From NCBI GenBank assembly GCA_965649765.1, contig OZ287749.1, positions 64,294,001-64,358,000 on the forward strand: DNA of 64,000 nucleotides. The letters run 5' to 3'. This document shows, in pieces, positions 1 through 64,000 of the stretch (positions are counted from its first letter, which is position 1; each line of letters opens with the position of its first letter). A program made the position numbers and the translations under genes. Below the pieces are notes generated by a model that saw nothing but the letters and a program-made list of their open reading frames with translations, was not told where the DNA came from and did no database searches. This DNA comes from Bispira polyomma (taxonomy: Eukaryota).

Positions 1-825
1 AAAGCCATGTTGTCACCAGTTGTTGTGGATTTGGCAAGAGTGTGATTCTGCTCTATGATTACATTACAACATATCTGATGAGAGAAGTGAACAAGAAAGT
101 GACTGACACCCCTTAGTTTGGCTTAAATTGTATTTTAAAGAAGAAAGAAATAATAAATACTCTTTTGTACTACTAGTGGGACCTGGGGACCCCTCTGTGT
201 CATTAGAGAAAAATACAAAATTCTAAATTAGAAGATATGATCTGAAAAAAACTAGTATAGCCTTCTGAAGTGGGCCTTTGGATGATGTCATTTCCACTGC
301 ATTATGGAATTGTAACCTTGAGTACTTGGCCAATATTTGCTATTTTATAAATAGTCCATATTTGCAGCATTAATAGAGCCATTTTCTTGCAGCAGAGTTC
401 ATTCCAAGACCCTGTGACATCAGATGTCAGGCTTAATTAAAAGAAAAAAAATGACTTTGTGTTTTGTTATACCATCCTTTTTCTCTCTCTGTAATGTAAG
501 CTAAGCCACAGATTAAAAAGACATTTTTGGCACACATGGTATATAAGGACTGACACTAAAGTGTCTTTAGCAGTCTAGTTACTATTTGTCCTTTATGACG
601 ATATTTTAGGAGACTACATATTTTTGACAAAAATGTCTGTCCTATGTTATGATTTGTTGCCTGTCAGCCAACAATAGACATATGCATATATGCATGTACT
701 AAGAAATCAAATTACCTTCAAAGCAATCATGTCATAAATCCTTGCAATAATTAACCCCAAAAACCGAATATGTAATTTCATTCCATAGTAGCGGTAAGGG
801 TTTTTCGAACTAAAGTTCTCCGATG

Positions 826-985
826 GTCTCCTATGGCCTAGTGGTTACGTAGTTTGTATACTGACTGGAAGGTCTCTGTTTGACACCCTACTAATGCTGT
901 TAGCTCACGGGTGGGATAACATCCTTGGGCAAGATGTGAACATGCCATTGCCTACTGATGAGGACCCAGGTTATGTTGTAGAACA
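826..985 (+). mobile_element. tRNA-derived SINE, degenerate (CORE-like body)
   Basis: A-box-like TGGCCTAGTGG head, then GGGATAACATCCTTGGGCAAGATGTGAACA body shared with copies at ~13.4, 37.0 and 57.1 kb. Confidence 0.65.
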
Positions 986-1391
986 CCAAATTGTTTGATT
1001 GATTCGGTTTATGCGCTATAGAAGATGCCTCACACCAACAAAGCATGTGCCTGCATATATGAAAATTGGTATCCAGCTGTGTATATCTTTAAGTATTAGT
1101 TACTGCATTTGATTATTTAAGGTTGTAATAAAGTTATAAGTCAATTTTATCATTGACTACTGCAGTTGGAATTATGAAAGAGTCTTTATTCAACTCGATT
1201 CACCCTTCACTTTGATCTGCCTCTTTAATGGACATAAACCTAGACATAAAACACCATTAGCTTTTGTGGAATTTTAATCCAGAAACTCGAATTTCAATAA
1301 AGGATTTAAATATATTTGTTGTACACACCAACAAATACAGCATGCCATATTTGAGGATTATGCTGAATGAGCTTACCCCATCTGAACTTAC

Positions 1392-1498
1392 CCCATGCAC
1401 GCCAATGTTGTTCACAGAACATGGCAGTAGGGCCACCTGGTTAGCTATCACAGTCACATTGGCTACTGGCACATCAAAGGTAGGCTTTATACCTTCAG
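1392..1498 (-). CDS. Internal coding exon, N-terminal part of an Ig domain of a lachesin/DIP/IgLON-like cell-adhesion protein
   Basis: Polypyrimidine acceptor TTCTCTCTCCAG (AG at 1500-1499) and donor GGG|GTAAGT (1391-1386). Phase-1 start typical of Ig modules. Translates (A)EGIKPTFDVPVANVTVIANQVALLPCSVNNIGVHG, matching the PxFxxPxxNVTVxxxxxAxLPCxVxNxG pattern of this family. Other exons were not identified in the window. Confidence 0.85.
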
Positions 1499-4400
1499 CT
1501 GGAGAGAGAAGAGAAGAGACATGTAAGTTAACAAACCTTTATACCTTTGTAATTGGGTGGTACACACATGGTAATGGGTTTCTGGAAAGCAATTTAAAAA
1601 AAAATGCAATTTCAATTATTTAAACTAAATTTTAATAATTAATCATTTATGTAAATAAATTAGTTAGAGAGACAGCAAAAAAAAAAAAACAACCAGAAAA
1701 CTTTGATATTGGTGATAGGTTCTTGTACACAGAGTAATCAGTTCTGGTCTGCAACAAAGACAAAAATCAGCCATCATGATGTTGGATTTTTGCAATTATT
1801 GGGTTATTATTAAAAGTTTATTTTAGTTATATGAATTCCAATAGATTTGTCTATAACTGACTTTAGTATAGTTTTGGTTCCAACCAACATTTCAGTTTTA
1901 TAAGATAAACAATTTAAGATAGATTGTCATATTATATTTAAATAAATTATGTTTGTACAAAAACCTTTTTACACGCATAAATTATTATTTAGATTGACAT
2001 TTTCACATAATATATTATCAAGACACTAAGACAATAAGATAATAATATATAAAAATATATGTAACATTCTAAACACGCACTAAAAATTAACACAACATTC
2101 AAATAGCTTACAATAACATATGCACCTACCTCTGCTTTAAGAGTACATTAGTAAATGGAGAGATGGAACAAGTCTTGCAAATGTTCATCTTATATATTGT
2201 CGTTAGAGGTCGCCTAGTGGTTCCAAGCATCTGCTTTAATACCACTAGCTTTTTACCCCTGAGGACAGAGAAACCAACTGTCACTGTTTGCTTCATGTGA
2301 GAATGTTTGCGATATTTACCGCAGGTCATGTGGTTTACAGTAAAAATAGTGTTCCATTCCCATTTGTATATCTTAGCGTTATAGGATTCGCCTTTGTGGT
2401 ACTATACCTTGAACCACAGTATTGAATTCTGTGTATACCATAGTTTGGGAGTGTGTTATTCCAATTCTAACATTGACAAAATAATTTTTAAAAATGAAAC
2501 TTACCTTAAATTTAAAAGACCCATTTTTTCACTTGGCATAAATGCAGGATGTTCCATCTTACTTATGCAATGGAAACTGATAGAACGGCCAATGAGTCTA
2601 TTCTGAATTTTACCAAGGTTTTCGGACAATCAAAATTGCAGACGCATCAGTGTCATGCAAATATGTAAAAAGTAATGTAAATCCAAATCAGTTTAAATTC
2701 AAGCCAAGAAGGTAGTCTCTTACCAGTAACATATCTACATTTAATCATTAATGTGGCTTAATCAATAACGCACTTGCACATCAATGCATACTGCTGTATT
2801 ATTACTGATTACTTATAGATATTATCGGTACAATGTTACTGCACCAAAATATGGCTGTAAATTATGGTTTGGCTCTTCGGCAACAATTACCAGTCGGCAC
2901 AACATAGCATAAAAAAATAGCTCAAAACTAGACATCGGCACTTTTTACAATGATTTCTAGTTGAAAATTTAAACGATATGTAATCTTAATATCATTGGCA
3001 ATAGCATAAGGTATTGGGTACATAATTTTCACAGTGTTTAGGCGATTAGATGATCCCTGGTTTGACTCCCGGTAACATCGGAATAAGTATCAGGAGATAA
3101 TATCCTTATGTAATATGGGAAAACGCGATTATCTACTGATGATAATCCAATTGTCTTCATATTAGGATCATCAGTAATGGTTTATCGATTCTTACGTTTT
3201 ACTTTTATAAAAAGCTTGGCATCAACAATAAGTTAGAAATCCACAATGCAATCAAACAATAATACAAGTTTACAAAAAAAAAATACAGCCCATCCTATTA
3301 GGGAAAGGAATAATCCCCGGTATTGGTTTCTCATATATTTAGAAAAAGCAATCAAAAAAAATAGAAAAAAAACAAAACACTAACAAATCATGGTAATATT
3401 TGGAATATTTGTAGTAACAAAAATTACCCATCCCTGAGATAACAAAAATCAGAGTGTATCAGAGGAAGCAAGATGCTACATTTAACCAAGTTACAGCTGA
3501 GAAATCCGGCAATACAGGAAATCAGAAGAAATCAGTGAATTAGATGTCAACAGTGTCACAGTGGGACTCAGTCTAAACCCTGCAGCTAAAACATAGGGCA
3601 CCAGCCCAGGGTTTAAGGTCAACGCCAACTTAACTTCTAAAGGCTAATATTTATCCTGGGGTGTTTTTAGACTAAATAGCATGCCCTTTCATGAAGTAAA
3701 AGCAAAATTTAATGACTAATGTTAATTTTTTAGAAAGGATGTATTTTTTTTGTTAAATGTTTTTTATGGGTATTAAATGTTTTGGCATCTTGAGGTCACC
3801 CTGCTTCCAGTAATTAATGTTACTTTTATATCTCTCTAATATATATATACTTAAAAGTTAACTACAAAAAATATCTAGCTAACTGTATAATTTGACATTT
3901 AAATAATATGTTACAGTGTCTTTACTTATAAGCTCAGATTCTGTTTCATATTTGAGTTATACTTCTTCAACTCAAACTTAGTTTCCACATATATTACATC
4001 CAACAAACCAACAAACTCAATATCTTTTCTACACAGAGATACTACCCCATGGTGTATTTATTATGCATTCTAATGTGTGTGTGTATTTAAACTTCTGAGG
4101 AACATAATTTGAGATGATCGAGATCCTTGCTACAGACATTGCCTATACTATTTTTCTATAACAACCCCCCCCCCTCCCCCCGCCTCCTCTTCCCCATCCC
4201 TCTAAGTGAGTCATTCAAGATTCTGCTTGCAGTCAGTCCGCATTTTCTCCTGTTTTAATCGACCTGACTTCCCATATGCTCCACACTCCAAACTTCGAGC
4301 TCAAAAGCTTAGACTTAACACACATGAAGGCCATGTGTAGAAGTGTCATTGTATATACTAAGATAACCTATACGTGGTGTAACCATTTATTTTAGAAGAG

Positions 4401-7400
4401 CTTTCAATGCTGAATTCAAATATGCAGTCAAATTGTACTTAACGTCACTCTAACCAAATATACACAGACCATAGATTTGAGTTTGAGGTTTAGAGATTTT
4501 TAAAGGAAGGATACGACCACTGGGACTTCCTCATTGGGATGATCTGTACAGCGTCAGAAAAAAGGGCTCCAACTTGGGTCAGGAGGGGGGGGGGGGTCAC
4601 TTTTAGGAACGCGTGGGGGTGCAGCTCAAAATATTCTAAATATGTTGCCAAAAGTCTTGTATATTCAAAATATAATGGCCAGGTCGCACTTTTGCGATCC
4701 GTGAAAGAGCTCAATGAGAACTAAGCGATATACAAACTGCACTCGTCACCACTGAATAGGCATGTTTTTTAGTCTTCGCCAAGCTTTCTTAACAAGACCC
4801 TAACACAATGACAACTCGTTCTTTGTGCGTTTAATGTGGTGACGGAGCGTTCGTGTTTTGATTTCACCGAACTAGCTCAATTTTAAATTATCTCATTTTA
4901 TATGACTTTCAAATTAATTATAATGATAAAACATGAAGTTTATAACGTATTTTTAGGTAATTTTTTATGGTTGGGGAAAGCAGTTTCCCAAAGCTGCACC
5001 ATTGAGCATTGAGGAAGGTAAGTTAACATGGGTAAGTATAAAAACACTGTATGTAAGAGTGTTTTTGCTTTTGTCTACGTGCATGGGGCATACTTTGTAC
5101 AAGCTCCACTCGAATTTGACAATAGTTCTTGTGATGCATTGTCAACACAACCCTTGCGTTTCTCGAAAGTCCACCCCTGCTGCTTGTCAAAATTTAAAGT
5201 TGAAAACTAAATTTTCACAATGACTTGAATGATGCGTGACATACACATAAACATAATTACCTCAAATAATGATTCTGCCCATTGCGATCTTGCCTGCTTT
5301 CTATGTGATTTTAACACATTCAAAACTTGATCCTTCTCGGCTTTACATAGCATTCTTACAGTGTTTGCACAGGCATCTCATTCGCAGATCGCAAAAGTTG
5401 AATGCTCACACAGACAAACTAGTTTAAACTAGCTTGAAGCGTGTTACTTGGTGAACTGGGGTTTGAGTATGTAATAAGTACACTGTATTATATTTTTGAC
5501 ATATGGCTTAAGTTCCCAGCTGTCATGTATCGGGACTATTATAAGACAAACTGCAATTTAAGTGAACTAAAATGTGACTAGTTTTCAAAAAAAAAATAGT
5601 CTACATATTTTCTACATTGCTGTTAGCCTTGAATAAGAACTTAATAATGCACAAATTGCAATTGAAAGTAAAAAGACCTGTCCCTAGTTTAGATTTTTTT
5701 CTTAAAAGGCACTTTAGTGATAAACATTATACTGGTAAATTGATAAACCTTTATCTGATATCTAAGCTCATTAGTGATCAGCTCAGATAGCTCAGATACA
5801 CGTTCGTATTTCCACTTTTAATCATAGGAGATTTTTTCTAGAATAAAATGGTCTTAAATTCGAGGATACAAGATTTTTTGTCTAAATGCTATAAATGTTT
5901 ACTGGTTGTGGACTTTTATTCTATTATGACCATAACCTTACGTTATTGTGTGTCTGCGTATGTGTGTTGGTGCGTGTATTTGTCTTTCTTTGTCAGATAC
6001 AAACATTTTCAATTTTTAAAACAATATTTTACCACAATGTCACAACTCTGAAAAATTGTTTATTTGACCTGTTCCAGACAATATTGTTTGAGATTTTTTT
6101 TTTTTAATCACATGACACATTGTTGCATTATTTCCACTGTTTATATTTCTATTGCAGAAGCTTATCTGAACCCTACATCATTTGAAACTAGGGAGGCCAT
6201 TTAGTCAGGCACACAGCAGTGCCAAAAAATGCACAAACCAAACTCCTGGACCCAACCCCCATTCATCCACTAAATTTTATGTATATCAGTTCAGTAATTT
6301 TTTTCTAATCAAGGTGACAAACAAACACACGAACGGACACTGGCAAAAAACAAAACCCTTCTTGTTGAAGGAAGATATAAATAGCTTTTCATGAAAAAAA
6401 CGAACCCAAAAAGTACTCTTTCATTATTCAAGTGAATAATTAAAAGCATGTTTGGGTAGGGAGGAAGTTATCCATTAAAATGTTTCAAAAATTTCCTACT
6501 TGGATCAATTAAATATTTCTCTAGTGAGTGACAGCTTTTTGTATACACATTAAAAAAATCTCCAATTATTCACACAATATGACAAAGGATCACCAAGGCA
6601 CTGCTCTTGTCACTTTCAGTGTATGAAGGGTTTTTTCAGTATTTCAATTTGTAAAAAAAATATCACCAGCTTTTGATTAGCTAATATAAAACACTTGCCA
6701 AACCCAGAGATGGCTCTTTGCTGTCTTTTGTTAAAGACTTAATAAAAGCAGATTAAACTTTTCTCCCTGCCATGAAAAGGAGGTTGCCTTTTAAAAAAAT
6801 TCAATGGTTAGCAGGCACACAAAAACACACACACAGAGATAGCCTTGTCCACAGTCTCTTTATGTTAAAAATATTAAAATTTTTATTTCAATTATATTCC
6901 ATCCTAGATCAATAAATATTAGATAAAAGCCATTCAGTCTAGGAATATTTACAGTGCTCATAGATTTAAGAAGAGTTTTCAGTGTATTGTTTTCTATATA
7001 TGCACAAGTGAAAGTTTACAAAAAGAGTGCAACAAAAAAAATCAACTTGAGGGGGGTTCTAAGGGGTTCTACTCATGAATAGGGGTCCTTATTTATGGTT
7101 TGGCAAATGTGGCCCTAATCAAGCCTAAATTGTAGCCCTGGCTCAGAAACACCACCTATTCACAATGGCATCACCGCTCATGAATCAAGTGAAATGGGAG
7201 AGTTTTAAGCGATTGATCTCTTTGTACCTTTTACTTAAAGCCCATTCACTACCACCGCCCCATGCCCCCCCCCTCTCTCTCTTCATTTCTTAGCTAATTC
7301 TGGGTCATGATTTTATCCCATATTTCTTATGTCGCCAGCTTCTCACTAAGGCTATAAATCCTCTACTAGAACGACCCCTTAGAATGATATCACTCGTAGT

Positions 7401-7904
7401 AGAGCTAGAGAGAGAAAGAGATTAAAACTGTGTGACTTAGCCGTATCACCCCCCCCCCCCCCACCCCCCCCACCCCTCCGAACTCCTTGGACCCTTGTGC
7501 GTAACAAATTAGATCCATCTCCATGTCAAAGTAATGGACACCAGTAATTCTGCCTGTCAAAAAATTCAAATAAAATTCCTTCAGCCTCATCAAACCGATA
7601 AATTGCTAGGCAATCGCTGGCCTTGTATATAAGTACACGTGTACTCCTCCTGATTATACACAAAGCAAGCCCTCCAGTGTCATCTACATACATAGTTGAT
7701 TTATTATGTCTGAAACTAAATCTGTTCATTGAGGTAATGAAAAAAAAAGACAATCTAATGTTTTGGTGTTGTTTTTATTCAGATTTATACTCGTCACTTT
7801 TATCTATCTTTATCTGGTATTCAAGGTCCAATTCATTAAGTACAGTCAACTAGCACCAGTAACTGTAATTTCACTAATTAAAGACATAAGCTTAAGGGTT
7901 TATC

Positions 7905-8082
7905 AACAGTCCAAGGGTCTTTCGCATGCTACTGTGGATATGGCACAATGGCAGATGGTCACCAGTTTAAGTGGTCATCCATACCAAAATGAATCTGCCT
8001 GTTCCTGGTTACCCCAGGCTGGGATTGAACCCAGGTCCTCTGAATTCTTAAGAAAGTATGTTACCCAGTAGGCTACAGTGGC
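7905..8082 (-). mobile_element. tRNA-derived SINE, degenerate
   Basis: Reverse strand has B-box-like GGTTCAATCCC and tail GGATGACCACTTAAACTGG shared with the 57.1 kb copy; related to the 61.9 kb copy. Confidence 0.55.
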
Positions 8083-9104
8083 AGATAAAATCTGTGATAC
8101 AATCTGCTACTGTGGTCAAATCCAGTAATAGAAAAAAGGTAGTGCAAAAAATGTAGTGCGGACCATTTTCAGGGTTTCAGCGCGGCCGCACATATAGCAA
8201 CATATCGCGTATAGTGACAAATAACTTGCACTGATTTGTACAGTATCACTGTAACCGTTCTAAACAGCAGAAGTCTTGCCAACCGCTTGCCTAATAGAAT
8301 TCATGTCTGGGGCTGAGCCATAAATGGTAGTAGCACAAGTATATGCTGGAAGATACTCAACATTGCCTGAATCTGCCTGGTACAGGTAATTTTACTACAA
8401 CAATATAATTTTCAATTACAGAGGTCTTGGGTTCTATCCAAGGCTAAAGTGTGTAAATCTAATCTAATCTAATATAATCTATCTATCTCGTGTAATTATT
8501 TCCACAATGGCGCTTTATCTTGTAGATGGTTGGGATGACCACTGAAGTCAGTTTTATTGGGTTTCATCCATCATGGCAGATCAAAACTATTCAAAAGATT
8601 GTTATCTGGCAGGCTCTGTTCAAAGTGGTCCGTTTGTTGAATTCTATCTCTAATGGTGGATCAAAAACGATCAGCCGGTGGGCTCTGTCCTATAGGTATA
8701 CTAAGTCAAGAAAAGGTTAATTAGTGCGTTGAGTCCAAGAAAATAAGATATACACTACTGAATATGAATAGTAATAAATAAAAAATACCAACACTGATCA
8801 AAGGCATAGCCGGTATCCTACATCTGTTAGCAGTATTACCCAATGGAAATGATGAATACCTAATAAAATACAGTACTGATGCTCAACTTATTACTTTTGT
8901 TGGTCAATAATTCACTTGTACACATGAATGTACACATGAATTGCTGATGACATTTCAGTACATTAGATAACTTTACAATTGCTTGACCAATTTACGGTTG
9001 TACATCGGAACATAAGATGTCAATAAAAACATTTAAAAAGGGATTCCGTGGCACTGATACCTGTCAAAATAAGACCAATTATTTGAAGGATCACATAAGT
9101 AATG

Positions 9105-9312
9105 TTTGAATTTGAATTTAGTTGGGGTTTACATTGCTTTCAACATGTTTGGCCATATTGCGATGGCCAGGTTTAGTGGCTAGGGAAACTAGTGCTGAAG
9201 GACTGTAAAGCATCGACCTATGGCAAGTACCTGACAAACTTTCTCACATGAAGAAAGTGAGAGGCGAATGATTTTATAGCAGCTGCTTATAACCATTGGG
9301 CCAACGCGGGCC
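9105..9312 (-). mobile_element. tRNA-derived SINE (same general type as 14741-14993), degenerate
   Basis: Reverse strand: GGCCCGCGTTGGCCCAATGGTTA head, GTGAGAAAGTTTGTCAG body, GTTGAAAGCAATGTAAAC tail ending in (AAATTC)n. Confidence 0.6.
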
Positions 9313-10910
9313 ATAGAAGTAGTGTTCTGTCCAGATAATCATAACGCTTCAATAGTACATTTATTATACTTTTTAAACATATTTTTTGCTTAATTTAACT
9401 ACAAAGACAAGTAAATATTACTATATAGGTTACGTTTTGTTGAAAAATTCTTGTTGCGTAGAGACAGCATCAATTGCAGTCAGTATACTGTATTTTATCA
9501 ACTAGTATTTAGAATTAAAACAATAACCATTGCTGCTTTGACATAATAAGGACTTCCTGTGTGTGACATTTGCTTTTATATGACAATGTTTCTATACTAA
9601 AAATGTAACCTTAAGAAAAACTGATGAACAGCATGCAAACTGTGGAGTGATCCAATACACCATACACCATGTATGGAAAATATGGTGCAATATCAGCTGT
9701 CGCCAGCAGGATGCTTTATATAAAAAAAACCACTGTGGTTTTCTCAATAAATATGGGACCCAAAGGGGAATTACATCAATGGCATCCAGAGGGCTGTAAT
9801 ACAAGCTTTTTACAACCCATGCACAGCTTGCAATTTGTCATCATTTACTCAGTTTAATGACTAAATTATAACAGCTTCTACCCCACACTTGAGACTCAAT
9901 TCTATTATGCCTATCCAGTGTTTTGGGGGTTTTTAAAACATTTTATCCTGTTTTTTGTTTTTAGTCTTTGGTGGTCTTTGAAATTTCCAAGCCCCGCTCT
10001 TAGTTTATGTTGTCACATTATGTCATGTGTACTTGCTTTCTCGCCGGTGTTTGATATTGGATAAGTTGAGGGATCTAAAACCACTTACTGGGCTTTAACA
10101 TTTGATAACCTCTGTCAGTGATGGTGTATGGTGCCAAGAAGAGAGTCAGGTCAAGCCAAAAAAAAAGTCCATAAAAAAAGAAAACAAGATAATATACATT
10201 TCTGGTCATATATGTCTAGAGTCAGAATATAACTGACTCTTCCAACTGCTGCTTATTAAAAAAGCAAATAAGGACAGCTGATGTTTTAGCAAAAAGAATA
10301 ATTGTATTTATACCTGTACACAACTGAAGTTAGTGTTCAATAACAATAAAAATTTTACAAGAATTATTAAAAAATGAGAATTTGCTAAGGCTAAACAATG
10401 TTGATAAACAGGTGAGATGTATATATTTAATAGGAAGGCTATTAAGCTAAGTTAATATGATTAAAAAAAACGCAGGGTATCAATGACTTGACCACTGCCT
10501 TTTACGACATGTTTTTGGGGGTTTGACATAAAACTGTTATTACTAGACAGCTTTAAGCTTGGTTTTCAAAACAAAACTTTATTATGCAGAATAACTAATA
10601 ATGAAGTAGTATACTATACCTGTATTATTATAGTATACTATATATGTAACATAATCAGTACACTATTGGTGTAATCTATTATATTATATTATAATCTCTG
10701 TATAATCTTGTTGTACTAATTCTTAGTCATGTACTATGATGTTTACCGTTTAATGAATCTTAACGGCCCGGGTGTTTATAATATGTAATGATTGTATCAT
10801 AAATTATCTTGATGCTTACCGTAGAGTGCCTTTTAATGGCCGGGTGTTTATAACGTGTAATGCTTGCGTCATAAATATTGATATGTAGGTTAGAATCAAT
10901 TATTATCATT

Positions 10911-10914
<4 letters not shown>

Positions 10915-10964
<50 letters not shown>
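10915..10964. repeat. (TA)25 microsatellite
   Basis: Direct inspection. Confidence 0.95.
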
Positions 10965-10968
<4 letters not shown>

Positions 10969-12554
10969 GTACTATAATGAAATATAACTAACGATATTCA
11001 TGATAATAATAAATTTAGATTATTCGCAATTCTGTCTCCTTTCGCTGCTTTCATGACCTTGATCTTTCAGACTGACATAAACCAGTACCAGGGATTGACA
11101 TCACTATATGATGGTAAACATTGTCACTGATCACATGTATATTTATGACAGTTATTTTCAAATTGTGGGTACCAGTGTTTGAATAATTTACACATTTCAA
11201 TACATATGCTACTGATATATGATCGAATATTGTCACTGATCACCTATATATATAAGACAGTTACTTTCCTATTACGGTTAACAGTGTTTGAATAATTAAC
11301 ACGCATTTGCTGCAGTACAAAAGTTTTGCACCGCATATTTCCTATCTCAGTGTCATTTAACTGATTGAAATACAGCTCAAATCTGCAATAAAGTGCATTT
11401 AGTAAGATGTGCAATAAGAAACTAAACATACTAAAAACTATACTTGATTATATTTATATAACACAGACCACAGGCCTCACTTCAATCACTTCCCTCTCCT
11501 CCTTAACTTGCTTTTGCTTTCAGTGTTTGAACCTCTGACTGAGAGTAAGTATTGACAAGTTAGAAGCATCACGTAAGCCACCGGATAAGAATAGTGCAAT
11601 TAGTGTTTCCTCAGCCACTTCTACCATGTCGAACACTTCACCGCAAACTGGGTGGCTAATAGTGTATCTGTGTGTGTGTGTCTGTGTGTGACAGATGTTA
11701 ATGTCATGTCAGAGACACAGTGTCCCTTTTAAACCAAGGTGACTAAATTAAGACAGTGTGTATACCCACCATAATAAGGCAGAAGTGACCCCATCATTCG
11801 TCATCATTAGTCTTTATTGTTGGCATTCTGATATATTCTTATGTGCTTTCTGATTATATATACATATCTCTGACTATAATGCCATGCTAGTATTGGTTCA
11901 AGAGTGTACTTTTAGAACTTCTGAATATTTCAGAATTTTTTGGCGCCAGGATTAACAAATAACTGATGGATTATTTTCATCATAATAACTTGAATTCTTT
12001 TCCTCTATGATTTCATCTTTATTCTAACATGACAACATGTGCAGAAATGCTGTTTTAGTCTTTGCATAGAAACATAATATCTGAAACAATAATGCACACC
12101 GGCTGCTGTGTCAATTTAAACTATGTACAATGTTAAGCACCAATGTAACACTACATCCATGTGCAATCATTACTGTAACATCAAAGAATTATTTTATAAT
12201 ATTGCACTCTTAATCATGGCTTATTTCTAAAGCAACAATCTGTACTATATACTTTAATGCAGTATGAAATAGCATTCAAATACATAGAAATGCTAGGTGA
12301 TGGTTTCTTTTTCTCAACAGCAATTGAAATAGTTACAGTTTTCGAGATTCAGGATTCAGTCTTATTATGTATACTATACATTAAACAAAACTAATACATA
12401 CCCAGTAACACCCCCAGGAGAAAAGTAAGGCTTGGGTCTGAAATGAATTTTTACTTTTTGAGGAAATTGTCTGCCATTGTGGATGGTAGGCCTTATAGAA
12501 GTAGGGAGATGTCAGTCACACGCCTCCGGCACACACCTAGAATAATAACCCCCT

Positions 12555-13120
12555 CCCTACATCCCAGACCTTCTCTGACTGGAATATTTAAGAGCTCCAA
12601 CATCCCAACAAGTGTGTCTGCAAATACCAACAAGGTTTACTTATATGTATTCAGCAGATCTTGGGGGGGGGGAGCTAAAATTCAAAAATGTATTTCACTT
12701 GAATGGTAAGTATTTTACAGTTGCAAGATGAAGCCATTTTCAGTCTATAAAACTGTATCAAGCTGTATTTGATGTTAGGGATCTATGTATATGTTAATAT
12801 TAACACAAGTTTTTTGTATTAAGGCCACTAAAAGGTATCCTAATGTACATGCAAGTCCATTCTATTTGTACATCTATATTTACGTTCTATGTTTAAACAA
12901 TAACCGCCTCTGATTAAACATCATCCCTACATCCCAGATTTTCTCTGACTGGAATATTTAAAAACTCCAACATCGTAACAAGTGTGTCTGCAAATACCAA
13001 CGAGGTTTACTCATATGTATTCAGCAGATCTTGTAATTTTATTATGTAGATCCAGAGATTTGCCGGATTCACAGTGCAATGCCATTCTTTTTGTACATCT
13101 ACATTCATGTTCTATGTTTA
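12555..13120. repeat. Local duplication, ~110-bp near-identical direct repeat (12555-12663 / 12925-13033) plus a shorter shared block
   Basis: CCCTACATCCCAGA...GTATTCAGCAGATCTTG occurs twice; CCATTCT.TTTGTACATCTA..TT..GTTCTATGTTTA occurs twice. Confidence 0.85.
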
Positions 13121-13371
13121 TATTAAATATCAGCGTCAAACCGAAAAGCAACTGGATAATATGCAGGTTTAGGTCATGCCCATCTATTTGGCCAGGTCAT
13201 GACCATATGACGACGTTATATACTCCAAAAAGTATTAATACAATAAAATGTCATCCAATGGACTTTCAATACACAATTAAAAAGGTTACAGCCCTTTTTA
13301 AAGATGTCATCTTACACCAGTTTCATATGCTGTTTACTATGAGTTATAGGTAAAGTATTCGAAAGTATTCC

Positions 13372-13530
13372 GCCATTTTAAGTGGTCATCCGAGCCCCTG
13401 GGCAAACTTGTGTTCACATCTTGCCTAAGAATGTTATCCCACCAAATGAAACTAGCGGCTGGTCTCGGAAATAGAAACGGGGACCTTCTGATCATCAGAC
13501 CAACCTCCTAACCACTAGACCACGGGGGAT
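13372..13530 (-). mobile_element. tRNA-derived SINE (family of 57080-57392)
   Basis: Reverse complement aligns by eye to the 57.1 kb copy: TAGTGGTTAGG..TGATGATCAGAAGGTCCC..TTTCATTTGGTGGGATAACAT..GGCTCGGATGACCACTT. Confidence 0.75.
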
Positions 13531-13832
13531 CACTTATGTAGCTATTAAATAAAACCTAATAAAGCTATTAAATCACATTTAGATATTGTGTATAGTATGA
13601 TAATGTCCACACACAAAAAAGTATTTGCCAGGATGGTTTAACTTAAGTGTTTCCAATAATTAACCACCCAATCTTTGTTCATCCTCTGTATCATTTTACT
13701 TCAATGTATTGAAGAAATTTTTGAGCCTTGTTGGGGGTGGGGGTGTGGAAGTGTGATAGAATAGCTGCTCTAAATAAAACCACAATGGGCTTACATGGAC
13801 TTAGTAGATTTGACTAAGTCTTTACAAATACC

Positions 13833-14183
13833 ATCTCACCTAATATAGCTATATATCACCTTATATAGCTATATATCACCTTATATAGCCCCATATGACC
13901 TTATATAGCTATGTATCACTTTATAAGGCTATATATCACCCTATAGCTATATATCACCTTATACAGCTCTATGTCACCCTATATAGCTATTTATCACCTT
14001 TTTAGCTCTATATCATACTATATAGCTACATATCACCTTATACAGCTATATATCACCTTATATAGCTCCATATCACCTTATACTGCTATATACCACCTTA
14101 TGTAGCTATAGATCACCTTATACGGTTATATATCACCTTACATAGCTATATATCACCTTATACAGCTATATAACACCTTATAG
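13833..14183. repeat. 20-bp minisatellite, consensus CACCTTATATAGCTATATAT, ~17 copies
   Basis: Direct inspection of tandem units. Confidence 0.95.
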
Positions 14184-14740
14184 TCTTCTTTTTTCATTAT
14201 TTAACTGTTACAGGCAGTACAAGGATTTGTGACAGACACTCTATATTCAAAACTATACACGTCAAATCATAGTCATCAAGCATTTTTAATGGACAAGTTA
14301 CACATCACTTTGTAATAATAGAATGAACGGATCTTTGTTTAAGAAATACCTCAAGTCATAAAAATTACATTTCCATGGTGTAATATGGCTACCCAAACTA
14401 CCTCATTTTTGTAGTGTAGCTCTTTAAGTCCCCTAATTTCTGTTCATATAATACAGCTCTACAAATGCCTTAGCCTTTGTTCAGGAAGTGTATCTATACA
14501 AGGTAGCAAACCTTACAATGTTCCCTAACCCTTTGACCAACACACAGACGAGCAGCCCAAACAACCTTATGTCGTGGTCATTATGGTCTACTGTATGATT
14601 GGCTGTGTTTACTTTTTAATTATCTCAGATGACAGTGATTGAGATTGTATAGTTTCATTTATGTTCCAAGGTATGCCGTGTACTACTCAGATAGTGTATA
14701 AATGTGGAATCCTACACAGTACTGGTGTCCTCCTTGGAAG

Positions 14741-14993
14741 GGGGCCGCGGTGGCCTAGTGGTTAGCAAGCATTGCGCTTCACAATCACTGGTCTCTCATC
14801 TCTGGGTGGCGTGAGTTCGACTCCCGTCGATGCCTATGTGGGAAAGGTGGTAGTTCCTTACTGTGGGCCGCTGGTTTCAGTGCAGAACATTGATCAACTG
14901 TGTGCAGTGTTTCCTCCAGCGTTTCCAACTACCCGTCCCAATATAACCTAAACAGGTACTAGAGTGGACGTTAAATATCCAAATTTAATTCAA
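14741..14993 (+). mobile_element. Full-length tRNA-derived SINE with 13-bp target-site duplication
   Basis: A box TGGCCTAGTGG, B box GAGTTCGACTCC, tail GAGTGGACGTTAAA; flanked by perfect TCCTCCTTGGAAG at 14728-14740 and 14994-15006. Confidence 0.9.
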
Positions 14994-15349
14994 TCCTCCT
15001 TGGAAGACACACCATCATCTATGGTGGATGGTCTTCAGTTGTGTGAAGAATGATTGTCTTGTTTTTAGTTATTTTCAAGTGTTTTAGTTATGCATTAATT
15101 AATTAATCAATCAATAAGAATTAGAATGCCCTGTATTAAAAAGACAGCAAGTACACAGTGAATATAAAATTTTAACATTTTTACCTGTCCATTATCTGGA
15201 AGAATGTTAAAGGATTTTAAGATGGCGGAACATGAAAAAAAGCCTCAAAACTTTTTGAATGCTGATAACAGTGAAATCTAAGGAAAAGCCATAATAGATG
15301 GTTTGATAATAGAAATAAAGTCCTCATTTGTACTTTTGTTTGCTGAATA

Positions 15350-15856
15350 AGAGAAATTATACAAGACCATACTGACCTCCTTCATTAGTCAGCATATCTT
15401 CATACATTCTGGTATACCTTATAATTTCACTCAATGTATGTAACCAAATTTACCTAACTTTATTGTAGTTCTACGAGTTACTGTACTTTTATGCGGGTAG
15501 TGTAGAAGTTATACAAGATCATATCAATCTCCTACATTGGTCAACATCTCTTTACACATCCTGGTACACCTTAGATTTTCCTAACCAAATTTAACTAACT
15601 TTATTGTAGTTCTACAAGTTACTGTACTTTAGTCTATGGAGTGTAGAGAACATATACAACGTCATCCCAACCTCCTTTATTAATAAGCACATTTTCATAC
15701 ATCCTGGTATACCTTATATTTACCTCAATAGAGAAAACCAAATTGCCTAACTTTATTGTAGTTCTAAAAGTTCCTATACTTTTGTCTGGTGAGTGTAGAG
15801 AACATATACAAGGCCATACCAACCTGCTTCATTAGTCAGCATATCTTCATACATCT
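15350..15856. repeat. Diverged ~150-bp tandem repeat, ~3.3 copies
   Basis: Recurrent CTAACTTTATTGTAGTTCTA and CATACATCCTGGTATACCTTA blocks. Confidence 0.9.
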
Positions 15857-18800
15857 CGTGGCTGTACTGGTAGCCTACGTCCCCGTCTGTCTGCACTGAA
15901 AAGAGCAGCCCGCAGAAAATTAGGGCACCAGTCTCAAAAGCTAGATGAAACACTGTATTGCTTGGGGGAGCTTAAGGAAAATGAGAACCATTTGTGCCAC
16001 CTGTCTTTTTCTTTTAACAATAAAAATAAGCAAGCCATCAACTGTCCCCGAAGCTTATATATATCTATATGTATATCATTGACATTTATCTGTGAATCAC
16101 ATCTTAAAATACTGTATTAGTAATCATTTACACTGGGGATCAGTTTCAGCTAACTGTAAAATTTAATTCCCAGTGAAAATTTAAATTTGTAATGATATTT
16201 TGACTAAAAACTCAACAAAAAGGAAAAAATGAAGGCTAGCGAACGTTGGTGAACATTTTTTCCAGCTCAAATGTCTACTTCTACAGCAAACTGAGATGAC
16301 TTTGAGATGACTTAGAAAAGCTGTAGCCTAAAATCTGACATGATTGGAAGCTTTTGGTTGCTTATTTTGTTTGATCAGCTTTCTCTGTAACTTCTACATA
16401 GGCTAGATGAGGTTTGGATTGTCTGTTGTGTGAAGAATGATTGTCTTCGTGTTTGGTGGTTCTTTTCAAAGTGTTGTTGTCTAAATCCCTTATTACTTCT
16501 AGTAATTTTTTAAAAGTCTTGCTAACTTAATTAATAACAATTACAATACCCATGTCTCAAGTAATGTTTTTTTATCTTATTAAATTGACATTCTAGAACT
16601 TTAATTTAAGAAACACAAGGATATTACCATGAGGTCATATAGTGATGTTTTACATCAACAATATATATCTGACTTGGTCCTGAAAATGAAACAAGTGTCT
16701 GGACTTGGTGATATCTTTGTTAATTTAATTAATAACAACTGGAGTACTCTTGTGTCAAGTAATGTATTTTTGATCTAATGAAAGTGACATTTTTACAACT
16801 TTATTTTTAGAAACAAAACGGAGGATATACAATAAGGATATGTGTTTACATTAGGAAGGTAAAATACCTCATTTGGTCCTTCAAACAAAAGTGATGACTT
16901 GACGTTTGTCTGATTTGATTAGTAGTACAACCACAAAAGTGCATTTAAATTGGTTTTGAAATTTATCCTGGTTGAAGACAGAGAGAAAAAACTAATATGA
17001 AAATAGCAGATGTTTCTTGTTCAAGCTAAATTACAAACATGGGGGAAGAAGGTGGGGGGTGGTTGGAGCAAAATAAGACACATACTCGAATTTTAGCCTT
17101 AATATCTGTCCTTTTTATTACTAATATAGACAATAAAGGTTGCCTATAAAACAGGGTGTTGGGTGAGGAAACCGATCTCATTACTTGGAGAAGCAACAGC
17201 AAAATAAAGAGAAAGGGGGGTCGGGGTGGAAAGACTAAACATCAACTAGGAGGGTTTCAGAACAGGATAATTTCCCATAAACTAATTCAAATAGCATCAA
17301 GGGGTTTTCTATATGTATAGAAGGTCTGATAGCTTGAGTTAATGAGGAAACTCTAACTCTAGTAGATTAGTCTCCAGTATGTTATCTTACAAAGGAATAT
17401 CATATACAATTTAAATAAATTACATTGTCCTTTAATAGTGACAGGTTTTTTTTCTAAAGCATTTAAGTTTACCAAAAAATGTAGACGATGGAACATGTGA
17501 AATATTTAATACATTTTATGTGTGTGTAGTTTCAACAAAAAGAGCTGATTTAGTTGGATGTAAATACTCATCGCCTGAATACTTATCAAGTTACTTTGAA
17601 TGGGAAGTTTATTGTGCTTTACAACTTTTATTAAAGTACTCTCAAAGCACATATGGCATTACTTTCATCATGCTAAATTTAGACCAACTTAATTGTGTCT
17701 TTGAAAAAAGGTGAAAATAAAGACAATGAAACTGATACAGATATTTTGGTGGGGATTTTTCAATTAGTAGAGTATTTAACAACTTAGTAACACCATTAAA
17801 TAGAATGTAGGTGTTTTTTTTTCTTTGTGTACAATATTTCTATCTTCTTTAGTACCAAAGACAAGAAATTGTAATTAATGTCATTACATTTCCCATAAAG
17901 ATATTTTGAACATAGAATGAAGAATATGTTGCAACATTCATAAACTACTTTTACAAAATTCTTACAAGAAAATGTAACACTATATTTTATTCAAAGAGTC
18001 ACTGTATAGTCACTCATGTTAATTCAGATACTACTATTATTACAGCTTTTTAGAAATAGTCATTCTTTAATCTTATTACAATTTACTACAAGAATATACA
18101 CCTGAACCTGTTTAGTTAACATAATAAATCAAAGTTTTATAAGTCAAAGTCTACTTTAATTAATTAATATTACAGCCACACTATTTTCCTGGTTTTATAG
18201 ATAAATGGTTTTACCTGCTAAAATACCAGTCTTGATTCCTATAATGAGAAAGTCCAATATAATTACTATTATACTCTTTAGATAATCCATATCTGACATA
18301 AAAATGATCTTGCAGGCACACACTGATATAACTCATGTATATATATATATCCCTGGAGTTAATAAAATTATCAAATTTTACTTATAAATTATTCCTGTTA
18401 TTTATCATTATTTCAGTAGAGGTAGATATTTCCAGTTCATTTCCAATTTTTTTTTTTTTTTTTTTTTTGGGGGGGGGTATTTTTAAACAATTACCCTACA
18501 ATACAATTATAAAATGCACAGTAATGAAGTTTCATTTATATATTCAACTTTGTCCAAAACTGACTTCCTCGTCATAGTAAATTTGTTTTTACAAGAATCT
18601 CTATCCAAGTGTAAACACCCTGCCTCACAAATGTTATCTGCATTCTGATTCGTTCTGTCTCTCTCTCTCTCTCTCTGTAACTATATAAGGACGTCCATCT
18701 CTGATACATCATCTGATATATAAACTTCTGTGTGTGAGCATCAGGTTATTCAATGTGAATACTTTATATTAATAATAACTACAACCCTAATTCCATTTTA

Positions 18801-21800
18801 ACTGCATATACAAAGCAAATGTACACACTTTTAGCCGCAGAAAGCAGTGTTTTTTAAAGCGAGGCTGTTCTTTGCTTTAAAATGTCAGTACCAGAATTTT
18901 TAGCTAGGAGTGTCAACATTACCTAGAGGAAAAAGGTTTGGTCTAGGCCAGCATTTGGCGGTGAATTCTTTATGGAAATAGGATTGGGAGAGGAGGGGTG
19001 TGGGGGGGGGAGGATGGTAAGAGAAGGGGGTGAGGGGGGAGGCTGGAGGTTTTGTGTAGCAAATAAAGGGGTCCTTGACAGTAAAGATGAGATCAAAAAT
19101 ATCACTTGTGAAGGATTGTCTCCTTAATTCTGCTGGAGGCTATATGTATAAGAATTATCCTCCAAAAAAGATGGAACAACTAAAGCTACAATCTACCTTA
19201 CTGCTATATATTATTTTTATTTGGTTTTAGGTATTTAGCAATTGTTGGCATTTCAGTGGCTGTAACCCCCAAATAGAAATACCTGGACTGATGTTTTCAA
19301 AATTTAAGATTATTAGTCTTCCTTTTTAGTCTCAAGCAATATGATTGACTGAGAATATTTTTTTAAGATTCTGATTCTTTACTAGGCATTAATTGTGGCT
19401 TAATTTAGTTAATGAGCTGGGACAATAAAAAAAACAACCTCCAGTGATAATTTCATCTGTTATTGATGTGTTTATTTGAACTAACAAAATCACCAGAAGT
19501 AGAAAATATTGATTTAGTGAACATAACACACTTATCTAGCTAGAATAGAGAATAAAATGTAACCTTGTATGGGTATTTAATTCTGATTGCTGCTTAAACA
19601 TAACTGGTTACCAGTCTAAATTATTATAGTCACCCTTAAAAGACTGCCACATTGTCTACACTTCAAATGCGCACGAATTTGATCTTGAGTTTAGTGTTTA
19701 GAATACCAGTCAAGGATTTCAGCAAAGAGATTTGAAAGTTCAATATAAAATGGTTTTAGATGCCCTGTGTGTGTAACAACAGTTGCCTGGCCTTGATACC
19801 TGGATTTGCTTAAAGGTACAAAGCTAGGTAATCAGTTTCTTCGCATTAGTTACTCTAAGCTGTATGTAGGATGAGAAAAACAGCTGTAAGGGTGATATTA
19901 AAATGGCGATAATAACCTTAGAGGGGTAGAATGGGATGTGTGGGTGGGGGGTGGGGGGTGGGGGGGGGATGGAGGGAGCTGCAAAATCTGACATTTGATA
20001 GGGTGGTTGACTTCTCGTACTGGTTTAGCATTTATTTTTTATGCTTTAGTAACATCATATATATATATAGAATAAGAACCCTGAAATTGACCACTATTTA
20101 CATGATTTGGACACATTTAGTTGCATTATGAAGTCACAACTGTATGTATTTTGGTCATATTTTGATACAGTACTGCACAAACACTATTGAATATATATAT
20201 TCTACTTATCAGCTGCTGCTCATATAGGAACAAGTAGGCAAAACTCTCTCCAATATAATATTTGCTATTTCAACATTAGAATTACAAAATAAGTATATTT
20301 CTCCAGAAAAAAAGACAATGATAACATAGGAAATTAAAATATGTTTTAACTTGTGTAATAGAAGTGCATTAAACTGTACTATTATGGCAAATCTAAATAT
20401 TGTGTATGTTGTAAGCCATAGCAAAATTTATGTACTTTACTACAAAAGTCAAATATGTGTCATTATGTAATCTTGATCATAGTTATAATTAAAACTGCTT
20501 ATTTATTTCAGTTGAAGATACAGTAGTTTCAGGACATAATACAAAAAAATGTTTTAAATATTTTAGTTTTAAAAATATATTCTGTGACTGTTTTTTTTTT
20601 TTTTTTTAAACTACAAAATACCAATCTAATACAGTATAATATAAGTGCAGTTGAATATACACATACTTTGGATATTTTAGTTTAAAAATGAATAAAAACT
20701 AGTATAAGGGCACACATTTAATTAATTTGTTTTTTGATTTGTCGACTTAGTATCTTGATAAATCAACTTACGTAAGACGTTTATCGAGATAGTATAGATT
20801 TCACTGGAAATCTGCAAATTTCAGATAAGTTGCCAATTTCAGATACGTGGCCAATTTCAGGTTTCTTATTCTCAGTACAGTTAATACTTGTAATTTATAC
20901 TAAAAGTACCAGACTTATACAGCCAGTATACTGTTTTGGGGCAACATAGTTCCGTGAGCCATTATAGGACACGAGGCTTCCGGACTACAAATAATTTCTC
21001 CTTAGTTTTTTGCCACATCATGCCATGTAAATTTCCATATATATCAGAACTTAAGTTGTGAGGATGGGGCATATTTGTATATTTCATAGGGTTAAGAGTA
21101 CTGTGTGGCTTATAAGAGATTGCAAAATATAAATTGAGCTTAAAGTCATTTGTTTGCAAGTTAACAGCTTGGTTTTAATCAAAATGAGAATTATATATCA
21201 TTACAACTGAAATGTATGGTAAAAAAAACAAATGTAAACAATTTAAAGCCTCTCCTCTTCTCCTTTTGGATCTTTTGAGATTGCAATTATGGTAACTAAA
21301 TATTACCTATATTTACAGTCTAGTTTAAGGAGCAAATCTCTGCCATACTTTGGGTGCTAATTCTGGTCACAGAAAGAGGAGAGAAAAGTACAAAGAGCAG
21401 ATATAATACCCCGGTTATTGGAAATAAACTGTCCAAGCCTGTCACTGTTTAGTGCTATTTGATTTCTCTAGCTTTTTGTTGTCATTGCTCAGCATTTGCA
21501 GGACCTACACTCATCGATAGAAAGCATAGGGCAGCAGCAAAAAGATGGAATATTTTTTTGTAAACTATAGTAAAGATACTATTAAGGTGCTGTACTAACT
21601 AATAGTTATACTTAGTGTAAAATAACTGTTATTTCTTTGTCATTACAAAGTGTCAATTACCTGCACTAAGTATCTGTCATTTTTCTGAGCTCCAAAAGTA
21701 GTAATTAGCTGCACTAATTTTATTTATTTAACATAACTGTATACCCATTAGCCCACATTGGCAGATAAGCGGTATCAATGCTGTGTCTACAGTAAAACTG

Positions 21801-24800
21801 AATGTTAAATTCTAGAAAACCATCACAGCTTCCATTAAAGTATTCTAGTATAAAGCAGTGTTCTTGCCTTTGAATACAATTATACGTGGTTATGAAACTT
21901 ATGATGGTGCAAAATATGTTTAGAGTTAGACTGGATAATTTCAATTTACCATTTCATTTTTTGTCAGAAAACTATTCTTGTCATATCAGCTTCCAATTTG
22001 TATATGTAGCAAACACCCTACCCATCTCTGTATAACTGTATCTTTTTTAATACAAAATAAATTAGGTAAGCCTTAATCCTTATATCATCTTTTACAGGAA
22101 GGTCAGGAAGCACAGTTAAACACTTTTGAAAGGGGAAGGTGGCAGATCTCATGAGAAATTATTCGGCATTTGCAGCCTACATTTGAAGCCTATATATATA
22201 TTTTTTTTATCAAATAACGATCGGTGTACATGTCCCCTACATATCAATTAAATTAAATGGTGAATACTCCCCAAAAATCACCCAAAAAATCCCCTTCTGA
22301 ATATATTGAAGCACAACCTATTAAATAAAACCATGTATTCCAATAATCCTGCTACACAGAAAATCAAGATATAGAGGAACTTTAAACCCAAAATAAACTA
22401 ATAAGCTGTCAGGATTTGTTTATTGAAGTTTAATAAATATGGATGGTTGAAGGTTATCACTCCATCCTGGAGTAATGAAGATGTATGCATAATCATTTCA
22501 CGAACATTCACACCAAGCAAATTGCAAGGCATCTGTGCTGAAATGTCATGTATTGCCTGCTCTGGCAAATTGTCAAGTTGCATTTTTTTATAATCGAAAA
22601 ACCCATGAGGAAACACTTTTGGGCTTGAGGTTTTTCGTGCTTTAAGACTATTAAATGTCTCCTTTAGCTGGCCACTTACAACCATTGATGTTCATTTTAA
22701 ATGACTGACCTTTTGCTTCTACTTTTTCTAGTTAAACAAAAACTTAGCTTTTTTTCTACCAGAGTTTAAACCCCTTGCAAGCAGCCAAAAAGAAAAAAGA
22801 AAAAAAAATTCTGCGTCACACATGGAAATATCCTCAGGATCTTCACTACTTTAAGCCTTGTCATATGAAAAATGGCAAAATATGAAAACATATATACGTA
22901 TGTATCTTCCATATTGATATAATTTTGGTGTTGCTAGGCTGAAGTGTGTTTTAGCATCGCTCCCTGCCTAGTCTGCTGAGGAGAGGGGCAGTTGTGTTTA
23001 GGGGGCACATTTTATTGGTTTTACTGTAATGTGGAAACCATGTGAAGTAGGCATTTTTATATTAACCCCCATCCGTCATGAACTTTACACACAGTATGGG
23101 TTTCTTAAGGGGCTAGGGGACATGTTTCCAGACACTCTAACTAGTATGTAAGTTAGCCCTAACTAATTGATGATTCTTAATTGGATGGTGGCAGGTTAAA
23201 ATTACCTCATTAATGTTGTCGGGGGGGTGGGGGGGTGGAGGGGGGCTGTATTTTACACGTTTGAATTTAGTCATTGGTTTTTTGTTGTTGTGTTGTTGTG
23301 TCTATTTCTTCACAAAACCTTTTTGGTAAACATTTATAGATTAAAGATAACCTGTGATGTCTGGAACAAAACTGTTGCTTCACATTGTATGAAAGAATGT
23401 CTTAGCAATGCCCAGATATTTCCAACAGCCTTATGGCCCATTCACATTGCAACGAATCCATATTTATCAAAGAATTCGGCAATATACACAAAGCCGAAAA
23501 AATCTTATATTTTAGATGGTGTTGTTCTATTTCTTAGCTGCAGAGGAGTGTATATGAAGATTCAAGTTGAATCCTTCCTAAAACTGTGCATATTTTTGGT
23601 CATCCCTTTTCTGCCAATATTTATTATTATGAAAAGATCGTTTTGCAAAATGTTCAACATAGTAGCCAGTAAGCGAATTCATGTAATCCGCTTATGGATT
23701 TCTGACTTATTAGAACCACTGTATGACCATAGTCAGGGTATTCGTTTGGATTCTTCATCATTCTTGCCCTTCCTTCACAAAATAAAAAAAATAAAAACAA
23801 CACACTGCCCCCCCCCCCCCCCCCCCCCCCAATATTGTGTTAAAAAGCAAAGAAAGTTAGCTCTGATTGTATAGTCTCCCTGTTGAGCTTAGATCACTGG
23901 AAAAAACTTTTTGGGTTTAGGAAAAAACTCAAAAGCTATCTCTTCAAACTCATTTACGCTGTTTTATTTCTTTCCTGTACACCCCCACATCCTTTCTTAT
24001 GACTATGGCTATATTTTAAGGGGATTGGTAAATTGATTCTGTCGTTGCGCTTTAGAGTAAATGAATAAGATGAGTTAAAAATGAAAAATACAATATTTTA
24101 CATGTTCTTAACACATCATTATCATCAATAAATGTGCAGCAAACATGCGTATTTTTAATATAAATGTCCTTTAAACATACCTAACTAAAGATCATCTGGT
24201 AATTTGAACAGATTGACATTAAGTTTGCGATAACATTGTGGTTAATATCCTTATGTTTGGGTCCCACTTTTACGATTTGGAAAAGAGACTCTGGTGCGAA
24301 CGCTCTGAGAAGCCGGTTGCATGTATTCACCCGTGGTCGAGTTTAGAAGGAGTTAACATCACCTAGGATGCTAACGAGGCCACAAAGGGCAGAATTTAGC
24401 GACTTTGGGATACACATGTATCACATGAGTGGGGTGAACTATTGCACTAATTTAGTTTTAAACTAAATAGTGGACGAACGCTAAAAATCTAGTGCAACCA
24501 GTGCCGACCAATGTGCTTTGCATGAATCACCCCAATGTTGCTAGTTTAGGTCATGAAAGTGGGATGCCACCTTTAACCCCTACCTTACTACAACTTTACT
24601 AAAACCTTAGTTCCTCGAACATCAGCACCTGATCCTTAATATATCCTTGTGTGGGAGAGTGGGCCTACATCAAATTTGACTACTGATACTAATTTGAACA
24701 AAGATAATTATCAATGAAGTAAAAGCTTATATAATGTAGGAAGGCTCATGTTTCTTGGAAAATGTCATTCGTATTCTAAATAATTTAAAATCAATACAGT

Positions 24801-26511
24801 AAGTGTGGTAATTTCTGAGACTGAATGGTCATGCTAAGGTTCTAAATTTAAAATATGTCCTGTAAACATTTGATTCAGAATAATGTACTCGTTGCAAGAC
24901 ATTTTGGTAGCGGCTACTCACATGAGTACGTTAGGCTGAATCAAATGTACAAAAATATAGAAATGTAACAATTTAACTAAAAAAAAAGATGGCTATGTCA
25001 TAAATGCTACAGAACAATTACTGTTTTATTCAAGTTTATTTTCATTAATTATCTCTGTTTTCCAGCAAAATCTATAAAAGTTGTTAACATTAAAACTATC
25101 AAACAAAGCAGTAACTAGATTGCATATATCTAACATTATTTAATTATTTTACAGTTTTTGTATTAGTTTTAAATAAATGCAATTCTAGAGCATCATCCTG
25201 CACACGCTAGCCTTTGCTTAAACCTTTTTTTATATTTTTCACCTGCATATAAGAACTACCTATCCACATCGACAAGTATGCCACACTTACATAGCAAATA
25301 TCCTTTAATACAGTATCAATTTTTTACAATCGAACTGATTTTATCGCCAATGGGTATTTCGAAATAATAATAACTTAAGAAAAGATAAAAATCTAAAAAC
25401 AAAATTAAATTATGGTAATTCATATTAGGTACTACAGATATATTTTACTTTTTTAAAGAAAGCTACATTTTTTTCCTTAATACAACAAACATTTTTTCCT
25501 TGATACCAGAATTACTAACACTTTAATGTCTCTCTGGCGACGGCAACGTGAGACTATAATGCATTAGATCAGAACACAAGAGTTATCAAAAACACAATGT
25601 CCTTTTCTATCTCAACTTCTTGTATCTAAAATGCACTAATTTAAGACACTTCTTGACAGAAAACACTTCAACAAGCAGTGTGCACTTGTATCGTATACTT
25701 CATTGGTATATAAATCTGTGGGTTTTATTCTGCTAATCTGAAAGGCATAAAAATTTTATATGACTCAATAGAAAATAGGTGTCATATCTAGTAATGTAAA
25801 TATATTAACTCAAACACACTAATGCATTAAATTCTCAAAGTTTACAACAACCAATTCTGGCTGAGAGATAAAAAAAATTGTAACGTGTAAATATTTAAAA
25901 AAAGAGTTATTGATAATCTTCTTTATCACAGTCATAAATCATTGCTACATAGGGTTATTGAGAGAGTAAATTGAGATTCAAGGCTTTTATAAATGTAGTT
26001 TATGTCAGTATTGGAGACAAGCTATCTCATAGCTTCTCATTGAAACCTACCCTATTTCACTACATTTTCACAACTTCTTACAGTATCAAACTATCAAATC
26101 AATACATAACACCAAAGGGATATATTTATATTTGTGATAATTAATTATTATCTGAACTTTTTCGTTCAGATAATAGAAGTTGCATAAAAGAGAGAAGTAG
26201 TATTTTAGTATAAAACAACAGGAACATGTAAAGTTGGGAGAGCAGAAACGTGTGTTCATAAAATTGAATGTTCAGTAATTAGAGGTTTGCCTGTATTTAT
26301 AAACCTATTGTCAGGACAAATTAGAGTGTTTTAACAAAACCAACTGAAAGTTAACTGATAAATGTTATAGTAAATAAACATATTAAATAAACATTTTCAG
26401 ACAATAGAAAGTTTACAAACAGAGAAAGGACAATTATAAAAATCAAATAATAAATTTAAAAAAATTATAGTTATGGGAAAGTAGACATGACGTCAAGACA
26501 ATAGAGTTTTT

Positions 26512-27230
26512 TTTAACCTCACCCTTTGGGAGAGGGTATTGTTTTCGGCCTGTGTGTATGTGTGTGGGTGTCTGTGTGTTTGTGTGTACAAACCATTATT
26601 ACACAAAATCTACTGTATCAAATGCATTAAAATTTCCAGATATGTTTTAAAACGGGGACCTCTACATTTTCGCAAAATTTCATATAAATCGGTTGTGAAC
26701 TATAGCTTTAAGACGAGATTTCCCTTTTTATATACAAAACTACAAATCCAGTGTCCCCAAATGACGAAAACGGCAATCTAGCACTAAATCTATCACTACA
26801 CTTACTAGTATACACAATGTAATATATGGAGTATATCAGCCAGAAATTGCCCATTTTAAAATGGTGTTTATATTCAACATAATAACTCTAACTTCATATT
26901 TTAAAATTAAGTACATGCAATAAAATGAGCTATTTCTGACTGCTATACTCCATATATTAACCACAATCGCCGACTTGCTAATCCGAGCTTGAATTCAACA
27001 CATACACTAAAATGGCAATAAATACAAATTTGTAATAAAAAATTAAATGGAAATGGTGTGTATATTAAACATAATAACCCTAACTTCATATTTTAAAGTA
27101 AAGTACACCTTACATTACAATGCCGTTTCTGGCTGATTTACTCCATACATTTACCCCAATCGCCGATTTGTGAGTCCGTGATTAAAGTCCCGGACAAGGT
27201 TTTGCAGTCTCCGACTACTATCTTCTTGTT
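26512..27230 (+). mobile_element. Helentron-associated non-autonomous element (HINE/DINE-1-like)
   Basis: T-run insertion site, 5' TAACCTCACCC..GAGAGGGTATTGTTTTC, (TG)-rich microsatellite, internal ~190-bp tandem duplication, 3' AGTC-TCC-GACT hairpin before CTTGTT. Confidence 0.6.
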
Positions 27231-27945
27231 TTTAAATATTTCTATTTGTATTATTTCACCTATGTCATTCCTGCTATATGTCAACATGTATTATTCAGAT
27301 AGTTGGACTGAATATGTTTATTAGCCCCATGAACCTATTAGCAGCATTAACCTTGGTATAATATTGAAACTGACATCTATATGCAAATAGACAATTCCCC
27401 AGGGACATTATATTACCTGAGTATGTTAGTTACAGTCGCTTAAGTGTTCCCAAGGATCTAATCCAACTGAGATGCCCTTCTATGTCTGAGTTAATTAACA
27501 GCATTTCTTTTCAGGAAATTAAGTGCAGATTGTATTTTATTTTACATTTTTAATGCACCTTATTGAAATGAGGCATCTTTTAAAGCGAAAAAATAGAATC
27601 AATTAATCAATTGAGACGTTAAAAAACAGAACCATGTCAAAAGGAAGAATGTGGGGGTGTATAAAGGAACTAAGGGGGTCTAAACGGGTTTAAAGGGATA
27701 GGTTTTAAGTTTTCTCCTAAAAACAGAAAGTGTTTTGAATGATCTAACCTCAACTGGGAGACTATTGCACAACATAGGGGCAGCAATTGAGAAAGTTCTA
27801 GACCCAGCCTTCTCGGTTAACAGAGGACACAGAAAGTCTCTTTTCTCTCATGAGTTTACTTGAAGAAAGATGAGTAGCAAGGTAAGCGGTATGTTGAGAG
27901 ACAACATCTTTGAAAGTATTCATCTCTCTACCTCAGACCATTATA

Positions 27946-28150
27946 GTGTATAGCACGAACACATAAGGGTTCTGATAATTCAGTTCAATAGTTAGCTTAT
28001 ACCTTAACCCCTAGGGAATGAACCTGACACTAAAACTTCAGGAGCATTTACAAATCAATAACCAATCACATTTATTCCACCAATTGCTAGAGCACAATTC
28101 CCAATTGGGGGGTCATTCATATTGAGACCACATCACATGAAGGAGCACAA
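27946..28150 (+). repeat. Split direct repeat A1
   Basis: Matches 33734-33939 with ~8 substitutions and one homopolymer indel by my manual count. Confidence 0.95.
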
Positions 28151-28259
28151 GTGTGGCAAAATCAAGCTTTTAGGCAGCCATTTTACACAGGATTTTACAT
28201 TTTTAGTCTTTATCTATTTGTGTTTTATATTTTTTAATTGTGCAACAAGTGTTAATACT

Positions 28260-29513
28260 ATGGGACGTTCAAGAAAAACACCATCTGCAGGATCAAAGCC
28301 AGCTAAAGTCAAGAAAACCACAGCGAAGGAAAAAAAGACTACAATTCAGGATCAGGTAAATGGGAGTTTTATATCCGATTTACCCTTCCCCTTGGGTCAA
28401 ACAACACCCCAGAATAGATCAAGTTCAGCCGGATCTGAGTTTAACCAGTATGCAGGCTCCAATCCCATTCACACGGATGTCGGGCAGATCCACACTAATC
28501 AACCACTCGGGTCACTTGCTACTACTACAAACGTGCCGGCAGGTGATACAGCACAAATGATGGAAATCTTGAGGAGATTGGAGCAGTCCAACGCGGACTT
28601 AGCCCGGCGCCTCCACAGGGTGGAATCTCGAGAGTCTCAGAATACTATTCCACGCTCTTACTTCCAGCAGTACCTAACACCGGGGCCACGGGGGGTCACA
28701 TCCCACGTACTCAGCCATTACATACAGTACAGGACTCGCTAGTTCTCCCAAGGGCCACCAACGTTCATGACTATGCCAGAGACGGAATCGTCCCAGGGGT
28801 GGATGCGCTTAAGGCACTACCATATGTACAAGCCATTGTAAATCAACGGATCTCGGAGTATGAAGCTCATGCTCACAGCATCTTCCACCAAGGTAAGCTC
28901 CCCCCCCCCCCCCACTACTCGTCCAAAGTCGGGCCGTTTTAACTATACAGATATTGCATCATCAGACCCTAAGCTTCGTTGGCCTAATGAGGGTTTCGCA
29001 GGGGGAGCTTCTAGAAAGAGACCAGGTTTTGACGACCTAATTTTACCACAGTGGGCGGCAGAGCATCTTTCCAACGCTATGCAGGTTTCGGATCCACTAA
29101 TATTCAGAGAAATGGTACACCAGCTAGTGCTTTCACTTTGCAACGCTTCATCATTACCATGGGAAGTGGTAAGGTCGGCATGGGGCCAGAACATGCATGA
29201 AGTAGAAGAGGGTCGTCTCAGGTGGGACAACACCATGCAATGGTCGCTGAATTGGCTTAGTTTGTCCCAGATGGCCATGGCGACTTCTAACACATCAGGC
29301 AAGCATAACTCAACGGACGGTAAATCCTCAAAAATGATTTGTAAACTCTTCAACAGCGGCAAGTGCTCGCATAATTCTGACCACGGCACATACCGGCATG
29401 TGTGTTGGCATTGTGCCACAGTACTACATAAAGACAGCCAACATCCAGAATTTAAGTGCTATCGTTCCAATTCGTCCAAACAAACCGATAGTAGGACTCC
29501 ACATAACAGCTAG
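28260..29513 (+). pseudogene. gag: Ngaro ORF1, Gag-like protein with C-terminal Cys/His zinc finger; two compensating frameshifts
   Basis: ATG 28260 MGRSRKTP...; coiled-coil-like MMEILRRLEQSNADLARRL; the plausible frame shifts to DGIVPGVDALKALPYVQAIVNQRISEYE..QGK and returns at the C14 run 28900-28913 into KSGRFN..WP..; ends with CKLFNSGKC..HVCWHC..H...C finger, TAG 29511-29513. Confidence 0.85.
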
Positions 29514-30289
29514 GTAATTTACCGACAACCAGTAGATCAGCACAGGGACGTGTATAAGTTGAGCGGAAAGGTGGTAAATAATAAAGATCTGAGAATTAGG
29601 GACAGAAATCATGAGTTTAAATTGTCTAGTAATATTTCGGGAAGTCGGACAGATGTAAACAGTGTTAATGCTACAAATTGGTGTCAAAATGTTGATACTG
29701 GAGAAAGTACAAAAGATGTAATTAAAGTGGTCAATGGTCAATCAGACCAAATAAATGACACATTATTTAAAGGTAGTGATAAAAATAGAAATAGAACAGT
29801 AAATAAGTATTTAAAAGAACTGAATACTATTTGTCATGTAAATGTTAAATCTAGTGCTGGGATGAGAAAAGTACCAAATGTAAACACGAGTGTTGATAAT
29901 GTACTGAATAATGTGAATTTGTGTAATGCAAATGTTACATCTAGTGTTGGGATGAGGAAAATACCAAATGGTAACACAAGTGTTAAAAATGTATTGAATG
30001 ATGTGAAATTAAATATTTCAGGCGCAGACCCAGCAGTATTTACATTTATTAAGCATGATTCCAAGGCCAGTTTTCAGGAAGAACATCATAGCTGTGACAA
30101 CAGATGTGTCAACATATTTCAGGATTTAATGTACACTAACCAAACTAACACTGGAATAAATCATAATGTAAACGACCACAGTACAGGTTTTAAGGCTTAG
30201 ATACAAATATTGATCAGAAACAATCGGATTTTAGTGTCATGGTGGTCACTGCCAAGGTTTCTATGACTAACTGGTGACACTGTCAGGGG
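29514..30289 (+). pseudogene. Asn-rich N-terminal extension of Pol, broken by a frameshift (~30190) and a TGA (30275)
   Basis: Open frame 29514-30200; the RT frame is open from 30194 except for one TGA; contains a 90-bp (30-aa) tandem repeat at ~29830-30010. Confidence 0.55.
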
Positions 30290-32545
30290 ATGGGCAAATA
30301 TTTTCCAATAATACATGTGGGAACAGATAATGCTGAAATTTCGGTGTTTTATTGGCAACAACCAAGTGAAGATCAGGTGCATTATAATTACATAAAATGC
30401 CAGGATTTGGCAGATATTCCACTTCACATTTCTTACACCACGGAACAAGACTTGGCAGTGTACAACCAAATTCAGCATCATGATCAGGAGGCCATGACCT
30501 TGGCTAAGCAAACTTTCTTACTTCATGAAAAAGACAGACAATGCATGTCCCAATTTGGCTATGATTATGCTGATCATATCACTGCTATTATTGACAAGTT
30601 GATAAGTGATGATGCTGATACTTTGGCACACGATGACAGTAATACTGTGGTAAATGGTCATAATACTAACACTATTAACACCAATGTTCATTGTAATGTA
30701 GCACAGAATGCTAGAATCATGTCGTCCGTTTTCTCTGAACATATTTCCGAAATTTCTCCAGTCAGCAAAAATTGTAAGGACAGTAAGGCTAAGGATTTCA
30801 ATCTCCCTGATAAGGATAGGGGATTTATTGCTCTTTCGGCTACAGATTTCACTTTTTATGGCCCAGATAGGGATTTTAAAAAATTTGACAATATTGATGC
30901 GTTTATTGAAGTAGCAAACATTATTAAGGACACAGTCTGTTTCAATTACAAAGGGGCTCGGATTCCTTTGCTCTCTGACTTAAATATCGAGGCTTGGGAA
31001 AAATTGCTCAGCGACTATCCTGATAAGTTACTTTTTCAGTATCTCAAATTTGGATTCCCACTTTCCCTTACTGATTCTGATCAACCTAAAATTACTGAAG
31101 TTGCTAACCACCATTCGGCTCTTCAGCATATAGATGCAGTTGGCCAATACCTGGAAAAAGAATATTCACACGGTGCCATGTTAGGTCCAGTTAATCACGT
31201 TGACAGTGATTTATATCACTGTTCTCCCCTTCTCACACGTCCTAAAGATAACAATAAGCATAGGGTGATTCTGAACTTGTCACACCCTCAGGGTAACTTG
31301 GTCAATGACAAGGTAGACAGGGACTGTTTTGACAGGGTCAGATTTGCTCTTAAGTTCCCATCTATCGACGATATTACAGCCAAAATCAGAGACGCCCCTG
31401 ACGCTAGGATATATAAACTGGACATCGCCAGGGCCTTTCGTAACTTAAGGGTAGACCCAGTCGACGCCATGAAACTAGGCATAAAAGTTAAGGGTAACAG
31501 CTACATTGATCCTGCGGTTGCTTTTGGCTGGGTCCACGGCTCGGCGGCGTTCCAGCGTCTCTCTGACGTCATAGCACATGAAATGGGTAGGTGTGGTCAC
31601 CAGGTGTTCTGTTACATCGATGACTACATTGGTATATCCCCCAGGAACGATGCAGATAGGGCTTTTCGTGATATAACTGATCTGGTGACCTCATTAGGTC
31701 TTCCTAGCGATCAGGACAAGTTATCTCCCCCTAGTACTAAAGTAACGTGTTTAGGCATTGATATTGACTTGAATGAGGGCGTTATCAGCATAACTAAAGA
31801 AAAAATAAAGGAAACCTATGATGCTTGTTTAGAAATAAGTAACAAAACCTGGATCTCGCAAAAAAAATTTCAATCTATTCTAGGTAAGCTTCTCTACATA
31901 CATAAGTGCATGAAACCTGCACGCATTTTTGTCAATAGACTTCTTGCAGCTTTTAGGAATAATCCACTGGTCAAAAGATTTAAGGTTACTGAAGAGATTA
32001 AGGCAGATTTGCAATGGTTTGTCATTTTCTTACCAACTTTTAACGGGGTTACTTACATAGAACCACTAGAACAAACCCAAGGAAATGAAGTGTTCATAGA
32101 TGCTTGCTTTACTGGTTTAGGCGGCATTTATGGCAAACAAGTATATACTGTCCCCTTTCATAATATATATAACCTTAATCTCACAATAGTTCACTTAGAG
32201 ATGTTGAACATCCTGATTGCTCTCAGATTATGGGCAGTCGAATGGGCACACTCTAGAATAAAAATGAACTGTGACAATATGGCAGTAGTGCTGGTTGTCG
32301 GTTTTAGTAAGACTAAGGAAAAATTTCTCGCTCTATGCCTCAGGAGCGAGCCAAATATGCCAGCCAAATATGATATCACACTGGAGGTCCAACACATTAG
32401 GGGCAAAAAGAACGTCATGGCAGACTACCTTTCTAGAATATATTCAGAAAATCCAATAACTGTGGACATTAACAATGATGACTATAAACACCTCATCTGG
32501 AATCATATTCCAGTAGCTTATTTTATTATAAATTTTACATTATAA
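30290..32545 (+). CDS. pol: Ngaro Pol: reverse transcriptase + RNase H (751-aa open frame)
   Basis: RT motifs SPLLTRPK..RVILNLS, YKLDIARAFRNL, FGWVHGSAAFQRLS, YIDD, KLSPPS..CLGI; DIRS-type RNaseH FIDAC..GLGG, IVHLEMLNI, CDNMAVV, HIRGKKNVMADYLSR with all acidic catalytic residues present. Confidence 0.95.
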   Translation: MGKYFPIIHVGTDNAEISVFYWQQPSEDQVHYNYIKCQDLADIPLHISYTTEQDLAVYNQIQHHDQEAMTLAKQTFLLHEKDRQCMSQFGYDYADHITAIIDKLISDDADTLAHDDSNTVVNGHNTNTINTNVHCNVAQNARIMSSVFSEHISEISPVSKNCKDSKAKDFNLPDKDRGFIALSATDFTFYGPDRDFKKFDNIDAFIEVANIIKDTVCFNYKGARIPLLSDLNIEAWEKLLSDYPDKLLFQYLKFGFPLSLTDSDQPKITEVANHHSALQHIDAVGQYLEKEYSHGAMLGPVNHVDSDLYHCSPLLTRPKDNNKHRVILNLSHPQGNLVNDKVDRDCFDRVRFALKFPSIDDITAKIRDAPDARIYKLDIARAFRNLRVDPVDAMKLGIKVKGNSYIDPAVAFGWVHGSAAFQRLSDVIAHEMGRCGHQVFCYIDDYIGISPRNDADRAFRDITDLVTSLGLPSDQDKLSPPSTKVTCLGIDIDLNEGVISITKEKIKETYDACLEISNKTWISQKKFQSILGKLLYIHKCMKPARIFVNRLLAAFRNNPLVKRFKVTEEIKADLQWFVIFLPTFNGVTYIEPLEQTQGNEVFIDACFTGLGGIYGKQVYTVPFHNIYNLNLTIVHLEMLNILIALRLWAVEWAHSRIKMNCDNMAVVLVVGFSKTKEKFLALCLRSEPNMPAKYDITLEVQHIRGKKNVMADYLSRIYSENPITVDINNDDYKHLIWNHIPVAYFIINFTL

Positions 32546-32551
32546 TTTCAG

Positions 32552-33527
32552 ATGTTTTCACTGTTACACAGCCACTTATGACTTCAGCATGGGACAGACT
32601 TAACACTGCTCTTCGCCCAAATACTGCATCAGCATAAAGTAATCAGTTTAAGACATTTTTGGCTTTCAATTGCTTTGTTAGGATTCAGGCAGTTGACACA
32701 CAGTCATTCCTTGCTTTCCTAGAATATTTGGTACAAAATTCTCTTTCTCCTAAGGCTATTGCAAACTATCTTTCTGCTATTAAATTTATGGCTAGGAAAT
32801 TTCATTGGGATTTGGCTATATTTAAAAACAACACGGTTGCTTTATTTATGAGAAGTTTGTCCCATAATTCGCATTTCAGACCTCAGCCTAAAGGTATATT
32901 TAACATTAAACATATGGCTCTTATCTCGCAGGGTTGCGACATACTTTCTGTTCCTGTGCTATATAGGGCCATCTTTCTCCTTGCTTTTTACGGGTTTCTT
33001 CGCATATCCAACATTGCTCCACACTCTAGGGCTACCTTTGACCCCTCCAGACATTTCGTAAGAAAGGATGTCATATTTGGCCATCCAGGGGCCCACATTA
33101 TTCTCAAGTGGGCCAAAAACTTACAGGATAGGTCCCAGTCACATGTAATTCAAATCCCCACGGTTAAGAACACCATTCTTTGCCTTGTGAGGGCCCTACA
33201 GAGATTACTCTCATCTAGACACCTTCCTGACTCTGCACTTTTGTTTGCAGAATCTCACCATCCAAACTTCTCAGTGATAGACACTCATGTGCGTTCTGCA
33301 CTCACTTCTGTGTTGACACATATAGGCATTCCACACAAATCACACACATTCCACACATTCAGAAGGTCAGGTGCCACATATGCCTTTAACAATAACGTTT
33401 TTTGCAAAATATCATGTCTCATGGGCTGTGGAGGTCATCAGCAGTTTGGACCTATCTTCAGAAAACACCACAAGCAGCCTCCACAGTCCCCCTTACCTTT
33501 GCCTCCTCTATTCCCCTAAATTTTTGA
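32552..33527 (+). pseudogene. Tyrosine recombinase (YR) of the retrotransposon; one nonsense codon and one frameshift
   Basis: AFYGFLRISN (catalytic R) and HTFRR (HxxR). After a 1-nt loss in the T-run 33398-33403 the frame reads LQNIMSHGLWRSSAVWTYL (H and catalytic Y) to TGA 33525-33527. In-frame TAA 32635-32637 sits at the expected Tyr of the RPNTASAY motif. Confidence 0.92.
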
Positions 33528-33537
33528 CTTTGGGTTT

Positions 33538-33733
33538 GGGTGTTTTTAAAATCTGGATATTTTAAAATCCTATTATACTATATTTATTGATAACATTATA
33601 TATTTTATTAATATGTACAGTAATAAAACCTCAAACCTAGTTTTATTCCCTTGTTCACATTTGCAAACTTCATTCAACTATGTAGCTCTAGAACTTAACT
33701 TTGGCCTTGACCTTAATACTTCACTAGTAAACT
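33538..33733 (+). repeat. Split direct repeat B1 (contains AATAAA 33622-33627)
   Basis: Matches 34592-34782; abuts A2 to form the circle-junction copy ...AAACTGTGTATAGC. Confidence 0.95.
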
Positions 33734-33939
33734 GTGTATAGCACGACCACATAAGGGTTCTGATAATTCAGTTCAATAGTTAGCTTATACCTTAACCCCT
33801 AGGGAATGAACCTGACACTAAAACTTCAGGAGCATTTACTAATCAATAACCAATCACATTCATTCCACCAATTGCTAGAGCACAATTCCCAATTGGGGGG
33901 GTCATTCATATTGAGACCACATCATGTAGAGGAACACAA
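33734..33939 (+). repeat. Split direct repeat A2
   Basis: Matches 27946-28150. Confidence 0.95.
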
Positions 33940-34591
33940 TAGAAAAGTGCCCACCGCCACCTCGTCTTCCACCAAAATATCCCTTATTAACAATAAGGTT
34001 TTCTCAAGGCACTTGATTAGAAACAACTCTGTTGTTTTGTTAGCAGCAATATGGACTCGTGACCATGTGGAGGTATGGTTCCCCCTTGGTAACTACCCCT
34101 TGGGTGGGATCCAGGGAGGATTATTAGCTCTGCAGGGGGGAACCTTCCTCTGCTAGGCGACTAGGTGCCACAGGTCACGAACCCCCTACATTGCTGCTTA
34201 GGCATTGAAACATAGCACACATTTTCAAGTATATTTATTTTATCATACTTTAGTCTAGCATAAAGGCTTAGGATGAGTTGACAGAGTACTTGCTGACAGG
34301 TACCCATCTAGGGCAATGGCTTGCTGCTAGTTGTATTTGCACATTATATATCTAGGGCAGACTTAAAAGGATTACTGCAGTATGTCCGTTAGATAGTCTC
34401 ATTTTCATATGTAAGAATTATATGTTTTACATTGTTGCCTCCTGCGTGGGGTTTCTCTATATTTATTAATGATATGGTAATAACCAGTAACGTATGGTCA
34501 ATGATGAATTATTGGTTTATACACTGTGGAAGGAACTAGACTTGTTTAATTACGTCTTGTGATATTTCCTTTTATTTTCTGTACTTTGTAC
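33940..34591 (+). ncRNA. Candidate structured non-coding RNA/ssDNA element in the A2-B2 spacer
   Basis: Three nested long stems (34042-34198), three consecutive triloop hairpins (33982-34037) and a CTAG-GCGA-CTAG GNRA hairpin; no credible ORF. Expression is not shown. Confidence 0.45.
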
Positions 34592-34782
34592 GGGTGTTTT
34601 TAAAATATTTTAAAATCCTATTATACTACATGTATTGATAACATTACATATTTTACTAATATGTACAGTAATAAAACCTCAAACCTAGTTTTATTCCCTT
34701 GTTCACACTTGCAAACTTCATTCAACTATGTAGCTCTAGAGCTTAACTTTGGCCTTGACCTTAATACTTCACCAGTGAACTG
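34592..34782 (+). repeat. Split direct repeat B2 (3' terminus; AATAAA 34670-34675)
   Basis: Matches 33538-33733. Confidence 0.95.
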
Positions 34783-35645
34783 ACAACACATTGTAGCAAT
34801 GGGGCGAAATATCTGTTATACTAACCACAAACATTTAAAGAACAACAGTATTTGTCATTATTATGTTCTTTCATGAAAACCAGAAAATCCTTAGATTTGT
34901 AATTTATGGCTTAGTTTTAACCCTTGAAAATGACAAACTGTGGTCAACTACATCTGAAAGAATGTGGTGAAGTTTTCCCAAAGGTTCACTTCTAATTTGT
35001 GCGCATTTACAAATTTAAAATTCCTTACTGATTCACAAATCCTAAAAAGAGTCCTGAAATGTAATTGCCTTATCACGCTGATTGGTGCACGCAATCCCAT
35101 TAACGGCGGGAAAAGAAAAAGACGAACAAAACGGTCCTCTGCCATTAAAACAAAGGGCCAAAAAAATTAAGATGGAGAGGCAAAATAAAGCACATCAACA
35201 ATTGACACTGGCATCTTACATGTAACCAAAAAAGTGCATAAATCTGCACATATCTAGTCTCAAAACTTCCATGGTAAAATGGTAAAACTGGTTTAATTAT
35301 TCAAACAACAAAAAATCGGTGAAGTCCTTTTGGAAAAATATATACACACATTTAAAATATTTTTGAAATATCTTTTTTTTAAAAAGACTTTTTGCCTAAA
35401 CATTTACATGGGTAGTGTGATGTAAACATTGAATAAAATTATGTAGTTTTCCATAAAAAATATTATTGGAAATACAAATATATAGCTTTTTAACTTAAAT
35501 CTTTTGTTTTGTAGTTGGTTGTTTTTGATCACTTATTAAAACATTCACTTAACTAAACTAGAATGATACTCAATGAAATGCAGATATCACCGACAAGCAC
35601 CACTGCACCTGAAAAAAAACATTTGCACCTTGTGTCGCCTTGATG

Positions 35646-35815
35646 CAGCTTTTTGCAGAAGCTCTGTAGCAGTTTTTGCGGGAGCTCAGAAGTAGTTTTT
35701 TCAAAAGCCCTAAAGCAGCTTTTGCAGAAGCTCTGAGGCAGTTTTTTTTTCGGTAGCTCAGAAGCAGTTTTTTGCGGTAGCTCAGAAGCAATTTTCTGCT
35801 GTAGCTCAGGAGCAG
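35646..35815. repeat. ~24-bp minisatellite (CAGAAGCAGTTTTTTGCGGTAGCT-like), ~7 copies
   Basis: Direct inspection; explains the repetitive ORF 35570-35830. Confidence 0.85.
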
Positions 35816-36384
35816 CCCTTTCATTGTCATTGAAATATCTATCAGTTACCCTGTAGTATAACTATGGAAACCATTCCTCTCACCCAAAACAGAAACCCAT
35901 ACTAACAGCCAAATCTGTATGCAGACCTCTAACACTTGCCATAAATGACACCAAAAGGAAGATATATATTACTAAAGCTGTCCATTGATTGTCTTTGCTC
36001 CCTGTATGAATGGAATGCCTGCATGATGTCATGGCCTACAACACTAATAATTGGCACAAGGCTGTTCTGTCTCCAAAACACATAGGGCAATGCCAGCAGC
36101 ACCATGGTCAATGATTGTGGTAATATTTGTAGCTATAAATTAAGACCACTGCTTGACAAGAGTTGCCTTTTGAAAAATAAACAAATATTAATCTAACACT
36201 AACCCTCAGTCTGGACAGATCGATTGCTTTTTACCAATCTATGAAGGCCTTATATATTATTTGCAACATGTAAACAGTACTTTACAACATGGCCACACCC
36301 TTTTCACAGTGAAAAAATATCAGGCTGCATCTGAAATGCAAAATCTTTATCCAAGATACAAAAATGTGTCCAAGTTTTTAATTC

Positions 36385-36565
36385 CATCAAAGAGGTTATA
36401 TTTTCACTTTTACTTATCACTTAGTTTTTTTATCGACAGGATTACACCAACACTACTAAACCGATTTACATAATATGTGTTAGAGGGACGGTGGCATGGG
36501 CAAAAGAAAAGAATCCATTAATTGTCAGAGCGGACCCTAGTAGAAGGGTAGATCCAGGATTTTAC
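36385..36565 (+). mobile_element. Degenerate HINE-like fragment
   Basis: GAGGTTATATTTTCAC..CAGGATTAC..AAACCGATTT..AAGAATCCATTAATT..GATCCAGGA pattern typical of Helentron-associated elements. Confidence 0.4.
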
Positions 36566-37021
36566 TGGCAGCCCTGTTAAATTTAATACATTTATTTTGA
36601 TGAGTGTAACCACCCAGACTCACATACTGTACTTACAAAAGCAAATGTTACTGAGAGATAGAGGGTCAGTCATGTATAAAATACAGTATTTGTAATATTG
36701 CAGTTAGAATGATAATAATAATGTTATCTGGTCTAGCCTGGCTTCAATAAGTCACTCAGTATAGTACTACCACTTCACAAAAACACTTCAATATATACCT
36801 ACATTCAAAAATACTCTTACTTTAAAAGCTTGCCCCACTTTGTTACTGCAGCTCGGTGGTTTCCAGTATAAATAGTAGTGGGGTTTTTGTCACCAATAAA
36901 TCTGGCCTTCACAAAATGACTAAAAATGTGAAAGAGAAGTAAAAGCCCAAATATTATTACTGTTATAAATCAATCTCTAAAGTAGCCATTCTCTGAAAGG
37001 GGTAGTCTTTATATAACATAG

Positions 37022-37145
37022 TCTTTGTCGTCATCAGCAGGTTGTATCCTGTTCACATCTTGCCCAATGATGTTATCCCCTAATAAACCTTGTGACCTTC
37101 CAATATGCAGACCAACTCCCCTAACCAAGTGTTCAACCACAGACC
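37022..37145 (-). mobile_element. SINE fragment (family of 826-985)
   Basis: Reverse strand GGGATAACATCATTGGGCAAGATGTGAACA..CTGATGACGAC. Confidence 0.6.
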
Positions 37146-37814
37146 TTCTACTGAGCAGCCAAATTCCCATAAGCACTAGCCAATGGGAGACGGCCACACG
37201 GCCAAATGAAGTAGAACAAGTCAACTTATTTCTTCCAAAAAGGTCCAATTCTGTTAACTGCTTGTGGAGATGTGTAGCTACTGTTCTGTTCTACTTACTT
37301 CATTATGATCAGGTTCTTGTTCTGCCCAACTAATTATTCTTTGCTTTGTTGATGTATTTTTTACATGACTAGACTGAAGAGCATCTGCATGGAAGATGTA
37401 CTGATTAAATGGAAGTAAGAACAAAACAGTGGTGTTTACAAACGATAAAGACATTAATTATATATTCCAGTGTGTGTTTCAACAGAAGACATATCCCTTA
37501 TTGTGGTATTATACAATGGAATATATTTTGTAAAAAGTAACCCTCGGCATTTTAATCCACAACAATTCCCACTGTATTTCTTTTTAAGTCTTCCCTTTTT
37601 CATATGGTGAAACAATGGTCTCAAGTACTCAATGTATAGGTGTATTGGGGACTAATGACAATAGGCATATTATGCTCCTGTTTGATTTTCACATTTAAAA
37701 GGATGGCTGAAATACCCTAGATGGGTAAGACTTGAAGATGGAACATTGTAACAGCTTTATGATGTTTGTCATTAGAACTTCAGAGGTCAAGAGTAGGGTG
37801 GATATAAGAATTCC

Positions 37815-38200
37815 TCGTAAATTTGGGTATCACATTTGACTCATCATTTTTCTTTGACGATAATATCTCTAAAATATGTCAATCTCTATATTTGCCACCA
37901 CAAGAGAATAAAAAACACCTATCCCATCAAACTGCCATAGTCATAGCAAATACAGAATTAGTAAACAGATTGGATTGTTTGCTTTCTCTGTTGCAGCACC
38001 AACCTTATGGAACAATTTACCAGCCGATATAAGATCGTAAGACTCATTTCTTCACTCTCGCTTACCCTCCATAGATATCTTTCTTATCCACAAATTTGCT
38101 TTAGAAACGGACTACGATGTTTACAACTTTGTCAATGATGTTGCGCTTTAGAAGATGCCTGGCATCAATTAGGCGCTTTAAAAATCTATCATATCATAAT
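37815..38200 (+). mobile_element. L2/CR1-clade LINE 3' fragment, decayed
   Basis: LGITFDSSFFFDDNISKICQS...KHLSHQTAIVIA..L..RLDC resembles the L2 ORF2 C-terminal LGVxFDxxLxF..RLDYC; GCGCTTT-type tail. Confidence 0.7.
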
Positions 38201-38258
38201 ATAAGTTAAAAACAAGGCTCCTTTCTATATATCAGTATAAAAAGTAACACAAAAACTA

Positions 38259-38825
38259 CAGGGGGGGACAGCAATTCGTGGTGGACAGCATTTCGCCATA
38301 AATATGGTTATTACACCTAATCACTGTATAAAATTAATTTTAAAGGAATTATTTTCACATTATAATATCCATACAACATACACATGCCTACACCAAAAAT
38401 ATATAGATTATTGTTTGCCTAAATAAATTTTAAATGAATTTAAAGTGCCAACACAGCTAAATAAACATTGGTACTACCCAAAATTTCTTTTCTGTTTCTC
38501 ATATTATCTATCGTTCACATAAACTATTTCATAACATAATTATTATTGTTAATAAAACCTATAAGTAATATTTTAATCTAAATATTTACTATTGTTTGAA
38601 AATGGCGAAATGCTGTCCACTTTTTAATCAATATTACCCTGTGACTTTGGTTTCTAACTTGTGGTTAAAATTCATCAGAAGTACCTTAATGTATCTGGAT
38701 ATGAGTCTGATTTGTATGCAATGGAATGACCTCCACAAATTACCAGTGAATTGCCTTAACATTGTTTCCTTTTGCTCATATTTGTCAAATTTCTGTAAAT
38801 TTCGAGCGAATCGCTGTCCCCCCTG
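38259..38825. mobile_element. Tc1/mariner-type MITE with TA target-site duplication
   Basis: TIR CAGGGGGGGACAGCAATTCG / CGAATCGCTGTCCCCCCTG with TA at both ends; internal inverted pair GTGGACAGCATTTCGCCAT (38281) / ATGGCGAAATGCTGTCCAC (38602). Confidence 0.85.
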
Positions 38826-41479
38826 TAGTCTTGTCTGCCTTGCCTCTTAATTTAATGCTCATGAAATATCACCTAGCATTTTCTCTTCCTTAAGGCATCC
38901 ATATTATATTTGCTTGTGTTTTTCCCAATGTAAATTTTTGGATATTTTAAAGATTAGCCTAAAATACTAGTATTTCTGAATATTTTGTTTTATTTTTCTT
39001 TAATTTTTTGGGGGGACATTGCATTTCGCAACATACACACACACATACATCCATACAGCTAAAAAAACAGAAGTAAAAGTAAAACTATTTTAGACTTAAG
39101 GCCCAAACTTTAAGGCCAGCCTTAAAACTAAGCATCTTGTTTTGTGTGCAAGTGGTTGTCATGGAAATTGGTCAGTTTTTATCAGTGAGGCTTGGTGAAT
39201 AAACTTGGCTCCCTAATGAAGTAAAAGTGACAGTTTTCGTAGAAACATATGGGATTGGGTCAAAATTCCAAACCAATTTTGTCATTATCCTATTGCCTCA
39301 AGTTTGATTGTTGACTTAAAATATATAAACGGATGCTGGGTTTTAACAATTGATTAATTTTTGAAATATGTAAACTTTACATGCATTAAGTGATTTAAGA
39401 AAACAAATAATAAAATTTAATTTAAATTAAATGTGGCAGGTGAAAACACGTTACCTAATAACAATCAGAGCTCCCCCAAAGATAGATAAAATCCAGGGAG
39501 TTTGCATAAAGGGGGCAACGATTCCGGAAGTTTTCATCAAAAGCCAGTTGAAAAAGTATCCAAACTGCACCAATAGATCTTCAGTTGGGGCTTCATTAAA
39601 TGCACTTCATTTCATTTATTTAATCAAAATCACAAGAGTAGCATAAAAATAGCTGCATGTTTTTTGGCCAATGTGCTAAATCATTTTCTATTTAGATTGG
39701 CAAATTTGTAGGCATCTTTTAGGCAACAGTTGATATATTCCACATATATTGATCAACAGTTAGAATATATCTTCAATAAATAAAAACAATCTGGATGTTT
39801 CTAAAAAAATGCATTGTACAAAGTAAAAATGCTTTGGTTGATTTACCAAAAATTGGATTGGAGATTGCATATAAATACTTGTGTCTCCAATATTTAGTTT
39901 GATACTTTGACTATAAAACTTCCATTTCTGTCTCTATTGCATTCTATTATTGTTTATCTTTTTGTTTTTGTTTCGCACAATGCACTGAAGCTGTGCATTG
40001 AGTCTGTGTCAAAGCAATCTTTGGTAACACACCCACGTGATCTAAATAGGAGATTCAAGGCCAAAACCTACCACTTTTGTTCCCCCAACAATTGTGTATC
40101 TCCTTTTCAAATGGCAGCAAGTTTCATTGGTACTCAAAATATTAATTTGCCCCATGAAGCTTTCTATCAAAATTAGCTCCTACATTATGTAACATACTCC
40201 TAAATTCCTTCTTCAATACACTATTAATCAATACACCAGCAAACATTTCTCCAGACTTTTGATCACCAAATAGGCTATATACAAGAGTGAGATGCCATGA
40301 TATCAGTTAGCTGACTCCATGGGGAAGCTGGTAATTTCTTTGGTCTAACTATGTGTTTTTAATACAGCCTAGTCACCTTGTTCCGGTATACTGTTACATT
40401 TATGTACTGAAAAAAGATTTTCTTGGGTGTGTTGTCTGTAGAGCATATATCACTTTGCATAACACAGTACAAAAAGTTTGTTTTTAATTCCTTGCACCCT
40501 TCATCCAGATCAACTTAGATGCATCTTTGTCTTTGTCCCACGCTTCCCCTAGATCTCAGGTAGTTTTTGTGTAATCCTCCTGAGAACAAAAAATCAACCT
40601 CTTAAAAACAAATATTTTACTTATCAAGTGGTTTAAAAAGGACGGCTTTGACACATTTTTAATCAAATTTAAAGAATTTATGTATAGATGTACAAAAGAT
40701 TGCAACAAAGATTGGAATTTGTAAATAAACTACTCCAAACAGAATCAGCTTTCATTACATAAACTTCAACTTATTCAGTTAATAATTCACTGGTCATAAG
40801 TTAAAGACGGGTTTAAAAAGGACGATTGTCTTAAAATGAGGGTAAAATAAGATACGCTAACACATGAATCATATTTAAAATGTCTTTCATCAATCTAGTA
40901 TAAATCAAACATCATGCAAACAGTATATTTAATTTCACATTGGTCATTTTGAGTCATTAAAATTGGCCTTTTTCTGCACATAATACTGTATTTTGTAGAT
41001 TCCTTTAGACGGATTCCCTATCTGCTCTCACAGAGTTGTTCCCCTGGGACATAAGCTGCCTTCCATTACAAACAACTGTCAGGGTTCATATGTTCAAAGG
41101 ATGGTTGTGCTGTATGAAAGACGATATGGTTCAGGGAGTTTTTTTTTGGATGCCAATGCCTCATACTATCAGCATAGCAAAAAAAAAGGGTCTTGTATAA
41201 ACTCATCAACACAGATATAGCTGAAAGTGATGTGAAACTCTACCTAAATAAAAATAATGTATTACATCATTCTAATAACAATTATAATTGCTCAAGCTAA
41301 ACTGTTAGCAATGGACGCATGGTGACCATTTCCGTGAGTATCCACACAGGTGGGTTTTTTTCTGATGACGTTTGTAACAATGTACCAAGGGAATCTATCT
41401 CAATTCACCACAGTCAGATGGTAATCATGGTTGTTTCTTAAATGCTAACAACAAAGATAAGGCAACATTCAAATGACTT

Positions 41480-44400
41480 CTAAATGCAAAGCTACATTCT
41501 CCCCAAGAGGCTTCTGTTGCTGATCTACTTTTTTAGGCTAAAATGCAAAGTATGGTCAGTTTTTTATCACTGGGGCTGTGAGTAAATGTTGCTCCCTAAT
41601 GAGCTAGTTTCTCCAGTACAAACATATGGGATCAGCTAAGAAATTCGGTTCTCTGCAGTATTGCCTACTTTGGTTGTAAACTTACACTTTTAGTATCTAT
41701 ATATTCTGTGTTTATGGGGGTTTTCTACTCATAGTAGAAATACATTTGCAAGTATTATGGCAATATTATGTATATTGTGACAAGTATCCTTGTAATATAT
41801 GGTGTTATATGTACGTTCTTTTAAGAACAAGAACCACATTAATAATGATTTTCAAAGTTTTAGCAAAAAGAATGAAACTCATCCGAAAGATTCTGAAAAA
41901 AAAGTAGAAAACTCCATTAGGCACAACTAAGTGACTTTGTACGAAAAGACCAAGAATCTACAATGTTTTACAAAAATAAAGTTGGTTTCTTTTAGGGGTC
42001 CATTAAAAAGTGTGCCTTTTCATTTGCCAGATTGGGGTTTCAAGACATTTACTAAATGCACCCCATTTGATTTATATTCAATAAATGACAGTAGCTTAGA
42101 TAGCAAGTAGTATTGACTGTCCTTAGACTAAAAGCATTTACGCTGAATTAGTTGTAAGGCAGTATTAAATAGTGTTGTTTATCTATGCTCTTTAAAAATG
42201 TACAAAAATGTAATGTGCACTTGGTGAGCTTTGAAAAAAAAAGTCAATGTCACTGTGTGACTTTAAGAGAGTAGGAAACTGTAATGAGAATGGAGCTTGC
42301 AAATAGATTTTATGAACCCATTGTTACATCAGGGATTCTCAGTAAAGGCTGAATGATTTGTTATTAGCTACTTTTTGTTATTACTACACTATCACCATTA
42401 CATTACCTAAAGCAAGATTATAACGTGTTTAGTCTTATGGTAAATCTTGTGTTTACCTTCACAATGCAGTGACAATGTTTTATCAATAAAAAAGCCTGTG
42501 AGTTTCCATGAAAGGGGGACGCAATGTAATCCCTATATTACCCAAACGCAGCTAAAAACATTATGTGGGATGCCTTTTAATTTTCATTTGAGAATGTGCA
42601 CGCCGAATGTGCCATTCATGTAAATTAATAGTGAAAGCAAAGATAAGGCTTTACAGCAATGTATTTGTGCTTTCTATTGCAATTTAATTTTGCACTAATT
42701 ATAGAAATGAACAAATGAAGTTGCTCAAGGACTTTTAAAAGAAAAATCATTTTGTCATGCAATTTCCAAGGCACACAACACATGCACATAATAACTTGCA
42801 AAAAACATAGTGAATTCTGCATTCACTGCATTCAATTCTGCAGCGTATTGTTAAAATTACTTAACTTAGAGCAAATTAATTGAGCATGGTCAGTTATTGA
42901 ATACGTTTCAAAATAACATTATTTAAAAGGAAAAGACAAATAAGGGCCAATGTACAAATAAAAGATCATAATAATGTGTGTTTTGGTGTCAGTTTTAGAT
43001 CTTGTAAAAACTGGTTATCGTGTTAAGTTACTTAGTATCAGAGTACAAAACATGGCAGACAGCAAACTGGTAATGTAGTTCCAGGAATTTCAATAGCTAT
43101 TGTGTTATGAGACTCAAAACATTCCACAGCAAGTTGCTCAATGTTGGTCTGAGAGAAATTTATTGCTGATATTATAAGATTCATTTGAGTTTTTTTCTTT
43201 TTTGCCAAATTCCCAGACACCCAAACTGTAATTATGTGTGTCCTAGATTGACACCTGAAAAAAATGGCCTCAAAACCAGTAACACTTTGATTATTGGTAA
43301 TTCTGTTAATGGCAACAGTGGCATAGTGTAAAATTTAAATAAACTACTCCCTTAAATTCTCAATATACGTCAAAAAAGTATGCACATTCTGTCTTTATTT
43401 TTACAATAACATTTTATGTGGCTTCGAAAGGGATAGTGTTATTGTGCTTCAATATTTCTGTCATAAAATATGTTCAAAATGACCTTTCAGTATATAAATT
43501 GCATTTTATGACACCATCGTAGTCATCATAACCACCAAAATTAAAAACGATTGTATTACTTGAGATAAACTAAAAGATGAAACATTTCCAATATACAATG
43601 AGTTTGAAATAACAATGAAGAAAATAATCACCAAATATTACCAAAAGAGCTTTTACCTCACCAGAAGAAGATTATATAGTACGAGAGAATTGCATTTTAA
43701 ATCCTCGCATTTACATCACTCTGACTGTACAAGGTTTCTGTTTTACTGAAGTCAATTGCTGATGTTATTACTACATGCATGTATCACCACTGTCAATACC
43801 GTCTGGAGCTTTGGATGTTGGTATGCTTGTCAACCAACTTAAATCACATAGAACAGCACATCAGTCCCCAAAAATAAAAGGATTCTTTCAGGGAGAATAT
43901 TTATTTCTGGTTTATATTTGTCTTTTTATAAGTATTGCATACTTACGATGCTTATGTGCTTTGAAAACTGTGAATGGCTGTACTAGTAAATGGATTGCAT
44001 GGTTTATTTATATTTGAATGGGTTATTGTACTCAGCTAAATTCCATATAGAATGTTAAATTAGTTTTTTGGGTCCTCATGTGTAGTATTGTTTACACATT
44101 TTGCAACATAGATTTGACTCTCATCACCAAATAATAAGCAGATATGGTCTTTGTATGCTAGAGATCATGTATTGGTGCAGAAACTGATTATTGCTAATTA
44201 AGTCTGACATCCCTCAATGCATTTTATTTAATCACACCTGTACATAAGCATTAATGAATGTTAAGATCGATCATAACCAGATCCAATCAAAAAAGCATAT
44301 ATAGACATTACAAATAAATATTACATATGAAATATTTTATTATGAGTCTTGTCATATTAACTGCAACATGGCTTTGGATGAAAAGTGGTATTTATATTCC

Positions 44401-45880
44401 TTCTAAATTAAAATTACATGACAAAATTATTTCCAAGAATGACTTTCACAAAGACATTATTCAGCCTTAACTAGAATGGGCACAAATTATTCATATCATC
44501 TTTTGCTGTGAGTTTCATATATAAACTATTCTTATATATTTAACTATCATCGATACATGGAGATCAGTTCCCATCTGTCTAAGAATATCTATATTCTGAT
44601 ATCAATAACCTCGACACTAAATAGGTCTCAACTCCCAATGGTTGTCCACATACATTTAGAAATGCGCAAAGAAACAGTATTATAGCAGCTGCCTTATGTA
44701 GCTTTTTAGTTTTCGGTATAGTAATAGAAATACAATGTGCTCCCCAATACCAAATGCTAGTGCATTAGCTATAGCAATATAGACGTTCTATCCTCTTTAT
44801 TAGACAAAAAAAACAGTTATTGCCTGTTGTTTTAATATCCTTGACATGTCAACAATTATTAGCGACATTTGCATGTATAGACACACATCTCCTCTAGTCA
44901 TTTATATGCTTCCTTTCTGTTTTTTAACTCCCCCAAAGTAATAACCCCTTGTTTTATGGCTGTTGTTGTAAATGAATCCCCCCAAATAGCACTAAAAGTC
45001 CTCAAACATATCTTGATATTAAGGCAAGACTTTACGTCAATCTCATCCAAAGCATTACATATTTTGTCTTCACAGACATTATAAATTAATTATGTTATAT
45101 TTGTTTTTTGATTTATGCCCACATAAATACATTGAACTATTTAAATTAGATTTAAATATTTAAAAAAAATACAAAACAATTCAGAAATGTAGATTAACTT
45201 TGGGAGTTCATTTTGACAAATATCATGGTAAGTGTTCTGTTTTTTTCATTAGATCATATGTGAGCAACCCTGGATCCTTAATAAGTTAACACACCCTTCA
45301 AACCCCCCCCCCCCATCCCCCATCCCCTCCCCCTAAGAAATGATATGTAGGATTTGATAGTATTACTATACAGTAACATGTATTTCATGTACCAGTTATG
45401 CATACTTCAAACTTTCTGTACATAAAAGTCCATGAAATATGTTTTCATAGAATGGTGTATTTCTATCCAGATCTATATATAGGACATTGCCTAAAAAGGT
45501 GGATTAACACATACAAATGCTGTATTTTGTTTGTTAATATAGTCAATGTTTTAATGTATCAGTATCTAAGTTATATATGCTTATGCTTATATGCTTATAT
45601 AGCGCTTAATATACTAAGCGCTTAACAGTAAATGTAAACAATTTGCATAAATATTAATAATACGCCTTTCTGAATAAGTATGTCTTTAGATCTTTTTTTG
45701 AACACCAGTATAGAGTTTTGAGCTATATATATTTAAATGTAACAATAAAACTAGGCTTAAACCTAAGGTTCTGATCCATCCACTAACCCTAAAACAAATA
45801 CCACAATTAATGAGATATCATATATCATAAGAAATGTTCTTTCTTTAAGTGCCCATCTCTATTGAATTGTATCATAAAAG
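41480..45880 (+). repeat. Old tandem segmental duplication, copy 1 (pairs with 46225-49615)
   Basis: Colinear conserved blocks: 41482/46227, 41860/46617, 43731/47537, 44160/48090, 44730/48595, 45215/49077, 45760/49493, 45845/49577. Confidence 0.85.
45560..45715 (-). mobile_element. L2-clade LINE extreme 3' fragment
   Basis: Reverse strand encodes KKDLKTYLFRKAYY*, followed by an AAGCGCT-type tail; absent from duplication copy 2. Confidence 0.6.
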
Positions 45881-46224
45881 TCATTTAGGGGTTAATTTCT
45901 GCAATATAAATTTGGTTACTTTTTTATGACCAGCATGCACTAGGTAGATTTGATTATTTGAAACAAAAACATTGTTGTTATATGTATTATATAAATTTCT
46001 AGTTGAATTAACGAAGCAATATGTATGCATTTTAAATGTGATTTTTCGTATATCAAGATTGGTTTTATTCATTACATACATTCTTACATTGACATAGTTT
46101 TTAATGAAGAAAGACTCTTTGATTAATCATTTCATTTATGATTTAAAATCCCATATCTCTACTTCAAAAGTCTATAATGTCACATGCTACGTTGATTTAA
46201 CAGCAACAATAGAGATAGCTCCAT

Positions 46225-49200
46225 TCAAATGCAAAGCTACATTGTCCCTAAGGGGCTTCCATTGCTGATCTACTGTTTCAGGCTAAAATGCAAAGTCTAG
46301 TTTTTATCATTGCAAGTTTTTATCATTGCAACTGTGTCTGTAAATGTTCCCCTTTAATGAGGTAGCTTCTCCAGTACAAACATATGGGATCAGCTGAAAA
46401 TGTGCTCTCTGAAATACGCATTTCTTTTGTTGTAAAGTCATACTTTTAACAACTATTTTCTGTGCTTTTCTGTCCTTATGGAGTTGTCTTCTTATAATAA
46501 TAATACTTTTGCGTGCATATTGTAAAATGGATTACATATTTCATAATAATATTTTATAAGTATAGTATTCATGATATTTTATACAAGAACAACATACATA
46601 ATAATTGCAAGTATTTTAGCAAAAAAAAACAACACTTATCACGAAAGACTCCGGAATAAAAAAAGTGGTAAACTGCATTAGGCCCAACTAAGTGACTTTG
46701 AATGAAAAGAGCAAGGCCCTACAATGTTTTACGATAATTAAGTTAGCAACTTTTCGGGGTCTATTAAAAAAGCGTGCCTTTTCATTTGCTAGGTTTAAGT
46801 TTTTGGAGGTTTACTAAGTGCAGCCCATTTTAAGATTAAAGAGTACTTGAGAATTGTAGCTAGATCTCTGCCATTATTGTGTTAATTGTATTTGGTATTG
46901 ACATATGACAAGGTGTTATGTCAATCTGCATACTGATATTACACCGCTCACATGGGAAGTTTTGTAATATCATCAGGAACAGAGATAGCTAACCGATATT
47001 ATTGCTTCCTTCACATCTATATTCAGGAAAATTCTTATTTTTTGTTATGGCTAGAGTTGTATAAATACATATATTTTTTAGTGTTTTGTCGATCATACTG
47101 TAATCTATGTGTGTCAATAAACTCATACAAGTACATTTGTAGGGTATGTATATTTTGCAGGTAGCTATTACCATGATATCCATGGTACACTGGATAAAAA
47201 CATGTCTTGAAATCCTATAACATGAAGACATACAATAATTCCAAAGCCATATAATATATAGGTGATAATATGGGTGATATTTTGAAATCATTAATATCAC
47301 CACTCATTACTAATATTTCTAATTAATGACAAGTATAAGACTCTGTGAAAACTCTAAGCACTAGGATTGATATAGAGACCCATAAATTAACAGACCCGCA
47401 ATTTACATAGAAGATTCTACACTCATTTTAAAATAAAAGAGTTTCTTTAATGTAAAGTTATAACAACATGTATACGTACTATTGTTCCATACTTTTTTGT
47501 TTATTTCCTTAAAATAACACATCACTCCGACTTTAAAAGGTTTCTGGTTTACTGAAGCCAATTGCTGATGTTATTACTACATGATATCACCAGCTGTCAA
47601 TACCGTCGGGAGCTTCTGATCTTGGTATGCTTGTCAACCTACTTAAATCACATAGAACAGCACATCAGTCCCCAAAAATAAAAGGATTCGTTTAAGGGCA
47701 AAACATTTCAGTCTGGTTTGTACTTTTGATAAGTATTAAACTTATATCATATAATATATATATTTTTTATTAATTCTATTGTAGGTTTTAAATTTGCATG
47801 TGTTGCTTTGTGCTCTGTATTGATGTGTTGTGATAAAAGGACGAATGTTTGTACTATTAAATTTTATTAGATAATTTATCGCACAGCACGACCCAAGAGA
47901 GGTCTGCTAGTGCAGCTATACCAGTAGAAAGTTGTTGGCTACCTTAACCCCTGGTGGTAGATTTGACCAAATGAGTCACTCTGCCCATCTACCTAATACT
48001 CACCAATCAGATTACTTATCCTCTAAAAATTTACCTTCAAGATTGGAGGCTTCCATTTTAGAAAAGAATCAGGCCTAAAAAATGTTTGTTAGATGTTATG
48101 TGTTGGTGCAGAGACTGGTCATTCCTGAATAAGTTTGATATCCCCCAATGCATTTCATTTAATCACACCTGAACAAAAGTATTAATGAATCTTAATATAG
48201 ACAATTAACAGATCCATATTTCAAAAAAAGCATATTTAGATATTACAAATAAATTTTAAGATTAAATATTTTATTATGATCCTTGTCATGTTAACTGCAA
48301 CATGGCATTTGACAATACATACTATTTATATTCTTTTCAGAAAAAAACTATGCAACAAAGTGGAATTATTTCCTCAAAGACATTCGTCTGCCCTAAGAAC
48401 ATGCACAAATGATTCAATTTAAGATTTGCTGAAAATTCCATAGTTAAAGTAGTCCTTAAATTAACCCTTAACATAGTTATCGATTTGATTTAGCAATGGT
48501 TATCCATACATATTTAGAAATCCCAAAGATAAAATGATCAAGCACCGTTTTTTAAATATTTTAGTTTTCTAAATTAAGCCTGGTATTAGTATTACAAATA
48601 CAATGTGCTCTCTAATATCGGATACTTGTGAATTAGCGTTATCAATACAGACTTTCCATCCTTCATGTGGGACATAAAACCAGTCAGTTCCGATCTTTGC
48701 TGCTGTTTGAATATCCTTGACATGTCAACCATTATTAGACACATTTACATGTATACACACACAACTCCTACAGTCATGTATATGCTTCCTTTCTGTTTTC
48801 CAAACTCCCCCAAAGCAATAACCTCTTATTTTATGTCTGTTGTTGTAAATGGATCTCCCTAACATAGCACTAAATGTCCTCAAACAACTGTTGATATTGA
48901 GGCAAGTTTTTATGTATATCTCACGTAAAGCATTACATTTTTGTCTTCGCATAAACAAATCTTTTCTGAAATCTTCATAGGTGCTTTTGAATTCATGTCT
49001 ACATAAATATGTTAATAACTGGGTTTTTTAATGTGATTCAGCAGTTTATCAAAACATTAGGTTTGGGAATTTATTGTGACAAAAATTATGGTAAGCATTT
49101 TGTTTCTCATCCGATCTATGCGACTAGCCCTGGATCCATACATTAATGGGGCCTTCAACAGGCCCCCAGAACTGATACCTAGTATTTTTGAATTTGACTA

Positions 49201-49615
49201 TAAACACGAATTATTTTCCTTTCCTTTTTATTCATACTTTAAACTTCCTGACTATAAAAGACTCTTATCACTGACAGATTAAATCTTTTATTATAGCCAG
49301 GTAGCCTATTATTCTTTGAATGTATATTTTTAAGATAAAGATAAAACACGCAATAATCTCTCTACCCGACAATGATGTCCTTATCTTCTTTTGTTATATA
49401 TCTTTAATACACATCACTGGGGTAGTTTTAACTCTGTATGTCCAATATCTTTAAACTCAATAAAATCAATGTTTAAAATAAAATTGTGCTGAAACCTAAG
49501 GTTTGGGCCATATTTTCTAGTGACATTTGAAATGTCAGGAGATATAAGATAACATCCTGTCCAATGAGACAACTTCCTAAAGTGCCAATCTTCATTGTCA
49601 TTCTATCATTAGAGG
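46225..49615 (+). repeat. Old tandem segmental duplication, copy 2
   Basis: See copy 1. Confidence 0.85.
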
Positions 49616-51159
49616 CTTTCATGGCTTTGATTATGAAGTATCATTTTAGTCAATAATGATGGTGTACTAGGTCCACTTTATATAAATCCATCATCTGATT
49701 ACTATAACAAAGGAGGAGCCTATGTATTATGCCTGCGCGATTTGGTGTCACCTGGATTTAACAAAACTGGATGGATGGATGTGGCATAGAATCTAGGTCA
49801 TGGGGAAATTTGTTAAAGTTTGAAAGTGAATGCATATAGAAGGTATTATTATTGCAGTTATTGCTAGAATACTTAACAATTCTTGTTTTTCTGATAGACT
49901 GCCATAAGACACCCAAAGTTATATGTTTAACGCATTTAAGGTGAATAGGGAGTATTACCATACTGTCAAATAATGAGTAACATGAGACAAGGGATAATAA
50001 TTAGCTAAAAATTATTTAAATTACAAATAAGTGAAATAATTCATTATATAATTTGCCAGGCGAAATGCTGTCACATTATATAATGATTTCTGATAATGGT
50101 TATTATTTTAAAAGTATAAAAATTGAACAAAATCCCACAAAACTTTAGTCATTTAAACTACCCATCCTTTTGCCACAGTTGTGTAAACTATTACCCCATA
50201 AGGTCCATATGAATCATCAGTATCGGAGGTTATCAGACACTTTCCCCTGGGGGTACAGACAGACAGCCCCATTAGACAGTAGTAGAAGGCATTGCCATAT
50301 CGTATCTTCTTCAAAGATAATTGTATTCTTTGAAATGTCTCAACATATAGATGGATTTTCCACCGGGAAATATAAGGTCTTGCTAAAATGGTTGATAACT
50401 TTAAACTTGTCATGAAACCAAATCACATGATTGTTTGGCAATTATTGACAGTATTTAGAACAAATATGGTCAGACTAAACCATTTAGCCTGGTTGAAGTC
50501 TTCCCACAGTCTGTGGTTCTAAAAGTCAACGATACTGTTAACTTATCTCTGCATTACCATGTACTATGAGTTCTATCTTCTATCATATCATAAAGACAGT
50601 AGACATGCTGGAGTAATTCCTGTGCTCATTCTAATGTTTCTACAAGCTCCACAAAGGACATAACCCAGTGCTTTATATACATGCTTTTGTAACTAAAGCT
50701 CTCAAATAGCAATAATTGCCATAAAACTTGATTGTAACTTGAGCTGCAATGTGTTTTGCTACTAAGTCCACACAAATGTGATCACATGGCTGAGTGATAC
50801 TAGAAAAAAAACTGTCATTTATTACTGGTTATGTACACAAAAAAATCTCAAACAACTAGATTTGTATTCTTTTGTAAACTTTATTTTATTTTAGTATTGG
50901 TCTCTTTTGTCCAGCTAATGATTTCTGTTTTACACTCAACCTTTGCTTCCTCCTTCCATGAATCTTAATTCCCTTTTGAGTTTTGACCTTCACTTTCACA
51001 TTACATCCACATCTCCATCAAGGTCACATTGACTGGAATTTGTTTTGTTGCCACCCTCTTGCATTAGTACATGTTAAAGTTGTTGTCAATTGTTAGGAGT
51101 ATGACAGTGTAGTTTAAAATATGCATTTCAAGTGATATCTAAATTAATTAGTTCCAGTC

Positions 51160-51545
51160 TCAAACTTTTCTCCTACCTTGCTACTCGTCTTCTGTTTAGT
51201 AGCTTCAAGAGAGAAAAGATACTTTCTGTTTCTTCCGTTAAGACTGCCAAGAGGGCTCGATCTAGAGCTTTCTCAATCGATGCCCTGATTTTATGGAATT
51301 GTCTCCCAGTTGAGCTAAGATCACTATAAACACTTTTGGAGTTTAAGATAAAACTTAAAACCTATCGCTTTAAATTCACTTACCCCCTTAGTTCCCTCTC
51401 TGTATACCCCCCCCCCCCCCCATTTTCTTATGACAGGCTATGTTTTCCGGTCTCCTCAATTTGTTACTTGATTCTGTTGTTGCGCATTACAAGATGGCGC
51501 GCAACAATAATGCATGTTAAAAGTGCAAAATACAATACAATCTGA
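51160..51545 (+). mobile_element. L2-clade LINE 3' fragment
   Basis: SRAFSIDALILWNCLPVELRSL*..EFKIKLKTYRF matches the L2 ORF2 terminus RAFSxxAPxLWNxLPxxxR..FKxxLKTxLF; ends in an (AATAC)n tail. Confidence 0.8.
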
Positions 51546-53174
51546 TCAGATTCCAACAATCCACATAATAACCATGATATATTACAACCTTTAAGTACAC
51601 ATTTAAATTACTACTCTTGCCCACTTAAACATTGCAGGTTTTTTCAACTGTGGAACCAGGACAGTCCTAGATTATCTGCATACAGTGAATTCCCTGGATA
51701 TTTATGCATCATAACAGGCATTTCAAAATGCACACAGAACTAGGAAGTCTCTGTTTCTCTGTATTACTGCTATTTTCGCTTTTCATTCTGGAGGATGGGA
51801 GTATGAGCATTTGCTTTGTTGGGGAGATTTGGCCAGATCAACACATCTTGTCCAATTGCTTTAAGACTGATATTTTAATATTTATTGATATATGCAGTTG
51901 TTTTTTAACTTACTAACAAACTGATTTATATTTACATGACATGCATATTAGGAAGATACATATGTATATATATTACTAGATACTTACAAATGTATTGGTT
52001 TAATTTTGTCTCAATTTCCTATTTCTTTTCCTTTAAAATCCAAAAATGTACTCGCTTAACACAAGAAAATAAAGGTTTTTCGAGTTAACTAGGCCCACTA
52101 ATGAGGTTGTAACACTACTAGATAGATAGATATATATGTATGTATATGTGAACTGGTCCACAATCAATGAGGTATATTTACTTTAAGTCAACCCTTGCTT
52201 AAGTCTTGTTTGGGCTTTTAATAATATTATCCACTTTGTTTTAATAATACATTGACATAAACATGTTTCTAACATGTTTTACTTTCATTCAAAAGATATT
52301 AGTTTAAAATATAAAGTACACCCATGGAACACAGTTGTCAGTGTCATGATAAGGCTATGGCTATTGTTTTGGGTTATCCATAGACAGAGGAAATTTAGGA
52401 AGAAATGTCATTACACAGAACCCAGATATATTGCACGGAAGAGTCAAGAAGCTCAAGTATTTCATCAAATTGAAGTTGAAAGTGTTTTTTTCTGTGGGAT
52501 AAAAAAAGAATTGCCATTTCCTCACAAGTTTGGGATTCTTTAAAAGATACCACGTTGTATTTGTTTTGTTTGAATGGAGTGAACAGAGTGAAAGGATGGG
52601 GACACATAGTATGGGGATGTATACTGCTGACATATTAAGATTTATATTTATGGTATCTACAGTATTTTCACATTTAAATACCAAGTTACTTAGTACATAT
52701 GCTTATCAGTATATCAGTATAAACATTGAAAGATAATAATCACACCAACAAAATACTGTTGGCATATCAAGATGCATATTTATGGTATCAACAATATTAC
52801 TACATTTTAATACCAAGTTAGATAGAACATATGCTTATCAGTATATAATATATGAATATTTAAAGATAAAAATTACATAAATAATATCTATTAATACACA
52901 AATATGTGCTGCTGTGAGTTGTTAAATGCTAAATGCAAAAAGCAGTTTATCTGTAATTACTTTATACACGAAATACTATAATTGTTTAAACTTTAATGGT
53001 TTTAAGTGTTCCATTATCCCTATATATATGTCTAGATTCCCATTTAAAAAATCTAATGCACTTCAAAAAAAGGTCTAACTACTATATCCCAGCCCCCTTC
53101 ACCAAAAGAAAAATGGAAATTTAAAAAAAATTTGTAAAAGATAATCCATAGTTTCAAGGGTAGCCTTCTATATC

Positions 53175-53435
53175 TATGTCAGCATGTGACGTCTGATTAC
53201 AACCACGTCACAAGGTCACGTGATTACATGTCAATTCGTTTTGATCAGCTGTATTTGACCAATCCCCCTCCTCATTCACCCGTAGAGACGACATTGCCAA
53301 ACAAACATGTCTGAGCCCGGGATTTTTTCACTCAAACAGACGACATTTCATCTCGGGTCTATTTTAGCTGAAAAGCCCCGAAATGGAAAAAGTTGTTGTA
53401 TGTGACCATACAAGAGGAGTGACGTGACTAGTTTT
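53175..53435. promoter_or_regulatory. Possible promoter/enhancer: cluster of CRE-like, E-box and CCAAT motifs in a CpG-retaining patch
   Basis: TGACGTC, CACGTCA, GGTCACGTGA, CAGCTG, ACCAATC and GTGACGTGAC within ~260 bp; motif evidence only. Confidence 0.35.
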
Positions 53436-54243
53436 ATCAGAGGTCTCAGGAATGGAAGGGGGATTATTTGTAAAAAAGTAACCTTTAAATACAGGATCAA
53501 AATATAGACCACCAATCGTTTTCCTCCTGTGTGCTTTCTCCAGATAACCTAGTTTATTGAAATAAAAAAACTATATACAAGTGTAAACAAAGGTATTATA
53601 TTTTGAACACAGGTTTGTACTCAAGTCATCAATTACAAGGATTTAGAATTTATATCTATGACATGTTAAAATGCAAGAATTCTCAAAAGGTACATAACCT
53701 CAACTGCAAAATATCTGTAAACAACAAGTTTCTGATTTAGTGACATGTTCTTATTTTATCATTATTACAATTGAAGAGATCAAGACGTTCAAATACAATC
53801 ATACTTATATCATAACGTCTGTCTGGACCAAAAGCTATTATCTATCAAAACCAAACATTCTTGTTCTCTTATTTTGTAGTTATAATAGTAATAAATTCTT
53901 CTTCACTATTCTACTAAAGTTTTTGGGTCATGTATGCAGTGTGGATGGATTTGTGTGTGTATTGGGTGGTGTTATCCATTCAAAGGATAGTTGTCCTTTC
54001 TTTATGTCTTTTCTAGTTGTTAATTAGGAACACATACTTGTTTACTGAAAACCAAGCCACATCCCTGCCATTGTGTAACCAAAGGTAGCACTTGTTCAGT
54101 TAAATAACCATACATGGACAGCTTAACAACCAAGGACTTTGTCTCCCATATGACATCAGACAAAGTTGCTCCTTTTGTGTTCTCTTTCATTGGTGTTAAG
54201 AAGTGTTTTGCCAGTAGGTTTCTGTCTTTGTTTTTCCTCCGCA

Positions 54244-54378
54244 NNNNNNNNNNNNNNNNNNNNNNNNNNNNNNNNNNNNNNNNNNNNNNNNNNNNNNNNN
54301 NNNNNNNNNNNNNNNNNNNNNNNNNNNNNNNNNNNNNNNNNNNNNNNNNNNNNNNNNNNNNNNNNNNNNNNNNNNNNN
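54244..54378. other. Assembly gap (135 N)
   Basis: Run of N. Confidence 1.
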
Positions 54379-55394
54379 AACACAGAAAGCGAAACCCTGA
54401 AACAAATGCAGTTGTAGAAACTAATGACTGTGGCAGTATCTACTCCCAGAGCTCACTTCCCCCCTGTTAAAGGTTAAATTGAAACAACTCCCTTATTCCC
54501 ACATGTTGCTAATTAAAACGAATGAGGTGTATGATTGTTAAAACAGCGAACAGTCAAATGCAATGGCATTTTGGAAAGTAAGTGGTACACTTAATAGGGG
54601 TCAAGTTTAAGGGTCATGAAATAGATCACAATTCACATATTGAACCATATAATAGTGTTTAATGGCAATGAGAACACAATGCCAACGATGCCAACAATTA
54701 TTAAATATTTTTGGCTTACTTATACAGGCCTTGGTTTCTTTTTTTGCACGAGAAAAAAAACACAAGGGAAACCTATTTGTACAATGCTAAACAATGTCGC
54801 TATCTATTGCCCTGCCTTACCCAAATTCAGCTTTATAGGTGTATTTTTAGACAAAAGACATTGGGTATATCATCTAATTTGCATACAATTACTTACACTA
54901 TTTGACGTTTACAGTTAGTCACCGTCTGCATCATGGTTGACGTAATCAATACTTATTTGATCCTCAAAAACTCTGTATTCATGGATGTACTAGATAAGAA
55001 GATGGGCATTAGCTTTTTTTCTCGATTTGTGAAACAGTTCTTGTCAATTTTTCAAACCACTTGTTCACAGATATTAGCTCTAATATGCTCTTTCTTATTC
55101 AACCCTAAGTTTTGGTATATGTATGAGGACATTATTGTTGTACCACGCATACATGTCTGTTTTGTATATACTTTTTTCATATTTCATGACATTATCAAAA
55201 CATTCAACTTTTTATTAATCACTATTACTGCTTGGTTCTATTGCTACTTTTAATAGTGTTTTTTTTTTTTAATTATGTTACAAATTTGCTATTTTATCCC
55301 GATGACACTATGTTCATTATTTTACAAAAAGCCAGACTTGCACCATTTTAGTGGTATTTAGCAATATTTAACAGTATTTAAAGTCCATTAAAAG

Positions 55395-55834
55395 TGATGG
55401 TTCAAGCTGTACTGTACTGGGACTGTTGTGTATTTGATGGCTCAAGCTGTACTGCACTGGGACTGTTGTGTATTTGATGGCTCAAGCTGTACTGTACTGG
55501 GACTGTTGTGTATTTGATGGCTCAAGCTGTACTGTACTGGGACTGTTGTGTATTTGATGACTCAAGCTGTACTGTACTGGGACTGTTGTGTATTTGATGG
55601 CTCAAGCTGTACTGTACTGGGACTGTTGTGTATTTGATGGCTCAAGCTGTACTGTACTGGGACTGTTGTGTATTTGATGGTTCAAGCTGTACTGTACTGG
55701 GACTGTTGTGTATTTGATGGTTCAAGCTGTACTGTACTGGGACTGTTGTGTATTTGATGGTTCAAGCTGTACTGTACTGGGACTGTTGTGTATTTGATGG
55801 CTCAAGCTGTACTGTACTGGGACTGTTGTGTATT
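55395..55834. repeat. 40-bp minisatellite x11 (TGATGGYTCAAGCTGTACTGTACTGGGACTGTTGTGTATT)
   Basis: 440 bp = 11 near-identical units, no spacers. Confidence 0.97.
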
Positions 55835-55934
55835 TAACAGTAGCTAATATAAAACCTCATGCCGATGTCAATCAAGGTGGTAATTAAATTTTGCTATCTC
55901 TTGACATTTTTTGTTTTGCACCAATTTGATTTTT

Positions 55935-56290
55935 TTATGTTTGTATATCACTTTTAATATCTTTGGTGATATTGGGACAGCCAGGTGTATTGGTTGAAGA
56001 AACCAGTTCTATTCGCCCCGGAAGCCAACTTCCTGGCAAACTTTCCCATGTGAAGAAAACAGGTATCTAATCACCTTGTCCTAATAATCCAATCTAACGT
56101 AATCAATTCTGTAATGGCGCTTAATCTCTGTACTAGCAATTTTTTTAATTCGCAACAACCAAAATCATTGTTCAGTAGTCATATTGTGGTGGACAGAAAA
56201 AACGGGTTGTTGCCAGAGAGGGAGTCGGTGATGGTAAGACTGTGTAGGTGAGAGTCTAATGATATAACTACTACACCAACACAGCCACAT
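55935..56290 (-). mobile_element. Degenerate SINE (type of 9105-9312) interrupted by another fragment
   Basis: Shares GCAAACTTTC.CA..TGAAGAAA and tail-like blocks with the 9.1-9.3 kb copy. Confidence 0.4.
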
Positions 56291-57079
56291 ATGTTATTTG
56301 GTGTACAAAGAGCCAAGGTATCCCTTCAGATCATTGACCTTGATGTCTACATTAGCATTAACTGTGAAGAAGTTGTATACAGCTTTCTTGTGGGCATGGC
56401 ACGTGGGTGTGGATGTACAAGCGTGGGACTGTTAAATAAGACCACAGAACAAAAGGAATTGAATTTTTAAAAAGAAGTCTCACTAGTTTCTTTTCTCTCA
56501 GATGTCATCAGTAACTACAGGAGAGTTAATGGTACATGGTGAGCAGGTGTTAATGTGCTGAGCGACAAGAAAAAAATGGTTTACTGAATTACACAGCTAA
56601 ATCTTGACATTTAATGCTTTACTCCTGAAGTTTATGATCACAATGAATTGTTGTTTTTTTCTGATTTGTTTGAAATGATGCTTGCTGCTAAGTCAAGATT
56701 CTCCAGAGAAACTACTCCTAAAGAAACACTAAAGATTTTTAGATACATTGTTAGATACAAAGCAGGTCTGGTATTGCAACAATCATGAATTTACTTGATT
56801 TAACAAAGAAAAAAGGATGGATAAAGGCATAGACAGTGTGCAGTTTTAGTTTTATGTGTGATTTTTGAGGGGCGGGGACAGTGACTAAAGGGAATGTGCA
56901 CAAATAGATTGTATATTTAAATACGATATTAGTATCAGAATTTTACTGTGCGTCAAAGGTTATCCTTCTTATATTTCTAAACTTTTGAAGTTTTCTCTTT
57001 AGCAAACTGAGTAGGGTTTTTTTTTTTTTGCATATGAAGCATTTTTAGTCAATTGTGCGAATTGTATTCAATGTAACCT

Positions 57080-57392
57080 TTACTTTGTAGTGGTTAGGGT
57101 GCTGGTTTGATGATCAGAAGGTCCCGGGTTCAATTCCCGATACCGACAACTTGTTTCATTTGGTGGGATAACATCCATGGGTATGATGTGTGAACACAAA
57201 TTTACCTAGTGGCTCGGATGACCACTTGAACTGGCAGTCCTCTGTCACTGGGTACTATATCCAGTGGCAGAATAAAGATCCTTAAAAGGATGTTGATAAA
57301 TGGTCATCCTCAATGCCCAAGAGAAAGTGCATTTAAAATGGCACTATGTCTTATGAGTGCGCTATAACAAATGTCATATTTTATTTTATTTC
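57080..57392 (+). mobile_element. Near full-length tRNA-derived SINE with LINE-like tail
   Basis: TAGTGGTTAG A box, GGTTCAATTCC B box, GGGATAACATCC body, GTGCGCTATAACAAATG + (TATTT)n tail. Confidence 0.8.
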
Positions 57393-58347
57393 ATAAGTGT
57401 GGGACAGTTTCAAATGTATTAATTGGAAGAAAATATATTAACTTATTCATACAGAGGAAAAAATGTTAATATTCGTAGAATACTATTTTGAGTTTCAGAA
57501 ATCCATGTGCCTCATACAATCACTTAAATTATTGAAACACTTTCATACTACATTAGCGTGTGTGAGTTGTGTGACAGCTAAAATGATTTACTAAAGAGTT
57601 TTAACTTAATCATCAAATGCCTGGTACATAGATTGTCCTCTTACCTACATATTCTTGATGTGGGGTAGATGTTAGTAAACTAGATGTTAATAGAGTAGAT
57701 GTTACTGTATAATTCGAATAAATAATCTATAACACCATGTCGTAAGTGTAAAAGAGAGGTAGTTTTTACTCAAATACAAATTCAATAATCTGAAATAGTT
57801 TTCAAATTAAAAGAAAAAAAAAATGAAAAAAAAGAACTGGAATATTCAGTCATACTTTTTAGATAGCTGCCTAGGATAATTAGGATTTCAGTATTGGGTT
57901 ATTTTAGTTTTTATGCAAGACCTTCCACCAATGCCCACTATCAGTCACCTTGGCGTTCAGGAAGCTCTAGAATGTCCCTGGACTGAGATGCAGGTGTTTC
58001 TTTTAGCCTTTGTCAAAGATTAAACCCAAGTTAATGAGGTTCGCCTCTTTTAACTTCCCCACACTACCCCACATACTTGAAAGAACAAGATGACCTAGTT
58101 TACCTCATTCTCATTAAACCACAATATATGTGCCATATCATGAAATCACCAGATTATGTTGAACAGTAAAGAGATTCTACCTGTGTATATCATAGAAAAT
58201 GTCTTTATTATTGGAAAGAACAAAATATCCATGTGTCTAGTTATAAGAAACCAGTTACAACGAAAACAAGATATACAACATGGAACATCCAGAATGGAAC
58301 AAATATAAAGCCTTAAAGCTTTGTTTGTACATTGGGTAACATTGCAG

Positions 58348-58457
58348 GGGCGATATTTACAAAAAGGGTCAAGCCAAGACTTTGTCTTACATGTAGTTAT
58401 ACTCTAATGCTAGATTTAGGACAGAGTCTAGACTAAGCGGATTTGTGAATACCACCC
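58348..58457. mobile_element. Short PIF/Harbinger-type MITE
   Basis: TIR GGGCGATATTTACAAA / TTTGTGAATACCACCC, with 3-bp CAG duplication at 58345-58347 and 58458-58460. Confidence 0.6.
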
Positions 58458-61074
58458 CAGAAATATAGTTATAGGACAGTGAAACGTGTATTAATTATTT
58501 ATCTATGCAGAAAAATATATATCAAAAGCCACACCAAAAACTAGAATAGTATTTTTAAAAGGTAGGTCGGAGAGAGGTGAAAACTGTTTGCTTAGCCATT
58601 TGACCTACTTTCTAATCAGGTCAGCTATGACGTGTTACCGGACACGAGAATCCTTGAAGTAAAAAAGCTGTGTTAGCTTTTTCAACAAAAAGCATTGCAT
58701 TTCCACATCCATGAATTCTGTTATCAGTCCACAAGAGACGTGTAATAACCATAAATATGAGACAAATATACTATTAACCACAAACATCCTACATTGTTTA
58801 TCTTAGACCCGTCATACAACATGGCTAATGATTCTGTGAGAAGGTCTCTGACCTAATAAATACAACTTTAGCAAAGGCTATTTAAACGGGGGTTTGTATA
58901 TAGAGAAGTAATAGTTTAATAGAAGAGTTCGCGGGTTTGACTTTGAGCAGAAAATATGATAATATTTACTAGAAATTTACTGATATGATTACTAGAAACA
59001 AAACTACAGACATGTATAATAATATTACAGAAGTTGTTTAAGCTTCACATCTTATCAGGAACATTTGTTTTTATTTATCAGTGTACAAAGTATACCAAAC
59101 AATATTAAAACACCAACTTCATGCAGCATTTAATATTGAGTAGCCATTTCCCTTCCAAATTGTTCCCTACAGCTTAAACTACTCTCTCTCTCTAACTAAA
59201 ATAGCTAAAAATGTCAGTTGCTGTAAAAGGCGGCAAGGCATATACATCTTTACACCAAAAAATGGCATATTAGGAGAGGGGGTCTTTAAGAATCAGGCCA
59301 TAACTTTGGCCAATAAATTCTTTGAAGGTTGCAATCATTTTCTTATTATTACAAATTGCTTATGAAAGGAAGCCTGCAACTCATAGCCGTATTAGATCAG
59401 GTAGATAAGTCCATACTTCCGACATAAAGAAAAGTACTTGAGTTGCTGAGTCCCATGGGACTAAGACGCAGTCTGCCAATATAATCAATATTTTATTTTA
59501 GAAAAAAATATGTTTTACAGAATGTTACATAGTTTGTACAAGTGACAGTTTGTTATTAAACTTGAATTCTAAGAGAAGGTTTAGGTTGTTATTTTTCCTT
59601 ACTACATTTCCTCTTCGGTGGCTCTGCTATACATAGCATTGATATTTCTGAAGCTTTTAGCAAGGGCTATTATATACAGTAAAGACGGAGATCGAATGGT
59701 AAATTACCAGGATAAATATTTAATGTTTGTAAGTAAGGGTTGTCACGTCAGCCAGATATAACTTGCATATATTAGAAATATATATGTTTAAAACTATTTG
59801 AATTGAGTGTGACTTTGCAATTCCACATCCATTTTGCTTTTAAGTATTTTTAAAAGTTGGTTATAGTTTTATATGAAAATCAAATGAGAACTTTTTTGAC
59901 ATTTGACATTTTGGCCAGGTTAATGCATTATGCCTAAATAACATAAACCTTCAGATAAAGTCTGACTGCAATATCTTGCTCACCTTTAGATCTGTCTTAA
60001 CTTAAGGCATTTTTACTAAAAGGGGAGGAGGGCACAGTTCCCTCCCCACCCCAAACCCCCACTAACTGACCAGTAAGCCAGCCATTTGTAAAACTGAGGC
60101 TTCACATGAATGTCAACGAGATGGCAGTTATGACGGCCAATGAATCTATCTTTCCCCCTCCTATCCCCCCCCTCCTACCCCCCCCCCTCCTCTCACCCAT
60201 CCCTTCTCAACCCCATTTTTTTCCATCCCACGCAATTTTGCCTCCGCATTTTGACTTTGAAGGGTAACCACATTTCCCTTTTATATCAAGTCACTTTCCA
60301 CAGTTTCTCAATGTATACTTGCCTAAAGTGTTTCAGTCAGCTGTAATCTGACTTATTATGTCTGACTTAGTTTTAGTAGTATAATATGGTAGTTATGGTA
60401 TACTTTTATTATCACACAATTCACTTACCATATTTGTTGTAAGACAGGTAATAGAGTTTTATGTTATGTTACTTCTGAAGCCTTTTTAATACATTTGCCA
60501 TATTTAGAGAACCTTTAACAGATTTTGGTCAAATGGCCAACAGCATAGAATGCTACTGTTAACATGTTGTTTATCAATATGCTACATCAATCACAATGTG
60601 AATAACATTTGACACAGTTGTCTTAGTGGTTAGAGATAAATTTCATATTTGACCTTGCTTTACACCTTTAGTTAATAGTGAATATTTGTATTTGGGTTTT
60701 TAATAATAATTTGGTGTCTAGGGAACCATGTGTGTGTGACACATTCTATTGAGCAATGGTCTTTATAAGGACTATATAAAGTGATTAAACAGCACCTTAT
60801 GATATCAATGTCTTAACAGGAAGACACAAATACTATTGCTATATGTGAGTGGACTGCACTATGGTAGAAACCTTTAGTAACGTCCCGGTATTAAACCCTT
60901 TGATAGCACTGTATCCAGGTATTATACAGTGGTGTCAATTAAGTTGCAATAGTTGCAATTAGGTTGCAATAGTTGGCAATACAAGATATATACTTTATTC
61001 CAGTATATATGTCAAATGCCCTTCTTAATAATGACAATGGACAATATTTTAAGCAGAACCATGTGAATTAGCTC

Positions 61075-61426
61075 TGTTGTCTCTGTGGTCTAGTGGTTAG
61101 AGCATCAGACTTTGGATCTGAAAGATCTGAGGGTCCTGCTTCGATCCTTGCTGCTTACCTGGTGATTGTACCTTTAGACAAGAATGTTTGACACAAAGTT
61201 GTCCCTCTCCACCAGTTCTATAAATGGGTACCTGACCGCTAATGTGTGCTAGTCTTTGTGCACTGTATGTGGTAGCACAGCTAGTATGCCTCCTGAGGGA
61301 GCTGAGATTGAACAATTGGTTGACAAGTGGAAAAACCCAGACTGGGGTAATAATTTTAAAAAGTGCATTAGATTACACTGATATTTATAACTGCGCTATT
61401 TTTAATGATAATTATTATTATTATTA
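61075..61426 (+). mobile_element. tRNA-derived CORE-like SINE
   Basis: TGGTCTAGTGGTTAGAGCA head, CTTCGATCC B-box-like, CCCTCTCCACCAG..TATAAATGGGTACC core, GCGCTAT + (ATT)n tail. Confidence 0.8.
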
Positions 61427-61429
61427 GCA

Positions 61430-61785
61430 GGAGGTACCTCAATAATTAAATATTGCTGCAAAGATACCTTGGATCCATTTTGATGCAGGAACATTTGATG
61501 CAGACTCCTTCTTCTTAATGTATGATAATTCATTTCCACAAAAAGCCCCCAGTGATTGCAGCTTATCTGGAGGGGGGCAAGTGAAGTTATGGATTAGCCA
61601 GTGACATTCCCTGACCTCAAACCTCTAGAACATTTATGGGGCTTGCTTGCTGGAAATATTTCCAGTCCACACCAATCGTTCATTTATAATGTGCAAGAAT
61701 CCATCGAAGCCTTAGAAGCAGTACTACGAGGCCATACCCAAAGATGAGATTCGGAAGCTCATTAGAGGAATTCGTGTTTTAATTT
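61430..61785 (+). mobile_element. Tc1-like DDE transposase fossil
   Basis: FFLMYDNSFPQKA (cf. FxQDNAxxH) and VMD*PVTFPDLKPLEHLWGLL (cf. WPxxSPDLNPIExLW), with stops and frameshifts. Confidence 0.75.
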
Positions 61786-61944
61786 ATACTGAGCATATTT
61801 CTATGTCTTTGTCCTTTATCCATAGTGCTAATTAGCCTTTTTTCTGATTGTCCAAGTACATCGATTCCCCTAACTAAAGAAAGAGAGGCTTAGGTAATAA
61901 ATGTTTTTATCAATCTCCACAAGGTTCTCTAGCTTGCCACTGGA

Positions 61945-62092
61945 AATAGGATCCAATGACTGAGGCATACCATTTTAAGTGACCTATTGAGACACTATGT
62001 ATGTGGCTAAACACCACGGCACCCCTTCAGAGATCGAACCAAGATCTTTGGCGCTCCTAAGTAAGTGTATTACCGATTGGCCTCTGTAGCAA
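61945..62092 (-). mobile_element. Degenerate tRNA-derived SINE (type of 7905-8082)
   Basis: Reverse strand B box GGTTCGATCTC, head GCTACAGAGGCCAATCGGTAA. Confidence 0.5.
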
Positions 62093-64000
62093 GGGTAATG
62101 CCTAGAAATTATCAAGAGTACAATAAAGCTAAAACTATAGACATGTTAATCTTCCAAAATAAGCCGCTATCAAAGATACATACATGTAGCTGCTATTAAG
62201 CATTAAACATTTAATTGAAAAAAATAAAAGTACTAAAATTACACATCGACTATATTATTCGGTTTATATGATATCAAATTATGACAATGCGCTACACCAG
62301 TGCAAGAACAGAGAACTTAATATTCTCTCCAGAACACATTGCCTGATAGCACACACAAATCCTTGTTATAGTATTAAAACCCCAAGCCAAATATTGTACT
62401 CACCCCCTAACCAAAAAAAAAGATAGAGGGTAGCTAAAGCTGAGGACAAAAAGGGTCCCCACCAGCTATTACATCTATAGCTCCCCAGGCGTGAATTTAT
62501 CCTCATTTCAGTGTTCTGTGGTAAAACCACAACCAGTATGTGTGTCTGTGAAAAATGGTGTTATATGTATAGGTTAATGTCCAACTCGAGGTTGAATGGA
62601 AGGGGAGAGGTGTGATGAATAGTGTTACAACTTTATTTTTTACGTGTTTACAGTAACATCTTGCAATGTTTACGTACACACATAGTTTGAGGAAAAAAAA
62701 ATAAGTTTTAAAAATAAGGTCTATGCATTTTTAGTAATAATGGTTATTTTAAGACAACAATTACAATGTATATACATATTTTTGTATATATTATTTGTGA
62801 TTAGGTATTTTGTGACCTGAGTATCTGAAATAGGTTGTGTGTATTCCACATTAATCAATAAGAAGTACAAATATTGCACAAAACACATATAACAAAAATA
62901 ATCAAAAATCTTTGAAAAATAGTACAAATATATTTACAATAACATTTAAGATGGAGATTAGTGTATATTTCTGCTGGAGTTAAAAACTCAAAAGCTGTAA
63001 TAATTACAAGTAAATAAATATCCTTTGACTTAACACGGTATACCCACGTTAATCAAAGGCATGATTTAGTAGTCCGATACCACTTAGTTGGCTATTTTAA
63101 TTCATGTTTATTTTCAGCAGAACATTACTGTACAGAATGCATTAAAATAAATGTAATTCTACCCTGAGTTTATATATCAGATTGTGCTTGAATAGAATGA
63201 AGTAAGTATGCTAGTAATTCCATATTTAAGTAACTGCTGTTGACATTTATTTTGAGGTTTTAATTACTGATGCAACTTAAACCTCGAGAGAGGGACAGAG
63301 AAAGTTCATTCCTACACTGTTTGATGTAATCTAACTTCTGTCGTATTGAAAAGAAAGATATCGATTTAATTTGAAAGCTCTTGAAAGCAATTTTTATATG
63401 CTATATATTTGCGATGTAATCTAGAATGTACCCATGACATGTATATATATGTCGTCAATCTTCGTGACACATGTGGAGATAATACGGTGAATATAAATAA
63501 ATAGCCACAGGATGCAAAAAATGTGGAAATCTATACCAGAAGGTATTTTCCCATAGATCCTGATATTACATACCACATATAAAACCACTTTCAACCGACA
63601 AACAAGAAACATATCCCATGGATTTAAAACCAATTTTTCTGAATTTCAAAGAAAGTGTTCCATTGCAAGATTCCTTTCTTGGATTAGGTTTGCTGTCTGT
63701 TTTATTTACTTTTCTCAGAGACTTCTTAATAAAGTGGGTAGCTGAAAGGGGGGTGTTGTGAGGAGGGGAAGTTGGTGTCACACGTGACATGAACATCTGC
63801 ACATTGTAATTAAGTGAAGGAGTCCTTTTTGTCAAGTCAGAGGCAAATATATTGTTAGAGATTGGAAAGTAGCTCCTTTAAGCTACATTTAACCCCAGAC
63901 CTACTAGAATTTTTTTTAATTTAAAATCAGTAATGCAAGAATTGTTTATGTGTTAGTAAGGGAAATCTTTAGTGGCATCAGTATTAATGGCATAGACTAT

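Follow-up and report, generated by a model that had tools for sequence, protein, structure and literature searches.

Conserved, phase-matched splice sites predict a Gag–tyrosine recombinase fusion in Ngaro-like retrotransposons of Bispira polyomma

A decayed Ngaro-like element

The window, a stretch of 64,000 nucleotides of the Bispira polyomma genome (contig OZ287749.1, positions 64,294,001 to 64,358,000), contains a decayed Ngaro-like retrotransposon at 27946-34782, with all its features on the + strand, that holds a predicted splice donor and a predicted acceptor, both in phase 1. From the left end, it starts with the split direct repeat A1 (27946-28150; 96% identical to 33734-33939), sister copies beginning at 27946-47. 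The coding part of predicted exon 1 (28260-28892) corresponds to the N-terminal half of Gag: a basic N-terminus, a conserved coiled coil (28557-28634) identified in aligned exon-1 peptides and structure models, a low-complexity linker, and a helix pair reaching the donor. The C-terminal half of Gag (28893-29513), delineated from the frames and a structure model, comprises a helical core and a Cys/His finger and closes with a TAG. The segment 29511-29532 covers this stop (TAG followed by G), which shares its frame with pol, the onset of pol and then an invariant CYAG (29529-32), a candidate readthrough signal or second acceptor. The pol ORF (29514-32545) encodes a reverse transcriptase together with an RNase H (RVT_1, E 5.7e-8; RVT_3), and is followed by predicted exon 2 (32552-33527), a tyrosine recombinase (YR) with a SAM-like domain and the catalytic R, K, HxxR, H and Y residues visible. 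Repeats B1 (33509-33734; 89-96% identical to B2), A2 (33734-33939; matching A1) and B2 (34563-34782; matching B1) complete the element, B2 forming its right end.

The order gag, RT/RNase H, YR on one strand and the A1...B1A2B2 split direct repeats, with internal repeats downstream of YR, are those of Ngaro-like elements. The available parts of PMC8547959, PMC9210276, PMC4157794 and PMC3783388 describe the same A1-[gag, RT/RH, YR]-B1A2B2 layout, the lack of a methyltransferase domain and, as in clade 1 below, a short -1 pol/YR overlap; neither an intron nor a Gag-YR fusion is described in those parts. A methyltransferase domain after RNase H, expected in PAT-like and DIRS1-like elements, has no Pfam match, and pol is too short to hold one, in intact relatives ending ~35 residues past the RNase H match (RVT_3 reaches 980 of 1015). 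The inverted terminal repeats with an internal complementary region of DIRS1-like elements are absent, only direct repeats being found, and no SGNH hydrolase ORF was seen in the element. Layout and domain content point to a Ngaro-like member of the DIRS order, and would also fit a PAT lineage with a lost methyltransferase; such a loss is reported in the available part of PMC4157794.

The window copy is dead. Exon 1 is frameshifted near 28630-28650 and the YR frame hits a stop at 32635-37, 28 codons into the recombinase, so this copy cannot produce the fusion discussed below. Further frameshifts are found in a poly-C run (28900-13), near 30197 in pol, and near 33400 in YR.

Conserved splice sites in gag and after pol

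A phase match between a donor and an acceptor has a 1 in 3 probability of occurring by chance, and the weight of the argument therefore rests on a comparison of 30 families of the B. polyomma genome, 15 in each of two clades, whose silent sites are near saturation. These families share ancestry, and their counts are non-independent trials. Conservation among ten sister copies, 92-97% identical, was set aside as mere descent.

The preliminary description placed the end of the first exon at 28892, in phase 1, with GTAAGC from 28893. This is borne out, the cut falling after the first base of a codon in the gag piece 28547-28942. The site (28890-28898) matches MAG|GTRAGT and is conserved beyond coding need. 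Donor-like sites matching 8/9 positions occur at 0.23 per kb in the window, and only two lie on the + strand of the element. AG|GTA is kept in all 29 families having gag among the 30 representatives of the two clades. In clade 1, where silent sites are 34% identical against 28% at saturation, the Gly codon of the donor is GGT in 13/13 families, the sole invariant codon among 134 conserved fourfold columns, other Gly columns displaying GGT at 0-71%; the adjacent CAA and AAG codons are also invariant. In clade 2, which shares 45% nucleotide identity with clade 1, this codon is GGT in 14/15 families. The codon preceding it encodes five different amino acids, with all codons ending in A, and the next codon always begins with A. 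A further family has a 9-nt insertion ahead of the donor that leaves the phase unchanged. Counting against splicing, the +5 G is missing from the clade 2 donors in 11/15 families. In the structure model of a related family, helix 192-214 ends at the donor and a disordered linker follows.

At the other end, the acceptor region (32512-32551) consists of a T/A-rich, AG-free run followed by TTTCAG. As proposed earlier, the AG (32550-51) stands behind the pol stop TAA (32543-45), 6 nt past it, and the two bases after it finish a codon; beyond the junction the frame reads VFTVTQPLMTSAW..., which is that of YR. The predicted intron (28893-32551) spans 3,659 nt; its excision would take out the whole of pol along with gag's C-terminal half, in which the Cys/His finger lies. 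Across 62 copies the predicted intron length is 2,823-3,718 nt. The acceptor AG is found at a constant distance from the YR domain in 30/30 representatives (20/30 for the next best offset) and in phase 1 in 29/30; the exception (L053) is off by one base because that copy is broken. Positions -6 and -5 are T in 30/30 families and position -3 is a pyrimidine in 29/30, while the residue encoded by the acceptor bases varies (S in 19, T in 4, V in 3, P in 2, A in 1 and a stop in 1). The interval -16 to -3 is free of any other AG in 30/30 families, as compared to 37% of control windows; a pyrimidine-rich, AG-free run leads to a 3' YAG. A candidate branch site near -26 is present in sisters and altered in the window copy; this signal, which overlaps conserved pol codons, is found in 21/30 families versus 11.2 in shuffles.

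The check put forward with the initial proposal, whether sister families keep donor, acceptor and phase, comes out positive in 29-30 of 30 families, in both clades and in distant relatives. A first metagenome scan returned no match. In the metagenome contigs found, TT-N-YAG occurs in phase 1, 47-59 nt upstream of a conserved RP-type motif, in 8/8 cases, and in the sole contig with gag a donor, again in phase 1, follows the same helix pair. Among distant YR proteins, at most 64% identical to those of B. polyomma, a translated footprint of the acceptor is observed at the exact offset in 42 of the 60 scorable, and at other offsets in 0-12 of 60. At the sequence level, these comparisons establish the donor and acceptor sites, their phase, and a nucleotide conservation exceeding the needs of the protein.

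Expression of the recombinase

The fusion by splicing of the Gag N-terminal half to YR, as first suggested for this element, finds support in the conserved donor, acceptor and phase of the sister families, and YR is probably expressed from such a spliced mRNA. Splicing out an intron of 3-3.7 kb would yield a Gag-N/YR protein of ~460-565 residues (~535 in the family of the window copy), to which exon 1 would contribute a start codon as well as a coiled coil capable of self-association. Only part of the transcripts would be spliced. The unspliced RNA would serve as genome and direct the synthesis of Gag, as well as of Gag-Pol by recoding, presumably stop readthrough in clade 1 and -1 frameshifting in clade 2.

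YR lacks a conserved start codon of its own, as seen from the aligned frames. The ATG at 32578-32580, offered as an alternative start, is indeed in the YR frame but is not general, being present in 6/30 families. Initiation of YR at its own codon, an internal ATG or a stop-start reinitiation at the pol stop, on a full-length or separately initiated RNA, would agree with an ATG at codon 9 in 6/30 families, with the overlap of an ATG and a TGA pol stop in 6/8 copies of one large family and 1/2 of another, and with Met at codon 31 in 15/15 clade 2 families. However, 21/30 families lack an in-frame ATG through codon 9 past the acceptor, or ahead of the conserved first-helix residues (A12 and Y28 are invariant in 26/26), and in five clade 1 families the first ATG comes no earlier than codon 68, within the SAM-like domain or past it. 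As it also leaves the conservation of donor and acceptor unexplained, this route is highly improbable.

A published proposal for recombinase production in tyrosine-recombinase retrotransposons is a programmed -1 frameshift between pol and YR (Poulter and Butler 2015, as quoted in the available part of PMC13003380), to which a conserved splice would be a different answer. A Pol-YR or Gag-Pol-YR protein made in the short pol/YR overlap is very unlikely here. All 15 clade 1 families have YR in the -1 frame relative to pol, with a short overlap, and in five of them, including that of the window, a slippery-type heptamer lies inside the overlap; pol and YR even share one frame in three single copies (L050, L052, L058). 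Yet these same-frame copies make up just 2/6 and 1/4 of their families, 10/15 clade 1 families are without a heptamer in the overlap, and three overlap by only 4 nt. Clade 2 families place YR in frame 0, +1 or -1 relative to pol, several of them without any overlap; the distance from the stop to the AG ranges from 6 to 21 nt and the heptamer is found in 0/15 families, yet the AG is constantly in phase 1. Neither clade exhibits a common fold at the pol/YR junction, unlike the gag/pol junction of clade 2, an internal control where a run-of-A heptamer and a hairpin occur in 13/15 families (alifold -11.85). The frozen codons in mid-gag would also be left unexplained by a frameshift.

A very unlikely third possibility is that the acceptor is real but pairs with another donor in a short 5' leader, or that the sites have a different role at the RNA level, for instance in export, in packaging or in U1-type protection against premature polyadenylation. 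The window has a second donor-like site at 28356, and for plant Copia elements the available part of PMC5580714 reports that U1 binding has other roles. Sites of the 28356 type are nevertheless found in only 2/14 clade 1 families and in phase 0, whereas the mid-gag donor is the only one retained in all clade 1 families compared; both conserved sites are in phase 1, and YR can obtain a start codon only from a coding exon.

Spliced or intron-less products of the Gag-N/YR type were searched for in several data sets. Three read runs whose kind is unrecorded, from one study and at most two samples, assembled to contigs, display a cover as even as that of DNA; no joint falls at the predicted sites among the 11 listed on the window element or among 15 of the 63 on the largest related family. 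The junction probe suggested earlier fits the window copy and mismatches most sisters, the first exon-2 bases differing in 8/10 copies of the family. In the genome, exact patterns for the two clades were used: seven junction-shaped ones gave 1, 0, 0, 11, 15, 19 and 8 matches, and 0/54 continue into YR. Many of the 54 are gag copies with altered donors, so the patterns do find exon-1 ends. One match (L136) contains gag and pol only. Of 80 exon-1 ends sampled from 300 matches for odd frame lengths, 80 run on into gag, AG|GTA being intact in 71, and the 600 genomic pattern matches listed contain no open frame of 470-590 codons. Spliced RNA may simply escape copying, leaving no intron-less copies. 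Among proteins from gene calls that do not splice, which makes this negative a weak one, no fused form of greater length was found (0 of the first 150 representatives with exon-1 sequence), and the 120 YR-type proteins listed are all shorter than 380 residues.

The Gag N-terminal half and known systems

In retroviruses and errantiviruses, env is a third ORF located in the 3' exon of an RNA that is spliced once, and Gag-Pol is made by readthrough or -1 frameshifting on unspliced RNA. The predicted YR would likewise be a third ORF within a 3' exon, with Gag-Pol coming from unspliced RNA. It differs from env, which has a short leader, in being an integrating enzyme that would keep 135-240 Gag residues. 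A conserved splice also poses a control problem, because a retroelement can copy itself only if most of its RNA stays unspliced. In plant Ty1/Copia elements, conserved alternative splicing produces a short GAG RNA and controls the balance between structural and catalytic proteins, according to the available part of PMC5580714; it yields Gag alone, as opposed to the Gag-N/recombinase fusion predicted here.

Taken jointly, these features make it conceivable, as a tentative generalization, that animal Ngaro elements are organized in three tiers, as retroviruses are: Gag from unspliced RNA, Gag-Pol by recoding, with readthrough and frameshifting switched between lineages, and a spliced Gag-N/recombinase that a trimeric coil loads into Gag assemblies. 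The clade 1 donor may also use another phase-1 acceptor where pol begins, which would turn Gag-N into a targeting leader shared by both enzymes; RNA folding after the clade 1 gag stop gave no common structure. If splicing is confirmed, YR ORFs without a start codon would become exons, the real protein being ~200 residues longer, and an element without a protease or a Pol-fused integrase would have a route to bring its integrating enzyme to the cDNA.

The part of Gag that splicing would remove is not called a capsid fold, because no clear match came out of fold searches run on the Gag model (best Z 5.4, rmsd 5.0, 90 aligned residues; viral E 0.015). The retained part harbors the coiled coil, which corresponds to helix 75-108 in the structure model of a related family and whose R-h-x-x-h-E motif is present in 21 of 23 aligned exon-1 peptides, within their first coil. 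A three-copy model of the exon-1 coil scored 0.68 versus 0.02 for the best control, with a contact agreement of at least 87% and a pLDDT of at least 76 across runs. The score mark is reached by 21/30 microbial homodimers and 0/23 single chains, and in eukaryotes by 17/29 homodimers (7/16 in animals) and 0/30 single chains, a calibration that is two-copy, unlike this three-copy model, and that coiled coils may pass through memorization by the predictor. Judging from these models, the coil could well let the recombinase associate with oligomers of Gag and thus accompany the cDNA. LINE-1 ORF1p carries no fused integrating enzyme and, no match in sequence or fold to the Gag N-terminal half having been shown, is an analogy only; as described in the available part of PMC5940361, it too has a basic N-terminus and, behind it, a coiled coil bearing RhxxhE trimerization motifs.

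The element and its copy in the window

The studied element occupies positions 27946-34782 of the window (+ strand). Its genes are gag, pol (RT and RNase H) and that of a tyrosine recombinase (YR), and it carries the split direct repeats A1 (27946-28150), B1 (33509-33734), A2 (33734-33939) and B2 (34563-34782). Pol ends ~35 residues past RNase H, so that a methyltransferase would not fit, and by the feature lists in PMC4157794 and PMC8547959 the element is Ngaro-like. A search of the 1.04-Gb genome returned at least six further full-length copies at 94-96% identity. The window copy is dead: frameshifts occur in a poly-C run and near 28630-28650, 30197 and 33400, and the YR frame meets a stop at 32635-32637, 28 codons past the proposed acceptor. 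Any claim of splicing can therefore apply to the family only. The poly-C run (28900-28913), of variable length and directly following the donor, disrupts the gag frame in most family copies (sisters L002-L010).

YR retrotransposons are very abundant in this genome: a single YR query gave 11,898 first-look candidates, and the numerous identical copies seen in several families point to recent activity. The window also holds a dispersed repeat in opposite orientations (27676-27895 and 51163-51387), one copy of which adjoins the left side of the element, MITE-like nested inverted repeats (26820-27151), and a diverged duplication (41800-49000; ~3.9 kb spacing, pieces at 75-92%).

Conservation of the donor and acceptor

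The preliminary description proposed that a phase-1 donor in gag (28892|28893) is joined to a phase-1 acceptor after the pol stop (AG at 32550-32551), fusing an N-terminal part of Gag to YR; its coordinates and phases proved entirely correct on re-reading of the window. For comparison, 70 loci chosen for their spread of identity (10 of 30 rows of one genome search, 40 hand-picked ones of 150 in a second, and 20 of 150 in a third) were grouped into 30 families at a cut-off of <85% YR nucleotide identity. These form two clades, ~45% identical to each other, clade 1 including the family of the window. Between families, identity at the third positions of conserved fourfold codons is 33-34%, vs 27-28% at saturation; silent sites are thus near saturation and letters in common do not reflect simple descent, the families being nonetheless related.

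Gag was found in 29 of the 30 families, and all 29 display AG|GTA at the same gag position (the GT copy was used for one family holding both GT and GC copies). The donor glycine codon is GGT in 13/13 aligned clade 1 families, an alignment that omits a gag-less family and the window row, misaligned at the poly-C run but read directly as GGT. No other of the 134 conserved fourfold columns in gag, pol and YR has an unchanging codon; the Gln and Lys codons on either side do not vary either, nor does an unrelated Gln column in pol. The clade 2 codon is GGT in 14 of 15 families, ranking third of 141 columns after two belonging to the gag/pol hairpin, and the codon before it always ends in A, although five amino acids are represented there. 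These donors have G at +5 in only 4/15 families and T at +6 in most. In one further family the donor is preceded by three additional codons, with the phase kept. To note, a tandem duplication within gag of locus L064 (G000:C9:6583069-6591624) places two donor sites in one 595-codon open frame.

The acceptor AG lies 86 nt upstream of a fixed YR-domain point in 30/30 family representatives, the runner-up offset reaching 20/30; the anchor was moved by hand for two of the 70 loci, L037 (a 9-nt alignment slip) and L053 (a representative copy that is off frame by one base). T occupies -6 and -5 in all 30 families, and 29 have a pyrimidine at -3. When the codon whose last base is the A of this AG is translated in the YR frame, it has six different outcomes, a stop among them, indicating that the constraint acts on bases. 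All 30 representatives are free of any other AG from -16 to -3, vs 476 of 1290 control windows. A branch-like motif is present 20-31 nt upstream in 21/30 (11.2 in shuffles, 0/1000 reaching 21); it overlaps conserved pol codons, and at this site the window copy is unlike the sister copies.

Outside this genome, eight of eight metagenome contigs, two of which are nearly identical and which by name prefix come from four assemblies, exhibit a phase-1 TT-N-YAG 47-59 nt upstream of a conserved motif, and the single contig with gag has a phase-1 donor directly after the same helix pair as in the exon-1 peptides of this genome. Among 269 database YR proteins, 60 reach far enough upstream for scoring, and 42 of these have an NYA-encodable residue followed by one with a G-starting codon at the exact offset, as compared to 0-12 at twelve neighbouring offsets.

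The family comparison (donor 29/29, acceptor 30/30) supports the spliced reading well, and it is likely, as judged from sequence, that relatives of the element make the Gag-N/YR fusion. No intron-less genomic copy was found in the genome among 54 junction-pattern matches and 80 sampled exon-1 ends.

Possible frameshifting and readthrough, and the YR start

According to Poulter and Butler 2015, as quoted in PMC13003380, the Ngaro YR ORF shares a -1 overlap with pol, and ribosomes probably enter it by frameshifting. This standing guess, which the spliced fusion, if true, would overturn, fits the -1 pol/YR geometry of 15/15 clade 1 families and the slippery-type heptamer inside the overlap in five of them, the family of the window included, but the overlap shrinks to 4 nt in three. 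In clade 2, the YR frame relative to pol is 0, +1 or -1 (three families with early pol stops being unscored) and no slippery heptamer was found at pol/YR in the 15 families; the alifold energy of the junction is 0.0 in both clades (13 ungapped representatives each). Single copies at L050, L052 and L058 have pol and YR in one frame through small indels, their sisters not.

At gag/pol, 13/15 clade 2 families (L072-L091, gag end) harbor a run-of-A heptamer, a spacer and a 7-bp hairpin (alifold -11.85, vs 0.0 at pol/YR), by its sequence a textbook -1 frameshift signal, which suggests that the two clades recode Gag-Pol differently. In clade 1 (L002-L070; window 29511-29532), Gag ends with TAG-G in the pol frame in 14/14 families with a gag end, and a CYAG 18-21 nt past the T of the stop is invariant in 13/13 representatives, its AG in phase 1 of the pol frame. 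This region has no common fold and little pyrimidine tract; the CYAG may act as a signal for readthrough or, alternatively, as a second acceptor paired with the mid-gag donor.

An ATG at 32578 (codon 9), previously put forward as an alternative YR start, is present in 6/30 families. In three others, some copies carry an ATG slightly upstream; 21 families have none up to codon 9, the exceptions being one copy (codon 15) and two copies fused to pol. All 26 aligned YRs share A12 and Y28 (25 share P22 and T24), and the Pfam SAM-like match begins at residues 5-21. All clade 2 families have a Met at codon 31, where a start would lose the first helix.

For DIRS-order elements, no report of a spliced Gag-YR emerged from literature searches or from the portions consulted of PMC7192593, PMC9341512, PMC4157794, PMC3783388, PMC8547959, PMC9210276, PMC6681497, PMC4495291 and PMC5633606; an earlier mention may exist in the original descriptions of Ngaro, in the review of 2015, in Repbase or in supplements.

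Predicted content of exon 1

Exon-1 peptides of both clades have in common a coiled coil and, terminating at the donor, a helix pair. In a full-Gag model (22-row alignment, mean pLDDT 59), helices 75-108 and 185-214 precede a disordered linker, starting at 216, that contains the donor position; the confident core (262-344) would be removed by the predicted splice together with the finger. RhxxhE, a trimerization motif according to PMC5940361, occurs in the first coil of 21/23 exon-1 rows. Three copies of the coil yield a model score of 0.68 vs 0.02 for the best control (runs agreeing on ≥87% of contacts, pLDDT ≥76), this three-copy job lying outside the calibration (21/30 homodimers and 0/23 single chains in microbes, 7/16 in animals). 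The model supports self-association of exon 1, not loading into particles, and a role of exon 1 in tethering the recombinase is marginally favored.

The clade 2 Gag N-terminus (L073-L089, L094) displays a zinc-binding-like motif, CxxC...H...C, at the place of the basic tail of clade 1; this motif would be retained in the Gag-N/YR fusion.

Follow-up and report, generated by a model that had tools for sequence, protein, structure and literature searches.

A conserved 160-nucleotide RNA rod in the 3′ untranslated part of the Ngaro retrotransposons of Bispira polyomma

To our knowledge, the tyrosine-recombinase retrotransposons (DIRS, Ngaro and PAT) are the least understood order of retroelements, and we know of no account of how their RNA is chosen, exported, packaged and primed. 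Such gaps are stated for DIRS-1 (PMC7192593), whose primer is given as unknown; the sole proposal is a short hairpin of about 14 nt at the 3′ end of the RNA, at positions 4792–4805 (Poulter and Goodwin, via PMC7192593). Structured RNA is also carried by other retroelements. The tails of R2 and stringent-type LINEs, which are located in the 3′ UTR and bound by the reverse transcriptase (RT), and the epsilon element of hepadnaviruses recruit the replication machinery; they are read by the elements' own polymerases, and their sequences differ between families. The constitutive transport element of the M-PMV type is a cis-acting extended stem of about 150–170 nt with conserved unpaired bases, located past the last gene but ahead of the 3′ terminal repeat of an LTR element, and drives the export of unspliced RNA by binding NXF1. 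Finally, the central domains of SINEs (CORE, V, Deu and others) represent blocks of about 100–170 nt which are shared by many repeat families of one genome.

The RNA described here is encoded in a Ngaro retrotransposon of B. polyomma, which lies in the window, i.e., the whole stretch of 64,000 nucleotides that was analysed (contig OZ287749.1), and folds into a rod. The rod resembles the M-PMV-type element in being an extended stem of similar length with conserved unpaired bases and in lying downstream of the last gene and upstream of the 3′ terminal repeat in a retroelement, which would likewise have to export a candidate intron-containing RNA. It differs from that element in that its consensus contains a single internal loop, which is large and asymmetric, and a single three-way junction instead of two identical internal loops in two-fold symmetry, in showing no sequence similarity, and in belonging to a tyrosine-recombinase retrotransposon rather than an LTR element. 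Because the hallmark of two-fold symmetric loops is absent, the rod is not a member of the M-PMV element family, and the likeness concerns a possible mode of action. With the DIRS-1 hairpin, the rod shares its location in the non-coding 3′ part of a tyrosine-recombinase retrotransposon without a tRNA primer site, but it is 160 nt long, consists of multiple helices, is separated from the downstream poly(A) signal by about 470 nt and is supported by covariation. Unlike the R2 and LINE tails and epsilon, it has the same unpaired bases across very diverged families, and unlike the SINE central domains, it resides in autonomous elements at a fixed position and shows RNA covariation. Full-text literature searches yielded no publication on structured RNAs or ribozymes of Ngaro elements, nor one describing a conserved cis-acting RNA in tyrosine-recombinase retrotransposons in general. 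We regard the rod as a real RNA domain of Ngaro retrotransposons which is, as far as we found, undescribed.

The host element shows the split direct repeats A1 ... B1-A2 ... B2 and the Ngaro gene order of reverse transcriptase followed by tyrosine recombinase: an ORF between A1 and B1 (30290–32545) matches the reverse transcriptase family RVT_1, and homologues of the last ORF (32659–33519) carry the phage-integrase domain PF00589. The A1/A2 repeats (repeat families D2 and D4) are 84–98% identical, and the spacer of 665 bases between A2 and B2 holds the rod (Table 1). Within the 3′ region of the element, AATAAA occurs only in B1 and B2, at equal offset. Because a signal is already present in B1 (33622), full-length RNA must read past it, and because there are no others than those of B1 and B2, any full-length RNA extends about 470 nt beyond the rod, the signal at 34670 being the sole one downstream of it.

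Table 1. Positions of the repeats of the Ngaro element and of the parts of the rod (numbering of the window)
Feature	Position	Strand	Remarks
Repeat A1, left end of the element	27946–28150	+	direct repeat with 33734–33939
Repeat B1	33557–33734	+	96% direct repeat of 34605–34782; AATAAA at 33622
Repeat A2, directly abutting B1	33734–33939	+	direct repeat with A1
Conserved RNA rod, P1 to P1′	34042–34198	+	z −7.0; covariance-model match 34051–34186
P1, 5′ strand AGCAGCAAU	34042–34050	+	pairs with 34190–34198 AUUGCUGCU
P2, 5′ strand GGAC+UCGUGACC	34053–34064	+	pairs with 34173–34184
P2b, 5′ strand GUGGAGG	34067–34073	+	pairs with 34147–34153 CCUCUGC
P3, 5′ strand GGUUCCCCCUUG	34077–34088	+	pairs with 34133–34144 CAGGGGGGAACC
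P4 hairpin	34096–34119	+	CCCCUUGG (34096–34103) with CCAGGG(A)GG (34111–34119); in minimum-energy folds of several families
3′ side of the large P4-P3 internal loop	34120–34132	+	AGCUCUG (34126–34132) with 90% or higher conservation in 20 lineages
Near-invariant 18-mer GCUAGGCGACUAGGUGCC at the three-way junction	34152–34169	+	conserved across lineages
Repeat B2, right end of the element	34605–34782	+	direct repeat with B1; AATAAA at 34670

Units of about 1 kb that consist of A, spacer and B but have no ORF are common in the genome and correspond to solo LTRs (L005, L007, L010 and L012 in the family of the window, and L071, in which about 290 nt of the spacer are missing downstream of the rod). 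Head-to-tail arrangements were also observed, both of A-rod-B units (rods at C8:41324669 and 41325707, spaced by 1038 nt) and of whole elements (rods at C11:27735119 and 27740268, spaced by 5149 nt), as would be expected if circular or concatemeric intermediates integrated or recombined. The arrangement of the repeats bears on the question of which transcript contains the rod. With A1 placed before the genes and A2 before the rod, with an AATAAA in each of B1 and B2, and with tandem A-rod-B units about 1038 nt apart, the rod might be part of a separate short non-coding RNA that would start from a promoter in A2, end at the poly(A) signal of B2 and act in trans. The same features are compatible with a role in cis on read-through genomic RNA, and we consider a separate transcript improbable.

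The first-pass annotation of this DNA had described the spacer from 33940 to 34591 as a densely structured non-coding cassette. The minimum-energy fold of positions 33975–34205 (−89.7 kcal/mol, z-score of −4.3) was indeed better than shuffled controls, none of 200 shuffles being as good. Upon scanning the 3′ region in windows of 160 nt, however, only 34041–34200 stood out with a z-score of −7.0, whereas all other windows were at −2.3 or weaker. The three consecutive triloop hairpins reported upstream (33982–34037) do exist, but 11 of 200 shuffles folded equally well (z-score of −2.0), and two of the three were lost in copy L019, which is 80% identical. Further imperfect stems proposed at 34255–34395 did not exceed the shuffles (z-score of +0.6). 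The structured part is one rod of about 160 nt at 34042–34198 and not a cassette of 650 bases, which leaves the rod of the original proposal standing and removes the remainder. This rod forms an island of 57% G+C within surroundings of 21–42%.

The reported lack of a credible ORF in the spacer was borne out: its four ORFs of 34–116 amino acids gave no Pfam match at E ≤ 10, and a coding spacer was rejected. Indels of 1, 2 and 4 nt occur inside the rod among the copies, and a decayed gene, such as one for an SGNH hydrolase, was rejected as well. The rod had also not been recognised as a described RNA family, in agreement with our searches. Searches against Rfam 15, which includes the self-cleaving ribozymes, tRNA and snRNAs, gave no match in the rod at E ≤ 10, in seven other copies at E ≤ 1 or in the whole window at the gathering score, and ARAGORN detected no tRNA or tRNA-like gene. 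As to a tRNA primer-binding site, the near-invariant 18-mer does not start with TGG, and the TGG-initial stretches are not conserved between families. A search of the rest of the window for a long-range partner of the near-invariant block gave no result.

The conservation of the rod was assessed in the window's own genome (1.04 Gb in 13 chromosome-size pieces), the one genome from which the rod is known here. DNA searches retrieved about 20 near-identical copies of the entire spacer and many further places matching positions 34052–34180 only, at 77–82% identity, where the flanking coding DNA was about 66% identical to that of the window or could not be aligned. We set up a covariance model, R1, of the rod core with 136 positions and 43 pairs; P1, whose register differs between families, lies outside the model. 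R1 gave one match in the window, of 156.7 bits, and end-to-end matches in all 150 scored genome candidates (52–160 bits), amounting to at least 150 copies. The 45 sampled copies fall into at least 20 lineages at less than 90% identity, and the rod is the only sequence of the spacer which can be aligned between families. In every family with enough flank, it follows homologues of the recombinase (32–77% identical) and the RT (36–71% identical), at about 80–100 nt past A2 and 420–450 nt before B2, at 166–317 nt past the end of B1 and with B-to-B periods of 925–1048 nt. While the identity of the recombinase drops to 32%, that of the rod levels off near 70%, and of the 136 positions, 62, including 22 unpaired ones, reach 90% conservation or more across lineages. 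All diverged Ngaro families sampled in this genome have retained the rod in one and the same place under purifying selection.

A few short copies were inspected individually. L071, which first appeared to be free-standing, proved to be an A-rod-B unit from a Ngaro family of 6.5 kb, and L072 is an old rod fragment interrupted by a young repeat (L072:461–731, plus strand, more than 40 copies at 97–100% identity) that lies 14 nt upstream of the old rod. L061 and L063 contain no ORF within 3 kb. L063 additionally carries an array of a 21-bp tandem satellite (L063:1–1270) about 1.7 kb from its rod copy and, upstream of this good copy, a weak second match to R1 (L063:3647–3781, 30.7 bits), which overlaps a diverged repeat (3660–3773) recurring at 4157–4270 with 88% identity and a spacing of 497 nt.

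The genomic copies showed clear covariation. RNAalifold predicted 36 pairs on a plain MAFFT alignment of 34 copies, 11 of them with compensated double changes. In the model-based alignment of 45 distinct copies and 43 pairs, with controls in which the partners were slid by 1–3 columns, standard pairs occupied 89.7% of the cells compared to 43–52% after sliding, and two-sided changes were present in 18 of the 43 pairs compared to 5–10. The covariation score was 0.26 vs. 0.06–0.09 for the slid controls, and a value of 0.26 was reached by none of 500 shuffles.

Three of the nested helices of the first drawing, P1, P3 and an 8-bp P2 (34057–34064 with 34173–34180), are part of the minimum-energy fold, and each of them covaries across families. 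All three are present in the sequence as drawn. P1 is formed from unrelated sequences across most families, such as GCCACUGCU/GGCAGUGG, CCACCACU/AGUGGUGG or, with 14 bp, GCAUGGGCAUGGCAA/UUGCUGUGCUCAUGU, whereas 5 of the 19 lineages have a weak P1 or none. In most families, P2 extends without interruption over 12 bp (GAACCCGGGUCC/GGACCCGGGUUC), and four of the eight pairs of its core vary on both sides, with up to four pair types per position. The extension of P2 by TGTGG/CCACA, which had been drawn in addition, did not hold up: it shows A-C in 10 of 34 rows, belonging to one large family, and the competing helix P2b is compensated from G-C to A-U at the very column which breaks the extension. 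P2b is paired in 96% of the cells and includes three pairs with two-sided changes. In P3, CC/GG is replaced by GG/CC or AG/UU in other families, and as many as four or five kinds of pair (U-G, G-C, U-A, A-U) occur at single positions of P2 and P3. The two small hairpins once placed inside P3 are lost in other families, which keep the single hairpin P4 instead; in the alignment fitted to the model, P4 is paired in 79.6% of the cells, and three of its pairs vary on both sides. Its loop reads GUGGGAU in the window and GUGGGCU in sister copies. The rod of the window carries private substitutions at sites conserved among its sisters (A for G at 34065, A for C at 34109 and A for G at 34181), the second of which falls in the GGGCU loop, and, judging from its sequence, this copy is probably decaying.

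The paired columns contain 228 cells with G-U or U-G but only 67 with A-C or C-A, a 3.4-fold excess, and two G-U pairs are invariant across the alignment, confirming that the G-U pairs read correctly on the plus strand. Read on the minus strand, such pairs would turn into A-C mismatches, so that selection must act on the sense RNA. The same numbers bear on a role at the DNA level, in which a hairpin of the cDNA would serve second-strand priming or act as a recombinase substrate, and which we take to be highly improbable, as we do a functionless captured piece of a MITE or SINE. The antisense strand of the rod folds nearly as well (−84.9 kcal/mol, z-score of −4.6), and a linear single-stranded cDNA is made by DIRS-1 (PMC7192593). 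Both the surplus of G-U relative to A-C and the two invariant G-U pairs are nevertheless at odds with a selected DNA hairpin, and the rod is located internally, away from the B2-A1 junction that would be the expected recombinase site.

A captured insert would find a parallel in two low-GC metagenome contigs (L103:73–140 on the minus strand, and L108; JAAUYA01...), which share a match of 21 nt, ACTGCTAGGCGATTAGGTGCC, with the conserved block of the rod. The match lies inside a tRNA-derived SINE-like head with box A TGGCTCAGTGG and box B GGTTCAAATCC, in which neither ARAGORN nor Rfam called a tRNA, and the likeness to the rod stops after 21–25 nt. An exact scan of metagenome contigs for the 18-mer gave 18 matches, mostly in high-GC bacterial contigs, which is about the number expected by chance; a shared ancestry of the two blocks can be taken as a lead only. 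We rejected a MITE or SINE insert because none of the short copies examined is free-standing, all being A-rod-B units or old fragments, and because the rod follows the recombinase and RT homologues in every family with enough flank. A recent insertion is ruled out by the compensated changes and the fixed position down to 32% recombinase identity.

Besides the helices P1, P2, P2b, P3 and P4, the rod has a short side hairpin at the three-way junction, around which the bases do not vary. The near-invariant block can pair either as GGCG/UGCC or as CUAG-GCGA-CUAG, and because it is invariant, covariation does not separate the two. The CTAG-GCGA-CTAG side hairpin put forward in the first-pass annotation and the P2 extension display only one-sided, wobble-compatible changes, and together they may represent a second conformer of the rod. 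A candidate pseudoknot between GGGCU of the P4 loop and AGCUC gives no covariation signal since both sides are invariant. Covarying helices around invariant junction nucleotides form a ribozyme-like pattern, and other retroelements use HDV-like and hammerhead ribozymes, so that the rod might be modelled as a self-cleaving ribozyme or a processing signal that produces an internal RNA end and, for example, frees a 3′-OH for priming. We judge this very improbable in view of the blank Rfam searches for ribozymes (E ≤ 10 in the window, E ≤ 1 in seven other copies) and of the fold itself, which is a plain nested rod in which no supported pseudoknot was found. A bistable RNA serving as the missing origin of reverse transcription is likewise very unlikely in our view. 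In such a model, GUGUGG and GCUAGGCGACUAGGUGCC would engage in two competing pairings, the RNA would be cut at the conserved junction by itself or by RNase H, and one of the arms would offer the 3′-OH for priming; if true, this would represent a new class of ribozymes or self-primers specific to tyrosine-recombinase retrotransposons.

Covariation, the G-U bias and a conservation which outlasts that of the proteins all speak for the earlier proposal of a selected, element-encoded sense-strand RNA, and we are highly confident that 34042–34198 represents such an RNA acting in cis. Its role may be connected to splicing of the element. Two candidate splice sites were read directly from the sequence, a donor at 28893 (AAG/GUAAGC), with 14 consecutive C after it, and an acceptor at 32551 (UUUCAG/A), and together they bracket most of gag and all of pol. 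The donor is a strong candidate for the splice signal of a gag-pol intron, and donor and acceptor taken together are good candidates for its two ends. Matching the exon ends separately and comparing the coordinates revealed no intron-less copy of the window's Ngaro family. Because the rod lies 3′ of both candidate sites, it would be present in spliced and unspliced RNA alike, as is the M-PMV element. Even with splicing, an element needs its unspliced RNA to be exported, a task which simple retroviruses accomplish via a structured element at the equivalent 3′ position.

As the best explanation of the whole, we tentatively favour a selected cis RNA which docks a shared host factor and has a role in export. 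The rod would act in cis on the full-length RNA of the element, and its helices would fix the geometry of the invariant unpaired bases GUGUG, GGCU, AGCUCUG and GCUAGGCGACUAGGUGCC. A single trans-acting factor shared by all families would dock onto these bases, and a host protein is a more likely candidate for it than the elements' own Gag, RT or recombinase, which diverge quickly. The rod would thereby promote the export or expression of the intron-containing full-length RNA in the manner of a retroviral constitutive transport element, and it does lie within the 3′ untranslated part, where such elements are located. The specific assignment of a host factor and an export function is possible but doubtful. 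Signals read by an element's own proteins usually drift along with those proteins, and the invariance of the unpaired bases in spite of about 50% divergence of the proteins argues mildly against the latter and for a shared host factor, a reading absent from the roles listed in the first-pass annotation (packaging, priming, RT binding, ribozyme and poly(A) suppression). It is equally possible that the conserved unpaired bases form an RT-binding surface or a catalytic core.

Recognition by the element's own proteins, the main rival reading, was considered in two forms, as a packaging or dimerisation signal for Gag and as a start site of minus-strand synthesis or self-priming site for the RT, and appears rather unlikely to us. 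The conserved unpaired parts contain the palindromes CUAG, AGCU and CUGCAG, and palindromes are also carried by retroviral dimer-initiation loops; a priming role would furthermore make up for the missing tRNA primer-binding site. When a signal is recognised by proteins of the element that co-evolve with it, however, the motifs usually become family-specific, whereas the unpaired bases of the rod are invariant while Gag, RT and recombinase are 32–60% identical across families. A self-primer would have a precedent in the 3′ hairpin proposed for DIRS-1 (PMC7192593), but it must be at the 3′ terminus of the RNA, and the rod is located about 470 nt upstream of the poly(A) signal. The retention of the rod in ORF-less A-rod-B units would suit a signal of this kind, yet such units can arise by recombination between A1 and A2, and the presence of the rod there proves no requirement in cis. 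A signal contained in both spliced and unspliced RNA would also be a poor sole determinant of packaging.

To look beyond this genome, recombinase and RT sequences were used as queries and retrieved many Ngaro-like proteins with 40–57% identity, all from the ENA assemblies ERZ22147071 and ERZ25072384. R1, which was trained on one genome, was applied with filters off to six loci of these two assemblies and found nothing in five Ngaro-like loci of one assembly and in one truncated locus of the other; L110 is too short downstream to count in this test. In one of the foreign Ngaro-like elements, only about 87 nt separate A2 from B2. The rod may be specific to the lineage of this genome, and its absence from the six foreign loci weakly supports the preferred reading of a factor shared by the families of one host.

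For the genome studied here, R1 provides a sharp marker of the 3′ ends of Ngaro elements, which it detects with scores of 77–160 bits. For the tyrosine-recombinase retrotransposons as an order, the rod offers a concrete handle on their RNA biology, as it can be deleted, mutated with compensating changes, moved to reporters and used as bait for its partner.
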